The translations under genes and the position numbers were made by a program. A DNA stretch of 64,000 nt from an uncultured Phycisphaerales bacterium. GTDB taxonomy: Bacteria; Planctomycetota; Phycisphaerae; Sedimentisphaerales; Anaerobacaceae. The stretch covers positions 2,336,001 to 2,400,000 of the forward strand of contig OY970359.1 of NCBI GenBank assembly GCA_963718665.1, read 5' to 3'. The notes beneath the pieces are model-generated. The model saw only the letters and a program-made list of their open reading frames with translations, did not search any database and was not told the origin of the DNA. Below, piece after piece: positions 1 to 64,000 of this stretch (its first letter is position 1; each line of letters begins with the position of its first letter).

Positions 1-1200
1 ATCGTCTGCGGCATACCGCTTGAGAATATATACGCGATACTAACGCCGCTTCATTCGCAGAATTTTATCGATATCCGCGACGGCGTCCTGACCAACAACC
101 GGCGCCTTGTTACAAAGGCGATGTGGTTCAACGGCACCGAAATATCAGGCAAGGCCCAGCGTGCGCTTCGCAATGAAAACGTAACAATTGTTGCCCATTC
201 TTCCGGCTATGCACATTGTTTCTATAAGGAAGCCACGATAAAGCCCGATGTTTACGGGTATTTCGTAAAGCAGCTTAGCTCATATTTATCCAGTGAGCTT
301 TCGCTGGTTGTTTTCGCCAACTATCTCAGGAGTAATTCGTCTTACCAGAAATATTTCCAGCTTTGCCGGGATTGCCACGGCCATCCGCAATTTTTGAAGG
401 CCGAAATATTGTTCAGTTATGAGCACGGCAGCGATTATCGTATTGCCGATAGCACGCACGAAAAACTTCTGGCTGAGGTTGCTGATGAAGATTTTGTCCA
501 AGCCGAGATTCCGGGCAGGGTCCGCTGCGACTTTCTTTGTGATTTTATAACCAATAAGAAAATCGACGTTCGAACCGCCGAGGGCAGGGCGGCAATAACC
601 GGATTCCTACAGCCGGTTATGCCCGATGTTAAGAAATTTGTCGATGAGCTTGCCGACTTTGTTCATTGTGAGCCGAAACTGCCGTCGCCCGAAAAAAACT
701 ATCTTCCCGTCCCAGCCATTGAAATCGGTGTTGACTGGACACGCGACAAAATCATCGATTACCTGCAAAATCTTCGTGGCCAAAGCACCACTGCCGACCT
801 TGCCTTTTATGCTTATCGTGATATGGAAACCTGCGACTGGACGCCTTTCCTTAAGGCCGTTGTTGAACGAAACCCTGTTTCTTTGGCAATGGCCCAGTCA
901 ATGTCACCCGATACTGTCTATGGGCTTCTGCAAAAAATGGACGGTGTTTCGATTTATGACAGCAAGCGTCTTGCCCAGCCCGATGAGGTCGCAAATTACC
1001 GCACCGGCGACGGCCTCGAAAAGGCATTGCTTCTGGCTAACGTCATTCGCCAAAAATTCCCAGATGAAAATATCGATATTGCCGTTGCCGGCAATAGTGT
1101 GGTTCTGAAAGGAGCAGGCGAATACCGCTTCGATTCATCGAAGGGGCTCAAAAAACAGGTTCGTATTTCGTCTGCCGGCGAGATTATCGTGTCTGGTTGA
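1..1200 (+). CDS. Hypothetical protein, 5'-partial (frame open from base 1)
   Basis: The frame of ORF 121..1200 is open back to position 1 (IVCGIPLENIY...). No family recognised. Confidence 0.7.
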   Translation: MVCGIPLENIYAILTPLHSQNFIDIRDGVLTNNRRLVTKAMWFNGTEISGKAQRALRNENVTIVAHSSGYAHCFYKEATIKPDVYGYFVKQLSSYLSSELSLVVFANYLRSNSSYQKYFQLCRDCHGHPQFLKAEILFSYEHGSDYRIADSTHEKLLAEVADEDFVQAEIPGRVRCDFLCDFITNKKIDVRTAEGRAAITGFLQPVMPDVKKFVDELADFVHCEPKLPSPEKNYLPVPAIEIGVDWTRDKIIDYLQNLRGQSTTADLAFYAYRDMETCDWTPFLKAVVERNPVSLAMAQSMSPDTVYGLLQKMDGVSIYDSKRLAQPDEVANYRTGDGLEKALLLANVIRQKFPDENIDIAVAGNSVVLKGAGEYRFDSSKGLKKQVRISSAGEIIVSG

Positions 1201-1253
1201 GAACCGGCGCGGTTATTTAATTAAAAAAATTATAAAAAAACGAACTTTTTGTG

Positions 1254-1290
1254 TTGACACTGGTATTAAATAGGACTATATTAGTCCTAT
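1254..1290 (+). promoter_or_regulatory. Sigma70 promoter overlapped by a palindromic Rrf2 operator
   Basis: TTGACA (1254-59), 17 bp spacer, TATATT (1277-82). Perfect inverted repeat ATAGGACTA-tat-TAGTCCTAT (1270-1290). Confidence 0.8.
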
Positions 1291-1312
1291 AGTTGTTAAT
1301 CTTGAGGAAACC

Positions 1313-1753
1313 ATGGATATTATCAGGCGAAATACGGATTACGCGTTAAGGGCTGCTGTGGAGCTGGCAGGCAGGTTCGGCGGCGAGCCGGTTTCCACAA
1401 AGGAGCTTGCGGATAACCAGCGAATACCATATCAGCTTGCCTGCAAGCTTTTGCAGCGTCTTCATAAAGCCGGGATTGTAAAAAGCGAAATGGGGCCGTC
1501 GGGCGGGTTCATACTTTGCAAAAATCCGTCAAGGATAACCGTTCGCCGGCTGGTAGAAATCATTCAGGGACCTGTCCGGCTAAATAATTGTAAGCTTTGC
1601 CGGCTCTCTCGCTGCTGCACTATAAACCCGGAATTAGCCCGCCTGCAGGGCAAAATCAATGATTTCCTTGACGGCCTTACGTTGAAACAGTTGGCGGATA
1701 CAAACGGCGGTAAAAAGCCGACGAAAAACAAACGCGGCAGGAGCAAAAAATGA
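1313..1753 (+). CDS. Rrf2 family transcriptional regulator
   Basis: DYALRA...L.K.GIV.S..G..GGF.L winged-helix signature, Cys-rich C-terminal segment, upstream of hcp. Confidence 0.9.
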   Translation: MDIIRRNTDYALRAAVELAGRFGGEPVSTKELADNQRIPYQLACKLLQRLHKAGIVKSEMGPSGGFILCKNPSRITVRRLVEIIQGPVRLNNCKLCRLSRCCTINPELARLQGKINDFLDGLTLKQLADTNGGKKPTKNKRGRSKK

Positions 1754-2100
1754 ACGAAAAGAAACGCAATTCGGCTGTTTTGGAAACCTGCCTGGCAAAA
1801 CCAGCTATTTTGGCGCAACTAATTAATTACGCCGACGACTCGGTAGTAAGTAAAACCATAATCGATAAGCCCGTCGGAACAATTACCCTGTTTGCCTTTG
1901 ACGAGGGGCAGGGATTGAGTGAGCATACCGCGCCGTATGATGCGGTTGTGCAGGTGCTCGATGGCAAGGCGTTATTGACCATAGGCGGTAAACAGATAAA
2001 TGTTTCCGCTGGCGAGCTTATTATTATGCCCGCTAATATTCCTCATGCGGTCGCCGCCGAGGAAAAATTCAAGATGCTTCTCATAATGATTCGGGCATGA
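1750..2100 (+). CDS. Cupin domain protein
   Basis: TLFAFDEGQGLSEHTAPYDA and MPANIPHAV cupin motifs. Confidence 0.9.
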   Translation: MNEKKRNSAVLETCLAKPAILAQLINYADDSVVSKTIIDKPVGTITLFAFDEGQGLSEHTAPYDAVVQVLDGKALLTIGGKQINVSAGELIIMPANIPHAVAAEEKFKMLLIMIRA

Positions 2101-2152
2101 TGGGGCAATAAACAGAAAAAATAAACCTAAGCGAGATTTAAGGAGATATTTT

Positions 2153-3811
2153 ATGGGTATGTTTTGTTATCAGTGTGAACAGACGGCAAAAGGCGCCGGA
2201 TGCACCGTTTTAGGGGTTTGCGGCAAAGAGCCGACCACGGCTGCTCTGCAGGACCTTTTGATTTACGCTCTCAAGGACCTTTCTCGCTATGCCAATCGCG
2301 CAAGACAATTGGGCAGCGTTGATAAAGCCGTGAACGTTTTCACAGTCAAAGCGATGTTCAGCACGCTGACAAACGTCGATTTTGACCCCGCCCGGTTTCA
2401 GGTGTTTTTGAAAGAGGCGGCCTCGATAAAAGAAAGGGCCAAGTTGCTTTACGAAGCCGCCTGCAAACACTCCGGCAAAAAAGCGGAACAGTTGCCCTGC
2501 GAAACCCGGTGGTGGACTAATCTCGACGATTTGGATGCATTTGTTGAAACCGGCACCCTTGTCGGCGTACAAGATAAAATCAACGAGCTTGGCCCCGATG
2601 TCGCCGGCTTGCAGGAATTGATTGTTTATGGACTCAAAGGGCTTGCCGCGTATGCCGACCATGCCCAGATTCTCGGAAAAGAAGATGACACGGTTTATGC
2701 GTTTATTCACAAAACACTCGACCGGCTTACTCAGAAGCCGACTGATATTGGCGAACTCCTTCAAACCGCTCTCGCGGTAGGGGAAGTCAATCTCAAGGCG
2801 ATGGAATTGCTCGACGCGGGCAATACAGGCGCTTATGGCCATCCGGAGCCAACACAGGTTCGCATTACCCCTGTAAAAGGCAAGTGCATTGTCGTTTCAG
2901 GTCACGACCTCAAAGACCTCGAAGAGCTGCTCAAACAAACCCATGGCAAAGGCATAAATGTTTACACGCACGGCGAGATGCTGCCCTGCAACGCTTATCT
3001 GGGTCTGAAAAAATATAAGCACCTCGTCGGCAATTTCGGCGGCGCATGGCAGGACCAGCGAAATGAATTCGACGCCTTCCCCGGCGCAATCCTGATGACT
3101 ACCAATTGTTTGCAAAGACCAAAAGACAGTTATAAAGCGAGAATCTTTACCTCCGGTGTTGTCGGCTGGGCAGACGTAACTCATATCTCAAACGGAGATT
3201 TTACCCCGGTCATCAAGGCCGCTCTGGCCGCACCGGGATTTACAGAGGATGCTCCTGCGAAATCCATAACAATCGGCTTTGCCCGAAATACCGTTATGAG
3301 TGTTGCCGGCAAAGTCATCGACGCAGTAAAAGCGGGCAAAATCAGACACTTTTTCCTCATCGGCGGCTGCGACGGCGCAAAACCGGGAAGAAACTACTTC
3401 ACTGAATTTGCCCAAAAAGTCCCCAATGACTGCGTCATCCTCACGCTGGCCTGCGGCAAATATCGGTTCAATAAACTCGATTTCGGCGCAATCGACGGCA
3501 TACCTCGCCTGCTCGATTGCGGCCAGTGCAACGACGCCTACTCCGCGATTCAGATAGCCATCGCCCTGGCAGGGGCCTTCAAATGCGGCGTAAACGACCT
3601 GCCATTGTCGTTTGTCTTGTCCTGGTATGAGCAGAAGGCGGTTGTAATTCTTCTGACGCTGCTGCACCTGGGCATAAAGAATATTAAGCTTGGCCCGTCT
3701 CTGCCCGCGTTCGTCAGCCCGGCCGCCCTTAATGTCCTGGTTGAAAAGTTCAATATCGCTCCGGTTGGTTCTGTGGACGATGATTTGACGACGATACTGG
3801 CAGTCAAATAA
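2153..3811 (+). CDS. hcp: Hydroxylamine reductase / hybrid cluster protein
   Basis: MFCYQCEQT...GCT..GVCGK, VSGHDL, YTHGEMLP, GGCDG, DCGQCNDAY and SWYEQKAV motifs. Confidence 0.97.
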   Translation: MGMFCYQCEQTAKGAGCTVLGVCGKEPTTAALQDLLIYALKDLSRYANRARQLGSVDKAVNVFTVKAMFSTLTNVDFDPARFQVFLKEAASIKERAKLLYEAACKHSGKKAEQLPCETRWWTNLDDLDAFVETGTLVGVQDKINELGPDVAGLQELIVYGLKGLAAYADHAQILGKEDDTVYAFIHKTLDRLTQKPTDIGELLQTALAVGEVNLKAMELLDAGNTGAYGHPEPTQVRITPVKGKCIVVSGHDLKDLEELLKQTHGKGINVYTHGEMLPCNAYLGLKKYKHLVGNFGGAWQDQRNEFDAFPGAILMTTNCLQRPKDSYKARIFTSGVVGWADVTHISNGDFTPVIKAALAAPGFTEDAPAKSITIGFARNTVMSVAGKVIDAVKAGKIRHFFLIGGCDGAKPGRNYFTEFAQKVPNDCVILTLACGKYRFNKLDFGAIDGIPRLLDCGQCNDAYSAIQIAIALAGAFKCGVNDLPLSFVLSWYEQKAVVILLTLLHLGIKNIKLGPSLPAFVSPAALNVLVEKFNIAPVGSVDDDLTTILAVK

Positions 3812-3821
3812 AGGAGGCACT

Positions 3822-4550
3822 ATGGCCTTGCGGAATATAATTGTTATCGACGAAGAAAAGTGCAACGGATGCGGGCTTTGTGCCAAGGCCTGTGCGGAAG
3901 GCGCAATAAAGATAATCAACGGCAAAGCAAAATTGGTCAGTGAGACCTATTGCGATGGCCTTGGCGCCTGCATCGGGCACTGTCCGCAAAACGCCATCAA
4001 GGTTATACAGCGGGAAGCCAAACCCTTTGATGAGGAAGCGACAAAAGAGCATCTCAGCCAAATAAAACAACAGCAGCCGGTGCCGTTTATGTGTCCCGGT
4101 ATGGTGGCCGCGCAATTGCGAAACACCCCCAAAAAATCCGATTCGACAGCAGGTGATGTCTCGTCGCAACTGACACATTGGCCTGTTCAGCTTAAACTTG
4201 TCTCCGCACACGCACCATATTTTGCGGATGCACGCCTGTTGCTCGTCGCGGACTGTGTTCCTTTTACGATGGGGGATTTCCACAGCAGATTTCTCAGGGG
4301 CCACAGCATTGTCGTTGGTTGTCCCAAACTCGATGACGCCCGTTTTTACATCGAAAAGCTCGCTGATATTTTGCAGGCCAACAAACTCAAGTCGCTGGGC
4401 GTAGTACATATGGAAGTGCCTTGTTGCCATGGTCTTACTCGAATCGCACAAGAAGCGTTGGCAAAGGCCGGAGTTGAAATGTCTTTTGAAGATGTTACGA
4501 TAGGCCTTAATGGTAGTATAAGCAAGGTCGAACAAATATCGGTTAATTGA
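3822..4550 (+). CDS. 4Fe-4S ferredoxin-domain protein (hcp-associated)
   Basis: CNGCGLCAKAC and CDGLGACIGHCP clusters; WPVQL, GCPKLD and MEVPCC in the C-terminal domain. Confidence 0.88.
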   Translation: MALRNIIVIDEEKCNGCGLCAKACAEGAIKIINGKAKLVSETYCDGLGACIGHCPQNAIKVIQREAKPFDEEATKEHLSQIKQQQPVPFMCPGMVAAQLRNTPKKSDSTAGDVSSQLTHWPVQLKLVSAHAPYFADARLLLVADCVPFTMGDFHSRFLRGHSIVVGCPKLDDARFYIEKLADILQANKLKSLGVVHMEVPCCHGLTRIAQEALAKAGVEMSFEDVTIGLNGSISKVEQISVN

Positions 4551-4573
4551 CTGGCCTTAGCCGGAGTTGATAT

Positions 4574-5587
4574 ATGACAGATTTTGTTAAATCGATAGCG
4601 ATGGGTTTCTGGAATACAGTTCTTGAGATGTCGCCATATTTGTTGTTTGGTTTTTTTATGGCGGGATTGCTCAGTGTTCTTGTATCGAAGCAGCTTGTTG
4701 AAAAACATCTCGGCGGCAGGGGGCTTTGGCCGGTGGTCAAGGCGTCTCTTTTGGGTGTGCCTCTGCCTTTGTGCTCGTGCAGCGTCATTCCCGTAACAAT
4801 GTCGCTTCGCAAACATGGCGCAAGCAGGGGGGCGGCTGTTTCATTTTTGCTCTCGACCCCGCAGACAGGCGTTGACAGCATTTTTGTTACGTATGCCTTG
4901 CTTGGCCCGGTCTTCGCTATATTCAGACCAATAGCGGCGTTTGTTACCGGCATAGTCGGCGGCGTGATGGTCAATCTTTTCGGAGATTCTCTCGAAAACG
5001 GCTCACAACAAAATCAGAGTTGCGAGGACGAATGTTGTTCCTCTGGGCACAAAACTAACCCTGTTACGCGAATATTCAAATATGGCTTTATCACGCTTCC
5101 CCGCGATATCGGCAGGGCGATGCTGCTTGGCTTAGTTGTTGCTGCCTTTATTTCAGCCCTTGTACCTGATGGTTTTTTTGCGGACAAGCTCGGAACCGGC
5201 ATTTTCCCGATGCTCGTAATGATGCTTTTTGGAATACCGATGTATGTTTGCGCAACCGCTTCGGTCCCGATAGCGGCCGCACTAATGATGAAGGGCTTGA
5301 GTCCGGGGGCTGCTTTGGTTTTTCTTATGACGGGTCCCGCTACCAACGCCGCGTCTTTTGTTACCATCTGGAAAATTATGGGCAGGGCTACGGCAATTAC
5401 TTACATCGCGGCTGTTGCCGGATGCGCATTGCTAAGCGGCATAGTTCTCGATTATATTATCGGCGGTATTATATTCGCTCATACTGCTCATCATGGCTGG
5501 ATGATGCCGCGGAATATTGAATATATTTCAGCAGTTGTGCTTTTTATTGTGCTGATGTTTGCTATAATCCATAAACCCAAAGAATAA
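4574..5587 (+). CDS. Permease (ArsP/DUF318, SO_0444-like metal efflux)
   Basis: PLCSCSVIP and YVCATASVPIA motifs, multiple TM segments, central Cys/His loop. Confidence 0.85.
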   Translation: MTDFVKSIAMGFWNTVLEMSPYLLFGFFMAGLLSVLVSKQLVEKHLGGRGLWPVVKASLLGVPLPLCSCSVIPVTMSLRKHGASRGAAVSFLLSTPQTGVDSIFVTYALLGPVFAIFRPIAAFVTGIVGGVMVNLFGDSLENGSQQNQSCEDECCSSGHKTNPVTRIFKYGFITLPRDIGRAMLLGLVVAAFISALVPDGFFADKLGTGIFPMLVMMLFGIPMYVCATASVPIAAALMMKGLSPGAALVFLMTGPATNAASFVTIWKIMGRATAITYIAAVAGCALLSGIVLDYIIGGIIFAHTAHHGWMMPRNIEYISAVVLFIVLMFAIIHKPKE

Positions 5588-5625
5588 AGGATTAACGCAC
5601 GAGATTTTTTACGGAGATAAAAACA

Positions 5626-5811
5626 ATGGCAAAGACAAGTATGCCGCACGCCGGCCACAACAAACACCTTTGTTATTTGAACAATCTTGGCTATCAAATA
5701 AGCAATCCAAAGGAATACAAGGCCCTTGTAAAGAACGCCAAATTTATATGCAAAATATGTGGCAGGGTTGCCGTCAGCGATAAAAATCTGTGCAAACCCA
5801 TAGTTCTCTGA
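5626..5811 (+). CDS. Small Cys/His-rich hypothetical protein
   Basis: GGAG RBS; HLC...CKICGR...LCKP metal-binding-like pattern. Confidence 0.65.
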   Translation: MAKTSMPHAGHNKHLCYLNNLGYQISNPKEYKALVKNAKFICKICGRVAVSDKNLCKPIVL

Positions 5812-5949
5812 CAGTTTCCTGTAAATCGGCGTCAGGGTAATTGGGTTTAATTGCAGCATTGGCGTTTCTGTGACAGTTTCTGTCAGTCATCGCGCCAAAA
5901 TACCAGCCCTTTTAGGTAGTATTACGCCCCCAAAAGAGGGTTTTCCTTA

Positions 5950-5977
5950 TCACATTCTACGGCTATTGCGCCGATAT
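5950..5977 (+). promoter_or_regulatory. Putative sigma28/FliA-type promoter
   Basis: TCAC-N16-GCCGATAT, with the same arrangement upstream of the paralogous gene. Confidence 0.5.
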
Positions 5978-6027
5978 TTTCCACAAGGCCTTTTCTTAGG
6001 CCTGTTTGTTGGGGGTTTCATTTAAGG

Positions 6028-6489
6028 ATGCGCGATCTAAAACCAATTCTTCTTTTGGAAGATGACAGCATTGATGCAATGACCGTTAAGAGGGCGTTGA
6101 AAGACCTTGATGTCAAAAATCCTCTTGTCCATGTGTTCAATGGCGAACAGGCGCTGGAGTATTTGCAGAATAGCGCCAACGCCGAGCCCTGTGTGATTCT
6201 TCTTGACCTGAATATGCCCAAGATGAATGGCATTGAATTCCTTAAGATTGCAAAATCAGACCCAAGATTGAAATGTATCCCGGTTGTTGTTCTTACCACT
6301 TCCAGGGCCGACAAGGATAAACTCGAATGTTTTGATAACGGTGTTGCCGGCTATATAGTTAAACCGGTCGATTACAAGGGATTTCTCGATGCAATGAAGA
6401 TACTCAACCTTTACTGGACACTCAGCGAATCATCTTGCAACCTGGTTGAAGGGCAGGGTGTTGAACCCCCAAAAACTGGCTGTTTCTGA
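6028..6489 (+). CDS. Single-domain response regulator (Rcp1-like)
   Basis: LLEDD...ILLDLNMPKMNG...VVLTTS...YIVKP receiver motifs. Confidence 0.92.
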   Translation: MRDLKPILLLEDDSIDAMTVKRALKDLDVKNPLVHVFNGEQALEYLQNSANAEPCVILLDLNMPKMNGIEFLKIAKSDPRLKCIPVVVLTTSRADKDKLECFDNGVAGYIVKPVDYKGFLDAMKILNLYWTLSESSCNLVEGQGVEPPKTGCF

Positions 6490-6578
6490 CCAGCAAAATT
6501 GCCGAGTCCTATAATTATTTGGAGCATTTAAACTGTTAATATGACATTATCTATTTTCCAAAAGAGCGGTTTTTATCA

Positions 6579-6606
6579 TCAAATCAGCCGTATTTTATGC
6601 CGATAT
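6579..6606 (+). promoter_or_regulatory. Putative sigma28/FliA-type promoter
   Basis: TCAA-N16-GCCGATAT. Confidence 0.5.
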
Positions 6607-6654
6607 TAAACCGGGTTTTATGCGCCACCAGTAAATTATGCAAAGGGGGCAACG

Positions 6655-7128
6655 ATGAGAAATCTCAGACCGATACTGTTTGTCGAAGACGATAACGTAG
6701 ATGCCATGACAGTTAAGCGAGCTTTCGGTGAGCTTGAAATTGTTAATGAGCTTGTCAGGGCAGTCAATGGTGAAGCGGCATTAAACTACCTGAGAGAGCA
6801 TCTCAACGAGAGGCCCTGTATCATTTTGCTCGATTTGAATATGCCTAAAATGAACGGCATAGAATTCCTCAGGGTCATTAAAGCTGATGACGAACTGCGA
6901 CAAATACCCGTAATTGTCCTGACAACATCAAAAGATGACCGCGATAAAATTAAAAGTTTCAAATCATGTGTTGCCGGCTACATAGTAAAACCGGTGGACT
7001 ACAGGGTATTCGTCGAGGCGATAAAAATTTTCGATTCATACTGGACACTAAGTGAACTGCCCGACAGCGTTCCTGAAGATACCGCTGTTGAGCTTCAAAA
7101 AACCGACTGCACCGGAACCGGCAGTTAA
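6655..7128 (+). CDS. Single-domain response regulator (Rcp1-like), tandem paralog
   Basis: Same receiver motifs; clearly paralogous to 6028..6489. Confidence 0.92.
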   Translation: MRNLRPILFVEDDNVDAMTVKRAFGELEIVNELVRAVNGEAALNYLREHLNERPCIILLDLNMPKMNGIEFLRVIKADDELRQIPVIVLTTSKDDRDKIKSFKSCVAGYIVKPVDYRVFVEAIKIFDSYWTLSELPDSVPEDTAVELQKTDCTGTGS

Positions 7129-7605
7129 AAAACAAATATATGGATACCGTCGCTCATCTCGCCGCCGGTCAATTCTTATGGTATTGATTTCCCGCCGATA
7201 ACTCACAAAAGAAACTCACTATATCTAACCTGTCCTACTCAAAAATTCATCCGGCTGTAAAAGTTAACGATTTTCGGATTCGGAGAGGGAAAAATGCTCA
7301 TTGGCAAGTTGATATTGACTGATTTGGAAAGGGCTTTCTCTGGCCGGAACGTGTTTTTTTTGCTTAATCTTCATTCTCGTACTATAAAAAATTCATACGA
7401 TGCACGAAGCGGCGCATCCTACATCAAGAGAGGGTGTAAGTTAGTTGCAAAACTAACAGGCGGTATTGCCCATTCCGATACGCTAAATCTCTCCCATCTA
7501 TGCTAAAAAACATAGTCATTTCACCTGTATTGTCTACGTTTTTGAGTTGACTTGATGAAAAGGGACGGGCCTGATGTGTGGAGGCTATTTAGAAAAGGTT
7601 CAATT

Positions 7606-8250
7606 ATGACCGCCATCTGGAAGGTAACGGAAGCAGATATTCTAAGCAGAGGGGAGGTGGAGGAAATTTGGTCGTAGCTTTGTCTAAGGTCAACCCGCTC
7701 GCGGAATGCCCGCCAGAGCCGGGTCATCTTCTGCCTGGCCGCCTTTTGCGGCCTGCGAGTATCGGAGATATGCGGCCTGCGCCTCTGCGACGTCAAATTG
7801 ACCATACGCCGTCCGGTGCTGGAGATAAGACCGCAGATTGCAAAACAGCATCGGCGACGTAGTGTGCCTCTATGGCGACTGCCTACGGCTTTGATATGCT
7901 TTTTGGATTGGAAAGCCCGGCGTCGGGAACAAGGCGCTGGCCCGCAGGATTACTTGGTTTGTGCCCAGAGCCGCTCATCACTTGGCAAACCATTAGACCG
8001 ACGCAATGCCAGGGCCCGGTTTATAGCAGCCTGTGGAATACTGGGCAAGGAACGGCAGGAGATGCTGACCATCCACACCGGCAGGCATAGCTGCGTTTCA
8101 CATCTGCTGGCCGCGGGCTGGCCGCTTCCGGTAGTACGAGATATGCTGGGCCACGCCAATTTGTTTACGACAAGCATCTACTCCCACATCGTTGTCGATG
8201 ACCTGCCTCCGCCGGACCCGTTTGCCTTTGCCAGCGAGCATGTGGAGTAA
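7606..8250 (+). pseudogene. Tyrosine recombinase (catalytic-domain type) with a premature TAG
   Basis: ATG 7606 is in frame with ORF 7798..8250, with an in-frame TAG at 7675-77. Motifs GLRVSE, HTGRH and LGHA...TT.IY. Confidence 0.85.
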
Positions 8251-8599
8251 GGGCGGGGCTTGTGACTTGAAAGCGGGTTAAAGTACGGCGGTGGAGCGTT
8301 GGGGGTACAGGGTAAAGCTGCCAAACTTGCTGCTACAGCGGTTTTTCCGGCGCGGAATCGAAAAAGTCGGGCAAAGGGGTATGAGAAGGGATCGGAGGCC
8401 GTTCGGCCATTCTACGGGCGCAAAATGCCTTTGGGGCCGACTATGCAACATTCCACAAGGTGGTTTAGCTGCGTTTTTTTCTCAAGCTCGATAAAATCGG
8501 GACACCGGGGCCAGGCAGGGCAAAGTTTTGAGGTAGTGAGAAGGTGGTTTCCTTATACGGATAGGCGAGGATTGGCCTGTATGGTCACATGGAACAGCC

Positions 8600-8628
8600 T
8601 TGCATTTTATGGCCTCTGCTGGTAGAAT
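8600..8628 (+). promoter_or_regulatory. Sigma70 promoter with extended -10
   Basis: TTGCAT, 17 bp spacer, TAGAAT preceded by TGn; purine-rich RBS before ATG 8664. Confidence 0.65.
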
Positions 8629-8663
8629 GTGGCAGTAATTGTCCTAAAGAGAAAGGGAATTTT

Positions 8664-8762
8664 ATGAATAGCCTCGCACCCGAATTACCGCCAACACAAC
8701 GAGCATACACACTGCGCCTGCACGGCGCAGAAAAAGCAAGGGGAGGAAGCCGTGAATTATAA
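8664..8762 (+). pseudogene. 32-aa ORF resembling the Cas12b (C2c1) N-terminus, truncated
   Basis: MNSLAPELPPTQRAYTLRLHGAEKARGGSREL*. PP.TQRAYTLRL.GA matches the recalled N-terminus of Desulfatirhabdium-type Cas12b. Too short to appear in the ORF track. Confidence 0.6.
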
Positions 8763-9033
8763 CCTGCTCGATGAAAAGTGGATTCCCGTTCTGTGGACTG
8801 ACGGCAAGTTCAATCATGTCGGCATCAAGGAGGCGCTTACACAAGCGGGACGGATTCAGGAGGTGCGAGACAGTTCCCCCCTTGTGACGTTTGGAATCTA
8901 TCGTCTGCTGATTGCTGTGCTGAAGTGGTTGTATAACTGCACGTCTGCACCCGTACATTTTTTGATGCTCTCAACGGTAATCTGCTTACACAAGGGCAAG
9001 GTTTCAAGACCGGTACTAATCGTGGTGGAATAG
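8752..9033 (+). pseudogene. casA: Type I-E Cas8e (Cse1/CasA) N-terminal fragment
   Basis: YNLLDEKWIPV...VGIKEAL..A..I..V.D.SPLVTFGIYRLLIAVL is the Cse1 N-terminal signature. Similarity ends after ~60 aa. Confidence 0.8.
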
Positions 9034-9090
9034 ACGTAGAATATGATGAGCCGAACGTTATCAATCTCTACTATTTTGGGAGTGATTGCA

Positions 9091-10590
9091 ATGCGATATA
9101 GAATAATTCTGCTAATTCTCCTGTTTCTGGCGACCAACTGTTGTTTTGCCGCAACTATTGTAGATGAAGCGGGTTTACGGGCGGCTGCGGCTACAGCAGG
9201 AAATAATACTATCAAGGCTAATACGACTTACGCACTAACTGATATCTGTCTTTTTAAGGGCAGTGTAACAGATGGTAATATGTCTTTCACCGTCGATACA
9301 TCGGCGGGTGATGGAAACGTTGAGATAACGAATGACGGGACTCCCAGGTCGGTGCAGGTTTGTGCGCACGCCCATAATGTGCCGATAATAATAACTTTTA
9401 CAGGCACGGCGGCAAGCCCCATTGTTTTTAATAGTAATACTGGTGTTCCTCTTCAGGTAAGCGAAGTCTATGGGGATTGGAACGACACTATGATAACGGC
9501 AACCTTTAATTACTGTTATTTTAAAGGACAACTTAGTGCCGGCGATGGTTTTAACGTGGGCGGGGCGGTTGTAAACCCTGTTGCTTTGGTTTTTAATAAC
9601 TGCAAGGCGTTCAACAATACCGGAGATGGTTTTTCGTTTTTAGCGGATAACGGGACTCCTATCAAAACGATGGTGCTGAATAATTGTGCTTCTTATTGGA
9701 ACAACAACATTAATAATGGCGGTGGTGGCACAAGCGGGTTGGGTGCGGGTGATGGCGTTACCGCCCATTCACCAAATCAAACAATAATTATGAATAACGG
9801 GAATTTTTATCAAAATGGCAAAAGCGGTATAGCCATTGTCGGCGGGGGGACGTTAATCGTTCACGATGCCAACATTTATGATAACGGCTATGCAGAACTT
9901 GTAAATAATAATGGCTATCAGGTTTATATGGAGGGAACATCCGCTCACCAGGGCGTTTGTCAGATTTATCATTCAAATATCTATAATGAAGTTGCTATTG
10001 CCCAAGCCCAACCGCTTGGCTTCGCTAATATGAATGTAACTCTGCACAATAATATAATCGATGCTGCAAACTGTAATGTCAACGACCCCGCTATAGCCAT
10101 CGATGGTAATTGTTCAGTGAATTTCAGGGGCAATATCTTCAAAAATAACAGGACATTGTATAATTATTTCATAAACGGCTCGCTGCTTTCCTCTGGCGAG
10201 ATTGCCAACAATGATTTTATCAATAACGTTCGGGATGTCAATATGGCAACACCTGCCCTGCAACTTTACAATAATATCTTCTTTAAAATGGCGGGCGATG
10301 CCAATGCTATTAACTGTTTTACAACAAATGCATACACCAATAGTTGCGGTGGCTATAATTGTTTTTATGGTTTGGCGACTGCCACTAATTATTTCAAAGG
10401 TGATAACGGCCTGAAAACGACCGATATTATAGCAAATCCATTATTCAAAGACAAAGATGCAAATGACTTCAGTTTATGGGGTTCTTCATACTGTATAAAT
10501 AGGGGTATGTCTACTCAGAGTGGTGGCTCATCAACCATCGGTGCTTGGCAACCAAAAAAGCAAAATAGCTCTGTAATACTGGCAAAATAA
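9091..10590 (+). CDS. Secreted right-handed parallel beta-helix (pectin-lyase-like) protein
   Basis: Signal peptide MRYRIILLILLFLA, Asn/Gly-rich repeats, C-terminal NPLF.D....DFSL...S.CIN.G...IGAW; AT-rich. Confidence 0.75.
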   Translation: MRYRIILLILLFLATNCCFAATIVDEAGLRAAAATAGNNTIKANTTYALTDICLFKGSVTDGNMSFTVDTSAGDGNVEITNDGTPRSVQVCAHAHNVPIIITFTGTAASPIVFNSNTGVPLQVSEVYGDWNDTMITATFNYCYFKGQLSAGDGFNVGGAVVNPVALVFNNCKAFNNTGDGFSFLADNGTPIKTMVLNNCASYWNNNINNGGGGTSGLGAGDGVTAHSPNQTIIMNNGNFYQNGKSGIAIVGGGTLIVHDANIYDNGYAELVNNNGYQVYMEGTSAHQGVCQIYHSNIYNEVAIAQAQPLGFANMNVTLHNNIIDAANCNVNDPAIAIDGNCSVNFRGNIFKNNRTLYNYFINGSLLSSGEIANNDFINNVRDVNMATPALQLYNNIFFKMAGDANAINCFTTNAYTNSCGGYNCFYGLATATNYFKGDNGLKTTDIIANPLFKDKDANDFSLWGSSYCINRGMSTQSGGSSTIGAWQPKKQNSSVILAK

Positions 10591-10690
10591 GGCGTTCTAC
10601 TTTAGATGCACATTAAATAAACGAGCAGAACAAACTTTTACAGGAATTAAATTCGAGAAAGTGAAATATAAAACGCTCATTGATTTTAAT

Positions 10691-11735
10691 TTGCTCTGTA
10701 GAAAAGATTGAAGCATAAGGTTTAGTCATGGCGATAAGTGTTAATAATAACAATAACTTAGGTTTCAGCCATAAACCGCGTTGGAAAGGATTCCACGATG
10801 GCCAAACACGGAGTTATGACCAAATCACCTGTTATGCTGGCAAAGCAGGCACTTCAGACAGCCACAACGGCACTCTCGCCATATTCAGCCAATCGCTCAC
10901 GCCACGATTTTACACAGGCACAGTTGTTCGCCATTTTGACTCTGCGACAGTTTTTTCAAACCGACTATCGTGGGATTGTACAGTTGCTGGCGGACTTCAC
11001 GGACTTGAGAGCTGCGATTGGGTTGTCAAAAATTCCTCACTACACTACCCTTCAAAAAGCACAGCAACGTCTGCTAAAAAAAGGGCTTGGGACAAGCTGT
11101 TAGCCGCCATTTTCAGTATTGCCAGCCGCGATGGCTTAATCGAGGAACGCCCCGAGGCATCCATTGATTCGACGGGGCTGGAAAGCCGGTTTGTCAGCCG
11201 ACATTTTCTAATGCGTCAAGGCAAACATACCCAGCAATATCGCCGATGGACAAAACTTACGGTTGTCTGCCACAATGCCAGCCATCTGATTGCTGCCGGC
11301 TTGGTCAGCACTGGTCCCAGCAATGATTGTTCCTACCTTATGCCGGCAGTTTCCCAGGCGGTAACTAATCTGCCTATAGACCGGCTTTTGGGTGATGCAG
11401 GATATGACGCAGAAGCCAACCATAAATTCTGTCGTCAGTATCTCGGCATCCGCTCGACGATTATCGCTATCAACAACCGACGAGGTAAAAAAGGCGAGCT
11501 TACAGGCCATTACCGAAATCAAATGAAGAATAACTTCCCGAAACGTAAGTTTGGTCAGCGATGGCAAGTTGAGAGTGTTATGTCTCGCATGAAACGTCGT
11601 CTTGGCTACGCCCTTCGTAGCCGAACGAATGAATCTCGCAGTACCGAGTGCGTCATGAGAGTTCTGACCTACAACCTGATGCTTCTCTATTTACTTTTCA
11701 TAAAGAACTTTTAATTAAAGGTTTCTACAAAGCAA
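10691..11735 (+). mobile_element. IS5-like DDE insertion sequence
   Basis: 14-bp terminal inverted repeats with 1 mismatch, TTGCTCTGTAGAAA (10691) and TTTCTACAAAGCAA (11722-35), flanking the transposase. Confidence 0.85.
10798..11714 (+). CDS. IS5-family transposase, two ORFs joined by a -1 frameshift
   Basis: orfA has PHYTTLQK; orfB has IDSTG, GDAGYD and RWQVES...KR. A7 run at 11076-82 at the junction. Confidence 0.85.
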
Positions 11736-11996
11736 TGTGATATTTGCAAAGAAGTTGTTAAAGGTGAATGCAAAACCTGCCACTTCACGAATGAACACCC
11801 CAACGAAGCCTCTCCGTAAGGCTGTGAAGATAACCGTAAAAACATCTGTTATTTTCACGGCTTTTCACACCTAACAAAAATTATTCCTAGTGTAAGTTTC
11901 TATTTTACATAGACTTCCTGCTCCTGCCATCAAGTGTGAATTTCGCATTCCCATACTCTACAAAGACCATCGAATGTTTTTTTACAGGATCTGAAT

Positions 11997-12212
11997 ATGA
12001 GGACATTATTGAGAGTGCCGGATTTAATTGAGGCTATCGAGCCGCTTGTTGGGACTAGGATTGTTGCCGATGATGTTTTCAGGCTCATCGGTAGTGGCGA
12101 CATAAAGCCTTTGGGTGTTGTCCAGAGGACGCCGGTATTCGACCTCGACCAAATTGCGGGCATAGCAGAAGTGATTAGACAGGCGGCAAAGGGGGACAAC
12201 GATGACCGTTGA
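11997..12212 (+). CDS. Small putative DNA-binding protein of the integrative element
   Basis: 71 aa, overlaps the next gene, weak excisionase-like pattern. Confidence 0.5.
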   Translation: MRTLLRVPDLIEAIEPLVGTRIVADDVFRLIGSGDIKPLGVVQRTPVFDLDQIAGIAEVIRQAAKGDNDDR

Positions 12213-12501
12213 CCGGCAGACCATAGCCCCGGCACCGCTTGTTTCTGACAGTATCCCGCCGCTTTTGGTCGATAGCCGCAGGGCCTCGCGCCTTTGTGGA
12301 ATTTCCCGTTCGTCCTGGTATTCGCTATTAAGTGCAGGCCGCATAGGGCCGCCAACGATTAAGCTGAATGGCCGGTGCTTATATAGTGTTTCGGATTTGA
12401 CGGAATGGGTCGCGTCGCGAAATCCTGAAACCGGCCTTCTACCGACACGTGAACAATGGATTGCGAGGCAAAGGCCGGAGGGAGCAAAAAGATGCCTTTA
12501 A
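12202..12501 (+). CDS. AlpA/excisionase-like HTH protein
   Basis: ASRLCGISRSSWY...P..IKLNGR.LY...L.EW. Confidence 0.8.
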   Translation: MTVDRQTIAPAPLVSDSIPPLLVDSRRASRLCGISRSSWYSLLSAGRIGPPTIKLNGRCLYSVSDLTEWVASRNPETGLLPTREQWIARQRPEGAKRCL

Positions 12502-12920
12502 TGGAATATCAAACATTCAATTTCCGGCCCGCTTCTATTGAGATTATCAAAAAGGCAAATTCGATAATCACCGCATACCAGGCCAACGGCTATGATTTGA
12601 CGCTCCGGCAGCTTTACTACCGGTTTGTTGCACGTGCCCTTAGACGAATCGCCCTGAATATGGAGCAAGTCCAACAATACAAACCACCGCCAAATTTTGC
12701 CAAACTGACTGACACTCGATGCAGTGATTATATTGCCGGGTATGGCCGTGAGTCGTGGGAGTTAGATGCACTTGACCCGAAAGTAATCTGGGAACTAATC
12801 GGTTGCGAGGTTAACAGACTTACGGACCGAACCAATCGGCAACAATTGATTGACCTACAGGAATCAGACAAACAGAAGCTTGCCTACCTTTCAGACCACT
12901 GGGAGGAAATAGGGATATGA
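12492..12920 (+). pseudogene. Phage-type Topo VI-A/Toprim-like protein with an internal in-frame deletion
   Basis: LTLRQLYY.FV is joined directly to RIALN.EQV..Y.PPPN.AK.TD.R...SWELDAL; the central EKD/DxD region is absent. Confidence 0.6.
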
Positions 12921-14140
12921 GCCAACCAAACGAAAATACGCTCTTAAAAGCCGCTTTGGAATATCACCAGCGCGGGTGGTGTATCTTTCCCGTGGTACAC
13001 GGCACGAAAAAGAAACCCTGTATCAAGTGGAAAAAGTACCAGCAGCAGCGCCCTGATGAAAACACCATCCGGGGGTGGTTTAATGGCGGGAAAAAGAACA
13101 TAGCGGTTGTGTTCGGTAAAGTATCAGGTGGCCTTGCCTGCCGTGATTTTGACACGATGCCAGAGTATGAACTTTGGGCAGGAAACCACCCAGACCTTGC
13201 AAAGATATTGCCGACAGTACAGACAGCAAGGGGTAGGCACGTTTACTTTGAGCAGAAGCAAGTTGAAGGTAGTAAAAAAGTGTCAGCCGGTGAGCTTAAA
13301 TGCAGCAAATGTTATTGTTTGCTTCCCCCATCATTACACCCGTCAGGTTCAATTTATCAATGGCTCATACCCCCGAATGATGAACTGCCTGAATTATCAC
13401 TAAAAGATTTCGATATAGCAGACTTTACAGAAGAGACAGAAGAAGTAGAGGAGACAGAAGAACCTGATGACAGTGAAGATATTGAAGCAATAAAGATTGC
13501 TTCTGTCTCCTCTGTTTCCTCAGGCTCTTCTGTTTCCTCTGTCTCCTCTGTAAACGATAGTGTTATTGTTTTTGAAAATCTTGATGTTAAAGTAAAAAAT
13601 TATGTCAACACCGCTATAAAATGCACAAGACCCAATAAAGAAGGGTATCGAAACTTTTTGATTTTTCAGTTTTGCCGGTGGTTAAAAGGCAACGCTGAAT
13701 TTGAAAAATGCCAGGCCGGACAGTTAAAACCGCTGGTCAGACTTTGGCACGAAAAGGCATTGCCGACAATTGGGACAAAACCGTTTGACGAGACCTGGGC
13801 TGATTTCTGCTATGGGTGGACACGGGTGAAATATCCTAAAGGCAGCGGTGAGCTAAAGATTGCGGTAGAAAAGGCATTAAATGCGCAAAAAAATCTTGCC
13901 GCTGAAGAACTTTACGAAATATCGGAAGTAAAGCTTTTGGTACGGGTTTGCTATGAACTTCAGGCATTGCGCAAAACCGAACCGTTCTGGTTGTCTTGGA
14001 ATGACGCTGCTTTGATATTAGGCGTAACGAAACCGACAGTGGGCAAATGGCTGAGTATGCTTGAAGCTGACGGAGTTATCAAAAAGGTTGCCGAATATAC
14101 TGCTAAACGAGCGGTGCGATATAAATTTATTGCGAAATAA
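12917..14140 (+). CDS. Bifunctional DNA primase/polymerase (Prim-Pol) replication protein with C-terminal HTH
   Basis: ALEYH.RGW.IFPV...KKP...WK.YQ, NIA...G..SG.L...DFD, T.RG.H.YF and PPS.HPSG..Y.W motifs. Confidence 0.88.
   Translation: MSQPNENTLLKAALEYHQRGWCIFPVVHGTKKKPCIKWKKYQQQRPDENTIRGWFNGGKKNIAVVFGKVSGGLACRDFDTMPEYELWAGNHPDLAKILPTVQTARGRHVYFEQKQVEGSKKVSAGELKCSKCYCLLPPSLHPSGSIYQWLIPPNDELPELSLKDFDIADFTEETEEVEETEEPDDSEDIEAIKIASVSSVSSGSSVSSVSSVNDSVIVFENLDVKVKNYVNTAIKCTRPNKEGYRNFLIFQFCRWLKGNAEFEKCQAGQLKPLVRLWHEKALPTIGTKPFDETWADFCYGWTRVKYPKGSGELKIAVEKALNAQKNLAAEELYEISEVKLLVRVCYELQALRKTEPFWLSWNDAALILGVTKPTVGKWLSMLEADGVIKKVAEYTAKRAVRYKFIAK
13424..13554. repeat. Inverted 9-bp iteron array inside prim-pol
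   Basis: ACAGA(A/G)GA(A/G) units on the left and their reverse complements on the right, around GAAGCAAT-aaag-ATTGCTTC. Confidence 0.8.
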
Positions 14141-14151
14141 AAAATATGTGC

Positions 14152-14179
14152 TTGACAATATAGCAAGTATGTGTATGAT
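14152..14179 (+). promoter_or_regulatory. Sigma70 promoter for XRE-integrase
   Basis: TTGACA, 16 bp spacer, TATGAT with TGn. Confidence 0.6.
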
Positions 14180-14185
14180 TGAGGT

Positions 14186-14392
14186 GTGATTTTGGAACGT
14201 ATAGCAGAAGCCATTGAAAAGTCGGGTAAGACCAGATACCAGATTGCACAAGAAACGGGTATCGACCAGGCGGTGCTTTGCAGGGTAGTTTCTGGTGGCA
14301 GTTGCGGCACAAAAACCGCCGATCTTCTTTGCAAGTATTTGGGGCTGGAGCTTACGCCGAAGAAGCTAAAACGAAAGGCAGGCGCAAAATGA
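14186..14392 (+). CDS. XRE/Cro-like HTH regulator
   Basis: SGKTRYQIAQETGIDQAVL.R...TAD.LC.YLGLEL. Confidence 0.85.
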   Translation: MILERIAEAIEKSGKTRYQIAQETGIDQAVLCRVVSGGSCGTKTADLLCKYLGLELTPKKLKRKAGAK

Positions 14393-15860
14393 GAGTTTTC
14401 AGAACATCATACAGAGACAAAGGCGGGGAATTCCACGAAGTCAAAAACTACTACGTCGAGCTGCGGGACCATTTAGGAACCGTTCGGCGTTTTCCGGCCT
14501 TTGTTGATAAAATGGCGTCCGCGGCGCTTGGCCGACAGATAGAACGGCTTGTATCTTGGAAGGTTGCAGGTGAACAGCCGACACCGGAATTGACACGCTG
14601 GCTTGAGGGAACGCCACAGAGTTTGAGAAAACGGTTTGCAAAGATAGGACTTCTCGATGCTGAACGTGCAACCGGTGGACAGCCCGTTGCCAAAGTCGTC
14701 AAGATAGGAAATAAAGAGGTTTTGAAAGATTGTTTGCTTGCCGACTTTGAGCGTTCGTTGCTGGCCGGTGGAGATACGGTTGCACAGGTCGAACTAACCG
14801 TTGGCAGGTGCAGGCGGATTGTCGAAAAATGCAGGTTTGCTGCGTGGACGGATATATCGGCAGACGCCGTGAGCCGCTATATTGAGAATTTACAAGGCAA
14901 AGACGGTTTGAGCAAGAGGACGGCAAACCATTATCTGCGGTCAATAAAGCACTTCTGCCGGTGGATGGTTAAGCAGCGAAGGGCAAGCGAGTCACCCTTG
15001 GCACAACCTTGACTGCGTGTCCGTCGAAACAGGCGATATACGACACGGACGACGGGCACTTGAGCCGGACGAGATTCGCCGATTGTTAGAGGCAACGGCA
15101 ACACAGCCGATGCGTTATGGTCTGACAGGGCGGGAGAGGATTTTGTTGTATCGGCTGGCAGTTGAAACGGGTTTGCGACGAAACGAGTTACGTTCTTTGA
15201 AGGTGTTGTCGTTCGACTTTGAGGGCTGCACAGTCACGGTTGAAGCGCAGCATACAAAAAATGGCAAGCTGGCCGTGTTGCCTTTGAGGGTGAATACGGC
15301 GGCGGAGCTAAGGCAATTTGTAGCTGGTAAGCCGCCGAATACGCAAGTTTTCAAGGTCCCGGGCGCGACTGCAAAGATGTTCAGGATTGATTTGAAGGCT
15401 GCTGGTATCGACTACGTTGATGAATCAGGGCGGTATACGGACTTTCCACTCACTGCGACACACCACAGGGACGCTATTGGCTGCTGCCGGTGTTCACCCG
15501 AAAACGGCGCAGACCCTTATGCGACATAGCGATATAAATCTGACAATGAGCCGATACACGCACACGCTGACCGGTCAAGAATCCAGAGCGGTTGAAAGTT
15601 TGCCGGACCTGTCCACGCCGAGCCGACAATCACAGCGGGCGGTTGCTACGGGGACAGATGGGAAAAACTTGGTGCGTTTCTTGGCGCTTGATACCGGAAA
15701 ACATCTGACTACATCGGACACGGTTGGACAGGAAAACCGCATTGTCGATAGTAAAAACGCATTATCTACTGCGCCCGGCCAGATTCGAACTGACGACCTC
15801 CGGTTTAGGAAACCGGCGCTCTATCCTACTGAGCTACGGGCGCGACCGCCCCTATTATAG
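14389..15860 (+). pseudogene. Tyrosine integrase split by two frameshifts
   Basis: Fragments 14389..15012, 15017..15529 (TGLRRNEL, TKN) and 15417..15860 (FHSLRHT, MRHSDI.LTM.RYTH). Shifts near 15008 and 15446. Confidence 0.88.
15770..15843 (-). tRNA. tRNA-Arg(CCT)
   Basis: GCGCCCG/CGGGCGC acceptor stem, anticodon arm CCGGT-TTCCTAA-ACCGG, TTCGAAT T-loop. CCA not encoded. Confidence 0.96.
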
Positions 15861-15919
15861 GGGAAAGCGAGTTTTTTTGAAGAAGAAAAAGTAGAGCTTG
15901 GTATGTTTCAAGTAAAATT

Positions 15920-15950
15920 AAAGAAGCCGGCTATAATACCGGCTTCTTTT
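15920..15950. terminator. Intrinsic terminator
   Basis: AAGAAGCCGG-N8-CCGGCTTCTTTT. Confidence 0.75.
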
Positions 15951-15970
15951 GGTTGTTGTGTTGCCTGCCG

Positions 15971-16549
15971 CTAATAGATTATAGCGGTTGCTTCTTCAAT
16001 TTTGCGGACGACCTCGGAAACGTCCGCGGGCATAGAAACATACCCGTCAAACCCTTTCTGCAGTAATGCCGCTGCTTCACCTCCTCCCAGGTGATTCACA
16101 AGGGCGATTACCTTGATGGTCTGCAGCTCTTCGTCCGACCGGATATTCCTGCATATAGCCTCTGCGTCGATGTCCGTTGCCAGCAGGTTCACAAGCAAAA
16201 CGTGCGGCTCGAATCTTTGGACCGCGGTTCCCGTCTCAAAGTTGTTTTTCGCAATGCTCACTTCGTAGTCCGATTTGGCCTTCAGCGTCTCCGCCAGTTT
16301 TGATGCCGACTCGACATTGCTATCGACTATAACAACCCGCATTTTGCCGACGGGAACCGCCGGCACCGGCATATTATTCTGCTTCATAAACCGAATCAGT
16401 TCGTTAACTGGTATCCGTCGGTCTTTGCTTCCCGGTATCCTGTAGCCCTTCAACTGCCCGCTGTCGAACCATTTAGACACTGTTCTCGGCGCGACGTTGC
16501 AAATCTTCGCTACATCACCTGTCGTTAATACGTTCTTGCCTTTTGCCAT
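15971..16549 (-). CDS. Excisionase-type HTH + receiver domain regulator
   Basis: LTTGDVAKICNVAPRTVSKWFDSG.LKGYRIPGS.DRRIP followed by a degenerate receiver domain. Confidence 0.9.
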   Translation of the reverse strand: MAKGKNVLTTGDVAKICNVAPRTVSKWFDSGQLKGYRIPGSKDRRIPVNELIRFMKQNNMPVPAVPVGKMRVVIVDSNVESASKLAETLKAKSDYEVSIAKNNFETGTAVQRFEPHVLLVNLLATDIDAEAICRNIRSDEELQTIKVIALVNHLGGGEAAALLQKGFDGYVSMPADVSEVVRKIEEATAIIY

Positions 16550-16810
16550 TTTTATATTCCTCTTCAGGAGTGGTTTTTTGCCACTTGCACGTGATTTATC
16601 GGCTTTACCATATATGCCGTTTAGGACAACCGCCCCATTTCCAAGCCGTATTACTGATATTGGCCTTCGCCTCTATTACTACGTCCTATAAGCCGAAACA
16701 GTTCCTGACGGCAAAAATAGGGCGGGCAGAAAGTATTTGGCAAATTTGGGTCTGAACAGTAAAATCCATCTTTTCGTATAACCTGCATTTGATGCTTTAA
16801 GGAGCCGTGT

Positions 16811-17929
16811 ATGCGTATATTTTTGTCTCGTCCTGACATTACTGACAGGGAAATTCAGGCAGTTACCGATGTGCTCAAAAGTTCAAACCTTTCACTTGGC
16901 CCGAAACTGGGCGAATTTGAGCAGGCCTTCGCTAAATATATTGGCAGGAAACGAGCAGTCGCTGTCAACAGCGGAACAAGCGGCCTGTATCTTTGTATGC
17001 TTACCCTGGGTATCGGGCCGGGTGACGAGGTAATCACAACGCCGTTTACCTTCATCTCCACTTCCAACGTTGTGCTTATGGCGGGGGCCAAACCCGTCTT
17101 TGTTGATATTGACCCGGTAACTTTGAACATCGACCCGGATAAAATTGAACAGAAGATAACAAAAAAAACGAAAGCGATTATTCCTATTGAGGCCTTTGGC
17201 AGTCCCGCTGGCTTCGATAAATTTCGCCGGATTGCCGACAAGCACAAACTCGCCTTTGTCGAGGATAGTTGCGAGGCCCTCGGTTCCGCGTTAAATGGCA
17301 AAAAAGCCGGCACTTTCGGCGATATTTGCGTCTTCGCGTTTTACCCCAATAAGCAAATTACCACCGGCGAGGGCGGCATCATTCTTACCGACGATGATAA
17401 ACCTGCGGATATGTGTATCTCGTTGCGTAATCAGGGCAGGGCGGCGGGTGGTAGCTGGCTCAGCCACGTGCGGCTGGGCTATAATTATCGCCTCAGCGAT
17501 ATCAACTGCGCCCTGGGTATCGTGCAGCTTTCAAGAATCGAGGAAATAAAACGCAAACGCAAACAGGTCGCCAAATGGTATCAGGAAAACCTTGCCGGCG
17601 ATGACCGCCTGATTGTTCCGACCGAACCCGCCGGCTGTGATACCAACTGGTTTGTCTTTGTTGTTCGCCTCGCAGACAGGTTTACTCGCCAGAATCGCGA
17701 AAATGTTTTGCAGACGATGCGCGACGCCGGCATACAGGTCAGCAACTATTTCACGCCCGTTCATCTCCAGGCGTTTATGGTCGAGCGTTTCGGCTTCAAG
17801 CCGGGCGATTTCCCCGTAACCGAGAAAATCGCCGAAAGGACCATAGCATTACCGTTCTACAATAATCTCAGCAAAGATGAAGTAGGTATTGTCTGCGATG
17901 AGCTTCGCCGAGCGATTGACAAACTTTAA
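16811..17929 (+). CDS. DegT/DnrJ/EryC1/StrS PLP aminotransferase
   Basis: AVNSGT, EDSCEALG, FYPNKQITTGEGG and GYNYR motifs. Confidence 0.95.
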   Translation: MRIFLSRPDITDREIQAVTDVLKSSNLSLGPKLGEFEQAFAKYIGRKRAVAVNSGTSGLYLCMLTLGIGPGDEVITTPFTFISTSNVVLMAGAKPVFVDIDPVTLNIDPDKIEQKITKKTKAIIPIEAFGSPAGFDKFRRIADKHKLAFVEDSCEALGSALNGKKAGTFGDICVFAFYPNKQITTGEGGIILTDDDKPADMCISLRNQGRAAGGSWLSHVRLGYNYRLSDINCALGIVQLSRIEEIKRKRKQVAKWYQENLAGDDRLIVPTEPAGCDTNWFVFVVRLADRFTRQNRENVLQTMRDAGIQVSNYFTPVHLQAFMVERFGFKPGDFPVTEKIAERTIALPFYNNLSKDEVGIVCDELRRAIDKL

Positions 17930-17949
17930 AAATTGCACTTACAGTGCAT

Positions 17950-17981
17950 AAAAAACGCCGTCCCTAAGGGACGGCGTTTTT
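17950..17981. terminator. Bidirectional terminator between convergent genes
   Basis: AAAAAACGCCGTCCC-taa-GGGACGGCGTTTTT. Confidence 0.85.
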
Positions 17982-18001
17982 GTATTTGGAAAGGATACGT
18001 A

Positions 18002-19174
18002 TTATTTGGGCAACTGGTCCTCAGTCATCTCGCGCACCGTCAGGTCCGCGTATATGACGCGATACATCTGGCTGCCGGCAGGGCGATACCAGAATATCGG
18101 CATATCAGGGGTATTTATCTTCACACCGTTACCCGCATACCGCCACTTGCTCTCCTCTCTGGGCAGTTTGGCCACGAAAAGCAATGCATTGAACATCTGT
18201 TGAGGATTAGCCTTGTCCCACGTAGAGCCTTTGAGCTTGCCCTGTTTGGCCATTTCCATACAGACCTTGGCAAGCTCCGGTCCGGCTACCATCGGTGGGA
18301 AGGTCTCATCGGTATTTCCATTGGCCCACCATCCCAGGAAAGCGACAAATATCTCTTCCGTCTGGAGAGCATCATCGGCTTTCATCTCGGCGCCCATCGG
18401 CTTGTATCCTGCCGGAGGTGTCAAACTGAACAGCGAATCCTCCAGTTCAACATCGAATCTGATATTCTTTATTATCGTGTTCATGCCCGGGGCGCTGGCG
18501 TACTTGTGTTCCACTTGCACAAGGTCGCCGGATTTTGCGTCCAGCCAGATTATCGAGGTCAGGTCGCCTTGTGTCACTCTGTATCCTTCGCAGTCAATGC
18601 CGTCTATCTCCTTTGCTCCGAGGTTCTCATCCGCCTTTGCCGGCAGGTTCCTCATCGCCTCGAAAGATGCGAAGGGTCCGGAGTTACCTGTTGGCTTGAG
18701 GCTGTTTAAGTCGCCGATGGAATACCCGCCTTGCGGCACAATGGACATCGCCTTGCCGCTGTTGGCATCCAATATCACAACGTAACCGTCGATCGTTGTC
18801 GTTCGCAGGAAACCTGGCTCTTTGTATGCCACGTCCACTTTAATCGTTTCGCCAGTGCCGGTGTTGGCCTGCTTTATTACCGTGTATACTACCGTGCGGG
18901 CATTCTTTATCTCCTGCACAATCTGGGCATAGGCGTTGGTTCCTGTCAAAAAGTGAACGCATAACAGGCCGGCGACAACAATGACCGCCGCTGCCAATTT
19001 TGTTATTCTGCTCTTCATAATAATTCTCCATATATTCGCCTTCTCGTAAGGCGTTGGGATTCCTGTTTGTTCGTGTGCTTTCATTGCGTCGTCTAAAATC
19101 TGTTTTCGCAATTCGGCACCGGCTGAAAAATTCATTTTTTTTACTGAACTTTCTATCTTTTCTGACGGCCTCAT
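18002..19174 (-). CDS. Putative anti-sigma factor with LolA-like extracytoplasmic domain
   Basis: IWRIIMKSRITKLAAA + TM helix; LG.KEIDG..C.GY, WLD.KSG and F.L.PP.GY motifs; coupled to an ECF sigma. Confidence 0.75.
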   Translation of the reverse strand: MRPSEKIESSVKKMNFSAGAELRKQILDDAMKAHEQTGIPTPYEKANIWRIIMKSRITKLAAAVIVVAGLLCVHFLTGTNAYAQIVQEIKNARTVVYTVIKQANTGTGETIKVDVAYKEPGFLRTTTIDGYVVILDANSGKAMSIVPQGGYSIGDLNSLKPTGNSGPFASFEAMRNLPAKADENLGAKEIDGIDCEGYRVTQGDLTSIIWLDAKSGDLVQVEHKYASAPGMNTIIKNIRFDVELEDSLFSLTPPAGYKPMGAEMKADDALQTEEIFVAFLGWWANGNTDETFPPMVAGPELAKVCMEMAKQGKLKGSTWDKANPQQMFNALLFVAKLPREESKWRYAGNGVKINTPDMPIFWYRPAGSQMYRVIYADLTVREMTEDQLPK

Positions 19175-19710
19175 TTTTGCACCTCATCATTCAATATTGA
19201 CCGCAGTTTATCTAATCCGTATCGATATCGACCTTGAACGGTATTGATTGACACGCTCTGCAGAGCCGCTATTTCCCTGAATTTCATCCCGCCTTTCAAA
19301 TGCAGGACCACCGTCTCACGTTGTTCGTATGGCAGTTCCGCCAGAGCCCTGTTCAGCCAGTGCGATACCTCGTCGCTTATGACTGCCTGTTCAGGGCAGT
19401 CCGACTCACCAATCAAAGCATCTTCCTTTAATTCGACCGGCTGATGTCCGGCCCTGCGAATCTGGTCGCGTGCCTGATTTACTACACAAGTTGTCAAATA
19501 GCTCTTAAGGTTTCCCTGTTGGCCGAAACCCTGCCAGGAGGCCGCGAATCGAACAAATACGTCGTGCACGATGTCCTGGGCTGTATTGAAGTCGTTGGCA
19601 AACCCCACTGCCAAAGTCAGCAGATAGTCGAGATACTTCTCGTATATGCGGCAAAGCGCCTCCTTGCTGCCTTGCCTGAAACGCCATTTCAATATTTCAT
19701 CTTCTATCAT
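19171..19710 (-). CDS. ECF RNA polymerase sigma factor
   Basis: AQDIVHDVF region 2; LP.EQRE.V.L...F.EIA....S.NTV.GRYRY region 4. Confidence 0.92.
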   Translation of the reverse strand: MIEDEILKWRFRQGSKEALCRIYEKYLDYLLTLAVGFANDFNTAQDIVHDVFVRFAASWQGFGQQGNLKSYLTTCVVNQARDQIRRAGHQPVELKEDALIGESDCPEQAVISDEVSHWLNRALAELPYEQRETVVLHLKGGMKFREIAALQSVSINTVQGRYRYGLDKLRSILNDEVQK

Positions 19711-19810
19711 CTGGTTCCGGTCTAAACCTTTTTAACGGCCGTCATTCACTAATAACACGGTTGCACTATATGTTTTAGTATAGGCAAAATAACATTTTTA
19801 GGAAGCGCAT

Positions 19811-19844
19811 AAAAAAAACGCCGTCGGGTATTCACTCGACGGCA
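19811..19844 (-). terminator. Intrinsic terminator
   Basis: GCCGTCGGGT/ACTCGACGGC stem followed by a T-run on the minus strand. Confidence 0.7.
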
Positions 19845-19868
19845 TGTGTATTTCAGCGGTTGCCTGAA

Positions 19869-21479
19869 TTATTTGACCTGGTAATCCTTGGCTGGTATCA
19901 GCGAATTGGTAAGACCGTCCAATTCCTCTTTCGTCAACTGCCCGTTTACTGCGATTATCAGAATCGTTCCGGAAGGCGACTCAACGATATAGCCGCTGCG
20001 GTTCGCTGCCGGTTCGATACCGGAGCTGCGAAGCGTGAGGTCCGTCCACCATGCTACCGAACCAGCATTTGCCCATACCTTGTAACCATTCGGGTAAACC
20101 GTTTTCTCTACCGTCTTTCCACTCGCTTCTATCTGCTTGTTCATCGAAGCCATAAACTTGTTGTGCGTTTCGGATTGTGCAAGGATTACATGTCGATTGT
20201 CTTGTGCCTTGTAGATTATCACGAACATTCGCTTCGGTGCGCTCATTGTGTCAAGCACGTCCACAATAATCCGCTGCTGTGTCCAGTTCGGGTCGGTCGC
20301 GAATATATGCGTCTCGAATGAAGACCGCTCGACCATATCCCGCACGGAAATATTTGGGATTGCAGCATCGGAGGCAACCGTTACCGCGCTGGGTGTTTGA
20401 CCGGCCAGCTCTTTGTTGCTCAACTCGCCAAGGTTCCACGAAAACTCCGGTTTCTCAACCGACTCGCTTAGGACCCTTCGGACGATAACCTGCGGCTTTC
20501 CATTGGTGATATAATCTATCTCGGCGACAATCTCATCGCTCTGCCGGACCTTGAACAGGTAATATGTGTTCAGTTCGCCGGTATAGCTGGTAAAGCCGGC
20601 TTTATATACGGTTACTTTTGTCCCGTCTGCCAGAACATCGTTTGTAACCGCCTGCACCGGCTGCCGAAGGCATTTTTCATCGAGGCACTGCTGGACCCCT
20701 GCCGTCAAACCAAGAAATTCAGCCGGATTGTCCGGCGCCTTGAAATTCGCCGTGACGGCTTCACTCTTAACTTTTATCGTTCCGTTATCCATCGACTCGG
20801 ACTGATATACGAAGCTACCGTCGTAGGAGTTGGCGAAGATGATATTGCCGTCTGTTTCCATAACACGCGCGAAACGTCCCGTTGCAGAGTCATACCACGA
20901 GTCGTCCTGGATAGTATAGGCCTGCTGCGAACCTTCAGAGAGCTTAATCCGGTTCGTCCCGGTCCACCCGTTGGCCTGCAGCGAAGATATCGGCAGCCAG
21001 GTTACCATCCACTGCCCCAGTATTTCATGATTTATTTTGTTTACTTCTTCGGCGGACTTCTTTGTATCGCCCAGCTTTTCGATAAGTTCCGCCCCTTTGT
21101 TGCTGGTCGGATAAACCGTAATCTCGCTGACTAAATGCACAATCCCGGTTTTGGCAAACAGCGACTTTTCCGCTGCCTGCGCCTTTGCCAGTAATTCCAG
21201 GGATGTTATTGGTGCCGTTACATCATGGTGAAATATCGCCCAGCTTGCAATTCCCACGACAGCTATTACTGCTGCCGCCGCTATTAATCTCATTGATCTG
21301 TTTTGCATAATCGCTCTCCAAACCCCGGTTTGACGGGATTGTTTTTCCTGTTGCCATTGGCGTCGTGCAAAAGCAGCCAGCAGTTCCTGTTCGAGCTTAT
21401 CTCTGTGACGGTAATCCGGTTTGTCGTCGAATGTCATCTTGTTCATAAGTTCTTCAAATTTTCTTTCATTAGGATTCAT
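19869..21479 (-). CDS. Putative membrane-anchored anti-sigma factor
   Basis: HRD.LE.ELL.AF...WR.IM + TM helix + large extracytoplasmic domain; overlaps the ECF stop codon. Confidence 0.7.
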   Translation of the reverse strand: MNPNERKFEELMNKMTFDDKPDYRHRDKLEQELLAAFARRQWQQEKQSRQTGVWRAIMQNRSMRLIAAAAVIAVVGIASWAIFHHDVTAPITSLELLAKAQAAEKSLFAKTGIVHLVSEITVYPTSNKGAELIEKLGDTKKSAEEVNKINHEILGQWMVTWLPISSLQANGWTGTNRIKLSEGSQQAYTIQDDSWYDSATGRFARVMETDGNIIFANSYDGSFVYQSESMDNGTIKVKSEAVTANFKAPDNPAEFLGLTAGVQQCLDEKCLRQPVQAVTNDVLADGTKVTVYKAGFTSYTGELNTYYLFKVRQSDEIVAEIDYITNGKPQVIVRRVLSESVEKPEFSWNLGELSNKELAGQTPSAVTVASDAAIPNISVRDMVERSSFETHIFATDPNWTQQRIIVDVLDTMSAPKRMFVIIYKAQDNRHVILAQSETHNKFMASMNKQIEASGKTVEKTVYPNGYKVWANAGSVAWWTDLTLRSSGIEPAANRSGYIVESPSGTILIIAVNGQLTKEELDGLTNSLIPAKDYQVK

Positions 21480-22108
21480 AGTGTCACCTCCTGCCCGTCA
21501 ATTTGGGCTGAAGAGATATGCTTTCGCAGTTTTTCCATTGCCCGCGATAACTGACTGCGGACCGTGCCGGCGCTTGTGCCGACTACCTCGGCGATTTCCT
21601 CTGTTTTCATGTTCTCAAAAAAACGCATTGTGACGATAGCTTGTTCTTCCGGCTTTAGCGTGAGCAACGCCTTTTTGATGACGGCCTGATTACCCTGCGA
21701 CTCGTCAGCCGCAGTGACCTCATCGACACTGTTTTTACTCGACCCCCACCGTACCCAGGTCAATATTGCGCTTCGGCGGGTGGTCTTTCTCAAGTGTTCG
21801 TTGACGGCGTTCGTCGCTATCCGGTAAAGCCAGTTCCGGAATTGTTTCTCGTTGCCGTCAAATGTCTGGAAGTTCTCCACCATTTTCAGGAAAACTTCCG
21901 ACGTGATGTCCTCTGCAGTGGTTCTCTCAAAGAGCCGGTGTGCACAATACCTGAAAATAGCGTCGTAGTGACGTAAATATAACCTTGTGAAGGCCCCGGG
22001 GTCACTTTTCGCCTGCGTCATCGGGTCCGGCTCGAAGCTAAAACCACTGAGTTCACTTATACCCATCATTTTGCTCTCTAAATCGAATTGTAAATTTCTT
22101 GCTATCAT
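21476..22108 (-). CDS. ECF RNA polymerase sigma factor (true start may be downstream)
   Basis: AEDITSEVF, WLYRIATN and EEIAEV.G...GTVRSQLSR motifs. Confidence 0.92.
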   Translation of the reverse strand: MIARNLQFDLESKMMGISELSGFSFEPDPMTQAKSDPGAFTRLYLRHYDAIFRYCAHRLFERTTAEDITSEVFLKMVENFQTFDGNEKQFRNWLYRIATNAVNEHLRKTTRRSAILTWVRWGSSKNSVDEVTAADESQGNQAVIKKALLTLKPEEQAIVTMRFFENMKTEEIAEVVGTSAGTVRSQLSRAMEKLRKHISSAQIDGQEVTL

Positions 22109-22210
22109 CGCAATTATAAATGCGCGGCTGCCTAAAACGCGGCAGTATTTTTTTTTGAAATCTAATAGTCTCCGGAGAAATAGGGGCGTAAGTGCTTATA
22201 TGGCAGGGGG

Positions 22211-22942
22211 TTATAGCTGTGCTTCGAGGTCAATTATTTTCGCTGTCGATATCCTTTTTTTTATGATTTCACCTGCCAAATCGACCCATTTGCCGCATTC
22301 ATCCAAAACGACGCTGTCACTGCTTGCGACTATTTTTCCGCCTTTTATCAACACTGCATCCGGGCTTGTAACAAGGTCTATTTCCCATTTCCAGTTGCTC
22401 TTTTCCGCAAGTTCACGAAGAAGAGTTTTTAATCGTCCGCTGTTTGAAACAGGGCTATCCAACAGCCATAATGCTTCGCTGATGCCGGTTTGTTGCAGAA
22501 ATCCGCCTATAAGTTCGATGGCGGGTAGCGTCTCGCTGACCTTGCGATATGTCCCGTGAATGCTCGCCAAATCCCTGCAGCACCCGTCCCGCCCTCTGAA
22601 AATCAGCCCGCCGCTCATTGCCGCTTCAATCGTTATCAAAACATTATACCCGTCAATCGCGATTACTTGCGCCGCAATCTTGCTGATTTCAAGTTGTCGG
22701 CTCTTGCGGCTTGCCCGCTGCTCATCCGAGCACGCACTTCGCATCATCGCTAATCGCTGTCTCTCGGTCAGTGTGAATCGGTCGCCCACAAGCTTCAGCG
22801 AACTTTTTTCAGCGTACCCCTTGTTCAGCAAAAGCGAATAATCCGCGACCGCGCATCGAATGTTAGGTATCCTGTCAGCCGCAAACAGCGTTGCGTCGGA
22901 AGGGTGCTGTCCCCTGTGTGCCCGTTTGTCAGGCATAAACAC
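22211..22942 (-). CDS. DUF434 domain protein
   Basis: LL.KGY...SLKLVGDRF.L..RQR, IDGYNVLIT.E, DG..RDLA and PVSNSG motifs. Confidence 0.85.
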   Translation of the reverse strand: MFMPDKRAHRGQHPSDATLFAADRIPNIRCAVADYSLLLNKGYAEKSSLKLVGDRFTLTERQRLAMMRSACSDEQRASRKSRQLEISKIAAQVIAIDGYNVLITIEAAMSGGLIFRGRDGCCRDLASIHGTYRKVSETLPAIELIGGFLQQTGISEALWLLDSPVSNSGRLKTLLRELAEKSNWKWEIDLVTSPDAVLIKGGKIVASSDSVVLDECGKWVDLAGEIIKKRISTAKIIDLEAQL

Positions 22943-22972
22943 ATTTCCTGTTTTATGCTGATTCTGTTTTTA

Positions 22973-25036
22973 TTATTTTGGCTTATCTTCCTGAAGTTGT
23001 TTGGCTTTTTCGAAGCACAAATTCGCATCCTTGGTATTGTTTATCGCCGAATACACCTGGCCAAGATGTGAATACGTCTGTGCCGAATCGCCATTTTCTG
23101 ACAGGTCCGCCCGCAGCAGCTTTATAGATTCCTCGAATTGTCTCGAAGCCCCTTCGTTGTTGCTGGTTTTGTTCAAAGCAATCCCAAGATAGTAATGAAG
23201 CATTGCCGTTAGGGGCTTGTTTGACTTTATGTCATTTTCCGCCAGCACCGAATCCAGCGCTCTGACGGCTTCCTGCCACTTATTGTGGTCTGCTAAAATC
23301 TTCCACATCGAAAAATTTGCTTTCGCCGACAGCGCGGGGCAAAGTTTAATCGCCATTCGATATCTTTCGACGGCTTCTTCCCATTTGCCGGTCTCGTTCA
23401 GTTTTTCTGCCTTCGTGATATACCTATCAGCTATTGATACTGCTGATGTCGCTCGAACAACGGGCGTCATAAGATTTTCTACGGGGGCATAATCGTCATT
23501 AAGAGCAATCCAGTCCGCTTTTTCCCCGAACGCAGCAAGGTCATTTTCATCACGTATTATCAGTTCTGCGTCCGCAAGGTTCTCTTCTGTATTAATTTTT
23601 TCAAGATTTAGCGGTCTTTTACTCGCTATCACTATGAAATTAGCCGGCAAATCATAGTCGCTCTGTCTGGTCACCACGTAAATATACGGGAAGGTCTCCT
23701 TTATGGTCTCTACGAAACTGGCGACAACTTTACCTCCTTCGTGCATATCAATTATATTCGTCAGATACACGCCGTCCGCCGCCAGTATATCGGAAATTTT
23801 TTCGTTGAACTGCCGCGTTATTAATTGGAAAGGCACCGACAAATCGCTGAACGCGTCCATATACACAAAATCATATTGCGGTATCTCTTGACCCAGGCGT
23901 TTCTTTTCCAGCAATTTGTCAACGTAGTTGCGGCCATCAAGGTTAATCGTCCGGATAGGCGTATCGCGAGGCAGTCCGAACGCTCGTATCGCCGTCTCGG
24001 TTACCGTCGGGTCTATTTCCGCCACGTCCACGCTGCTGCCGGGCCATAAGTCCAGGATGTATCGCGGGAAAACATATCCGCCGCCTCCTATCGACAGCGT
24101 GCAAAGTTTTTCTTTCCCGGCTGCGGCCCTGCGGGTTACTGCCCCGTAAACCCGAACATAGAAAAACCGCAGGTCGCGAATCTTATCCATTATTATCTGG
24201 CTATGACTTTTAATGTTGTCTATGACAAACTGTCGCTCATCCGGCTGCTTACGCAGTTGTTGAACCGCTACATAGCTGTATTGGCTCTCGGTTTCATACA
24301 GCGTATCCGGCTCTCGCGGCTGCCTCAGTGAAATTGCCGAGCCGATATATTGTGCCTGTTTCAAATTTATTGTTCCTGCCGCCGCCAGAAAAACAACCAT
24401 AACGGAATACATATACATCCACACGGCTCTCGGCTGGTATATCAGGGCGATTACCAGCAGGATTCCTGCCGTTACCCACAGCGTATCGACAGTCCCGATT
24501 GTCCCGATAAGCCAGAAGCCCGCGAGGAATGTCCCAAGTATGCTCCCGGCCGCGCCAAGCGCATACATCCTGCCCACTGTCCGCCCGCTGTCCTGCCTTG
24601 ATTGCAGCGCCATCTTCACCGCCAGGGGACTGACAGCGCCCATAAGCATCGATGGAATAAAAAACACAATCGCGATATGGCACAGCACTCGTTGCGCCAT
24701 TTCCATACGCCACAAAAAAGTCCACCCGCCCATAAGATTGTTCAGGATTATGGCGGCGATACAGGCCCCCGATGATGCCGCGAGCAGCAGGCCTACGGTT
24801 TTTCTTGTCGCAAATGAATCCGCCAGCCGGCCGCCAAGATAATACCCGAGCGTAATTCCCCCGAGTATAACGCCTATAACAGCCGTCCACGTGTAAAGCG
24901 ACGAGCCGATATGTCTCGCCGCCAGCCGGCCCGCGACAATCTCTGTCATCATAACGCAGGCGCTTGCTAAAAATATCGTCGCTCCCGGTACGGCGCTCGA
25001 TGTAAATGCCCTTTGTTTTGTATTCGCTTCGTTCAT
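22973..25036 (-). CDS. Fused MFS-like / spermidine synthase family protein with TPR tail
   Basis: N-terminal TMs (E.VAGR..A...GSSLYTW), IGGGGY..P, EIDP and DAF motifs, C-terminal TPRs. Confidence 0.88.
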   Translation of the reverse strand: MNEANTKQRAFTSSAVPGATIFLASACVMMTEIVAGRLAARHIGSSLYTWTAVIGVILGGITLGYYLGGRLADSFATRKTVGLLLAASSGACIAAIILNNLMGGWTFLWRMEMAQRVLCHIAIVFFIPSMLMGAVSPLAVKMALQSRQDSGRTVGRMYALGAAGSILGTFLAGFWLIGTIGTVDTLWVTAGILLVIALIYQPRAVWMYMYSVMVVFLAAAGTINLKQAQYIGSAISLRQPREPDTLYETESQYSYVAVQQLRKQPDERQFVIDNIKSHSQIIMDKIRDLRFFYVRVYGAVTRRAAAGKEKLCTLSIGGGGYVFPRYILDLWPGSSVDVAEIDPTVTETAIRAFGLPRDTPIRTINLDGRNYVDKLLEKKRLGQEIPQYDFVYMDAFSDLSVPFQLITRQFNEKISDILAADGVYLTNIIDMHEGGKVVASFVETIKETFPYIYVVTRQSDYDLPANFIVIASKRPLNLEKINTEENLADAELIIRDENDLAAFGEKADWIALNDDYAPVENLMTPVVRATSAVSIADRYITKAEKLNETGKWEEAVERYRMAIKLCPALSAKANFSMWKILADHNKWQEAVRALDSVLAENDIKSNKPLTAMLHYYLGIALNKTSNNEGASRQFEESIKLLRADLSENGDSAQTYSHLGQVYSAINNTKDANLCFEKAKQLQEDKPK

Positions 25037-25155
25037 CTGGACGGTGGCTTATTATTCCCTGTGCCTTTTCGTTAAGGTTGCTTATCAATCCGTTAGCCGT
25101 TACAATTATCATTTATCGATTATCAATAATCAATGCGTTATTTCAGAAAGACACG

Positions 25156-26016
25156 ATGCCGAGCCATAACTTAGCGAAGATTACGATAGATGACCTGGAT
25201 ATAATCGGCTATTCGATTGCCGGCGAAGAAACCGTTGTCGCTATGCCTCAGCTCGACGTCTGCTTCGATATCGGCAAGGCCCCAGACCAGATTATACCAA
25301 TAAATCACGTTCTGCTCACCCACGGCCACATGGACCACGCCGCCGGTATCGCTTATTACCTCTCTCATCGCAATTTCTGCGGACAAGCTGCCGGCACAAT
25401 TGTCGCCCCAGAAAATCTCCTGCCTCCCATTAAAGACATCATCGACGCGTGGGCTCGCCTTGACGGCAACAACCTTCCCGCCAATCTCGTAGGCGTTAAG
25501 CCAGGCGACGAGTTCCAGATAAAACCGAACCTGGTCGCCCGCGTATTCCCCACAAAGCACAGCAGGGGATCTGTCGGTTTCACCGTAATAGAAAAACGAA
25601 AAAAAATAAAACAGGAATTTGCCAATCTCTCAGGCCCGCAGATTGTCGAATTGAAAAAGCAGGGCGTGGAAATCGATAATCCCCTTGAAATCCCGATTGT
25701 AACTTACCTCGGCGACACACAGTACGTCGATTTCTCACAACTTAAATACATTGCCGAAAGCAAAATTCTAATCGCCGAATGTACTTTTTACGTTGACGAA
25801 CACGCCGACAGGGCTCACGCCGGCAGACATATGCACATCGATGAATTTGTGAAATTGGTTACTGAGCTTAACAACCAGCATATAATCATCACACACACCA
25901 CCCAGCGAACGCCTATGAGCCAGATTCGCAAAATACTCAAAAGCCAGATACCCGCAGACCGCTTCGACAGAATCATCCTCCTGATGGACAGTGGAAAAAA
26001 CAGAACTGTCTCATAG
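25156..26016 (+). CDS. MBL-fold hydrolase, RNase Z (TM-type)-like
   Basis: SIAGEET, THGHMDH, GDT, ECTF and H.H motifs. Confidence 0.85.
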   Translation: MPSHNLAKITIDDLDIIGYSIAGEETVVAMPQLDVCFDIGKAPDQIIPINHVLLTHGHMDHAAGIAYYLSHRNFCGQAAGTIVAPENLLPPIKDIIDAWARLDGNNLPANLVGVKPGDEFQIKPNLVARVFPTKHSRGSVGFTVIEKRKKIKQEFANLSGPQIVELKKQGVEIDNPLEIPIVTYLGDTQYVDFSQLKYIAESKILIAECTFYVDEHADRAHAGRHMHIDEFVKLVTELNNQHIIITHTTQRTPMSQIRKILKSQIPADRFDRIILLMDSGKNRTVS

Positions 26017-26201
26017 TAATAATATCAGCCAACTGTTGCCTGTTTCTCACAGACCTGCTAAAAATCAGGCCTGCTATCGGAGAAAAAGGGGCAGGAGTCG
26101 TTTTTCTGTTTTGGGGCGTGATAAACGTTTTTTGCTTGCGTTATGAGCCGGTTTGGGTAGATTTTAGGGTGATAGTTAAATAATTTTCAGGAGGCCTGGT
26201 T

Positions 26202-26996
26202 ATGATAGGCAAAAGCGTTCGTTTAGAGAGAATAATCGACCGCAACAGCGGCAAGACAGTCATCATCCCGATGGACCACGGCGTGACTGTTGGTCCCATT
26301 AAAGGGCTTGTGAACCTGCGGGATGCAGTAAGTAAGGTTGTGGCGGGCGGCGCTAACGCGGTGCTGATGCACAAGGGGTCGCCCCGGTTTTGCCATCGCG
26401 GCAGCGGCAAGGACGTCGGGCTTATCATACACCTTTCCGCGGGCACGACCCTTAGCCCTGACCCCAATGCCAAAGAGCTTGCCTGCACGGTTGAGGAGGC
26501 GCTGAAACTCGGGGCAGACGGTGTATCGGTGCATATCAATCTCGGAGCGGATACCGACAAGGAAATGCTTAAGCAGCTCGGATACGTTGGGGAACGATGT
26601 ATGGAATGGCAGATGCCGCTCTTGGCGATGATGTACACACGCGGGCCGAAGATAAAAAACGAATATGATGTCAATAATACCAAGCACGCGGCAAGGGTGG
26701 CTGCGGAACTCGGCGCGGATATCGTCAAGGTGGTTTATACGGGCAGCCCGGAGAGTTTCGCAGAGGTGGTCGAGGGGTGTCATTTGCCTGTGCTGATTGC
26801 GGGCGGCGAGAAGATGGAGACAGACGAGCAGATTGTGAAAATGATAGAAGGGGCATTGAAGGCGGGAGCGGCGGGGCTGTCGATAGGACGTAACGTGTTC
26901 CAGCACAAGGACCCCACGAAAATAGTTTCAGTTTTCAGCAAAATGGTGCACAAAGGCCTCTCAACGGCTGATGCATTGAAGATGCTGAAAGAATAG
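26202..26996 (+). CDS. aroA': 2-amino-3,7-dideoxy-D-threo-hept-6-ulosonate synthase / DhnA-type aldolase, copy 1
   Basis: [23 protein letters not shown] and IGRN motifs; upstream of aroB'. Confidence 0.85.
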
Positions 26997-27029
26997 GGGA
27001 AAAGGGGTCAGGCCCCTGGAGATTTGATT

Positions 27030-27833
27030 ATGATAGGCAAGAAGATACGATTAGAAAGAATAATTGACCGCAACAGCGGCAAAACTGTAATTATCCCGAT
27101 GGATCACGGCGTGACCGTAGGACCTATTCCAGGCCTGGAAGATATGCGTGAGGCGGTAAGCAGCGTCGTGGCGGGCGGGGCAAACGCAATTTTGATGCAC
27201 AAGGGAATCGTGGGTGCGGGCCACCGGGGCACCGGCAAAGACGTGGGGCTGATTATTCACCTTTCGGGAGGCACAACGCTTAGCCCGGACCCAAATGCCA
27301 AAAAACTCGTCTGCACGGTTGAAGAGGCGATACAACTGGGGGCCGACGCGGTTTCGGTGCATATAAACCTGGGCGCTGAGACCGATAAGGATATGCTTGG
27401 CCAGCTCGGCTTTATTAGCAAAAGGTGTATGCAATGGCAGATGCCGCTTGTGGCGATGATGTACACACGCGGAGATAAGATTAAAAGTGAATTTGACGTT
27501 ACTTATGTTAAACACGCAGCCAGAGTCGGCGCGGAGTTGGGCGCTGATATAGTTAAAGTTCCCTATACCGGCAGTATTGCGAGTTTCAAAGAAGTCGTCA
27601 GGGGTTGCCCTGTGCCTGTTGTGATAGCGGGCGGGCCTAAGATGGAAAGCGATGAAGACATATTCAATATGGTTGAGGGGGCGTTGAAGGCCGGTGCTGC
27701 TGGGGTATCGATTGGCAGAAACGCCTTCCAGCACAAGCACCCTGAAAGAATGGTTGCCGCGTTGTGCAAAATGGTCCACGAAGGCGCAAGCGTCAAAGAA
27801 GCGATGAAAATGCTGCGGGTGAAATCGAAATGA
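27030..27833 (+). CDS. aroA': ADH synthase / DhnA-type aldolase, copy 2
   Basis: Same motifs; close paralog of copy 1. Confidence 0.85.
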
Positions 27834-28825
27834 AAAAACTTTGGGTAAATGCGACACCGTATGAGAAGAAGATAGTAACGACCGCGTTGGAAAGCGGGGC
27901 GGAGGCGGTGGTGCTACCGGAAGGCAAAGCAGAGACGGTGCGGCAATTGGGCAAAATCAAAATCGTCGCTAAAGACGGCGATATCGTCCCCGGCAAAGAT
28001 GTTGAATTTGTCGATATAAAGGGCAAGGCAGACGAAGACAGGGCGGCGGCGGTTCCGGCAGAAAAAATAGTCGTATTGCGTATGCTGGACTGGACGATTA
28101 TCCCGATTGAAAACCTGCTTGCCAGACGCGGCAAGAACATAATGGTGCAGGTGGCCGACGGCAAACAGGCGAAACTGATGGCCGAGATACTGGAAAAGGG
28201 CGTTGACGGGGTTGTTTTGAATACGACGGACGTCAATGAGATTAAAAAGACGGCTGATATTTTGCAGGGTATAGGCGAAAAGATTGAGCTTGTAATCGCG
28301 ACGATAAAAACCGTCAAGCAACTTGGTATGGGCGACCGGGCGTGCCTTGATACCTGCACGCAGATGTCACCGGGCGAGGGAATGCTGGTGGGCAATACCG
28401 CATCGGGGTTCTTCTTAGTTCATTCGGAATCGATTGAGAATCCGTATGTCGCTGCCAGACCCTTCCGCGTAAATGCAGGCGCGGTTCACGCATATACGCT
28501 TGCGCCGGGCGGCGGCACAAAGTATCTTGCTGACCTCAAGGCGGGCGATGAGGTGTTGATTGTAGATTGCAAAGGCAAGGGGCAGGTGGCATATCTGGGC
28601 AGGAACAAGATTGAGAAACGCCCGATGATGCTTATCGAAGCCCAAGCCCAGGGCGTTTCGATAACGCTTGTATTACAGAATGCTGAGACGATTCGATTGG
28701 TCAGCCCTGAAGGTAACCCCATCTCGATTACCTCGCTAAAGCCGGGCGATAAGGTGTTTGCCCATATTGAAAAGGGCGGCAGGCACTTCGGTATGAAGGT
28801 TGACGAAACACTTATAGAGAGGTAA
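27830..28825 (+). CDS. aroB': 3-dehydroquinate synthase II
   Basis: [39 protein letters not shown] and GRHFG motifs. Confidence 0.95.
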
Positions 28826-28827
28826 CT

Positions 28828-29265
28828 ATGGACTGGAATCACGATATAATTCCTGCGCTTCTGGCGATTGGATGCGGAGCAGTCATCGGTCTTGAACGCC
28901 AGTTTAAGCACAAACCCGCGGGGCTTCGCACAAACATTATGATATGCCTCGGTGCGGCGGTCTTTACCTTAATCTCAGAAAGGATGGCTTTGGATAGCCA
29001 TGATTCGGTTACGCGAATTGCCTCAGGGATAGTTACAGGCGTCGGCTTTCTCGGCGCAGGCGCGGTCATACAGGACAGGGGAGGCATTCACGGTCTGACG
29101 ACCGCGGCGACGATATGGCTGGTGGCGAGTATCGGTATGGCCTGCGGCGCAAGGTTGTATTACCTGGCGGTTATTACAACGTTTCTTGCATTAGTGGTAC
29201 TGATTGGTCTGGGGCGTGTGGACAAATACTTAGGCCACAGCGACGAACAACACAAGGGCCACTAA
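28828..29265 (+). CDS. MgtC/SapB family protein
   Basis: GLER....PAGLRT, GVGFLGAG and GLTTAA.IW motifs. Confidence 0.93.
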   Translation: MDWNHDIIPALLAIGCGAVIGLERQFKHKPAGLRTNIMICLGAAVFTLISERMALDSHDSVTRIASGIVTGVGFLGAGAVIQDRGGIHGLTTAATIWLVASIGMACGARLYYLAVITTFLALVVLIGLGRVDKYLGHSDEQHKGH

Positions 29266-29351
29266 CAAAACCGGTCTTATTGGCCGGCGGTAAGCGTCGC
29301 ATCATTCCGATTGTCCGGTTCATTTCTGTAACGATGGTTTGATTTGCTTGC

Positions 29352-31187
29352 CTACAGGTCCCAGCCGGCGATTGGTTTTCCGGCCTGGCTTGTCCAGTGT
29401 AAACGCTGGATTTCACGCAGGAGGTCGCCGTGCCGGTTGTTTCGCAGGCAATCGGAGATAATTTTGGCGTTTTGCCTGAAGTAATACTGCATTAGGGCTG
29501 CCTGCAGGCGTTTTTCCGCCCGGCCGCGGGGAATATGAATTTGTTGCTCCCTCACATCCCGTTCACTTACAAACATCGCGGTAGAAAGCGTCAGGGGTAC
29601 CGGGACGAAATCCTGAACCTGCCTTAGTCGCCAACGCCTTTGCACAAGGTATTCGGTGAGCTTAATCGCGTCGTCGGTTTGGCAGCCGGGGTGCGCGCTT
29701 ATGAAGTAGGGCACTAAATACTGCTCTTTTCCCGCCTTACGGGTTGCTTTATCGAATCTTGCCTCGAATTGTTCAAAAATCTCGAAGCCGGGTTTTCCCA
29801 TAAGCTCAAGCACGTGCGGACAATAGTGTTCCGGGGCGACCTTGAGATGCCCCCCGACGAAATGCCTGGTAAGCGTATCTATATAATCATTGCTGTGAAG
29901 CGCAAGGTCGTGGCGGATACCTGAGGCGACATATACGTTTGATTTTTTCGCTCCCGTGGTTTTCCATTTCAGGAAGGCGTCAAACATTTTGAACTGCGAA
30001 TCATAATCGACCTTCATATTTTTGCAGACAGAGGGGTATAGACAACTCGGTCTGTTACAGGCGCCTGCTTTGTCGCATTTCATTCCGAACATATTTGCTG
30101 TGGGGCCGCCTATGTCGAATATCGTGCCGTGGAAGTCAGGATGTGAGCGAAATCTGTCGGCTTCGGCAATCAGCGATTCGATTGAGCGTGAGGATATGTC
30201 TTTACCCTGGTGAAAGTATATTGAGCAGAACGAGCAGCCGCCGAAACAGCCGCGATGAGTAGTTATTGAGAATTGCACGGGCTTTAACGCAGGCACACCT
30301 CCGGCCAAATCATATTTCGGATGCCAGCACCGCGTAAAAGGAAGCTCATACAGCGAATCGAGGGCGGTGCTGTTAATCGGCTCAGCGGGCGGCAATACCA
30401 CGATTTTGCCGGGGTCCTGTTCCTGGATGACAGCGGCGCCGGTGGGATGCGCCTGTTTTTGATATTGGAGCTGGGCTGGCATAGCAAGTGATTTGTCTGC
30501 CTGCTGCTGTAAAAGCGAGGGCAGAGGCACAGCGTTTTCAGGCAGTGGGGTTCTGTTTCTAACGGGATAGGCAGTGCCTGGGATATTGGTCAGTTGGTCA
30601 ATTGATTCGCCGTTGTTTAGTCGTCGGGCGATTTCGATAATCTGATGTTCGGCCATACCGTGAACGAGGATGTCCGCTTTGGCGTCGATTAGCACTGAGC
30701 GTTTGAGTTTGTCTTCGATATAGTCGTAATGAGCTAATCTGCGAAGCGATGCCTCAAGTCCGCCAAGAACGATTGGCACGTCGGGAAACGCTTCGCGTGC
30801 CCTTGCCGAATAGACGAGCAGGGGCCGGTCAGGCCTCAGGCCCAGTTTTCCGCCGGGGCTGTAAACGTCTTGTTTTCGCTTGTTGCCGAGCGAGGCGTAA
30901 TCATTCAGGCATGAGTCGATGCAGCCGCTGGTTATACCCCAGAATAATCGTGGTTTGCCTAACGCCCTGAATGGCTCGACGCTTCGCCAATCCGGCTGCG
31001 CCAGAATCGCGACGTGGAAACCATTGCTTTCGAGAAGCCGACCAATCAGCGCGACGCCGAATGACGGATGGTCAACATATGCATCGCCAGTTATGAGTAT
31101 GATGTCAGGCTTGTCCCAGTCGTGCTGACGAATCTCCTCAGCCGTCGTCGGAAGAAAACAGTTCATATTTTGCGTTAACCTGTTCAT
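29352..31187 (-). CDS. YgiQ family radical SAM protein
   Basis: [35 protein letters not shown] and YFISAHPG motifs. Confidence 0.95.
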
Positions 31188-31443
31188 ACAACTATCTTAC
31201 CACGCTTTGTTTTTTTCTGTTCAAAATTTGAGAGATAAAATGAACAACTGTTCAAGTAAAACGCATGTATTGTATCGGACTATAAGAGAGGTTATTGGAC
31301 GTAAATGGGTTGCCCAGATTGCCTGTATTTCGCGGTCAATTTAACCGTTACGGGCAGTTGTTGCCCAGTTCAAAAAGTGTGTAAAAAAGTGAAGCAATAT
31401 TAAAGAGATGGCCGAAGTGCATGATGTTGACAAGTGAAAAATT

Positions 31444-31580
31444 GTGGCTCTGAAAAATGACCGATACGGTCATAATTAGCCAGGCCTTATTGACCCGACA
31501 CGCAAATCGCACACAAGGCAGATGGTGATTCTGGGTTCAACAAGCAACGGCTAACCTAAAAAAGGCAAGAGCCACCTGAA
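31444..31580 (+). ncRNA. Structured ncRNA, 6S RNA-like
   Basis: Closing stem GTGGCTCT/AGAGCCAC, central bubble, long apical stem TTAGCC..CTTATTGACCC/GGGTTCAACAAG..GGCTAA; followed by a terminator. Confidence 0.55.
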
Positions 31581-31581
31581 T

Positions 31582-31620
31582 AATGGGAGAGCGTCGTTCG
31601 CTCTCCCATTCTTTTTTATT
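31582..31620 (+). terminator. Strong intrinsic terminator
   Basis: AATGGGAGAGCG-tcgtt-CGCTCTCCCATT-CTTTTTT. Confidence 0.85.
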
Positions 31621-31978
31621 GGGATTAAATCACAGGGGCAACAAAAAGGGGAGGCAAGGACTCAGCTTTTCATCATTGACCCTATAGTCGGTCTCGATTT
31701 TGTTTTTATCTGACCCGCCTCCCTTGCGAAAACAACTCCATCGGACCGTGGTGATAAAGAACCACAAAACCGCAATCCGATTATAATGAGCGGCTTCCAG
31801 GTCGCCAATAAAAAAAGAATAAAAATATATTTTTTGGTAACCGACTCGTTTTTTTGTGTCAAACCGGCTTTTTTTCCACAAATAGTGCCTCTACGCGCTA
31901 ATAATATTTTCAATGTATGCCGACAAATATAATAGGACGTTGGCAAACGCGAAATTAAAATACAGATAGAGGTGTGCA

Positions 31979-32329
31979 GTGAAAATCGGAAGTATAGCCG
32001 GCGATATAATCGTTTTCTCAGTACGTGGGGAACCTGACCTTGGAGACGAGCTGCAGGCCATAATTGAGATGGTTGCTGGCGACGTCGATAGTAACGTCAT
32101 CGTCAATTTCGTATGCGTCGATATCATCAAGAGCTCAAGCTTGACTAAGCTGCTCGGACTCAGGCAGGCATTGGTTGCCCGTGGGCGCCAGCTTGTGCTT
32201 TGTAGTATTCATCCTTTAACTCAAAGCATACTGGAAATCACGGATATCAACAGCGTTTTTGCCATTGCCGCCGACAAAGAAGCCGGCGTATCCCTGATTC
32301 GCAGCAACCAGTTTGCCCATGTATCGTAA
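31979..32329 (+). CDS. STAS domain anti-sigma factor antagonist
   Basis: VD.I.SS.L..LL.L...L...GR.LVLC.......ILEIT. Confidence 0.8.
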   Translation: MKIGSIAGDIIVFSVRGEPDLGDELQAIIEMVAGDVDSNVIVNFVCVDIIKSSSLTKLLGLRQALVARGRQLVLCSIHPLTQSILEITDINSVFAIAADKEAGVSLIRSNQFAHVS

Positions 32330-32493
32330 ATCAGGCAATCTGCCGAGCCAGTCCTAAACATACCTAATTTCCGAAAACCTGTTGCAATTTTTGTGATGAG
32401 CGGTTAGCATCTATTTGGCCGGTCTGGCTTAGGATGTTCCACCATGACCGGGATTGCCGAGCAGGGACACATAGGTCAGGCAGGTTGGCCCCA

Positions 32494-32781
32494 ATGGCAG
32501 AAAAAACCCAAAATAAGCCGGGTAAAAGCGCCCCTAAGGGGGACGTCAGCGAATATATCAAGTCGCTAAGCGAGGAGTATCGCATGCTCGTCGTCCTCAA
32601 GGCGCAATTGTATGGCAGAAGCTGGGAGCCAATGATTGACGACCTTCGCAACCGTCTCGTCGGCAAGCCGTATATTTTCAAGCTTGCCAGCAGAATCCAG
32701 GATGATATTGAGCGAATTGAACAAATGCGGAAATTCGAGGCCGACCATAAAGTTGACCTCGCTGATTATGTAGAAGTGTGA
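32494..32781 (+). CDS. Conserved hypothetical protein
   Basis: MLVVLK.QLY..SW..M..DL..RL.GKPYIFKL, a coherent helical ORF. Confidence 0.7.
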   Translation: MAEKTQNKPGKSAPKGDVSEYIKSLSEEYRMLVVLKAQLYGRSWEPMIDDLRNRLVGKPYIFKLASRIQDDIERIEQMRKFEADHKVDLADYVEV

Positions 32782-32856
32782 TAACGCCTCGGTTTTATTG
32801 TCGGGGCATAAAAAGTGTCGTCGGCTCGTAATTGGCCGGCGATGGAGGTGGTGAAT

Positions 32857-33948
32857 ATGCTGAAATCCAGTTTAACACTAATTGCAATAATGATTTCCCA
32901 GATTGTTTTCACGTCGGTGCTTTCGGCTCAGGATGATTCGCAATGGTTGATTCCGCGAGCGATGGTCGCTTCGACCGAGCTTAAAATCGTCTGGCAGTTT
33001 AACCTGCCGATGGCCCAGGGCGAATCACTTAACGACATGCTTTTATGTGGTAATCGGCTTTGCACGTTATCCAGCGGGAATTACCTGTCCTGCATTAACA
33101 AAGCCGACGGCAACGTGATGTTCGCAAATTCCATTGCGCCGGCGGGGCTGCCGGTTGTTGACCTCGAATCATATAAGGGCGAATTGCTTACCATAGTGGG
33201 CAATAAGCTTGTCGAAATCAACGCCGATTTCGGCACCGAGAAGACAAAAACTCAAACAGATACCGGGGTAGTATGCCCGGTTGTTCGCAATGAGTCATTC
33301 TTTTATATTGCCGGCGCCGACAATCGTATTCGCGTATTCAGGGCCGACGACAAAGTAAAGGTTTTCGAGGTTGCCGCGGAGAATAATTCTCGTATAACGT
33401 CGGTTCTGGCTGAGAATGATTTCGTTGTTTTCGCTACAGAGGCAGGTAATGTAATCCGAATAGCCGCCGATAAAGCTGCGAAAATTTGGCAGTTTGATGC
33501 TCCCTCGGCTGTCGTCGGGCCGGTTGTTCACGACGCGACATCGTTATATTTTGCCTGCCGCGACACGTGCGTTTACCGTATCGAACTGTCTTCGGGCAAG
33601 CTGTTGTGGAAATACCAGACGCAGGGAGTTCTCGATACCGCACCTCAGCTCGGCGGCAAACTGGTTTACCAGTGCGTCCCAGGCATGGGTTTGGCTGCGA
33701 TTGACAAGCAAACCGGCAAACTTGTCTGGCAGGTTAAAGACGGCGCAGGGATGCTTTCTGAATCGGGCGATAAGACGTTTGTTATTACCAAGGGCGGGGT
33801 TCTGGTGGCGATGGACAGCTCCAAGGCGAAACAGCTTTATTCGGTCAATGTAGCCCTGCCGATTCAATATGCCGCCAACACGGCTGATTCGAGGATTTAT
33901 ATAGCCGACGCACAAGGGCGAATTGCCTGTCTTGAGCCGGCCAAATAA
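32857..33948 (+). CDS. PQQ-like beta-propeller protein (BamB-like)
   Basis: Signal peptide; repeated .D..TG...W blades. Confidence 0.8.
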   Translation: MLKSSLTLIAIMISQIVFTSVLSAQDDSQWLIPRAMVASTELKIVWQFNLPMAQGESLNDMLLCGNRLCTLSSGNYLSCINKADGNVMFANSIAPAGLPVVDLESYKGELLTIVGNKLVEINADFGTEKTKTQTDTGVVCPVVRNESFFYIAGADNRIRVFRADDKVKVFEVAAENNSRITSVLAENDFVVFATEAGNVIRIAADKAAKIWQFDAPSAVVGPVVHDATSLYFACRDTCVYRIELSSGKLLWKYQTQGVLDTAPQLGGKLVYQCVPGMGLAAIDKQTGKLVWQVKDGAGMLSESGDKTFVITKGGVLVAMDSSKAKQLYSVNVALPIQYAANTADSRIYIADAQGRIACLEPAK

Positions 33949-33993
33949 TCGTTTTGCCAATATCTGGTTGTGATTTTGAAAGGGGACATTCAA

Positions 33994-35604
33994 ATGGATG
34001 TAAAAATCAAAACCGCTCTGATTAGTGTCTCCGATAAAACAGGGGTTGTAGATTTCGCACAAACGCTCGCTGATATGGGCGTCAAAATCATCAGCACGGG
34101 CGGCACCGCCCAATCGCTTGCCGATGCCGGGGTTGATGTTACTCCAATTGAAAAAGTTACCGGCTTTCCTGAAATGATGGACGGACGGGTCAAGACGCTG
34201 CATCCCCAAATTCACGGCGGATTGCTTGCGATTCGAGACAAGGCCGACCACAAGGCCGCGATGAAACAGCACGGAATCGAACCAATTGACCTGGTTTGCG
34301 TGAACCTTTATCCCTTCGAACAAACCGTCGCAAAGCCGGGTTGCAAATTCGAGGAGGCAATCGAAAATATCGATATCGGCGGCCCGAGTATGATTCGCTC
34401 CGCGGCGAAAAATCACAAGTTTGTCGCTGTCGTTACGAACCCGGACCAATATACATTAGTCATTGAGCAAATGAGAAAAAATAACGGCTCAGTAAACGAA
34501 GAACTTCGCGGCGAGCTGGCCAGGGCCGCGTTTGCCCTTACGGCGTCTTACGATGCTGCGATATCGCGATATCTCAACAAAAAAGCGGATGTTGAATTTC
34601 CGGAACGCCTTTCAATTCCGCTCAAAAGAGAGATGTCTCTTCGCTACGGCGAAAACCCGCACCAGCCGGCGGCATTTTATAAGCTCACTGCCAGCGGCGA
34701 ACCCTGCGTCGGTGCAGGCAAGATTATGCAGGCGGATACCGAAATAAGTTTCAATAACCTGCTGGATTCAAACGCTGCTTTCGAGCTGGTCAAAGAATTC
34801 GATGAACCGGCGGCTGTTATTATCAAGCATCTCAATCCCTGCGGCTGTGCTATCGACGATGATATTTGCATCGCTTACCGCAAGGCATACGAGGGCGACG
34901 TAACAAGCGCGTTTGGCGGAATCGTGGCAGTCAACCGCAAAGTCAATATCGAGCTTGCGCAAACGATTATGGAATCATATAGCAGGTTCGGCAAGGCCCT
35001 TGGCGCAGAGGGGTTCTTCGCCGAGGTAATTATCGCTCCGCAGTTTGAGCCCGAGGCAATCGAGATAATCCGCACGCTGAAAAGCTGGGGCAGCCGGGTG
35101 CGCCTTGTTGAGACGGGCGCAATCGATAAAAACAAAATCGACGCAGGTGAATTTGACCTTCGCTGCATAGTAGGGGGTGTGCTTATTCAAAAACGCGACC
35201 TCGTCGGCTGGGAGCCGAAATTACTAACTGTTCCCACGAAAACAAAACCCACCGAGGAACAACTCGCCGACCTCCGCGTTGCCTGGCTTGCCGCCAAACA
35301 CACAAAAAGCAACGCAATCGTCCTTGCCAAAGGCCGTAAAATCATCGGCATCGGCGCGGGCCAAATGAACCGCGTGCAGTCGGGTTTCATCGCTGTCAAG
35401 CACGCGGGAGAGCAGTCAAAGGGATCTGTTATGGCCTCTGATGCGTTCTTCCCGTTCCCTGACAATGTCGATAATGCCGCACAGGCGGGAATCGTCGCAA
35501 TTGCTCAGCCGGGCGGCTCCAAGAAGGATGATGAAGTTATCGCCGCCGCAAACAAATATGGCATTGCGATGGTCTTCACCGGCAAACGACACTTCAAACA
35601 TTAA
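33994..35604 (+). CDS. purH: AICAR transformylase / IMP cyclohydrolase
   Basis: [40 protein letters not shown] and RHFKH motifs. Confidence 0.98.
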
Positions 35605-35640
35605 TTGAATCGGGGTTTATCCCGCCAATCATATAAAAAT

Positions 35641-35669
35641 AAAAAGCCCGACGAAGTGTCGGGCTTTTT
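35641..35669. terminator. Bidirectional terminator between purH and metK
   Basis: AAAAAGCCCGAC-gaagt-GTCGGGCTTTTT. Confidence 0.85.
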
Positions 35670-35697
35670 GTGTTTTTTCCATTTGTGGCTTGTGTTG

Positions 35698-36882
35698 CTA
35701 TATGCCGGCGGCCTTGCGGAGTTTTGCGGCCATATCAGTTTTTTCCCAGGTAAATTCGGGGAGGTTTCGGCCAAAGTGTCCGCCGTGGCTGGTCTTCGAG
35801 TAAATCGGCCTTTCGAGGTTCAGGTGCGTAATCATTCCCTTTGGGGTGAGCGGGAAAAGCTTGCGGATGATTTCGCTGAGTTTTTTATCGCTGATTTTGC
35901 CCGTGCCCTTTGTATCGACGAGCACCGAAAGCGGGTCAGCGAAGCCGATGACGTAAGACAGTTGAATTTCGCAGGCGTCCGCGAGGCCGGCTGCGACGAT
36001 GTTCTTTGCGACATATCGCGCCATATAGCTTGCGGTCCTGTCAACCTTTGTGGGGTCTTTGCCGCTGAAGCATCCGCCGCCGTGTCTGCCTTTTCCGCCG
36101 TAGGTATCGACGATAATTTTTCTGCCCGTCAGGCCGCAGTCGCCAGCGGGGCCTCCTATCACGAATTTGCCCGTGGCGTTGATGTGAAAGATTGTGCGTT
36201 TATCGATAAGTTTTTTCGGCAGGACCGGCAGCACAACCTTTTCGATTATCTGCTTGCGCAACTGGGCGTGAGAGATATCCGGGTCGTGCTGTGCGGCGAC
36301 AACGACCACGGGGATATGCGATGGTTTGCCGTTGGTGTATTCGACTGTTACCTGGCTTTTGCCGTCGGGTCGCAGCCAGGGGAGTTTCTTTGTTTGTCTC
36401 ATTTGTTCAAGGCGGGTTGTTATCGCGTGTGCCAGTTGAATCGGCATCGGCATAAGCTGGGGCGTGTCTTTGCAGGCGTATCCGAACATTAGGCCCTGGT
36501 CGCCCGCGCCTTGTTCCTTGTGCAGTCCTGCGCCTTCGGTTACGCCCTGTGAGATATCCGGGCTTTGCCGGCCTATCGAAACCAGCACCGCGCAGTTTTC
36601 GTAATGAAAACCAATTGCCGGGTCATCATAGCCGATTTCTTTAATTGCCTGGCGTGCGACTGCCGGTATATCAACTAAAGCTTTGGTAGTTATTTCACCT
36701 GCCACAACCACCATATCGTTTTTGACCAGCGTTTCACAGGCAACCCTGCTTTTCTTGTCCTTGGCGAGGCAGGCATCCAGGACTGCGTCGGATATGCAAT
36801 CCGCGACTTTGTCCGGGTGTCCCATCGTTACCGATTCGCTGGTGAAAAAATACGTTTGGTTGCCGCTATTTTGTTTTGCCAT
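35698..36882 (-). CDS. metK: S-adenosylmethionine synthetase
   Basis: [25 protein letters not shown] and [14 protein letters not shown] motifs. Confidence 0.98.
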
Positions 36883-36924
36883 TTTTAATTTATCCCATTA
36901 TTAAAATGTTGCGTTCAATCCGGC

Positions 36925-38124
36925 TTATTGGCCGGCACGGTCGTTAAGCGTCCAGTCATATCTGAGAAATTCAACCGTATAATTGCCTGTCTCAAGATAA
37001 TCGACGTCCTGCGGAGAAACATATTTGGTCAAAAAGTTGAGAATTGCCCTTACGGCCGGCTCCTGCTGCTTGAATTTCAGGTCGGTGCCGTATTTGGCAA
37101 TAAACTGGTTGCCGTACCATGTGGAGTTCAATATCGACGACAGATATACCTTCTGATTTTCCCTGTCAATCTTGAAGGCGTGCTGGCCGGCGAGAAATTT
37201 CTTTACCTGGTCGTCAAACTGCACCGAAAGATTTCGGCCGCAATATGCCTCGTTTCGCAAAGGCGTTCCTGAAACCGAAGCGTATGATATCGCAAAGAAT
37301 GCCAGGGGCTCGCCGAATTCGTTTTGTAAGAACCGCTGGTCTATTTCCTGCAGCGTAAATTCCTCGTTCATCATGATAAACTTGTGCTCATCCCATATTC
37401 CTTTTATGTGCCTGATGCTGTTGGGGGGCCAGAAAAGCCGAAGCATCCTGTTTGACTCTATAGGGTAATTGTCCACGATTATTTTTATGAAGTTCAGATT
37501 ATACCCGTTTATCCAGAATGCGAGCTTGTCGTCTTTTGACCAGGAGTTATATTCATTGCGGTCAAGTTTTCTGAACTGCTCAAGCAGTTTAGCCATCTCC
37601 ATTTTTTTGTGTGAAAGCGCCTTATAATCGACCAATCCGTCCTTGTTCACATATTTTTTCAAAAACTCTGTAACTTGGTCGAACAAATGGGTCGCTGTGT
37701 TGTTTATAGCAGGTGATGTTGGCCGCGATTTTGCAGAATCGGTCTCGGCCTTCGCCGGTTTTGGCGTAACCGCTTGCTGCGTATTTGGTTCTGCCGGTTT
37801 TGCCGCTTGTGCTGTCGGCTCAACTACAGTAACAGTAGTTGTATTTGGTTCAGCAGGTTTTGTTGCCTGCACAGTTGGCTTGGCTACAGGGGCTGCCGGA
37901 ATATTTGGTTCCTGTTGCACGGCCTGCTCGATTTTTACCGGTTCCGGCTTTACCTCAACCGTATTTGGCTCGATTGCCTTTGCGGGTGCTGTTGCCGGCT
38001 GCGGCGTAACGGCCGCGGCAGGGGGATTTGATGGTGCAGCGACGTTTGTCGATTTCTGCTCGCAACCCCAGCTAACCAGCAATGTTACCGTTAATATTCC
38101 CGTCAAAACGATGTTTTTGCTCAT
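36925..38124 (-). CDS. DUF547 domain lipoprotein with Pro/Ala-rich linker
   Basis: Lipobox-like SWGC; GLVDY, LAFWIN.YN and YDW.LN motifs; repeated KPAEPNT. Confidence 0.82.
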   Translation of the reverse strand: MSKNIVLTGILTVTLLVSWGCEQKSTNVAAPSNPPAAAVTPQPATAPAKAIEPNTVEVKPEPVKIEQAVQQEPNIPAAPVAKPTVQATKPAEPNTTTVTVVEPTAQAAKPAEPNTQQAVTPKPAKAETDSAKSRPTSPAINNTATHLFDQVTEFLKKYVNKDGLVDYKALSHKKMEMAKLLEQFRKLDRNEYNSWSKDDKLAFWINGYNLNFIKIIVDNYPIESNRMLRLFWPPNSIRHIKGIWDEHKFIMMNEEFTLQEIDQRFLQNEFGEPLAFFAISYASVSGTPLRNEAYCGRNLSVQFDDQVKKFLAGQHAFKIDRENQKVYLSSILNSTWYGNQFIAKYGTDLKFKQQEPAVRAILNFLTKYVSPQDVDYLETGNYTVEFLRYDWTLNDRAGQ

Positions 38125-38252
38125 ATTATACATTCCATTATTAACACGCAATTTATATACAGACACCAGCCCAAAACACTTAATAATAAAAGAATTGGCC
38201 GATAAATGCAATAGCCAAATGGCCGCTTTTTCTGTTGTTGGCACCAAGAAAC

Positions 38253-39695
38253 TTACCCTTTCAGCACCGCCAGCGGGGTCATTCTGGCCACGGGTTTTGT
38301 CCAGCCGCACTGGGTTACAATCCGGACTACCTCGTCTATGTTCTTATATGCCGCAGGGGCCTCTTCCTTTATACGGCGTTTGTCGCCCGTAATCAGTGTT
38401 ATCCCGGTCATACTCCTTTTGAATTCGGCGTCGCTAATCAGGGCGGCTCCGGCGTTTTTACCGTGCCTGCCCAGACCTGATGCGGCTGTCCTGCTCATAA
38501 CCCGGCCTGCGCCGTGATTCACCGAGCAAAGCGACTCCTCCGAATTGCCCGTTCCCACCATAAGATAACTGGCAGTTCCCATTGAGCCGGGTGTGATTAT
38601 CGGCTGGCCTACCTGTTCAAAGGGGGTTGCTTTCATAAGGGCTGGCCCGAAGGCCCGCGTAGCGCCTTTGCGATGAACCCAAAGCGACTTACCCTCGTGC
38701 GTTTCCAGTTTCGCCATATTATGAGGCACGTCATATACCAATGGCATAGGTGTTGGCCCGAACATCCGCGAAAAGCATCGCCGGACCAATAACGCCATAA
38801 TGTGCCGATTTACGAACGCGAAATTTGCCGCGGCGCCCATCGCGGCAATATACCTTTTACCCTGCGGACTGTTTGTGTCGAGAAAACTGAGCATTTTGCG
38901 TCTGCTTTCCATCTGGGGCTGGTTAGCCGCGACGCTCATATACTCATCCGCAACCTCATACCCGAAACGCCGAGAGCCCGAGTGTATCATTACTACTATC
39001 TGATTTTCAAAAAGCCCGAAGAACTTAGCTAATTGCTCATCGAAAATTTTCTGCACAAGCTGTATTTCGATAAAATGATTGCCGCCGCCAAGTGTTCCCA
39101 ACTGGTCTGCGCCTTTTTCAATCGCCAGTTTCGGTGCTGCTCCCATATCCGCTGGCATTTGACCATTGTCCTCAATCCTTCTTATGTCTTCGGCAAACTC
39201 CCGCTCATCAAATGCCTCCCAGGCCCTGTGTTTGACTTTTTGAACAAGTTTCGGCAGACCGGCAACTCCTTCAGTTGTTACGATTTCAAGCTGGTGCTTG
39301 TCCAATGACAGATTGCTCATTCCTTCGCCGAGCGGTATATCTCTGGCAATCGAATTCGCAATATCATCGGTGTTTATCTGGCCTTTTGTGAAGGGTGTCC
39401 GCAATAACCGCATTCCGCAGTTTATGTCGTAACCCACCGCGGGCGGCATTATCGCGTCTTCAAGGCCCAGAACCGCCCCGATAGGTATGCCGAACCCGAC
39501 GTGAATATCCGCCGTTGCCAAAACCTTTTTCGCGGGAGGCAGACACGCTGAATCGTAAAGCTGTCTTATTGCCTCCTGTTCGATATTTATTTCATTCGAT
39601 GCGAATACCGTGGCATCGACGACCATTTGGCCTTTTTGCTCCATCCGCAGCCGAAAAGGGTCTATCCGAACGAGTTGGGCTTCTGTTCCGGTCAT
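38253..39695 (-). CDS. rtcB: RNA ligase RtcB
   Basis: GYDINCG, GTLGGGNHF, HSGSR, HRKGATRA, HGAGR and EEAP.AYK motifs. Confidence 0.95.
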   Translation of the reverse strand: MTGTEAQLVRIDPFRLRMEQKGQMVVDATVFASNEINIEQEAIRQLYDSACLPPAKKVLATADIHVGFGIPIGAVLGLEDAIMPPAVGYDINCGMRLLRTPFTKGQINTDDIANSIARDIPLGEGMSNLSLDKHQLEIVTTEGVAGLPKLVQKVKHRAWEAFDEREFAEDIRRIEDNGQMPADMGAAPKLAIEKGADQLGTLGGGNHFIEIQLVQKIFDEQLAKFFGLFENQIVVMIHSGSRRFGYEVADEYMSVAANQPQMESRRKMLSFLDTNSPQGKRYIAAMGAAANFAFVNRHIMALLVRRCFSRMFGPTPMPLVYDVPHNMAKLETHEGKSLWVHRKGATRAFGPALMKATPFEQVGQPIITPGSMGTASYLMVGTGNSEESLCSVNHGAGRVMSRTAASGLGRHGKNAGAALISDAEFKRSMTGITLITGDKRRIKEEAPAAYKNIDEVVRIVTQCGWTKPVARMTPLAVLKG

Positions 39696-39865
39696 AAATA
39701 AATCCTTATGCCATATTATACGCCGGGCCTGTGGAATCAGTTAGCGTAAAAACCCGCGAAAAAGGCCGACCAAAACGCGTTTAATCGGCTTGACAAACAA
39801 GCGTCTGCGTGTTACTCTATTGCATTGTGAACAAAGAGGTTGTAACCCTTTAGGGGCGTTTACGG

Positions 39866-40969
39866 ATGACTATGAAATCATTATCGCTTGTCGTCGGCAT
39901 CATATCTGTTTTTTGCGTTTTTTCAGCATCTGTCAGGGCTGTTGACAGTTTGGCTATTGAGGCCGTTCGTGCTAAGTCGGTACTCGATGAGGCCGATTTT
40001 AAGACCATCGATGACTTTGTCGCCAAGGCAGTCGCCGAGATACTGATTACCGAGGACTTCTCTTCGATTTCCAATACCCGTGCCATAATCGTTGCCAATA
40101 GCGCCAGCACCCAGCCAAATCAGACGCAGTTTGCCGAGCAGTTTTCCAAGTCCGCTCAGAACTATATTTCGGCGGCGTTGTTGAAGGCCGAAGGTATGAC
40201 GCCGGCAGACCGGAGTTTTAAGCTTGTTACAAACCTGCTTATGCTTACGGATGCTCTTGCGGATATTCGCCTGGCGGAGGTGGCTCTTAAATACGTTGAC
40301 AGCAAAAATGAGGTGATTAGATACTGGGCCGTTCACTGCGTGACAAATCCGGAAATCACCGAAAAGCTGAATAGCCCCAAGGCCATTGATACTGCCCGGC
40401 AGGTAAGTAAGCGTCTCGATGAAATCGTTGCGACAAGCAGTCCCGATACGCTGGGGCTTATCGCTTCTTTTGCCGGCTCGATTAAGATAGCGGAAGGCGA
40501 GTCGCTTCTGCTTAAGGTAGCCGACCGGCGAATCGCGTCTTATGCGGACTGGACTGTTGAGCGGGAGCTTACGGACGGCAAGATTTTGCAGATACTCGGC
40601 GACAGGATGGCCTCTTCCAGCGCCAGTAAGGAGGCGGTCGGGAAAAGATTCGGACAGTTGCTATCATACGTTTTTCAGCGATATATAAAAGGCGCTGAAG
40701 TTCTTGACGCGGGTCAAAAGGAACAACTCGTTTCCGTTCTTGTCGAGACGGAACAGTCCTGCCTGAGCAAAATTACAGGCAAGCCCCGGTTCAACATTAA
40801 AAAAGCGATTGAATCCGGGGATATCAATGCCTTACAACAGGAGCATAACAACCTGCTTGGCGATGAGACAAAAGCGGGGGAGCTGAACATTAATTACGGT
40901 AAAGACGCCGGCGGAGCCGTGATAACACATCCGCTTGCCCTTGCATCGCCGCCAGCGGAATCGAAATAG
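39866..40969 (+). CDS. Secreted alpha-helical hypothetical protein
   Basis: Signal peptide, HEAT-like segment; TTGACA promoter at ~39790. Confidence 0.7.
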   Translation: MTMKSLSLVVGIISVFCVFSASVRAVDSLAIEAVRAKSVLDEADFKTIDDFVAKAVAEILITEDFSSISNTRAIIVANSASTQPNQTQFAEQFSKSAQNYISAALLKAEGMTPADRSFKLVTNLLMLTDALADIRLAEVALKYVDSKNEVIRYWAVHCVTNPEITEKLNSPKAIDTARQVSKRLDEIVATSSPDTLGLIASFAGSIKIAEGESLLLKVADRRIASYADWTVERELTDGKILQILGDRMASSSASKEAVGKRFGQLLSYVFQRYIKGAEVLDAGQKEQLVSVLVETEQSCLSKITGKPRFNIKKAIESGDINALQQEHNNLLGDETKAGELNINYGKDAGGAVITHPLALASPPAESK

Positions 40970-41035
40970 CCGACGGAAGTTTTAGAACTGAAGGAACGTT
41001 TAAGTTTCGCCAGACATTGGAGGTTTGGCCTTATA

Positions 41036-42781
41036 ATGAACCATCGAACAAACGCCGCGTGGTTTTTCCTATTATTTCTTCTCGCAGGCGTTATTACACT
41101 CCAAATTTTATCGATGATCCGGTCGGACCGCCTTTACGTCGCACTCAACAAAATAGAACGGAGCATCGAAGGCGATGATTCACAGGCAAAACCGGAAACC
41201 GCGTCGAAAATTTTTCAGTCCTCCGGCGAAACATATCCCGGTGATGACGGCGACTGGCTAATCTGGGCGTTTAGGGTTGAGCCGAAGACGCTGAACCAGA
41301 TAAACGCGGAGAACGACATTTACTCTCGCTGGATTACAATGTCTGCTATTTTTGAGCCGTTGATGGTTTATGATTTTGACGAGGTGAAGCTTAAGCCGCA
41401 CCTTGCGGAAAGCGTTGATATTTCCAGAGACGGCCTTGAGATTACGTTTCATCTTCGCGATGACATTCACTTTTCCGATGGCGTCCCGATTACCGCGGAT
41501 GATGTTATATTCACCTATCAAACCGTCATAGACCCAAACGTTGACGCCGCGAATCTTGCGAATATGTATGTTGATGTTGACCGGGTTGAGAAAATCAGCG
41601 ACCGCGTTGTCAAATTTTATATGAAACAGCCGTATTTCAAGGCCCTTGAGGTGCTTTCGTTCTGGGACATAGGAATTTATCCAAAACACATTTATCAGTT
41701 CAAAGACGCCAAAGAGTTCAACAAACGGGTTTCTGAGCCCATAGGCAGCGGCCCGTATGTTTTCGAACGTTGGGACGTAGGCAAGCAGATTGTCCTTCGC
41801 AGGAACGAAAATTACTGGGGCCGCAAGCCGCATATAAAAAAAATAGTGTATAAATTCATAAATAATTCGATTGCCGCGGCTCAGGCGCTTAAGGCGCACC
41901 AGGTTGATATTATTGTCGCACATGATTCCGAGCTGTTCGCCAATTTTGACGCCGACGAAGAGTTCAAAAAGGAGTTTTCTTGCCTGGCTTATTGGAACCC
42001 CGGCGTTCCTTTTTATTACATTGGCTATAACGAGGATTTGCCTTTTTTCTCGGATGCGCGGGTTCGTATGGCGATGACGCTGAATATTAATCGTGAGCTA
42101 ATCATATCAAAGCTGCTTAAGGGCTACGGCCAGGCAATCACGGGGCCATTTTATAGCAAGGGGACACAAAACGACCCTGCTATTAAGTCATGGCCATACG
42201 ACCCCGAGCAGGCGAAAAAACTGCTCGATGAGGCCGGCTGGATTGATCATGACGGTGACGGAGTCAGGGATAAAGACGGTGTCGTTTTCCGGTTCAGGCT
42301 TTCATACGCTGCCGGTGACTCTTTGTATGAACGCTTGGCGGTGTTACTGAAGGACGAGATGGCCAAAATCGGTATCGAGGTCATTCCTGACCCTTACGAG
42401 TGGTCGGCCCTGCTGCCTAAAATCACCGAAAGACATTTCGAGGCGATGATTATGGGCTGGGGCGGGGATATTGTCGAGGACTACTACCCGGTTTTCCATT
42501 CCTCGCAAATCGGCAAAGGCGGTTATAACTATGTCGGCTTCCGTAATTTGGAAGCCGATACGATATTAGAGCAAATCCGTCGCACTATCGACATCGGTCA
42601 GCAGGACGTTCTTTGTCATCGGCTGCACAGGATTCTGCATGAGCAGGAGCCCTACACCTTATTATTTGCCAGGCCGACGTTTCGTCTTGTTGATAAACGC
42701 TTCGAAAACGTTAAGATTCATAACATGGGCCTGAATTATTTTGAGTGGTATGTGCCGAAGGAAAAACAAAGATATAAATAA
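41036..42781 (+). CDS. Peptide ABC transporter substrate-binding protein
   Basis: LA.S..IS.DG...TF.LR....FSDG.P.TA.DV and GSGPY motifs (SBP family 5). Confidence 0.93.
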   Translation: MNHRTNAAWFFLLFLLAGVITLQILSMIRSDRLYVALNKIERSIEGDDSQAKPETASKIFQSSGETYPGDDGDWLIWAFRVEPKTLNQINAENDIYSRWITMSAIFEPLMVYDFDEVKLKPHLAESVDISRDGLEITFHLRDDIHFSDGVPITADDVIFTYQTVIDPNVDAANLANMYVDVDRVEKISDRVVKFYMKQPYFKALEVLSFWDIGIYPKHIYQFKDAKEFNKRVSEPIGSGPYVFERWDVGKQIVLRRNENYWGRKPHIKKIVYKFINNSIAAAQALKAHQVDIIVAHDSELFANFDADEEFKKEFSCLAYWNPGVPFYYIGYNEDLPFFSDARVRMAMTLNINRELIISKLLKGYGQAITGPFYSKGTQNDPAIKSWPYDPEQAKKLLDEAGWIDHDGDGVRDKDGVVFRFRLSYAAGDSLYERLAVLLKDEMAKIGIEVIPDPYEWSALLPKITERHFEAMIMGWGGDIVEDYYPVFHSSQIGKGGYNYVGFRNLEADTILEQIRRTIDIGQQDVLCHRLHRILHEQEPYTLLFARPTFRLVDKRFENVKIHNMGLNYFEWYVPKEKQRYK

Positions 42782-42792
42782 AGGACGATTTT

Positions 42793-44556
42793 ATGAACGG
42801 ACGGTCGGGCATATTCAAATTCTTTTTGTTTTTGTTTCTCAGCATAATCATACTTTTACAGTTTCTTTCGATGATTCAAAGCGACCGTCTGTACGAGCGG
42901 CTAAACACTCTTATCAGCCGGTTGGAAAGCTCAACGGTATCTGCACCTGTCCGGACAGAAGAAAAGACCACACCATCCAAACCATCCAATAAGAGTGAGT
43001 CCATTTTTGCGGCATATCCAGGAGACGAGGGCGACTGGCTGATTCGTAACCTGGAAGGCGAACCGGCCACTTTGTGCGATTTTCTTGCCACTTCGGAGTG
43101 GAGTTCACGCTGGATAGTATCGGGTAATATCTTTGAGTCAATGATTGAATACGAGCCGGACGAGTTTAAATACAGGGGCCGGCTTGCGGAAAAATTCTCC
43201 ATTTCCGATGACGGCCTGGTCATTTATTTCAAGCTGAGAGATAATATCTGGTTTTCGGATGGCCACCCGGTTACTACAGACGATGTCATTTTCACTTACA
43301 ATACAATCACTGACCCCAATATCGACGCCGCGAGTTACGCCAACTATTTCCGCGACGTGGATCATTACGAGAAAATAAACGACAAGGAAATCAAGTTTTA
43401 TATGAAAAGAGTGTATTTCCTCTCGCTTGGTTATCTCGGGGGCATGACCATTTATCCCGAGCATATTTACAAATATAAGAATGCTCGCGAGTTCAATGAA
43501 CGCAGAAGCAATCCTGTCGGCACAGGACCATACGTATTTGAAAAATGGGACGTAGGCCGACAAATTGTCCTGCGGCGAAACGAAAATTACTGGGGGCCGA
43601 AGCCGAAAATCAGGAAACTGGTATTTCCCTTTATTACCAACACGACCGCTGAGCTGCAGGCGCTATTGGCGGGCCAGATTGATTATATGAGACCCGTGCC
43701 CGACCAATATGCCGAGAAGTCCAATGATGAGAGTTTCAAAAAGGACTTCTATTGCCTCTCTTATTGGGACGCGGCCAACACGGGCTATTTCTGGATTGGC
43801 TGGAACGAAGCGAGGCCGTTTTTCGCGGATAAGAAAGTTCGTCTTGCGATGACCTATCTGATTGACAGGGATTCAATCATAAAACATATCCTGCGAAATC
43901 CCGAAGCGCGGATTCCAACAGGCACTTTTTATATATATGGCAAACAAGGCGACCCGAACATCAAGCCCTGGCCATACGACCTCGAAAAGGCAAAGCAACT
44001 GCTCGACGAGGCCGGGTGGATTGACCACGACGGCGACGGCATACGCGACAAAAACGGCGTCCCGTTCCGTTTTAAGTATATGATTGCTGCCGATTTGGCC
44101 CTGCACGAGCAAATCGCCAAATTAGTTAAAGACGCTGCTGCCAGCGTAGGTATCGAGGTTTTGCTTGACCCATACGAATGGTCGGTTTTTTCCCAGAAGG
44201 TACAAAATAGAGATTTTGACGCGGTAAGTATGGCCTGGGGCGGTGGTATTGAGGAGGATCCTTATCAGATATGGCATTCATCGCAAAGGCAGAAGGGGTC
44301 CAATTACATTGATTTCAATAACCCGGCAGCCGATGCTTTAATTGAGCAGGCCAGACAAACCCTCGACCCCGATAAACGAAATGCCCTATATCATCAGTTC
44401 GACAGGATAATACACGAAGAGCAGCCATATACGTTTATTTACACCCGGCCGGAACAACGATTTCTTGATAAGCGTTTTCAAAATGTGACAATTCACAAAC
44501 TCGGCATCAACGAGCTTGAATGGTATGTCCCCACCCAGTTCCAGAAATATAAATGA
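42793..44556 (+). CDS. Peptide ABC transporter substrate-binding protein (paralog)
   Basis: Same family-5 motifs. Confidence 0.93.
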   Translation: MNGRSGIFKFFLFLFLSIIILLQFLSMIQSDRLYERLNTLISRLESSTVSAPVRTEEKTTPSKPSNKSESIFAAYPGDEGDWLIRNLEGEPATLCDFLATSEWSSRWIVSGNIFESMIEYEPDEFKYRGRLAEKFSISDDGLVIYFKLRDNIWFSDGHPVTTDDVIFTYNTITDPNIDAASYANYFRDVDHYEKINDKEIKFYMKRVYFLSLGYLGGMTIYPEHIYKYKNAREFNERRSNPVGTGPYVFEKWDVGRQIVLRRNENYWGPKPKIRKLVFPFITNTTAELQALLAGQIDYMRPVPDQYAEKSNDESFKKDFYCLSYWDAANTGYFWIGWNEARPFFADKKVRLAMTYLIDRDSIIKHILRNPEARIPTGTFYIYGKQGDPNIKPWPYDLEKAKQLLDEAGWIDHDGDGIRDKNGVPFRFKYMIAADLALHEQIAKLVKDAAASVGIEVLLDPYEWSVFSQKVQNRDFDAVSMAWGGGIEEDPYQIWHSSQRQKGSNYIDFNNPAADALIEQARQTLDPDKRNALYHQFDRIIHEEQPYTFIYTRPEQRFLDKRFQNVTIHKLGINELEWYVPTQFQKYK

Positions 44557-45548
44557 CGACGTATATAATTAGAAGATTGTTTTTGATGATACCCACGCTG
44601 CTGGGTATTACGATTGTTGTGTTCGCCATAAGCCGAATGGCGCCGGGCAATCCCGTGACTTTGTCTATGGGGCCGAGCGGTATGATGGACGCCCAGCGGG
44701 CTGCCGACGTCCGTGCGGCGAGGATGAAACTCTACGGCCTCGATAAGCCGGTTTACGTTCAGTATGCTATCTGGCTTGGCAGGGTGGCGCGACTTGATTT
44801 CGCCGACTCAATCAAGCATCATCGTCCCGTCATTGACCTCATCAAAGAACGCCTTCCCATTACGCTTACCCTTAATCTTATATCTTTCGTTATCATTTAC
44901 GCTATTTCAATACCTATGGGTATTCTCTCGGCGGTGGGACGCAAAAAGTTTCTTGACCGTGCCAGCTCCGTTATGCTGCTGATGCTGTGGTCATTGCCTT
45001 CGATGTGGGTGGGGCAGATGCTAATTGGTTATCTTTGCGGACCGCCTCTCAACTGGTTTCCGCCCGCGGGCCTGTCCAGCAATGACGCGGAGCAGTTCCC
45101 GTTTTTCCAGTGGCTTGCCGACCGCCTATGGCATCTTGTGCTTCCGGTCTTTTGTCTTACCTATGCTGGTTTCGCGTATCTGACAAAACTGGTCCGGGCG
45201 GGGATGCTCGAAAACCTCCGTGCTGATTATGTCCGCACCGCAAGGGCAAAAGGGCTTTCGAATTGGGCGGTCACATTCCATCATGCCTTTAGAAACAGCG
45301 TAATTCCGGTCATAACCATTATGGCGACCCTGCTGCCCGCGATGTTCGGCGGCTCAGTCATAATCGAGCGGATTTTCAGCGTCTCCGGTATGGGGCTGCT
45401 TGCTTTCGAGGCGGTTACCACGCGTGATTACAATGTTGTTATGGGTGTTGCCACAATAGCCGGCGTTTTGAATTTGATAGGACTGCTTATGGCGGACATC
45501 GCCTACGCGGTTGCGGACCCGCGAATAAGTTTTGAGTCAGCGGTGTAA
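44553..45548 (+). CDS. Peptide ABC permease (OppB/DppB-like)
   Basis: YIIRRL, DYVRTARAKGL and D.AYA..DPRI motifs. Confidence 0.95.
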   Translation: MTTYIIRRLFLMIPTLLGITIVVFAISRMAPGNPVTLSMGPSGMMDAQRAADVRAARMKLYGLDKPVYVQYAIWLGRVARLDFADSIKHHRPVIDLIKERLPITLTLNLISFVIIYAISIPMGILSAVGRKKFLDRASSVMLLMLWSLPSMWVGQMLIGYLCGPPLNWFPPAGLSSNDAEQFPFFQWLADRLWHLVLPVFCLTYAGFAYLTKLVRAGMLENLRADYVRTARAKGLSNWAVTFHHAFRNSVIPVITIMATLLPAMFGGSVIIERIFSVSGMGLLAFEAVTTRDYNVVMGVATIAGVLNLIGLLMADIAYAVADPRISFESAV

Positions 45549-45554
45549 AGCTTT

Positions 45555-46751
45555 ATGAGCGAAAACAAACAAAAAACCTGGGGCACATCATACGGCGAAA
45601 TGGTCTGGCACGAGTTCGCCAAAAGCAAGTTCACGCTTTGCTGGCTGGGCTTTATAATCCTGCTGTTTGTGTTTGCTATTTTCGCCCCGTTTCTCGCTAA
45701 TGATAAGCCCTTCGTTATCAAAATCGACGGCCAACTGCACTGGCCCTTGTTCAAAGCGTTTACCGCGAGCGACTACAGTATTTTCTTGGCCGCGACTGTC
45801 GCTGTGATACAATTACTGCTTGTTTTGCGAAACCGAAAAAACGTTGACCCGTCGATTCGCTCAGGCGTTTTATGGCGGCAGATTTTCATAAGCGTCATTG
45901 TTGTCCTCGCTGGCATTATACTCCTGTATATCTTTATACCTCGCCGGCTCGATGCCACCGATTACAAGTCGATGCTCGTCTCCGGCAAAGCGACAAATGC
46001 CGTATTCGCCCCCGTTCCTTATGGTTATGGCAGGACCGATTTAAAGGTTCGGGAACAGCCGCCAAATCGGCAGCACTGGCTCGGCACCGACGATGTCGGC
46101 TCCGATGTCCTATGTCGGCTTATTCACGGTAGTAGAATTTCGTTATCCGTCGGCTTTGTCGCCGTCGGCATATCGAGCATCATCGGAATCATCATTGGCG
46201 CAATCCTTGGCTACTTTGGCGGTAAAATCGATTTCCTCGGTATGCGCCTCGTCGAGATTATGATGGCTGTCCCCGTCTTTTTCCTCATCATCACAATTGT
46301 CGCGTTTTTCCCCCGAAGCTTATTCAACATAATGCTGATAATAGGCCTTACCACGTGGACCGATGATGCGCGTTTTGTCCGCGCGGAATTTTTCAAACTC
46401 CGCAGGCAGGATTTCGTCCAGGCGGCTGTCTCACTGGGCCTGCCCCTGCGAAGCATCCTTTTCAAGCATATGCTGCCCAACGCCATCGCGCCTGTTCTGG
46501 TCAATGCGACCTTTGGCATCGCCGGTGCGATATTCATTGAAGCCGCTCTTAGCTTCCTCGGTTTCGGCGTTGCACCTCCGACGCCAAGCTGGGGACAAAT
46601 ACTCAGTTTGGGCGTCAGCACAACGGGCAGATTCCTATGGTGGCTTACTTTGTTCCCGGGTCTGGCTATATTCTTCACGGTTCTTGCGTATAACCTTGTC
46701 GGAGAAACGCTGCGGGATGCCATTGACCCCCGGTTGAGGGAATCGACGTGA
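45555..46751 (+). CDS. Peptide ABC permease (OppC/DppC-like)
   Basis: HWLGTD..G.D, KHMLPN and GE.LRDA.DP motifs. Confidence 0.95.
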   Translation: MSENKQKTWGTSYGEMVWHEFAKSKFTLCWLGFIILLFVFAIFAPFLANDKPFVIKIDGQLHWPLFKAFTASDYSIFLAATVAVIQLLLVLRNRKNVDPSIRSGVLWRQIFISVIVVLAGIILLYIFIPRRLDATDYKSMLVSGKATNAVFAPVPYGYGRTDLKVREQPPNRQHWLGTDDVGSDVLCRLIHGSRISLSVGFVAVGISSIIGIIIGAILGYFGGKIDFLGMRLVEIMMAVPVFFLIITIVAFFPRSLFNIMLIIGLTTWTDDARFVRAEFFKLRRQDFVQAAVSLGLPLRSILFKHMLPNAIAPVLVNATFGIAGAIFIEAALSFLGFGVAPPTPSWGQILSLGVSTTGRFLWWLTLFPGLAIFFTVLAYNLVGETLRDAIDPRLREST

Positions 46752-47755
46752 GCGATAAAGGCATACTACTGGATATCAAAGGCCTTTGCGTTAATTTCTT
46801 TACCGAGAACGGTGTCGCAAAAGCCGTGCAGGACGTCAGTTTCTCTGTGAAAAAGGGCGAGACATTTGCGCTCGTCGGTGAAAGCGGCTGCGGCAAAAGC
46901 GTTACCGCGTTGTCCGTTATGCGTCTTATAGCCGACCCGCCGGGCAAAATCGTCGCGGGCGAAATAAATTTTGACAACCGAAACCTGCTTGAAATGTCTG
47001 AACAGCGAATGCGCTCCGTTCGTGGAAATCGCATCGCGATGATTTTCCAGGAGCCGATGACAAGTTTGAATCCTGTCTATACCATCGGCGAGCAGATTGT
47101 CGAGACAATCCGGCTTCATCAGAAAAAAAATGAAGTTGAGGCATGGGAACTTGCCACTGAAATGCTGCGAAAAGTCGGTATCTCCGACCCCGGCCAGCGC
47201 ATCACCGAATACCCGCACCAGATGTCCGGCGGGATGAGGCAGCGTGTGATGATTGCTATGGCAATATCCTGCAAACCCGAATTGCTCATCGCCGACGAAC
47301 CAACCACGGCGCTCGATGTCACTATCCAGGCGCAAATCCTCGACCTGCTTGACCAGCTCCAGAAACAAAGCCAAATGAGCGTTTTGCTGATAACCCATAA
47401 CCTCGGCATAGTTGCCGAACGTGCCAGGAATGTCGCCGTGATGTATGCCTCAAAAATTGCCGAATTGTCCGACTGTAAGTTCTTGTTTGACAATCCGTTA
47501 CATCCATATACGCAGGGTCTGCTAAAATCGCTTCCGCGCCTCGGCTTTACCGGCAAACGCCTTTACACAATTCCCGGCATAGTTCCGGAGCCGCTGCGTT
47601 TTCCCGCGGGCTGCAAATTTCATCCCCGATGTCCCATCGGTTGCAACGATAAAAGATGCCAGACAGTCGAGCCGCAGTTACGTCCGCTTGATAACGGCAG
47701 GGCGGTTGCCTGCTGGTTTGCGCCCGGCTATGAAAGGCCCGATGACCCGAAATGA
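46748..47755 (+). CDS. Peptide ABC ATPase (OppD/DppD-like)
   Basis: GESGCGKS, SGGMRQR and DEPTTALD motifs. Confidence 0.96.
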   Translation: MSDKGILLDIKGLCVNFFTENGVAKAVQDVSFSVKKGETFALVGESGCGKSVTALSVMRLIADPPGKIVAGEINFDNRNLLEMSEQRMRSVRGNRIAMIFQEPMTSLNPVYTIGEQIVETIRLHQKKNEVEAWELATEMLRKVGISDPGQRITEYPHQMSGGMRQRVMIAMAISCKPELLIADEPTTALDVTIQAQILDLLDQLQKQSQMSVLLITHNLGIVAERARNVAVMYASKIAELSDCKFLFDNPLHPYTQGLLKSLPRLGFTGKRLYTIPGIVPEPLRFPAGCKFHPRCPIGCNDKRCQTVEPQLRPLDNGRAVACWFAPGYERPDDPK

Positions 47756-48747
47756 ATACTGACGCCAATACAAACGGTTTCCTGCTCAAGGTTGACAACC
47801 TCAAAACCTACTTTCCCGTCAGGAAGGGATTATTGCGGCGCACCGTCGGCTACATAAAGGCCGTCGATGGCGTTTCACTTGCCGTCAAACCGGCGACGTC
47901 TTTCGGCCTGGTCGGTGAGAGCGGCTGCGGCAAAACCACCGTTGCCAGAAGCGTCCTTCGCCTGATACCCGTTACTTCCGGCAAAGTCATCTTTGATAAC
48001 ACCTATATTCTTGCTTTGGATTCTGTTCGTATGCGTGATATCCGTGCGGGCATAACCCTTGTCTTCCAGGATCCGTTCGGCTCACTCAATCCACGTATGA
48101 CCGTCGCCAACATCGTCGGCGAGCCGCTTAAAGTTCACAAAAAAATAACAGGGTCGGAGCTCACTGAACAGGTTCGCCTTATTCTTTCCAAGGTGGGTCT
48201 CTCGGCGGACGCTATAAATCGTTACCCGCACGAGTTCTCAGGCGGCCAGAGGCAGCGCATCGGCATTGCCCGCGCACTCATCCTCAAGCCCAAACTCGTC
48301 ATCTGTGATGAGCCGGTCAGCGCCCTCGATGTTTCCATTCAGTCCCAGATACTCAATCTTCTCAAGGACCTCCAGCAGGAGTTTTCTTTAACGTATCTGT
48401 TCATCGCGCACGACCTTGCCGTTGTCCAGTTTACCTGCGATATCGTGGCCGTGATGTATATGGGCAAAATCGTCGAGCAAGCTACCGTAAGCGAGCTTTA
48501 TAATAATCCTTTTCATCCCTATACAGTTGCCCTTATGGCCGCCATTCCCAAAATAAATGTATCTCCACAGGCCTCGACGCATCGGCTTAAAGGCGAAATT
48601 CCAAGTATTTTCAATCCGCCTCCCGGCTGCCCGTTTAACCCGAGATGCCAATTCGCAGGCGAAAATTGTTTCTCCAGGAACCCGTCTCTTGTGCCTGTTG
48701 CCGGAAATGATGAACACCTCATTGCCTGCTGGCATATAAAAAAGTGA
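47752..48747 (+). CDS. Peptide ABC ATPase (OppF/DppF-like)
   Basis: GESGCGKT, FSGGQRQR and DEPVSALD motifs. Confidence 0.96.
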   Translation: MNTDANTNGFLLKVDNLKTYFPVRKGLLRRTVGYIKAVDGVSLAVKPATSFGLVGESGCGKTTVARSVLRLIPVTSGKVIFDNTYILALDSVRMRDIRAGITLVFQDPFGSLNPRMTVANIVGEPLKVHKKITGSELTEQVRLILSKVGLSADAINRYPHEFSGGQRQRIGIARALILKPKLVICDEPVSALDVSIQSQILNLLKDLQQEFSLTYLFIAHDLAVVQFTCDIVAVMYMGKIVEQATVSELYNNPFHPYTVALMAAIPKINVSPQASTHRLKGEIPSIFNPPPGCPFNPRCQFAGENCFSRNPSLVPVAGNDEHLIACWHIKK

Positions 48748-48843
48748 ATTGTTTTATATTGGTGATTGTAAAATCTGCCGAAATAAAGGAAAATGGACTT
48801 CGATAATGTCATTTTAAGCGGATAATTGGATTGCGGGGTTAAT

Positions 48844-49206
48844 ATGGTCGAGGAAAAGCTTGGCCAAATCACAACTGAGGGCGATGTTGCCATTGTTACT
48901 TTCAAGAAAAGCTCGATAAGTAACGTCGAGGATATTTCTATTACCGCCGGGCATATCGCCAGGTTTATCGCGGACAGCCGCCCAAACCGGGTCATCTTCG
49001 ATTTCAAAGGCGTCAAGTTTTTCTCATCGAGGGTTCTTGGTCTGCTGCTCGAAACACGCGCCTCTTTGTCCTCTTATAACGGCGATGTGCTCATCAGCGG
49101 CATCAACCCGCAGCTTCACAGGGTATTCAAAATTACCAATCTCGACCAGGTATTTGAGTTTTTTCCGGATACCGAAAGTGCCTTAAAAGCAAAACGTTCT
49201 ACTTAG
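48844..49206 (+). CDS. STAS domain anti-sigma factor antagonist
   Basis: DF.GV.FFSS..LG.L...VFKIT.LD. Confidence 0.85.
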   Translation: MVEEKLGQITTEGDVAIVTFKKSSISNVEDISITAGHIARFIADSRPNRVIFDFKGVKFFSSRVLGLLLETRASLSSYNGDVLISGINPQLHRVFKITNLDQVFEFFPDTESALKAKRST

Positions 49207-49231
49207 GTCTTTTTTTGCAGGAGGCAACACT

Positions 49232-49684
49232 ATGTTTGTTACGATGCAGTTCTCAGTGTTTATGGTTAACAAGCCGGGCGTCCTCGCTCACATTCTCGCG
49301 GAATTTGCCAGGGCCAAAATCAATATCAATGCTATGACCGTGATGGATTCAGTTGAGCACGGGGTGTTGCGGGTAGTGCTCGATAATCCTGAAATGGGTG
49401 AAAAGATTCTAACTGCCGCCAACCTGCCCTTTAATAAGACCGAAGTGCTTTGCGTCAACCTCGACAACAGGTCGGGTGCTCTTGCCGGTGTCGCGGAAAA
49501 ACTTGCCGCTGGCCATATCAATATATCCTACGCATATTGCACCACGGGTGCAAAAGGCGGCAGGACCACCGGTATTCTCAAGGTCGCCGACGTCAAAAAG
49601 GCAATGAAAATTCTACAGGAAGGCAAAAAGGCGTCCAAATCGCAGCCGATTATTCGACGTCATCAGGCCTCTTCGAGAATGTAA
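49232..49684 (+). CDS. ACT domain protein
   Basis: QFSVF..NKPG.L...INI, occurring twice. Confidence 0.88.
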   Translation: MFVTMQFSVFMVNKPGVLAHILAEFARAKININAMTVMDSVEHGVLRVVLDNPEMGEKILTAANLPFNKTEVLCVNLDNRSGALAGVAEKLAAGHINISYAYCTTGAKGGRTTGILKVADVKKAMKILQEGKKASKSQPIIRRHQASSRM

Positions 49685-49704
49685 AAATCCTGCGGTTAAA
49701 ACGG

Positions 49705-49733
49705 TTGACACATCCTGTTTGAGCCGCTATATT
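49705..49733 (+). promoter_or_regulatory. Sigma70 promoter of tRNA-Asp
   Basis: TTGACA, 17 bp spacer, TATATT. Confidence 0.75.
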
Positions 49734-49744
49734 TATTACCATTC

Positions 49745-49818
49745 GGGGCCGTAGCTCAATTGGCTAGAGCATCGGACTGTCGATCCGAAGGTTGAGGGTT
49801 CGAGCCCCTTCGGCCTCG
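49745..49818 (+). tRNA. tRNA-Asp(GTC)
   Basis: GGGGCCG/CGGCCTC acceptor stem, TCGGA-CTGTCGA-TCCGA anticodon arm, TTCGAG T-loop. Confidence 0.96.
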
Positions 49819-49902
49819 TTGTTGCAACTTAAGGGCTGGCAAGCAGTTATGTTTGTCAGCTCTTTTGCATTTATGGCTCTTTGGTAGGGTGCGCAACAGG
49901 TG

Positions 49903-49966
49903 TATACTGCTCCCCGTTAAGAAATACTACCATACTTTGCACCATTTCTTAACGGGGAGCAGTATA
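49903..49966. repeat. 23-bp perfect inverted repeat (MITE or collapsed IS candidate)
   Basis: TATACTGCTCCCCGTTAAGAAAT-N18-ATTTCTTAACGGGGAGCAGTATA. Confidence 0.85.
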
Positions 49967-50081
49967 TGACGACGCACATTCTTATTTGTCCTCTTCTTCA
50001 TTTTGTTTTCTCTTTTTTTATTTTATTGACCGGTTGCTGCCCTGCAGCCCTAAAATTTTTTATAAATTTCCAATTTTTCTC

Positions 50082-50109
50082 TTGACATGCTCTGTGCCGG
50101 TGCTATAAT
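50082..50109 (+). promoter_or_regulatory. Consensus sigma70 promoter
   Basis: TTGACA, 16 bp spacer, TATAAT with TGn. Confidence 0.75.
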
Positions 50110-50251
50110 TTACTTCATCAAGTAGGGTGAGTAAGCGTAGAAGAGGAAGGTCAAGCGAGAATAATGTGTAGATGCGGTTGTATTGTGCCCGCGCAGATGG
50201 TCTGCTTTGCACAAGACAATAGGTACTTTTCTAATCCACAGAGGTGGGCAG

Positions 50252-50608
50252 ATGTACCAAAAAGCATCTATACTGGTCATCACTCTTGTTTCAGCAGTCG
50301 TATTTCCTTCAATTGTTTCTGCAGCAATCTCTACCGACCCAAGCGCCTTACCAGCATTTCGCAATCACATTACATTTACCGCTGGTTCAGCGCTATCTGG
50401 TTCTCTTGACTACGCCGTCTATGCGCCGGGCTCCTACGATGGCTCTTTAGCATTCCCGTCGAACGAATATGTTTACTGCTATCAGATTTTTGACGGCCCG
50501 AGTTCTACTGTCAATATCGATTATTTCTCTGTAGGCCTTTATCCGGGTGTTACCATGTGCGGCTTCGGCTGCCAGCGCATTTCCTATATCCGCAGAGAAA
50601 CTTTTTGA
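50252..50608 (+). pseudogene. Secreted protein, probably a truncated PEP-CTERM-type gene
   Basis: Signal peptide and DYAVYAPG...YVYCYQI; the C-terminus changes character abruptly and has no sorting signal. Confidence 0.5.
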
Positions 50609-50723
50609 AAAACCAGCAGGAGTGTAATCGCTAAACACTTCTTAAAGTTTGAATCGTTTTAATAAGAAATCCGACATTTTTGCCGGGAAAGATAGATCGG
50701 AAAAAATAGAAAGGAATATAGTT

Positions 50724-51347
50724 ATGAAAAAGTTAATGTTAATAACAGCTTTGCTGGCGATAATGGCAACACCTGCGCTGGCGACCACAAGTCTCGGATA
50801 CTGGCAGGAGGGTGCTCCTGGCACTACGCATGAATTCTGGGATTTCACGCCGGCTTCCGTGAATCTAGGTAATAATAACCAGTTCTACCCTGAAATCGAA
50901 TTCAATCCCAATGACGCTGGTAAACAGGTTTACGCACAGACAGTTCTTGGTACCTGGGATAGGATAAGCGATCTCACAGGCAACACGATTATTTTAGACT
51001 TGAAAATCAATGACTATACAACTGCAAACCCCTATAAGTATGTCTGGGTTAACTTAGGGCTAACAAATGGCAGCGTATTTGAGGATTCATTGGCGGGAGC
51101 CGCTCCCGGAGTCGACGTTGCCGTCACTAACCTCCCGGGACCTGGACCTGGAACAGGAGCTGATTTCGGCTTTTTAGTCGAGCCAAATCCGTACTTTGAA
51201 GACATTTTAATTAATATTCACGCGGATTCAGTTAATGCACCTGCTGTTCTGGATTGGATTGACGTCGATACCATCTGCACCCCCGAACCCGCCACGCTCT
51301 TGCTGCTTGGCTTAGGTGCGGTGATTGCGAAAAAAAGGCGGCGGTAG
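50724..51347 (+). CDS. PEP-CTERM sorting domain protein
   Basis: Signal peptide; C-terminal TPEPATLLLLGLGAVIAKKRRR. Confidence 0.93.
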   Translation: MKKLMLITALLAIMATPALATTSLGYWQEGAPGTTHEFWDFTPASVNLGNNNQFYPEIEFNPNDAGKQVYAQTVLGTWDRISDLTGNTIILDLKINDYTTANPYKYVWVNLGLTNGSVFEDSLAGAAPGVDVAVTNLPGPGPGTGADFGFLVEPNPYFEDILINIHADSVNAPAVLDWIDVDTICTPEPATLLLLGLGAVIAKKRRR

Positions 51348-51383
51348 TAGAAGTTTCTCCGCTGGGGGTTTTCAACTTTCCCA

Positions 51384-51471
51384 GGCCCGTCCCTTAGGGA
51401 CGGGGCCAACGCCGCGATGGACTTGGCCATCCCTGACGGGAAGCGTCCCTTCCGGGACGGGGTCATCTCAC
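51384..51471 (+). mobile_element. Miniature IS200/IS605-like palindromic element (PATE-like)
   Basis: Two related hairpins, CCCGTCCCTTAGGGACGGG and GAAGCGTCCCTTCCGGGACGGGG, ending ...TCAC. Confidence 0.45.
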
Positions 51472-51477
51472 AAAAAC

Positions 51478-51562
51478 CAGCACATACAAGCATATACTAC
51501 CACATACTTTGATTTTTAGCTTAATAATGCAAGTATGTGGTTGTATGTGGTACTATGTGGTA
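51478..51562. repeat. Inverted 10-bp iteron triplets around an AT-rich spacer
   Basis: Three CA(C/T)ATAC units, then three (G/C)TATGTGGT units. Confidence 0.7.
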
Positions 51563-51566
51563 CTTT

Positions 51567-52079
51567 TTAGGGAGATATTTTAGGCAGCCTTATTGACTGC
51601 TTCATCTTATTCAAGTTTGCCATCATTTCTGACAAACTGAGTTGCTTCTTTTCGCTTCCTTCTGGCTTTGGTAATCGCCAATGCCAGCATTTATTCCCAT
51701 CATCATCGAATTCAGGGAAACACTTAACGCTGAGTTCCTTCCTTGCTTTTGCCAAAGTAGTTTCTTTGAAGCCGTTTTCTTCGGCAAGCTTGAAGATTTC
51801 TTTTGAACTCATTGACACTCCGCCGGCTAATAACTATTTCAGCCATTCGACGGCACGGTTTTTTTCGGGGGCCTCGATATTGCTCTGGCTGGTCAGGACA
51901 TCCTGTGCGGTGATATTTACTTCCTTATCCTCAAAGACCACGCGGCCATCCTTGATTTCAAACGCCAGCGAAGACGGCCTTTCGCCGATATTAAACTTGA
52001 TGTTAATCAAAAACCGTCTGCGGCCATTCGGATTAGACGGGTCATTGCTGACAAGCCATACCGCGCGAGCCGCTGGAGT
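51567..52079 (-). pseudogene. C-terminal remnant of an MGE AAA (RepA/AAA_25-like) ATPase
   Basis: AARAVWLV..D....RRFL...KFNIG....LAFEI...AVEWLK*...W.WRLP, with an in-frame TAG at 51834-36. Confidence 0.65.
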
Positions 52080-52284
52080 ATTTTGCCTGTGCCGATGACG
52101 AGCCGTTTTCGGTAAGAATGGGAGTTGTAAAGGGCCGACTCAGTGCCTTTAACAGAATAAAGGCCCTTGTGAAGTTGCGGTAATCTTAACTCGTCCCGGC
52201 AAAGCGAGCCATAGCCGGATTTGTGCTGCAAATATGTCTTCACGCATGTGATTAGCCAATCCCTGGTTGGGCGCAAGCCCCAGC

Positions 52285-55200
52285 TTACATAAGCGTAATC
52301 TGCCTAATCTGGCTGTAGCCAGCGAACGCCACGCCGAAATCAACGGTGCCAAAACTTGCCGTAATATTCGTATTCCTTATCGTCAGCATGAAAGAACATT
52401 TATTGAAATCGAAACTGGCCATTGCAATGCCCCCTTCTGTCACTTCAGCTTTTGAGCAGGTGAATTTGCCCTTCCCAGCTTTGAGCTCGTTCGTAGGTAT
52501 GGTAAAGGTCTGTGTGCCCAAAATGACGACAAGGCCCTCGCTGACCCTATTTGCCATGTCCACATCTGTATCTTCAACCGTAAAGCTGCCTTTGACCAAC
52601 AACTGGTCGGTGTTAGGTTTCTTATTGCCTGGCTTAACCTGACACTTGTCGACTTTTAAGGAGTATTTGACTCCCATCAGCAGGATTATTGGTATCGGCT
52701 TATTTTGGCCGTTGACTATCGTTTCGTTGACTTTGGCTGTTCCGATGTAATCACCAACATTTATATCGAAAGTCAGCGGGCAATCAAGGCCCAACAGGTT
52801 GACGTTATTCGCCGCAGAGACAAAACTGTGGGTCTTAACGTCATATTTGAAAGACTTCTTTACTCCGTTCTCTGTGCCTGAATAACTGTATTTGTCCTTC
52901 TTAAGGGTCTTGCTGTTAATAGCGAAGGTTAGAACACAGGGATTAACCATATCATTTGAGTCGACGGTGACCTCGATAACAGTGGCATCGTTGAAGTTGT
53001 CGGCGGTTGCGTCTATCTTGCCTGAAATGGAAATTTTGTCACTATTGTCCTTGCTGCCTGCGATGATAGTGCATTTGGTAACTTGGATGCTGCTACTAAC
53101 GCTGCCTCCGACAATGAACTGTGTGAAGTGGGTTGTCTTGAAGCGAATGGCATACAGGGTGGGAGATATCGCAATGGTCTCAACATTGGTTATGCCCTGT
53201 TGACTGAGCGCGTCAGCCAGCGTGTTATACCAGTATGCAAAAGCCGGGTTGTTAGAGGCGGAGACGCTGTATGGTATGATAATTGTGACGGGCTGGTTAA
53301 AATCCGTTCCGCTCGGGCCAAACTCATAAGGGAAAGTGAAAAGCGACACCGGAAGTTTTGGCGGGTTCTCTACCTTTGAGATCGTGATGTTCAACTCACA
53401 AGGATACGCTCCCGCCGGTACTACTATGGAAATGTCGTTCATGCCGGTTATGTTTGCCGGCTCGGTACCTATGATTGCGTCTGAGGCAGGAGAAACATTT
53501 TGAGAGGCCAGCGCATTAGAATGCACGAAAGTACTCCCGGCATAGTAGATATCAGTATTCTGGTTTCTGTCATCCACCCACACAAGATATGGATACCCGT
53601 ATCTATCTACTCCTATCACAGGGGCGGATTGATTTGAGCTTGTAGCATTATTACCCACGAAGATATTCGTTTCTTTGCCGTGGTTGACATCTACAAAGTA
53701 CAAATTTGTTTTACCACTTTTAACGATATTTCGCATATCCTGCCAGCAGGCGAAAACCCTTAAGCCGGCACCGGTACTACCAGTGGTGATAATCACTGGC
53801 GTTAGCTGGTCGGCGCCCGAGTTGTCATCGACAATATTTCTTCCAGCTAAAGAAGTTTCCGGCAAACCGTTCGACGCCGCATAGTATATGTCCTTGTTGC
53901 CGGCCGTGTCATCGACCCACAACAAGTGCAGAATAGCACCGGTGGCCTCTGTGGCGATTGCAGGATTTGTCTGGTTCCCTGGCTTGGTTACAATCGGCAC
54001 GTTAGCCCAGGGCCCGTTATTCGATGCCGCTCCGTAAATGTCGCTTGAACCATTTCTCGAGTCCGCCCACACGACATAGACGGTATTGGCGGAATCCACC
54101 GCGATGGCCGGCTTAATATGGTCGGAACTGTCGGAGGTTATTCTTGAAGTTGTCTCGGTTGCAAAACCATCGCTTGAACTTGCTATATAGATTTCCTGAT
54201 TGCCCGTTCGGTCATCCTGCCAGGCGATATATGCTTTCGGAGGTATGGAATGGTCGACGGCTATAACGGGATTAACCGCGTTGTTATCGGAATCCGTTAC
54301 TTTTGTTTCGGTGGACCAGTTTATTCCGTCAACCGAAGTTGACATGTAGATATCCCATTTTTTTAGTCGATTGTCCTGCCACGCCAGGTACAATTTGTTA
54401 TAAGCATCTATTGCGAGGGCAGCATTACACCTATCGCTTTGGTTATTTGCCTCTCGAACGCTAGCGCCAAAATTATCTGCACCTGCAGGGAGTTTGCCAA
54501 CGTAAATCCCCCTTCTCATGCCGCTGCTGCTTACCGCCCCCGCGTGCCACGCTACCCAAATATTTCCCGCGCTATCTCGCACAGTTGCAGGATGCCCCTT
54601 ACTGAGATTATTCGAGCTGGAGTTAACCATTTTATTCTCGCCGAACGAACGCGTCTCGGTTGCGAAGGAATAAGAATACTGGCTCATTGCGTTGCCTGCG
54701 AGGTCCTGGGCATTTACCACAACACTTACTTTCTGGTCGTAATCAAAGGTGGTGTTTGGCTGGTAGATAAATGTATAATCGGCCTTGGCACCTGTTCTGT
54801 GGCAACAGCCGTACGGGCTGTTGTAGTCGGCTGTGTCGCCCGTATACACTATGTTGTCGTTGACTTTGATTGTTACTGAATTGGCATCGACCCCTTCGCC
54901 ATTATCCGTAACGTGCAGGATTATCAGTCTGTCTAACGGTATCTGGATTGAGTCGGCGGCGGGAGACAAGCCGCTGACGGTTGGTGCAGACGTATCGGTG
55001 CTATAAACGGTTATCGTTATTGTTTCAGAATCCTGAAGCTGGCCGTCGCTTGCGATAAAGGTAACATGGTAAGTGCCCGCCTGGTTTGGGGCTGGTGTCC
55101 ATCTGAAGCTTTGGCTGGCGAAGGTGGCGCCGATGGGCAAACCTGTGGCTGAATAAGTTATCGTATTACCATCGGGATCGGTTGCATTTACACCGAAAGC

Positions 55201-57861
55201 TAAAAGGTTGTTTGTATAAACCGATTTATCACCAATTGTGGACAGGACAGGAGCTCGGTTTACGTTATTTACGGTGATGGTGATTGTATTTGAATCCTGT
55301 GCCTTGCCGTCACTCGCGATGAAAGTGACCTGATATGACCCTGCTTGGTTGTAATTAGGCGTCCAGCTAAAGGTTTGGCCGACAAATGTTGCGCCGCTCG
55401 GCAGATTCTGTGCTGAGTATGTAATGGGGTCGCCATCGGCATCGGTGGCACTGATTGAAAAACTTAAAGTGCTGTTTTCATTAACCGACTTATTGCCAAT
55501 AGCCGCAAGTACTGGCGGCTGATTAATACTACCTATTACGCTTACTGGGCTTACTGTGATAGTGATTGTATTTGAATCCTTTGCATTGCCGTCACTCGCG
55601 ATGAAGGTGACCTGATATGACCCGGCCTGGTTGGAATCAGTCGTCCAGCTAAAGGTCTGGCCGACAAACGTTGCGCCGCTCGGCAGATTCTGTGCTGAGT
55701 ATGTAATGGGGTTGCCATCGGCATCGGTGGCACTGATTGAAAAACTTAAAGTGCTGTTTTCATTAACCGACTTATTGCCAATGGGCGCAAGTACTGGCGG
55801 CTGGTTCACGTTATTTACTGTGATCGCGTTATTTACTGTGATAGTGATTGTATTTGAATCCTGCAGCCAGCCATCACTCGCGATAAAGGTGACCTGATAT
55901 GACCCTGCTGGGTTGTAATTAGGATTAGGTGTCCAGCTAAAGGTTTGGCCGACAAACGTTGCGCCGCTCGGCAGATTCTGTGCTGAGTACGTGATTGTGT
56001 CGCCGTCGGCATCGGTCGCGGTAACAGTAAAGCTCAAAGGAGAATTCTCATCGACCGCCTTATTTCCGATTGCTCCCAAAACAGGTGCATGGTTATTTGG
56101 ATGCCAAACATTTCCATAATTGGCACGATATGTATCCCACATCGAGCAAACCCAGCTACTCTCATAGCACCTATATTGTACTTCTGTTTTCATAAATCTG
56201 TCTTGATAATCAAAGAGCGCATTATGATTCCACAATGTTTTGGCGTTCATAATATGTGCCGCTAATACCCATCCTGTCCAAGTGGTAGCAGTACAACAGC
56301 TTCGATAGTCAGCATCCCAGTTTTTGCCATCATAATTTGGTATCATAGAGTGCCGGATACCCCATTCAGGAAGCCCTATATCGCTGGAAATGTATTCTTC
56401 TTCTTCCTGTGTGTTTGCTGTATTACCGTGACCATAGTACACAAAATCTGAAATAATATGTGTAAGACCGGAATAAACTGTTCCATTTGGATCGGCAGGA
56501 TAACCACGATAGGGAACTGTTAATGTCAATGCCGTATTACTATCAATCGAAGATATATTATACGCCGCACCATTTGGGTCATATCCTTCTGCATCTACTG
56601 CACCAAACATCTTGGCATATGTCGGGTTGATAGTTTTCCATGCTGTTCCTGACCCCACAACGTTTGTACTCCCTTTAGTGCAAGTCGCCGTTCCAACGGT
56701 AGTTGGAGTATGATACCCATATATCGTATATGGTGCAGTATATACATCCGCGGCACTGACGTAGAATGTCTGGTCGTCTTCGCCAAAATGAATATAATCT
56801 GGGGGTGGGTTACCTGCCCCATATCCACCTGTGTAAATATAATCCCCGGACTTATTGCCGATTGCCGTCATATTGGCATCGTTAAGCATAATACCGGCAA
56901 AGAGAATCGGCCATTTTCGACCGCTTTCGTGACCACCATCTGCAGACCAAATAGATAGACCCCCTGCTTCTATAATACCATAGTTGTCTATACCAAGCTG
57001 AACAAACCAAGTCAGTAGTATTGCTTTTTGCGCATTAGTATAATTCAGTTGTAGTTGTAAGGCACCAATACCAACCTCATTGGACATTTCTCGCCCGTAG
57101 GCAGGCATATCCAAATAGGGGGCTATAAACTCGCAAGTATAACCAGCTACGTGGTCAATCCAAGGCCGTTCAAAATATGCTTCAACGGTTGCTAATGTAG
57201 GCGGACTGCCAGCAGGAACAAGAGTTCCTAAAAGCGACAGTTGGTCACTCAGGTCAGAAACATTGTGCCTAATTGTCTTATCTGTACCGCAATACGAAGG
57301 TCTGAATGAGTTGGTATCAGGTGCAGAAGAAACAACTGTTAGTATTGCTGCTGTAAGAACCATAGCATAATCGGAGCCGCCAGTGTTTGTCCTTGATATC
57401 GTAGAGACAAGCGAACTGTTAACAGGAACTGCCAAGGGATTAGAGGGACTAATACCGAACGCCACATTCAAACCGGATGTCCAATAAGGTGCTGTACTTA
57501 CATAGCCCTGGCTGGCACCGGGAACTGGATTTATCATTGACCCGTTAATGGTTACACCCGCAGGGAAGATATATCCATTCTGAACATAAGTTCCTGTGGT
57601 AGTGAATGAGCATGGGTCAAATCCGATTATGTTTACTGGCCCGACAACCCAATAATCGCCATTGGCAAACTGACCGTAAGGGTAATTTGCATCAAATGTC
57701 CAAGTAATACCAAACTGGGTTATTGAATTAGCCTGAGCAGCAAAGCCCCTGCTCGTCAGGGCAGCATTAATTATCAATAGCAGACAGACCAATATGCGTA
57801 TAAGCGGGTGAAAGGGCCTGCTCACCGGTAACAAAGCATAAAATGCTGTTATAATTCTCAT
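52285..57861 (-). CDS. Large secreted multidomain protein with tandem Ig-like (He_PIG/cadherin-like) repeats
   Basis: Signal peptide, four PVL..IG.K.V.E...ATD.DG..ITYSA repeats, propeller-like W.D.R repeats, ZU5-like EFGPSG..F..PV region. Confidence 0.85.
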   Translation of the reverse strand: MRIITAFYALLPVSRPFHPLIRILVCLLLIINAALTSRGFAAQANSITQFGITWTFDANYPYGQFANGDYWVVGPVNIIGFDPCSFTTTGTYVQNGYIFPAGVTINGSMINPVPGASQGYVSTAPYWTSGLNVAFGISPSNPLAVPVNSSLVSTISRTNTGGSDYAMVLTAAILTVVSSAPDTNSFRPSYCGTDKTIRHNVSDLSDQLSLLGTLVPAGSPPTLATVEAYFERPWIDHVAGYTCEFIAPYLDMPAYGREMSNEVGIGALQLQLNYTNAQKAILLTWFVQLGIDNYGIIEAGGLSIWSADGGHESGRKWPILFAGIMLNDANMTAIGNKSGDYIYTGGYGAGNPPPDYIHFGEDDQTFYVSAADVYTAPYTIYGYHTPTTVGTATCTKGSTNVVGSGTAWKTINPTYAKMFGAVDAEGYDPNGAAYNISSIDSNTALTLTVPYRGYPADPNGTVYSGLTHIISDFVYYGHGNTANTQEEEEYISSDIGLPEWGIRHSMIPNYDGKNWDADYRSCCTATTWTGWVLAAHIMNAKTLWNHNALFDYQDRFMKTEVQYRCYESSWVCSMWDTYRANYGNVWHPNNHAPVLGAIGNKAVDENSPLSFTVTATDADGDTITYSAQNLPSGATFVGQTFSWTPNPNYNPAGSYQVTFIASDGWLQDSNTITITVNNAITVNNVNQPPVLAPIGNKSVNENSTLSFSISATDADGNPITYSAQNLPSGATFVGQTFSWTTDSNQAGSYQVTFIASDGNAKDSNTITITVSPVSVIGSINQPPVLAAIGNKSVNENSTLSFSISATDADGDPITYSAQNLPSGATFVGQTFSWTPNYNQAGSYQVTFIASDGKAQDSNTITITVNNVNRAPVLSTIGDKSVYTNNLLAFGVNATDPDGNTITYSATGLPIGATFASQSFRWTPAPNQAGTYHVTFIASDGQLQDSETITITVYSTDTSAPTVSGLSPAADSIQIPLDRLIILHVTDNGEGVDANSVTIKVNDNIVYTGDTADYNSPYGCCHRTGAKADYTFIYQPNTTFDYDQKVSVVVNAQDLAGNAMSQYSYSFATETRSFGENKMVNSSSNNLSKGHPATVRDSAGNIWVAWHAGAVSSSGMRRGIYVGKLPAGADNFGASVREANNQSDRCNAALAIDAYNKLYLAWQDNRLKKWDIYMSTSVDGINWSTETKVTDSDNNAVNPVIAVDHSIPPKAYIAWQDDRTGNQEIYIASSSDGFATETTSRITSDSSDHIKPAIAVDSANTVYVVWADSRNGSSDIYGAASNNGPWANVPIVTKPGNQTNPAIATEATGAILHLLWVDDTAGNKDIYYAASNGLPETSLAGRNIVDDNSGADQLTPVIITTGSTGAGLRVFACWQDMRNIVKSGKTNLYFVDVNHGKETNIFVGNNATSSNQSAPVIGVDRYGYPYLVWVDDRNQNTDIYYAGSTFVHSNALASQNVSPASDAIIGTEPANITGMNDISIVVPAGAYPCELNITISKVENPPKLPVSLFTFPYEFGPSGTDFNQPVTIIIPYSVSASNNPAFAYWYNTLADALSQQGITNVETIAISPTLYAIRFKTTHFTQFIVGGSVSSSIQVTKCTIIAGSKDNSDKISISGKIDATADNFNDATVIEVTVDSNDMVNPCVLTFAINSKTLKKDKYSYSGTENGVKKSFKYDVKTHSFVSAANNVNLLGLDCPLTFDINVGDYIGTAKVNETIVNGQNKPIPIILLMGVKYSLKVDKCQVKPGNKKPNTDQLLVKGSFTVEDTDVDMANRVSEGLVVILGTQTFTIPTNELKAGKGKFTCSKAEVTEGGIAMASFDFNKCSFMLTIRNTNITASFGTVDFGVAFAGYSQIRQITLM

Positions 57862-58266
57862 TACCAGCCCTCCTCAATCAAAAAACAGTTCGTGAGAGCC
57901 AGTTCTTAAAATAGTGCATAATCTTAAATCTGGCCTTACGCAACTGCAACTTTATTTTTTGCTCACGTAGCACAATATAAATAATAAGAATAAACAGCCA
58001 GGAAGCAAAACAGGTCGAATGAAACTAAAAGTTATGTGAGACGCACTTGATACGATTGTTCAATATCAGGGGGGGTAAATGCATCGGAAATCGCCTATCT
58101 GCGGCCCCGAGGTGCGGCTGTCTCCCATTGTCCAACCCCAAACGCTATTTTTTGAGGTTTTATAGGACGTTATTTTAGGGCCTGAACACTGAGTTTATAG
58201 GTGTTCTGTGGTGTTTTTATAGCAACCTTGGGTTAACTATTTGTTGTACTATGGAGGGGAATAGCC

Positions 58267-58294
58267 TTGACAAATGGTAAATAACTGTTACTAT
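58267..58294 (+). promoter_or_regulatory. Sigma70 promoter of the EPS cluster
   Basis: TTGACA, 16 bp spacer, TACTAT with TGn. Confidence 0.6.
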
Positions 58295-58519
58295 TTGAAT
58301 AACCGCTTAATTTGCAGCGGTCGTGTTCAGGGACGAAGAGATCAGCATTTTTGACCCCACGGAGTTGGGTTAAATGTAATTCAGTGCGAAAACTGTAACC
58401 CGAGGGAAGTTGATTTTAGGACGGAACACCAGCTTGAGAGGCGACGGTCGCCTTAATTTTTTGTCTGGCAATTTATACTTTAGGGTTACGCGTTAAGTGG
58501 TAGTCGAAAAGGGAGTATT

Positions 58520-59314
58520 ATGGAACCGGGAACCGGTGTTCCAAGGGGCCTAAGTGTTCTCTACGGTAGTGACTATGAAAAGTCATGGAAACTATCGACG
58601 TGGGTACTTTGGGCATTGGCTGTAATCACAATTATAGTTTCAGGTGTGGGCTACCGCGTTTTGGCTAATCGGTTCAAACTAATTAATGTTCCAATCAAAC
58701 TACCGGTTCCATTGAGTGCATTTCCCATTCAAATTGGCAACTGGGTAGGTAGCGAGTTGACCATTCCGGCCACTACCAGAGAGTATATGGAAGAAAATTT
58801 TGCAGATGATTTTTTCAGCCGAAGATATGTTAATTCCGCTGAAGGTATCTGGGCGGATGTTTATATGGTGTATTGTTCAAGCCGGCCTAGCGGCATACTT
58901 GGGCACCGGCCCGGTGTATGCTACCCGGCGAACGGCTGGCAGCACCAGAATACCGAAAGGTCGCAACTCGTCTCAAAAGCCGGGCTTCAGGTTGACTGTC
59001 TCGTGGAGCGGTTCCGGAAAAATACGTTGGCACTCGATGAAGTCGTTGTTATGAGTTTTTATGTCCGCAATGGTCGTATTACAGCAGATGAAGGCGATTT
59101 ATCGGGGGTGTTTGGTCGCATATTTAATATTGCCAGAGACCCAAGTCGTTACGTGGCTCAGGTGCAGATAAGCTCTGTGCTGGAAAGTTCGGTTAGAAAG
59201 GCCGCGCATGACATAATAGACCGCGCAGTTGATTTTCTGCCCGACGAGAACGGTAAAATCAGAGCAGCAGGATTTATACAGCATTCTGGCGTTAACGTCA
59301 AAAGTACCGAGTAA
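58520..59314 (+). CDS. Exosortase-associated EpsI family protein
   Basis: TM anchor; PL..FP.QIG.W.G, R.Y and H.P.VCYP..GW motifs. Confidence 0.85.
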   Translation: MEPGTGVPRGLSVLYGSDYEKSWKLSTWVLWALAVITIIVSGVGYRVLANRFKLINVPIKLPVPLSAFPIQIGNWVGSELTIPATTREYMEENFADDFFSRRYVNSAEGIWADVYMVYCSSRPSGILGHRPGVCYPANGWQHQNTERSQLVSKAGLQVDCLVERFRKNTLALDEVVVMSFYVRNGRITADEGDLSGVFGRIFNIARDPSRYVAQVQISSVLESSVRKAAHDIIDRAVDFLPDENGKIRAAGFIQHSGVNVKSTE

Positions 59315-59653
59315 CAAAGACATTCCTGGCTGTAGAACGCCGGGTAACGTATTGTGCGTCAAAAGGTTACGTCGATTTTTCCAATGTAACCCACGGGGAC
59401 GGAGTGTGTCAGGGCTTTGAATAATATGCCGAGATTTGTCAGCCAATTGCAGAATTATCATAAGTATATACATTACAGGATAGATTTATCATTGAACCAT
59501 ATTTAGTCCATGTACCGCTTCTCTGATCTGTGTACAATGTTGAATGAACTATTGAGTGGCTAAAATGAATTTTTAGAGGAACTTAAAGCTTTGCGAATGA
59601 ATTACTGGTTACTGAAAGCTGTTGGCGAAGACGACCAATCGGCTTGATCGCCG

Positions 59654-60913
59654 ATGAAGACGGAGTCTGTTGTTTTGAGCAGTTTGCGTAATAAATTAAT
59701 AAAAGGCACCATATGGAATTCGATTGCCCAATTTGGCACAGTAGGGTTCAATTTCGTCCTGACTTTCATTCTCGCCCGATTGTTATCTCCTGAAGATTAT
59801 GGCCTTCTTGGCATGGTTACTGTAATTACTGGATTTCTTGGTTATTTTTCTGAGTTTGGGATGATTGACAGTCTGGTAAGAAAACAAAACCACGATGAGC
59901 TGGATGAGAATACAGTGTTTTGGGGCGGAATATTCTTTTCGGTTATTATATACATTTTGATATATATTATATCACCATATATTTCGCTGTTTTATGATAA
60001 GCAAGAATTGACTTCAATAAGCCGCTGCGCCTCATTAGTTTTTATTATTGGCTCATATGGAATTGTTCCACTGGCTCTGCAATTCAAAGAACTGAATTAT
60101 CGAGCTATTTCGATTGTATCTTTGATTAGTCTTTTTATTTCCGGTATTATTGCGATATTGCTGGCATACAAAGGTTTGGGGGTCTGGACGCTGGTTATCC
60201 AATTACTCGTTCAGACTCTTGTATCTTCAGTGGGTTATTTTCTATTTATTCCATGGCGGCCGCGATTTAAGTTTTCGATCATACGATTTAGAGAATTGCT
60301 CGAATTTGGTTTACACCGTACTTTTAATAATCTTATTAAGTTTTTCTCAGAAAATATCGATCGGTTACTCATTGGAAAGATTCTTGGTTCCGTCCCGCTT
60401 GGCTATTACACGATGGCTTTCCGATTGATAAGGTTTCCAGCTGAGAAGTTTACATCCATATTTGGTAAGATGCTGTTTCCGGCTTTTGCCCGGATGCAAA
60501 ATGATACGGGCCGCATGCGGAGGAATTATCTTAAAGTAACAATTTTGGGCGGGCTGATAATTCTGCCTTTTGTTATTATTCTTTTGTTTGCAACAGAGCC
60601 ATTAATACGCTGGACGATAGGAGAAAAATGGATGCCGATTTGCGGCTTGGTTAGGATTCTTGCTATTTATTTGCTGATATTTTCAATTTCTTTAGCAGAT
60701 GAACCTATTGTATTGCTTCTTGGAGTAAAATTTCTTAATTTTATGAAGCTTCTTCAGTCGATTTTGCTTTTAGGGGCAGGTTTTTATATTGTGAAAGAGT
60801 ACAATATTGCCGGAATGGCTTGGCTGTATAGTGCTTGCTATTTATTGTATATTATTACTCTCAAAATAAAGCTGTATAGAATATTGGTTTACAAACAACA
60901 AACTAACAATTGA
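59654..60913 (+). CDS. Polysaccharide flippase (Wzx-like)
   Basis: LARLLSPEDYGL, G.GVW.LV and LGYY..A motifs; many TMs. Confidence 0.92.
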   Translation: MKTESVVLSSLRNKLIKGTIWNSIAQFGTVGFNFVLTFILARLLSPEDYGLLGMVTVITGFLGYFSEFGMIDSLVRKQNHDELDENTVFWGGIFFSVIIYILIYIISPYISLFYDKQELTSISRCASLVFIIGSYGIVPLALQFKELNYRAISIVSLISLFISGIIAILLAYKGLGVWTLVIQLLVQTLVSSVGYFLFIPWRPRFKFSIIRFRELLEFGLHRTFNNLIKFFSENIDRLLIGKILGSVPLGYYTMAFRLIRFPAEKFTSIFGKMLFPAFARMQNDTGRMRRNYLKVTILGGLIILPFVIILLFATEPLIRWTIGEKWMPICGLVRILAIYLLIFSISLADEPIVLLLGVKFLNFMKLLQSILLLGAGFYIVKEYNIAGMAWLYSACYLLYIITLKIKLYRILVYKQQTNN

Positions 60914-60969
60914 AAATAATAGATTAGTGTATTATTTATAGGTTAACCCACTGAAAGAAGGATTTATTA

Positions 60970-62511
60970 TTGATGTCATATTCCTGCAGATATTTCCGAG
61001 CCCGTAAAAGAAATAATGCAATTGAAACTGATGGTCTTCAATCATGTGTATTGGGCAATAAATTGTCGTCTGATAACAGTGCTGATTTTAACGGGGTATT
61101 TGTCGAATGGAAATGGGATGGGACATGTTTAAATATCTCAAATGATTACTGCGGCTATTATCCTCTTTTTTATTATGCTGATAAAGAGCAGATTATTGTA
61201 TCAGATTCAATAGTAAAGCTGATTGCACTTGGTGTACCAACTGAATATAACCGGGAAGCTCTTTCAGTATTTTGCCGTTGCGGTTTTTTCCTCTCGGATG
61301 ATACCCCTTTTCGGCAAATTCATACATTACCCCCAAACGCGGCCTTAACCTGGCAAAATGGAAATATGTCTGTAAAAAGCCAGAGAAGGATCAATAAAGC
61401 TGCAGATTTAACTACAGAGCAGGCGGTTGAAGGCTATATTGAATTCTTTAGGCAATCGATGGCTAAATATCAGCCGTATAATGAACAGTTTGCACTGCCC
61501 TTATCGGGCGGCCGTGATTCACGGCAGATTTTGCTTGAACTCTGGCGGACAAAAAAACTGCCCAAAATGCTGGTAACATGCGGCGACAAAAGAGATATAG
61601 ATGTTGCAAAAATTTTTGCAGAACGATTAAAGATAAAACACCAAATCCTGTCAGGTAAAGGAAAATGGACGGATTATGTACTTAGAAAGAACATTGCAAC
61701 TCATTTCTGTGCACTTGAGCATGCCTGGCTTATGGAATTGGGGGATTATTTGTCTGCAACTACTGAGGAGTTTTACGAGGGTACCGGAGTTGGGGCTTTG
61801 GCGCGTGGAGATTTGTTTACACCTGAAAACGTTGCGTTGTACAAGGCCAACCGGCTACGTGATATTGCTAACTGGGTATTCGATAAGTTCGGACCGCCCA
61901 CAGAGTTTTTTGATTGTTTGCCGGAGGAATTTAACTTTTTGGGTAGAACCAGAGATATTTCGGTTGAACTCTTTGCCAATGAACTTGGGACTCTCTTGAC
62001 TGCAGCAAATCCTCTAACGGCGATGAGTTTCTGGAATTGGGGCCGACGGGCAATAGCTCTTTGGCCTTTTGGTATAGCAAGCAGAATTAAAAGAGTAAAT
62101 ACACCCTATCTTGACAGGAATTTATATGATTTTGTTTCTTCCTTTGCCCCAGAGCTGGTTCTCCGGCAGGAGCCGCAAGCAGCGGCAATAAAGAAAGCAT
62201 TTCCGGAATTTGCAGATGTTCCATTCTATAACGAACTGCCGAAAAGCATCTCTAAAAAACGTTCTTTAATAAAAAGGCTTGCAAATTATTCAAATAAATT
62301 ACTAACAATCGCCAGATTATGCCCTTCCCACTTGCCCTTATTATATACAATAAAAGAAAACAGCCTCTTATCGAAGAGAAATATAGGTATGCAGGAAACT
62401 GTATTATTCTATTTATCTCAGTTAAAGTATTGCAGCAGCAAAGAAAATGCAGAACGAACGTTAGCCGAATATTCCACAGTCTATAATAAAAGAAAAAATA
62501 TTTACCACTAA
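60970..62511 (+). CDS. Asparagine synthase-related protein
   Basis: D..G.YPLFY, TPF..I..LPP, LSGGRDSR and PYLD motifs. Confidence 0.8.
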   Translation: MMSYSCRYFRARKRNNAIETDGLQSCVLGNKLSSDNSADFNGVFVEWKWDGTCLNISNDYCGYYPLFYYADKEQIIVSDSIVKLIALGVPTEYNREALSVFCRCGFFLSDDTPFRQIHTLPPNAALTWQNGNMSVKSQRRINKAADLTTEQAVEGYIEFFRQSMAKYQPYNEQFALPLSGGRDSRQILLELWRTKKLPKMLVTCGDKRDIDVAKIFAERLKIKHQILSGKGKWTDYVLRKNIATHFCALEHAWLMELGDYLSATTEEFYEGTGVGALARGDLFTPENVALYKANRLRDIANWVFDKFGPPTEFFDCLPEEFNFLGRTRDISVELFANELGTLLTAANPLTAMSFWNWGRRAIALWPFGIASRIKRVNTPYLDRNLYDFVSSFAPELVLRQEPQAAAIKKAFPEFADVPFYNELPKSISKKRSLIKRLANYSNKLLTIARLCPSHLPLLYTIKENSLLSKRNIGMQETVLFYLSQLKYCSSKENAERTLAEYSTVYNKRKNIYH

Positions 62512-62689
62512 AGAAAGAGGTTAGTAGAATATTTGGAGTTTATGATAACAATTAAAAAATCATAAGTTTAATAACAGCTACCATAAATTTTATATGGAAT
62601 GCGCCGCGTTTTCATTCTTTCAGATGGTGTTCGCAAACTCATCGCTGTCAGATGCTGAAAAAGCCGAAGGCAATTCATATCGGTAAAAA

Positions 62690-62975
62690 TTAATAAAAAT
62701 GTATTGATTGAAGGCAGGGTGTATATAATAACTATTTTTTTTGATCATCCGGAACTTTCGCCCAGTCAGGTGGGACTTAAAGCTGTGCCGTTGGTGATTG
62801 AAGATGAGGTTTGGATAGGCGAGGGGGCCGTGATTCTAAAAGGCGTGAGTGTGGGTAAAAAGCAGTCATTGACGTAAATGCCGTCGTAACGAAAGATGTG
62901 TCTGCCTATACGGTTGTAGGCGGAATTCCGGCACGAGTGATCAAGAAAATTGGTATCAGTAGAAGCGAATGAAGA
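62690..62975 (+). pseudogene. Degraded hexapeptide acyltransferase
   Basis: IEDEVWIGEGAVILKGVSVG, then a frameshift (~62858) to [21 protein letters not shown]. Confidence 0.8.
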
Positions 62976-64000
62976 AAGTGTTATTTTTAGCATATTATTT
63001 TCCGCCGATGGGTGGCGGCGGGGTTCAGCGGATATCAAAGTTTTGCAAATACTTGCCGCTGTTTGATTATTGTGCTGTTGTTGTCGCCGCAAAGAGTAAG
63101 TATTACGGTCACCCTGACGATCGTGTTCTAAATCAGGAAGTCAAGGATATTCCAAGATATGATATAGATATAGAGCCGCCGACTATAAATTCCTGCTTTC
63201 AGAGAATCACTGAAAGTGATTTAGGGCGATTTTTTAATTTGCATCAAATCCAATTGACTTATAGAGCTCAAAGAGCAGGGCAAATTGCGATCCAAAAAGA
63301 GAAACCGGATTTAATCTGTGCATCGGTCAGCCCCTTTCCCATGGCGCAAGTGGCCGGAATGCTGTCTGAAAAATATCATATCCCATGGGTGCTGGATATG
63401 CGGGATCCATGGGCTTTAGACCCGATTCAATGCTATGCTACAAAACTTCACTATTACCATGATTTGCGCACAATGAAACGAGCGTGTCGACGGGCAAATG
63501 CTGTGATTATGAATACGCCGGATTCGCTTGATGCAGCAAGAAAAAGCTTTCCAAATATAAATTCCCATAAATTTACATGTATTACCAATGGCTGGGATGC
63601 GGAGGATTTTAAATCGTTTACCTATCCAGGCGTTTTTCGCGATCCTGTAAACCCGATGACAATTGTTCATACTGGCGTCTTCCATACGCGTTCTGCCTTA
63701 TCGCAAAATCTTTCTGCAAAGAAAAGTTTCAAGGATAGTTGGAAGAGGTTAAAAAACGCGGTGAAATACTCCGTGGGCAATTCAAATTTACTGACTCGAA
63801 CGCCAAATTATTTGTTTCAGGCCATTTCGTTCTTGTTGAAACAAAAAAAAATATCCAAAACGGATGTGCGGGTAATTTTTGCCGGAGATTGTACCTCTGA
63901 AGATATAACCTTGGCCCAAATGCATGGTGTTGATGAGATGGTTGAATTTCGAGGCTATTTGGATCACGACCAATCGGTTCAACTGCTGAATAAAGCAGAT
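62969..64000 (+). CDS. GT4 family glycosyltransferase, 3'-partial
   Basis: [21 protein letters not shown]...[10 protein letters not shown]...ITNGWD; runs off the window end. Confidence 0.88.

Follow-up and report, generated by a model that had tools for sequence, protein, structure and literature searches.

The window (the whole stretch of 64,000 nucleotides that was analysed) contains two short ORFs which overlap by 11 nt on its forward strand. The upstream ORF runs from an ATG to a TAA at 8760-8762 and encodes a 32-aa peptide, MNSLAPELPPTQRAYTLRLHGAEKARGGSREL, and the downstream ORF starts with a GTG, ends with a stop codon at 9031-9033 and encodes a 93-aa protein; both are read directly from the sequence and the ORF list (Table 1). 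The first-pass annotation had described a 32-aa ORF overlapping the GTG start of a Cas8e fragment and both ORFs are indeed present, with the qualification that a start had been placed 1 nt off.

Table 1. Positions of the two ORFs, their constituent parts and the surrounding island in the window
Feature	Position	Strand	Basis or remark
Island at the 3' end of tRNA-Arg(CCT), 8.5 kb	7231..15769	.	flank comparison with genus relatives
Tyrosine integrase, C-terminal fragment	7798..8250	+	Pfam Phage_integrase E 4.8e-16, positions 59-168 of 172
Promoter-like hexamers TTGCAT-17-TAGAAT	8600..8628	+	weak: 3/6 and 5/6
32-aa ORF	8664..8762	+	cas12b codons 1-23, then predicted cas8e ribosome site and start in the +1 frame
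cas12b-derived stub (assigned by homology), 23 codons	8664..8732	+	PDB 9kln_A, tblastn, blastn, N-terminal HMM
Left junction, cas12b-derived / cas8e-derived DNA	8733..8737	.	blastn homology limits, L143 alignment
cas8e 5' untranslated leader with Shine-Dalgarno GGGGAGGAAG	8738..8751	+	87% identity to L143
cas8e-derived stub, 60 codons	8752..8931	+	Pfam Cse1 1-61 of 450; L142, L143
93-aa GTG ORF	8752..9033	+	Cas8e stub plus 33 residues without detected family
Right junction	left edge of filler, about 8932		spanned by contigs from X1, X2, X3
Filler of unknown origin	8932..9020	.	between cas8e stub and 5' region of next gene
IS element, DDE_Tnp_1 transposase	10683..11750	+	Pfam; blastn against genome
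Split integrase, three ORFs, near tRNA-Arg	14278-15860		Pfam
tRNA-Arg(CCT), integration target	15770..15843	-	ARAGORN; Rfam tRNA 70.9 bits

Both ORFs lie on DNA that has been inserted at the 3' end of a tRNA-Arg(CCT) gene, as delimited by querying 14 kb of DNA against relatives and comparing the two flanks (window 4500-7230 and 15770-18500). The site is empty in seven genus relatives, where the flanks are 0-13 nt apart, and the same spot holds 2.8, 3.5 and 43 kb in three other genomes. The island carries the C-terminal fragment of an integrase, the two cas gene fragments, an IS element, HTH_17 and Prim-Pol genes, a secreted protein gene without family and, next to the tRNA, a second integrase, whose SAM-like N-terminal part and two catalytic pieces fall into three overlapping ORFs, so that it is probably frameshifted. 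The IS element with its DDE_Tnp_1 transposase is present in seven copies in the genome, the island copy and six others, and their 99-100% identity in blastn suggests that it was probably active recently. Within the island there are no att-type repeats of the tRNA of at least 14 nt, and a search of the region with Rfam returns only the tRNA above the gathering score. The island is a decayed mobile-element site.

Two parts of the island recur elsewhere. Its first 145 nt (7231-7375) are 90% identical to a sequence at genome position 817848-817991 and 88-92% identical to sequences in five genus relatives, and its first 700 nt (7231-7929) have an 86% identical copy at 2116014-2116715. The recurrent start could represent either a small element or an island end that is repeated. 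Further downstream, a 69-nt non-coding stretch (8397-8465) is 74% identical to a sequence of a genome of the same order (G039) with a near-identical core of 30 nt, and no ORF of G039 covers its counterpart. The predicted fold of the conserved stretch at 8385-8480 is no better than that of shuffled sequences (z -0.04).

The 32-aa ORF had been described as lying behind an intact promoter, a description that is not borne out. The predicted hexamers TTGCAT (8600-8605) and TAGAAT (8623-8628) are present at a spacing of 17 nt, and they match in 3/6 and 5/6 positions, or 8 of 12, which is below the threshold of the promoter scan (4/6 per hexamer and 9/12 overall, at which 0.8 sites per kb are expected by chance) and explains why the pair is absent from the scan list. 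Judged by its sequence, the pair is a weak match at chance level.

Identity of the two cas gene fragments

The 93-aa protein matches the Pfam family CRISPR_Cse1 (PF09481) with an E-value of 4.3e-15 and a score of 56.3 bits (cut-off 24.7), and the PADLOC profile of Cas8e with an E-value of 1.4e-13, which confirms its proposed identity as the N-terminus of Cse1/Cas8e. The match spans only residues 4-64 of the protein, corresponding to profile positions 1-61 of 450. With the NCBIfam profile of the full-length equivalog of about 500 aa (TIGR02547) it scores 39.4 bits against a cut-off of 70.05, over positions 1-56 of 504, as is expected of a product that holds a fragment. The nearest relatives are encoded on metagenome contigs and show 68% identity over 60 aa (L142) and 64% over 59 aa (L143). 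The similarity to L142 stops after LLIAVLKWL, and the likeness to Cas8e ends after residue 60, nucleotide 8931.

L143 is an intact, canonical type I-E locus in which cas8e is followed by a 169-aa ORF, cas7e, cas5e, cas6e, cas1 and an array of 68 repeats; the 169-aa ORF occupies the position of cse2 and has no Pfam match. Here cas8e is the first I-E gene, and the tested ORFs upstream of it match no cas family. At the DNA level the window is 87% identical to L143 (8738-8859 against 9987-10108); this homology starts 14 nt upstream of the GTG, and its first ~75 nt, with the Shine-Dalgarno sequence, are near-identical. Matches resembling cas8e N-termini occur in 16 of 400 other genomes of the phylum, and the upstream regions of 17 genomic and eight metagenomic cas8e genes were inspected. 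Another member of the phylum (G364) carries a second, truncated cas8e N-terminus at G364:C3:1988776-1988901, a 59-aa frame that is 40% identical to the window stub and is followed by a full-length cas8e after about 470 nt.

The 32-aa peptide begins with the motif TQRAYTLRL-x-G, which is found at the N-terminus of a large family of Cas12b proteins of about 1500 aa, including ChCas12b. Its sole match in the PDB is ChCas12b itself (9kln_A, 1496 aa, E 1.6), of which residues 6-19, STQRAYTLRLQGTD, align with peptide residues 10-23. Neither the 32-aa peptide nor the enclosing 57-aa ORF has any match in Pfam, NCBIfam or PADLOC, including the Cas12b profile NF033949 / C2c1_RuvC-like, and a word-indexed search of the 57-aa ORF against longer proteins returned nothing at E<=10. 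The profile comparison that the first-pass annotation had proposed for both peptides thus gave a Cse1 match for the 93-aa protein but no Cas12b match for the 32-aa peptide. The reason is that NF033949 begins only downstream of the motif, by 20-40 residues, and starts at residues 29 and 46 in two intact Cas12b proteins. Relics of this kind therefore escape profile searches.

Evidence for the assignment comes from the motif itself. The nine residues were back-translated into a degenerate DNA pattern, which matched at least 119 stretches in genome_contigs. Among the matches listed, TQRAYTLRL is in frame mostly near the start of an ORF, and at least 36 of the ORFs are longer than 1300 aa with the motif at most 120 residues from the start of the frame. 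These large ORFs stem from MAGs labelled Planctomycetota, Phycisphaerae, Hydrogenedentota, Acidobacteriota and others, and both of those scanned score as Cas12b equivalogs in NCBIfam (E 1.7e-303 and 0). Altogether, about 100 ChCas12b-type proteins among the motif-fetched matches listed (loci L005-L123) carry the motif close to their start, although they diverge otherwise. By tblastn the stub matches about 100 cas12b loci of the motif-matched loci listed, the best of them (L044) with 80% identity over 20 aa; homology to cas12b genes at the DNA level is limited to 8688-8735 in blastn, and the peptide is colinear with Cas12b N-termini up to about residue 23. In two Phycisphaerales loci an array follows directly after cas12b, without adaptation genes in between.

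A chance resemblance over nine residues, which would leave the cas8e stub as the only true relic, is extremely improbable. It could account for the PDB E-value of only 1.6, and by our own calculation one random occurrence of the pattern is expected in about 1.7e10 positions, which gives tens of random matches in 596 Gb and means that some of the at least 119 stretches are such matches; 13 of the 119 loci listed lack a Cas12b context, and L038, L045 and L046 look like chance. In the 2.6-Mb genome, however, where only about 3e-4 occurrences are expected (own calculation), the pattern is present once, and it is found in two of 401 genomes of the phylum against none of 401 for the reversed-pattern control. 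The similarity also continues past the motif, with PELPP before it and H-G-A after it as in the Cas12b family, in which the G is invariant. The ATG with its ribosome site lies 10 codons upstream of the motif, the usual distance in a family where TQRAYTLRL-x-G stands about 10-50 residues from the start. When an HMM built from 36 intact Cas12b N-termini was searched against the 74,182 six-frame ORFs of the organism's own genome, the 32-aa stub ranked first with an E-value of 0.0029, the runner-up having 0.45. Finally, the stub sits 5 nt from another cas fragment. On these comparisons the homology of the stub to the Cas12b N-terminus is accepted, in agreement with the original proposal.

The junctions and the surrounding genome

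The cas12b-derived DNA (to ~8732) and the cas8e-derived DNA (from 8738) meet within about 5 nt. As homology to cas12b ends by 8735 and homology to the cas8e of L143 begins at 8738, the left junction is placed at 8733-8737. It follows that the tail of the 32-aa ORF, KARGGSREL, is by its alignment the predicted Shine-Dalgarno sequence and start codon of cas8e read in the +1 frame, because the homology to L143 already starts at 8738 and cas8e is the first I-E gene there. The same REL followed by a stop appears in the corresponding frame of L143 and of the truncated cas8e copy of G364, a recurrence explained by its being the +1 frame of V-N/S-Y/F-N. The tail had been ascribed to the gene preceding cas8e, possibly cas3, and this origin is ruled out since the homology to the L143 cas8e leader covers it. 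An internal deletion of cas12b that kept the tail of the gene was likewise rejected, as the C-termini of 36 intact Cas12b proteins are unlike EKARGGSREL.

To the right of the cas8e stub, the filler from 8932 to about 9020 has no significant match in blastn or tblastx, and from about 9006-9021 onwards the 5' region of the following gene takes over, which is shared with the genus relative G016. Compared with the fetched loci by tblastx and blastn, the flanks of the composite (8251-8663 and 8925-9045) show nothing significant except the 69 nt in common with G039 and the gene start in common with G016.

Both junctions are real features of the organism's DNA, and the idea that they are assembly chimeras is scarcely credible. 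The source is of the metagenome type, and the same runs contain six other contigs that match only 8742-8797 with five differences (91% identity) and then diverge; these are the 5' ends of cas8e genes of other organisms and could mislead an assembler. Against this, the left junction is spanned by contigs from runs X1 and X2 and the right junction by contigs from X1, X2 and X3, all without differences (X1 8060-9600; X2 8354-8857 and 8863-9600; X3 8756-9041). All three runs come from a single study, and the assembly itself may derive from X1; the Logan contigs from X2 and X3 that cross the junctions are independent.

The remainder of the two systems is missing from the genome, which is a single contig of 2.61 Mb. 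It contains no second Cse1 match, and no Cas12b body is found either with seven full-length queries (E<=0.01) or with NF033949. The I-E proteins of L143 return by tblastn only Cas8e residues 1-59 (E 1.8e-18) and two chance-level matches with E-values of about 0.5, and the parts of a type I-E system that were sought, cse2, cas7e, cas5e, cas6e, cas1 and an array of 29-nt repeats, are lacking. The genome is also devoid of CRISPR arrays and of repeats of the V-B or I-E type; the array with 36-nt repeats ending in GACAC that adjoins cas12b in many relatives has no equivalent here. Among 40 relatives, 23 of them of the same genus, Cas12b scores above the cut-off in one, a genome of the same order, and Cse1 in none, so that neither protein occurs in any of the 23 genomes sampled from the genus.

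Origin of the composite

The stretch is very probably a composite relic of two CRISPR systems on a decayed mobile island, and it is almost certainly without function. According to this reading, an island integrated at tRNA-Arg would have brought in CRISPR-Cas genes foreign to the genus, of which deletion or illegitimate recombination would have spared two pieces only: the start of a ChCas12b-type cas12b, comprising its upstream region and 23 codons, and from a type I-E cas8e the first 60 codons preceded by their ribosome-binding site. These pieces lie head to tail, with the join at 8733-8737, and the 32-aa ORF would be an accident of this join in which translation from the cas12b ATG reads through the Shine-Dalgarno sequence and start of cas8e in the +1 frame and ends at the TAA within cas8e codons 3-4. 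The rest of the operon would have gone with a second break, behind codon 60 of cas8e at about 8932. A search for the undeleted, parental allele found none, and for this reason we infer the history of the deletions, including their order and mechanism. The lack of function is likewise an inference, whereas the identity of the stubs, the positions of the junctions and their presence in independent contigs, the limits of the island and the loss of every other cas component are shown directly.

The first-pass annotation had envisaged type V-B and type I-E genes in tandem on an island followed by deletions. The joined stubs do lie on an acquired island from which the rest is gone, but no hybrid locus was found: among the matches listed, 118 motif loci (1.12 Mb) contain no Cas8e N-terminus and no other I-E genes, and 43 cas8e loci (290 kb in total) contain no Cas12b, which speaks against the intact V-B/I-E hybrid that had been anticipated in relatives. 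The only sampled genome with both systems (G287) has them on separate contigs (C70 and C255), at least 9 kb apart if linked at all, as a complete V-B locus (cas12b, cas1 and an 11-repeat array) and a complete I-E locus (cas8e to cas1 with a 15-repeat array), and both arrays are at contig starts.

That the mini-Cas8e of 60 N-terminal residues, or the 32-aa peptide, might be expressed as a decoy or anti-CRISPR borne by the island had also been suggested, and is very unlikely. Anti-CRISPRs derived from Cas proteins do exist: AcrIB3 resembles Cas5, AcrIB4 resembles the C-terminal domain of Cas8b, and the two form conserved clades with 45-49 homologues outside cas loci (preprint 10.1101/2023.06.24.545427). 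The stubs would be suitably placed on a mobile island with both ORFs open. A conserved family of mini-Cas8e proteins is lacking, however. Besides the window's own, 5.8 billion clusters hold four short Cse1-like proteins (53-125 aa), each on a single contig of only 650-1504 nt and therefore probably cut by the contig end rather than stand-alone homologues. Viral contigs hold no cas stubs either, their four pattern matches being one cas12b at a contig end and three sequences without Cas12b context, and their single Cse1-type match a full I-E operon. In addition, one third of the 93-aa product has no similarity to Cas8e, the promoter match is weak, and the genome offers neither a I-E nor a V-B system as a target; none turned up in the 40 relatives either, save for the Cas12b of one genome of the same order.

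A further explanation concerns the left join itself, which is tidier than a random collapse would lead one to expect: it retains a start codon, a plausible ribosome site for the 32-aa ORF and the whole Shine-Dalgarno sequence and start of cas8e. In addition, both reading frames are open, and a gene caller recorded the 93-aa product. A closely similar arrangement is found in a MAG of candidate division WOR-3 (L047, DSBX01000223.1, 700-1110, minus strand). Here a cas12b 5' stub, beginning MAQQTTQRAYTLRLKGA and running to TQRAYTLRLKGA, breaks after LRLKGA about 30 nt before a strong ribosome site and the ATG of cas6, and its ORF, which like the 32-aa ORF is in the +1 frame relative to the next gene, ends about 14 nt inside cas6. 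Cas6 is full (Pfam E 1.7e-57) and is followed by Cas3_HD, so the cas6-cas3 operon is intact, and the L047 genome contains no Cas12b body. In two unrelated genomes, then, the gene that opens a class 1 operon is immediately preceded by a cas12b 5' stub, and the presence of the same stub before an intact operon suggests that the left join may once have been selected. The body of cas12b could have been replaced by a class 1 operon that is expressed from the cas12b promoter, with the stub of 18-23 codons acting as an overlapping leader ORF in translational coupling; the window would then be a later-collapsed case in which the I-E operon was destroyed by deletion. We regard this replacement as unlikely. 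It would be consistent with the breakpoints, as three of five genuine short stubs, among the N-terminal-motif loci listed, break at HMM positions 21-24, a few codons past the motif. These positions correspond to the boundary between the OBD and helical-I domains, which lies at residue 18 of ChCas12b, with aa 1-18 assigned to the OBD (PMC12204704). The clustering is a lead rather than a result given the small numbers.

Only two such cases exist, however, and a search anchored on the N-terminal motif can find only fragments that keep the N-terminus. No tandem or replaced V-B/class 1 locus, and no cas6/cas3 of the L047 type, appears in the other 118 motif loci listed. The other short stubs abut IS fragments or lie before a NACHT gene: L113 breaks after LRLRGV into an IS3-type HTH_21 (E 2.1e-16), L043 after about 38 codons into the C-terminal fragment of a Mutator-family transposase (E 1e-8), and L007 after about 30 codons, with a 2089-aa NACHT/AAA protein about 150 nt further on whose gene adjoins an MmeI-type restriction enzyme. 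The stubs of L113 and L043 are joined to junk and are comparable to the one in the window as understood under the reading of a decayed composite. A broader proposal, which we consider doubtful, concerns the 5' module that ChCas12b-type genes form with their promoter, their ribosome site and the first 18-23 codons up to the OBD/helical-I boundary. This module would serve as a recurrent joint at which other defence cargo, class 1 cas operons among it, takes the place of the effector body. Such an operon would be driven by the cas12b promoter with the stub as leader ORF, L047 being a living example and the window a collapsed one. If true, such a joint would provide a route for replacing CRISPR effector modules with retention of the promoter and would bear on the turnover of defence islands.

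Comparison with known systems

Read as a composite relic, the stretch is a small fossil indicating that a genus without CRISPR-Cas (0/23 sampled) probably once acquired class 2 and class 1 genes and then lost them. For annotation, the 93-aa protein called "Cse1" here does not amount to a CRISPR system in the organism.

Like the Cas12b proteins of the ChCas12b type (type V-B; PDB 9kln-9klq, Li et al. 2025, PMC12204704; NF033949), the upstream stub has the N-terminus TQRAYTLRL-x-G-A. Unlike them it keeps 23 of about 1500 codons and lacks the helical, RuvC and Nuc domains as well as the array and the adaptation genes. The downstream stub shares N-terminal residues 1-60 and the native Shine-Dalgarno sequence with Cse1/CasA/Cas8e (PF09481, TIGR02547), the large subunit of the type I-E Cascade, but is truncated after 60 of about 500-550 residues. 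With the Cas-derived anti-CRISPRs AcrIB3 and AcrIB4 it has in common that it is a short homologue of part of a Cascade large subunit on a mobile element; it differs from the AcrIB4 type in corresponding to the N-terminal and not the C-terminal part, in being fused to unrelated sequence and in having no conserved family. There is also a parallel with the gene fragments that serial integration, IS activity and deletion leave behind in tRNA-linked genomic islands: the locus is inserted at the 3' end of a tRNA gene, contains the remnants of two integrases and a probably recently active IS, and has an empty counterpart in relatives. What sets it apart from the usual fragments of this kind is that the 5' ends of two effector genes of different CRISPR classes lie within 5 nt of each other, an arrangement that has one look-alike, L047.
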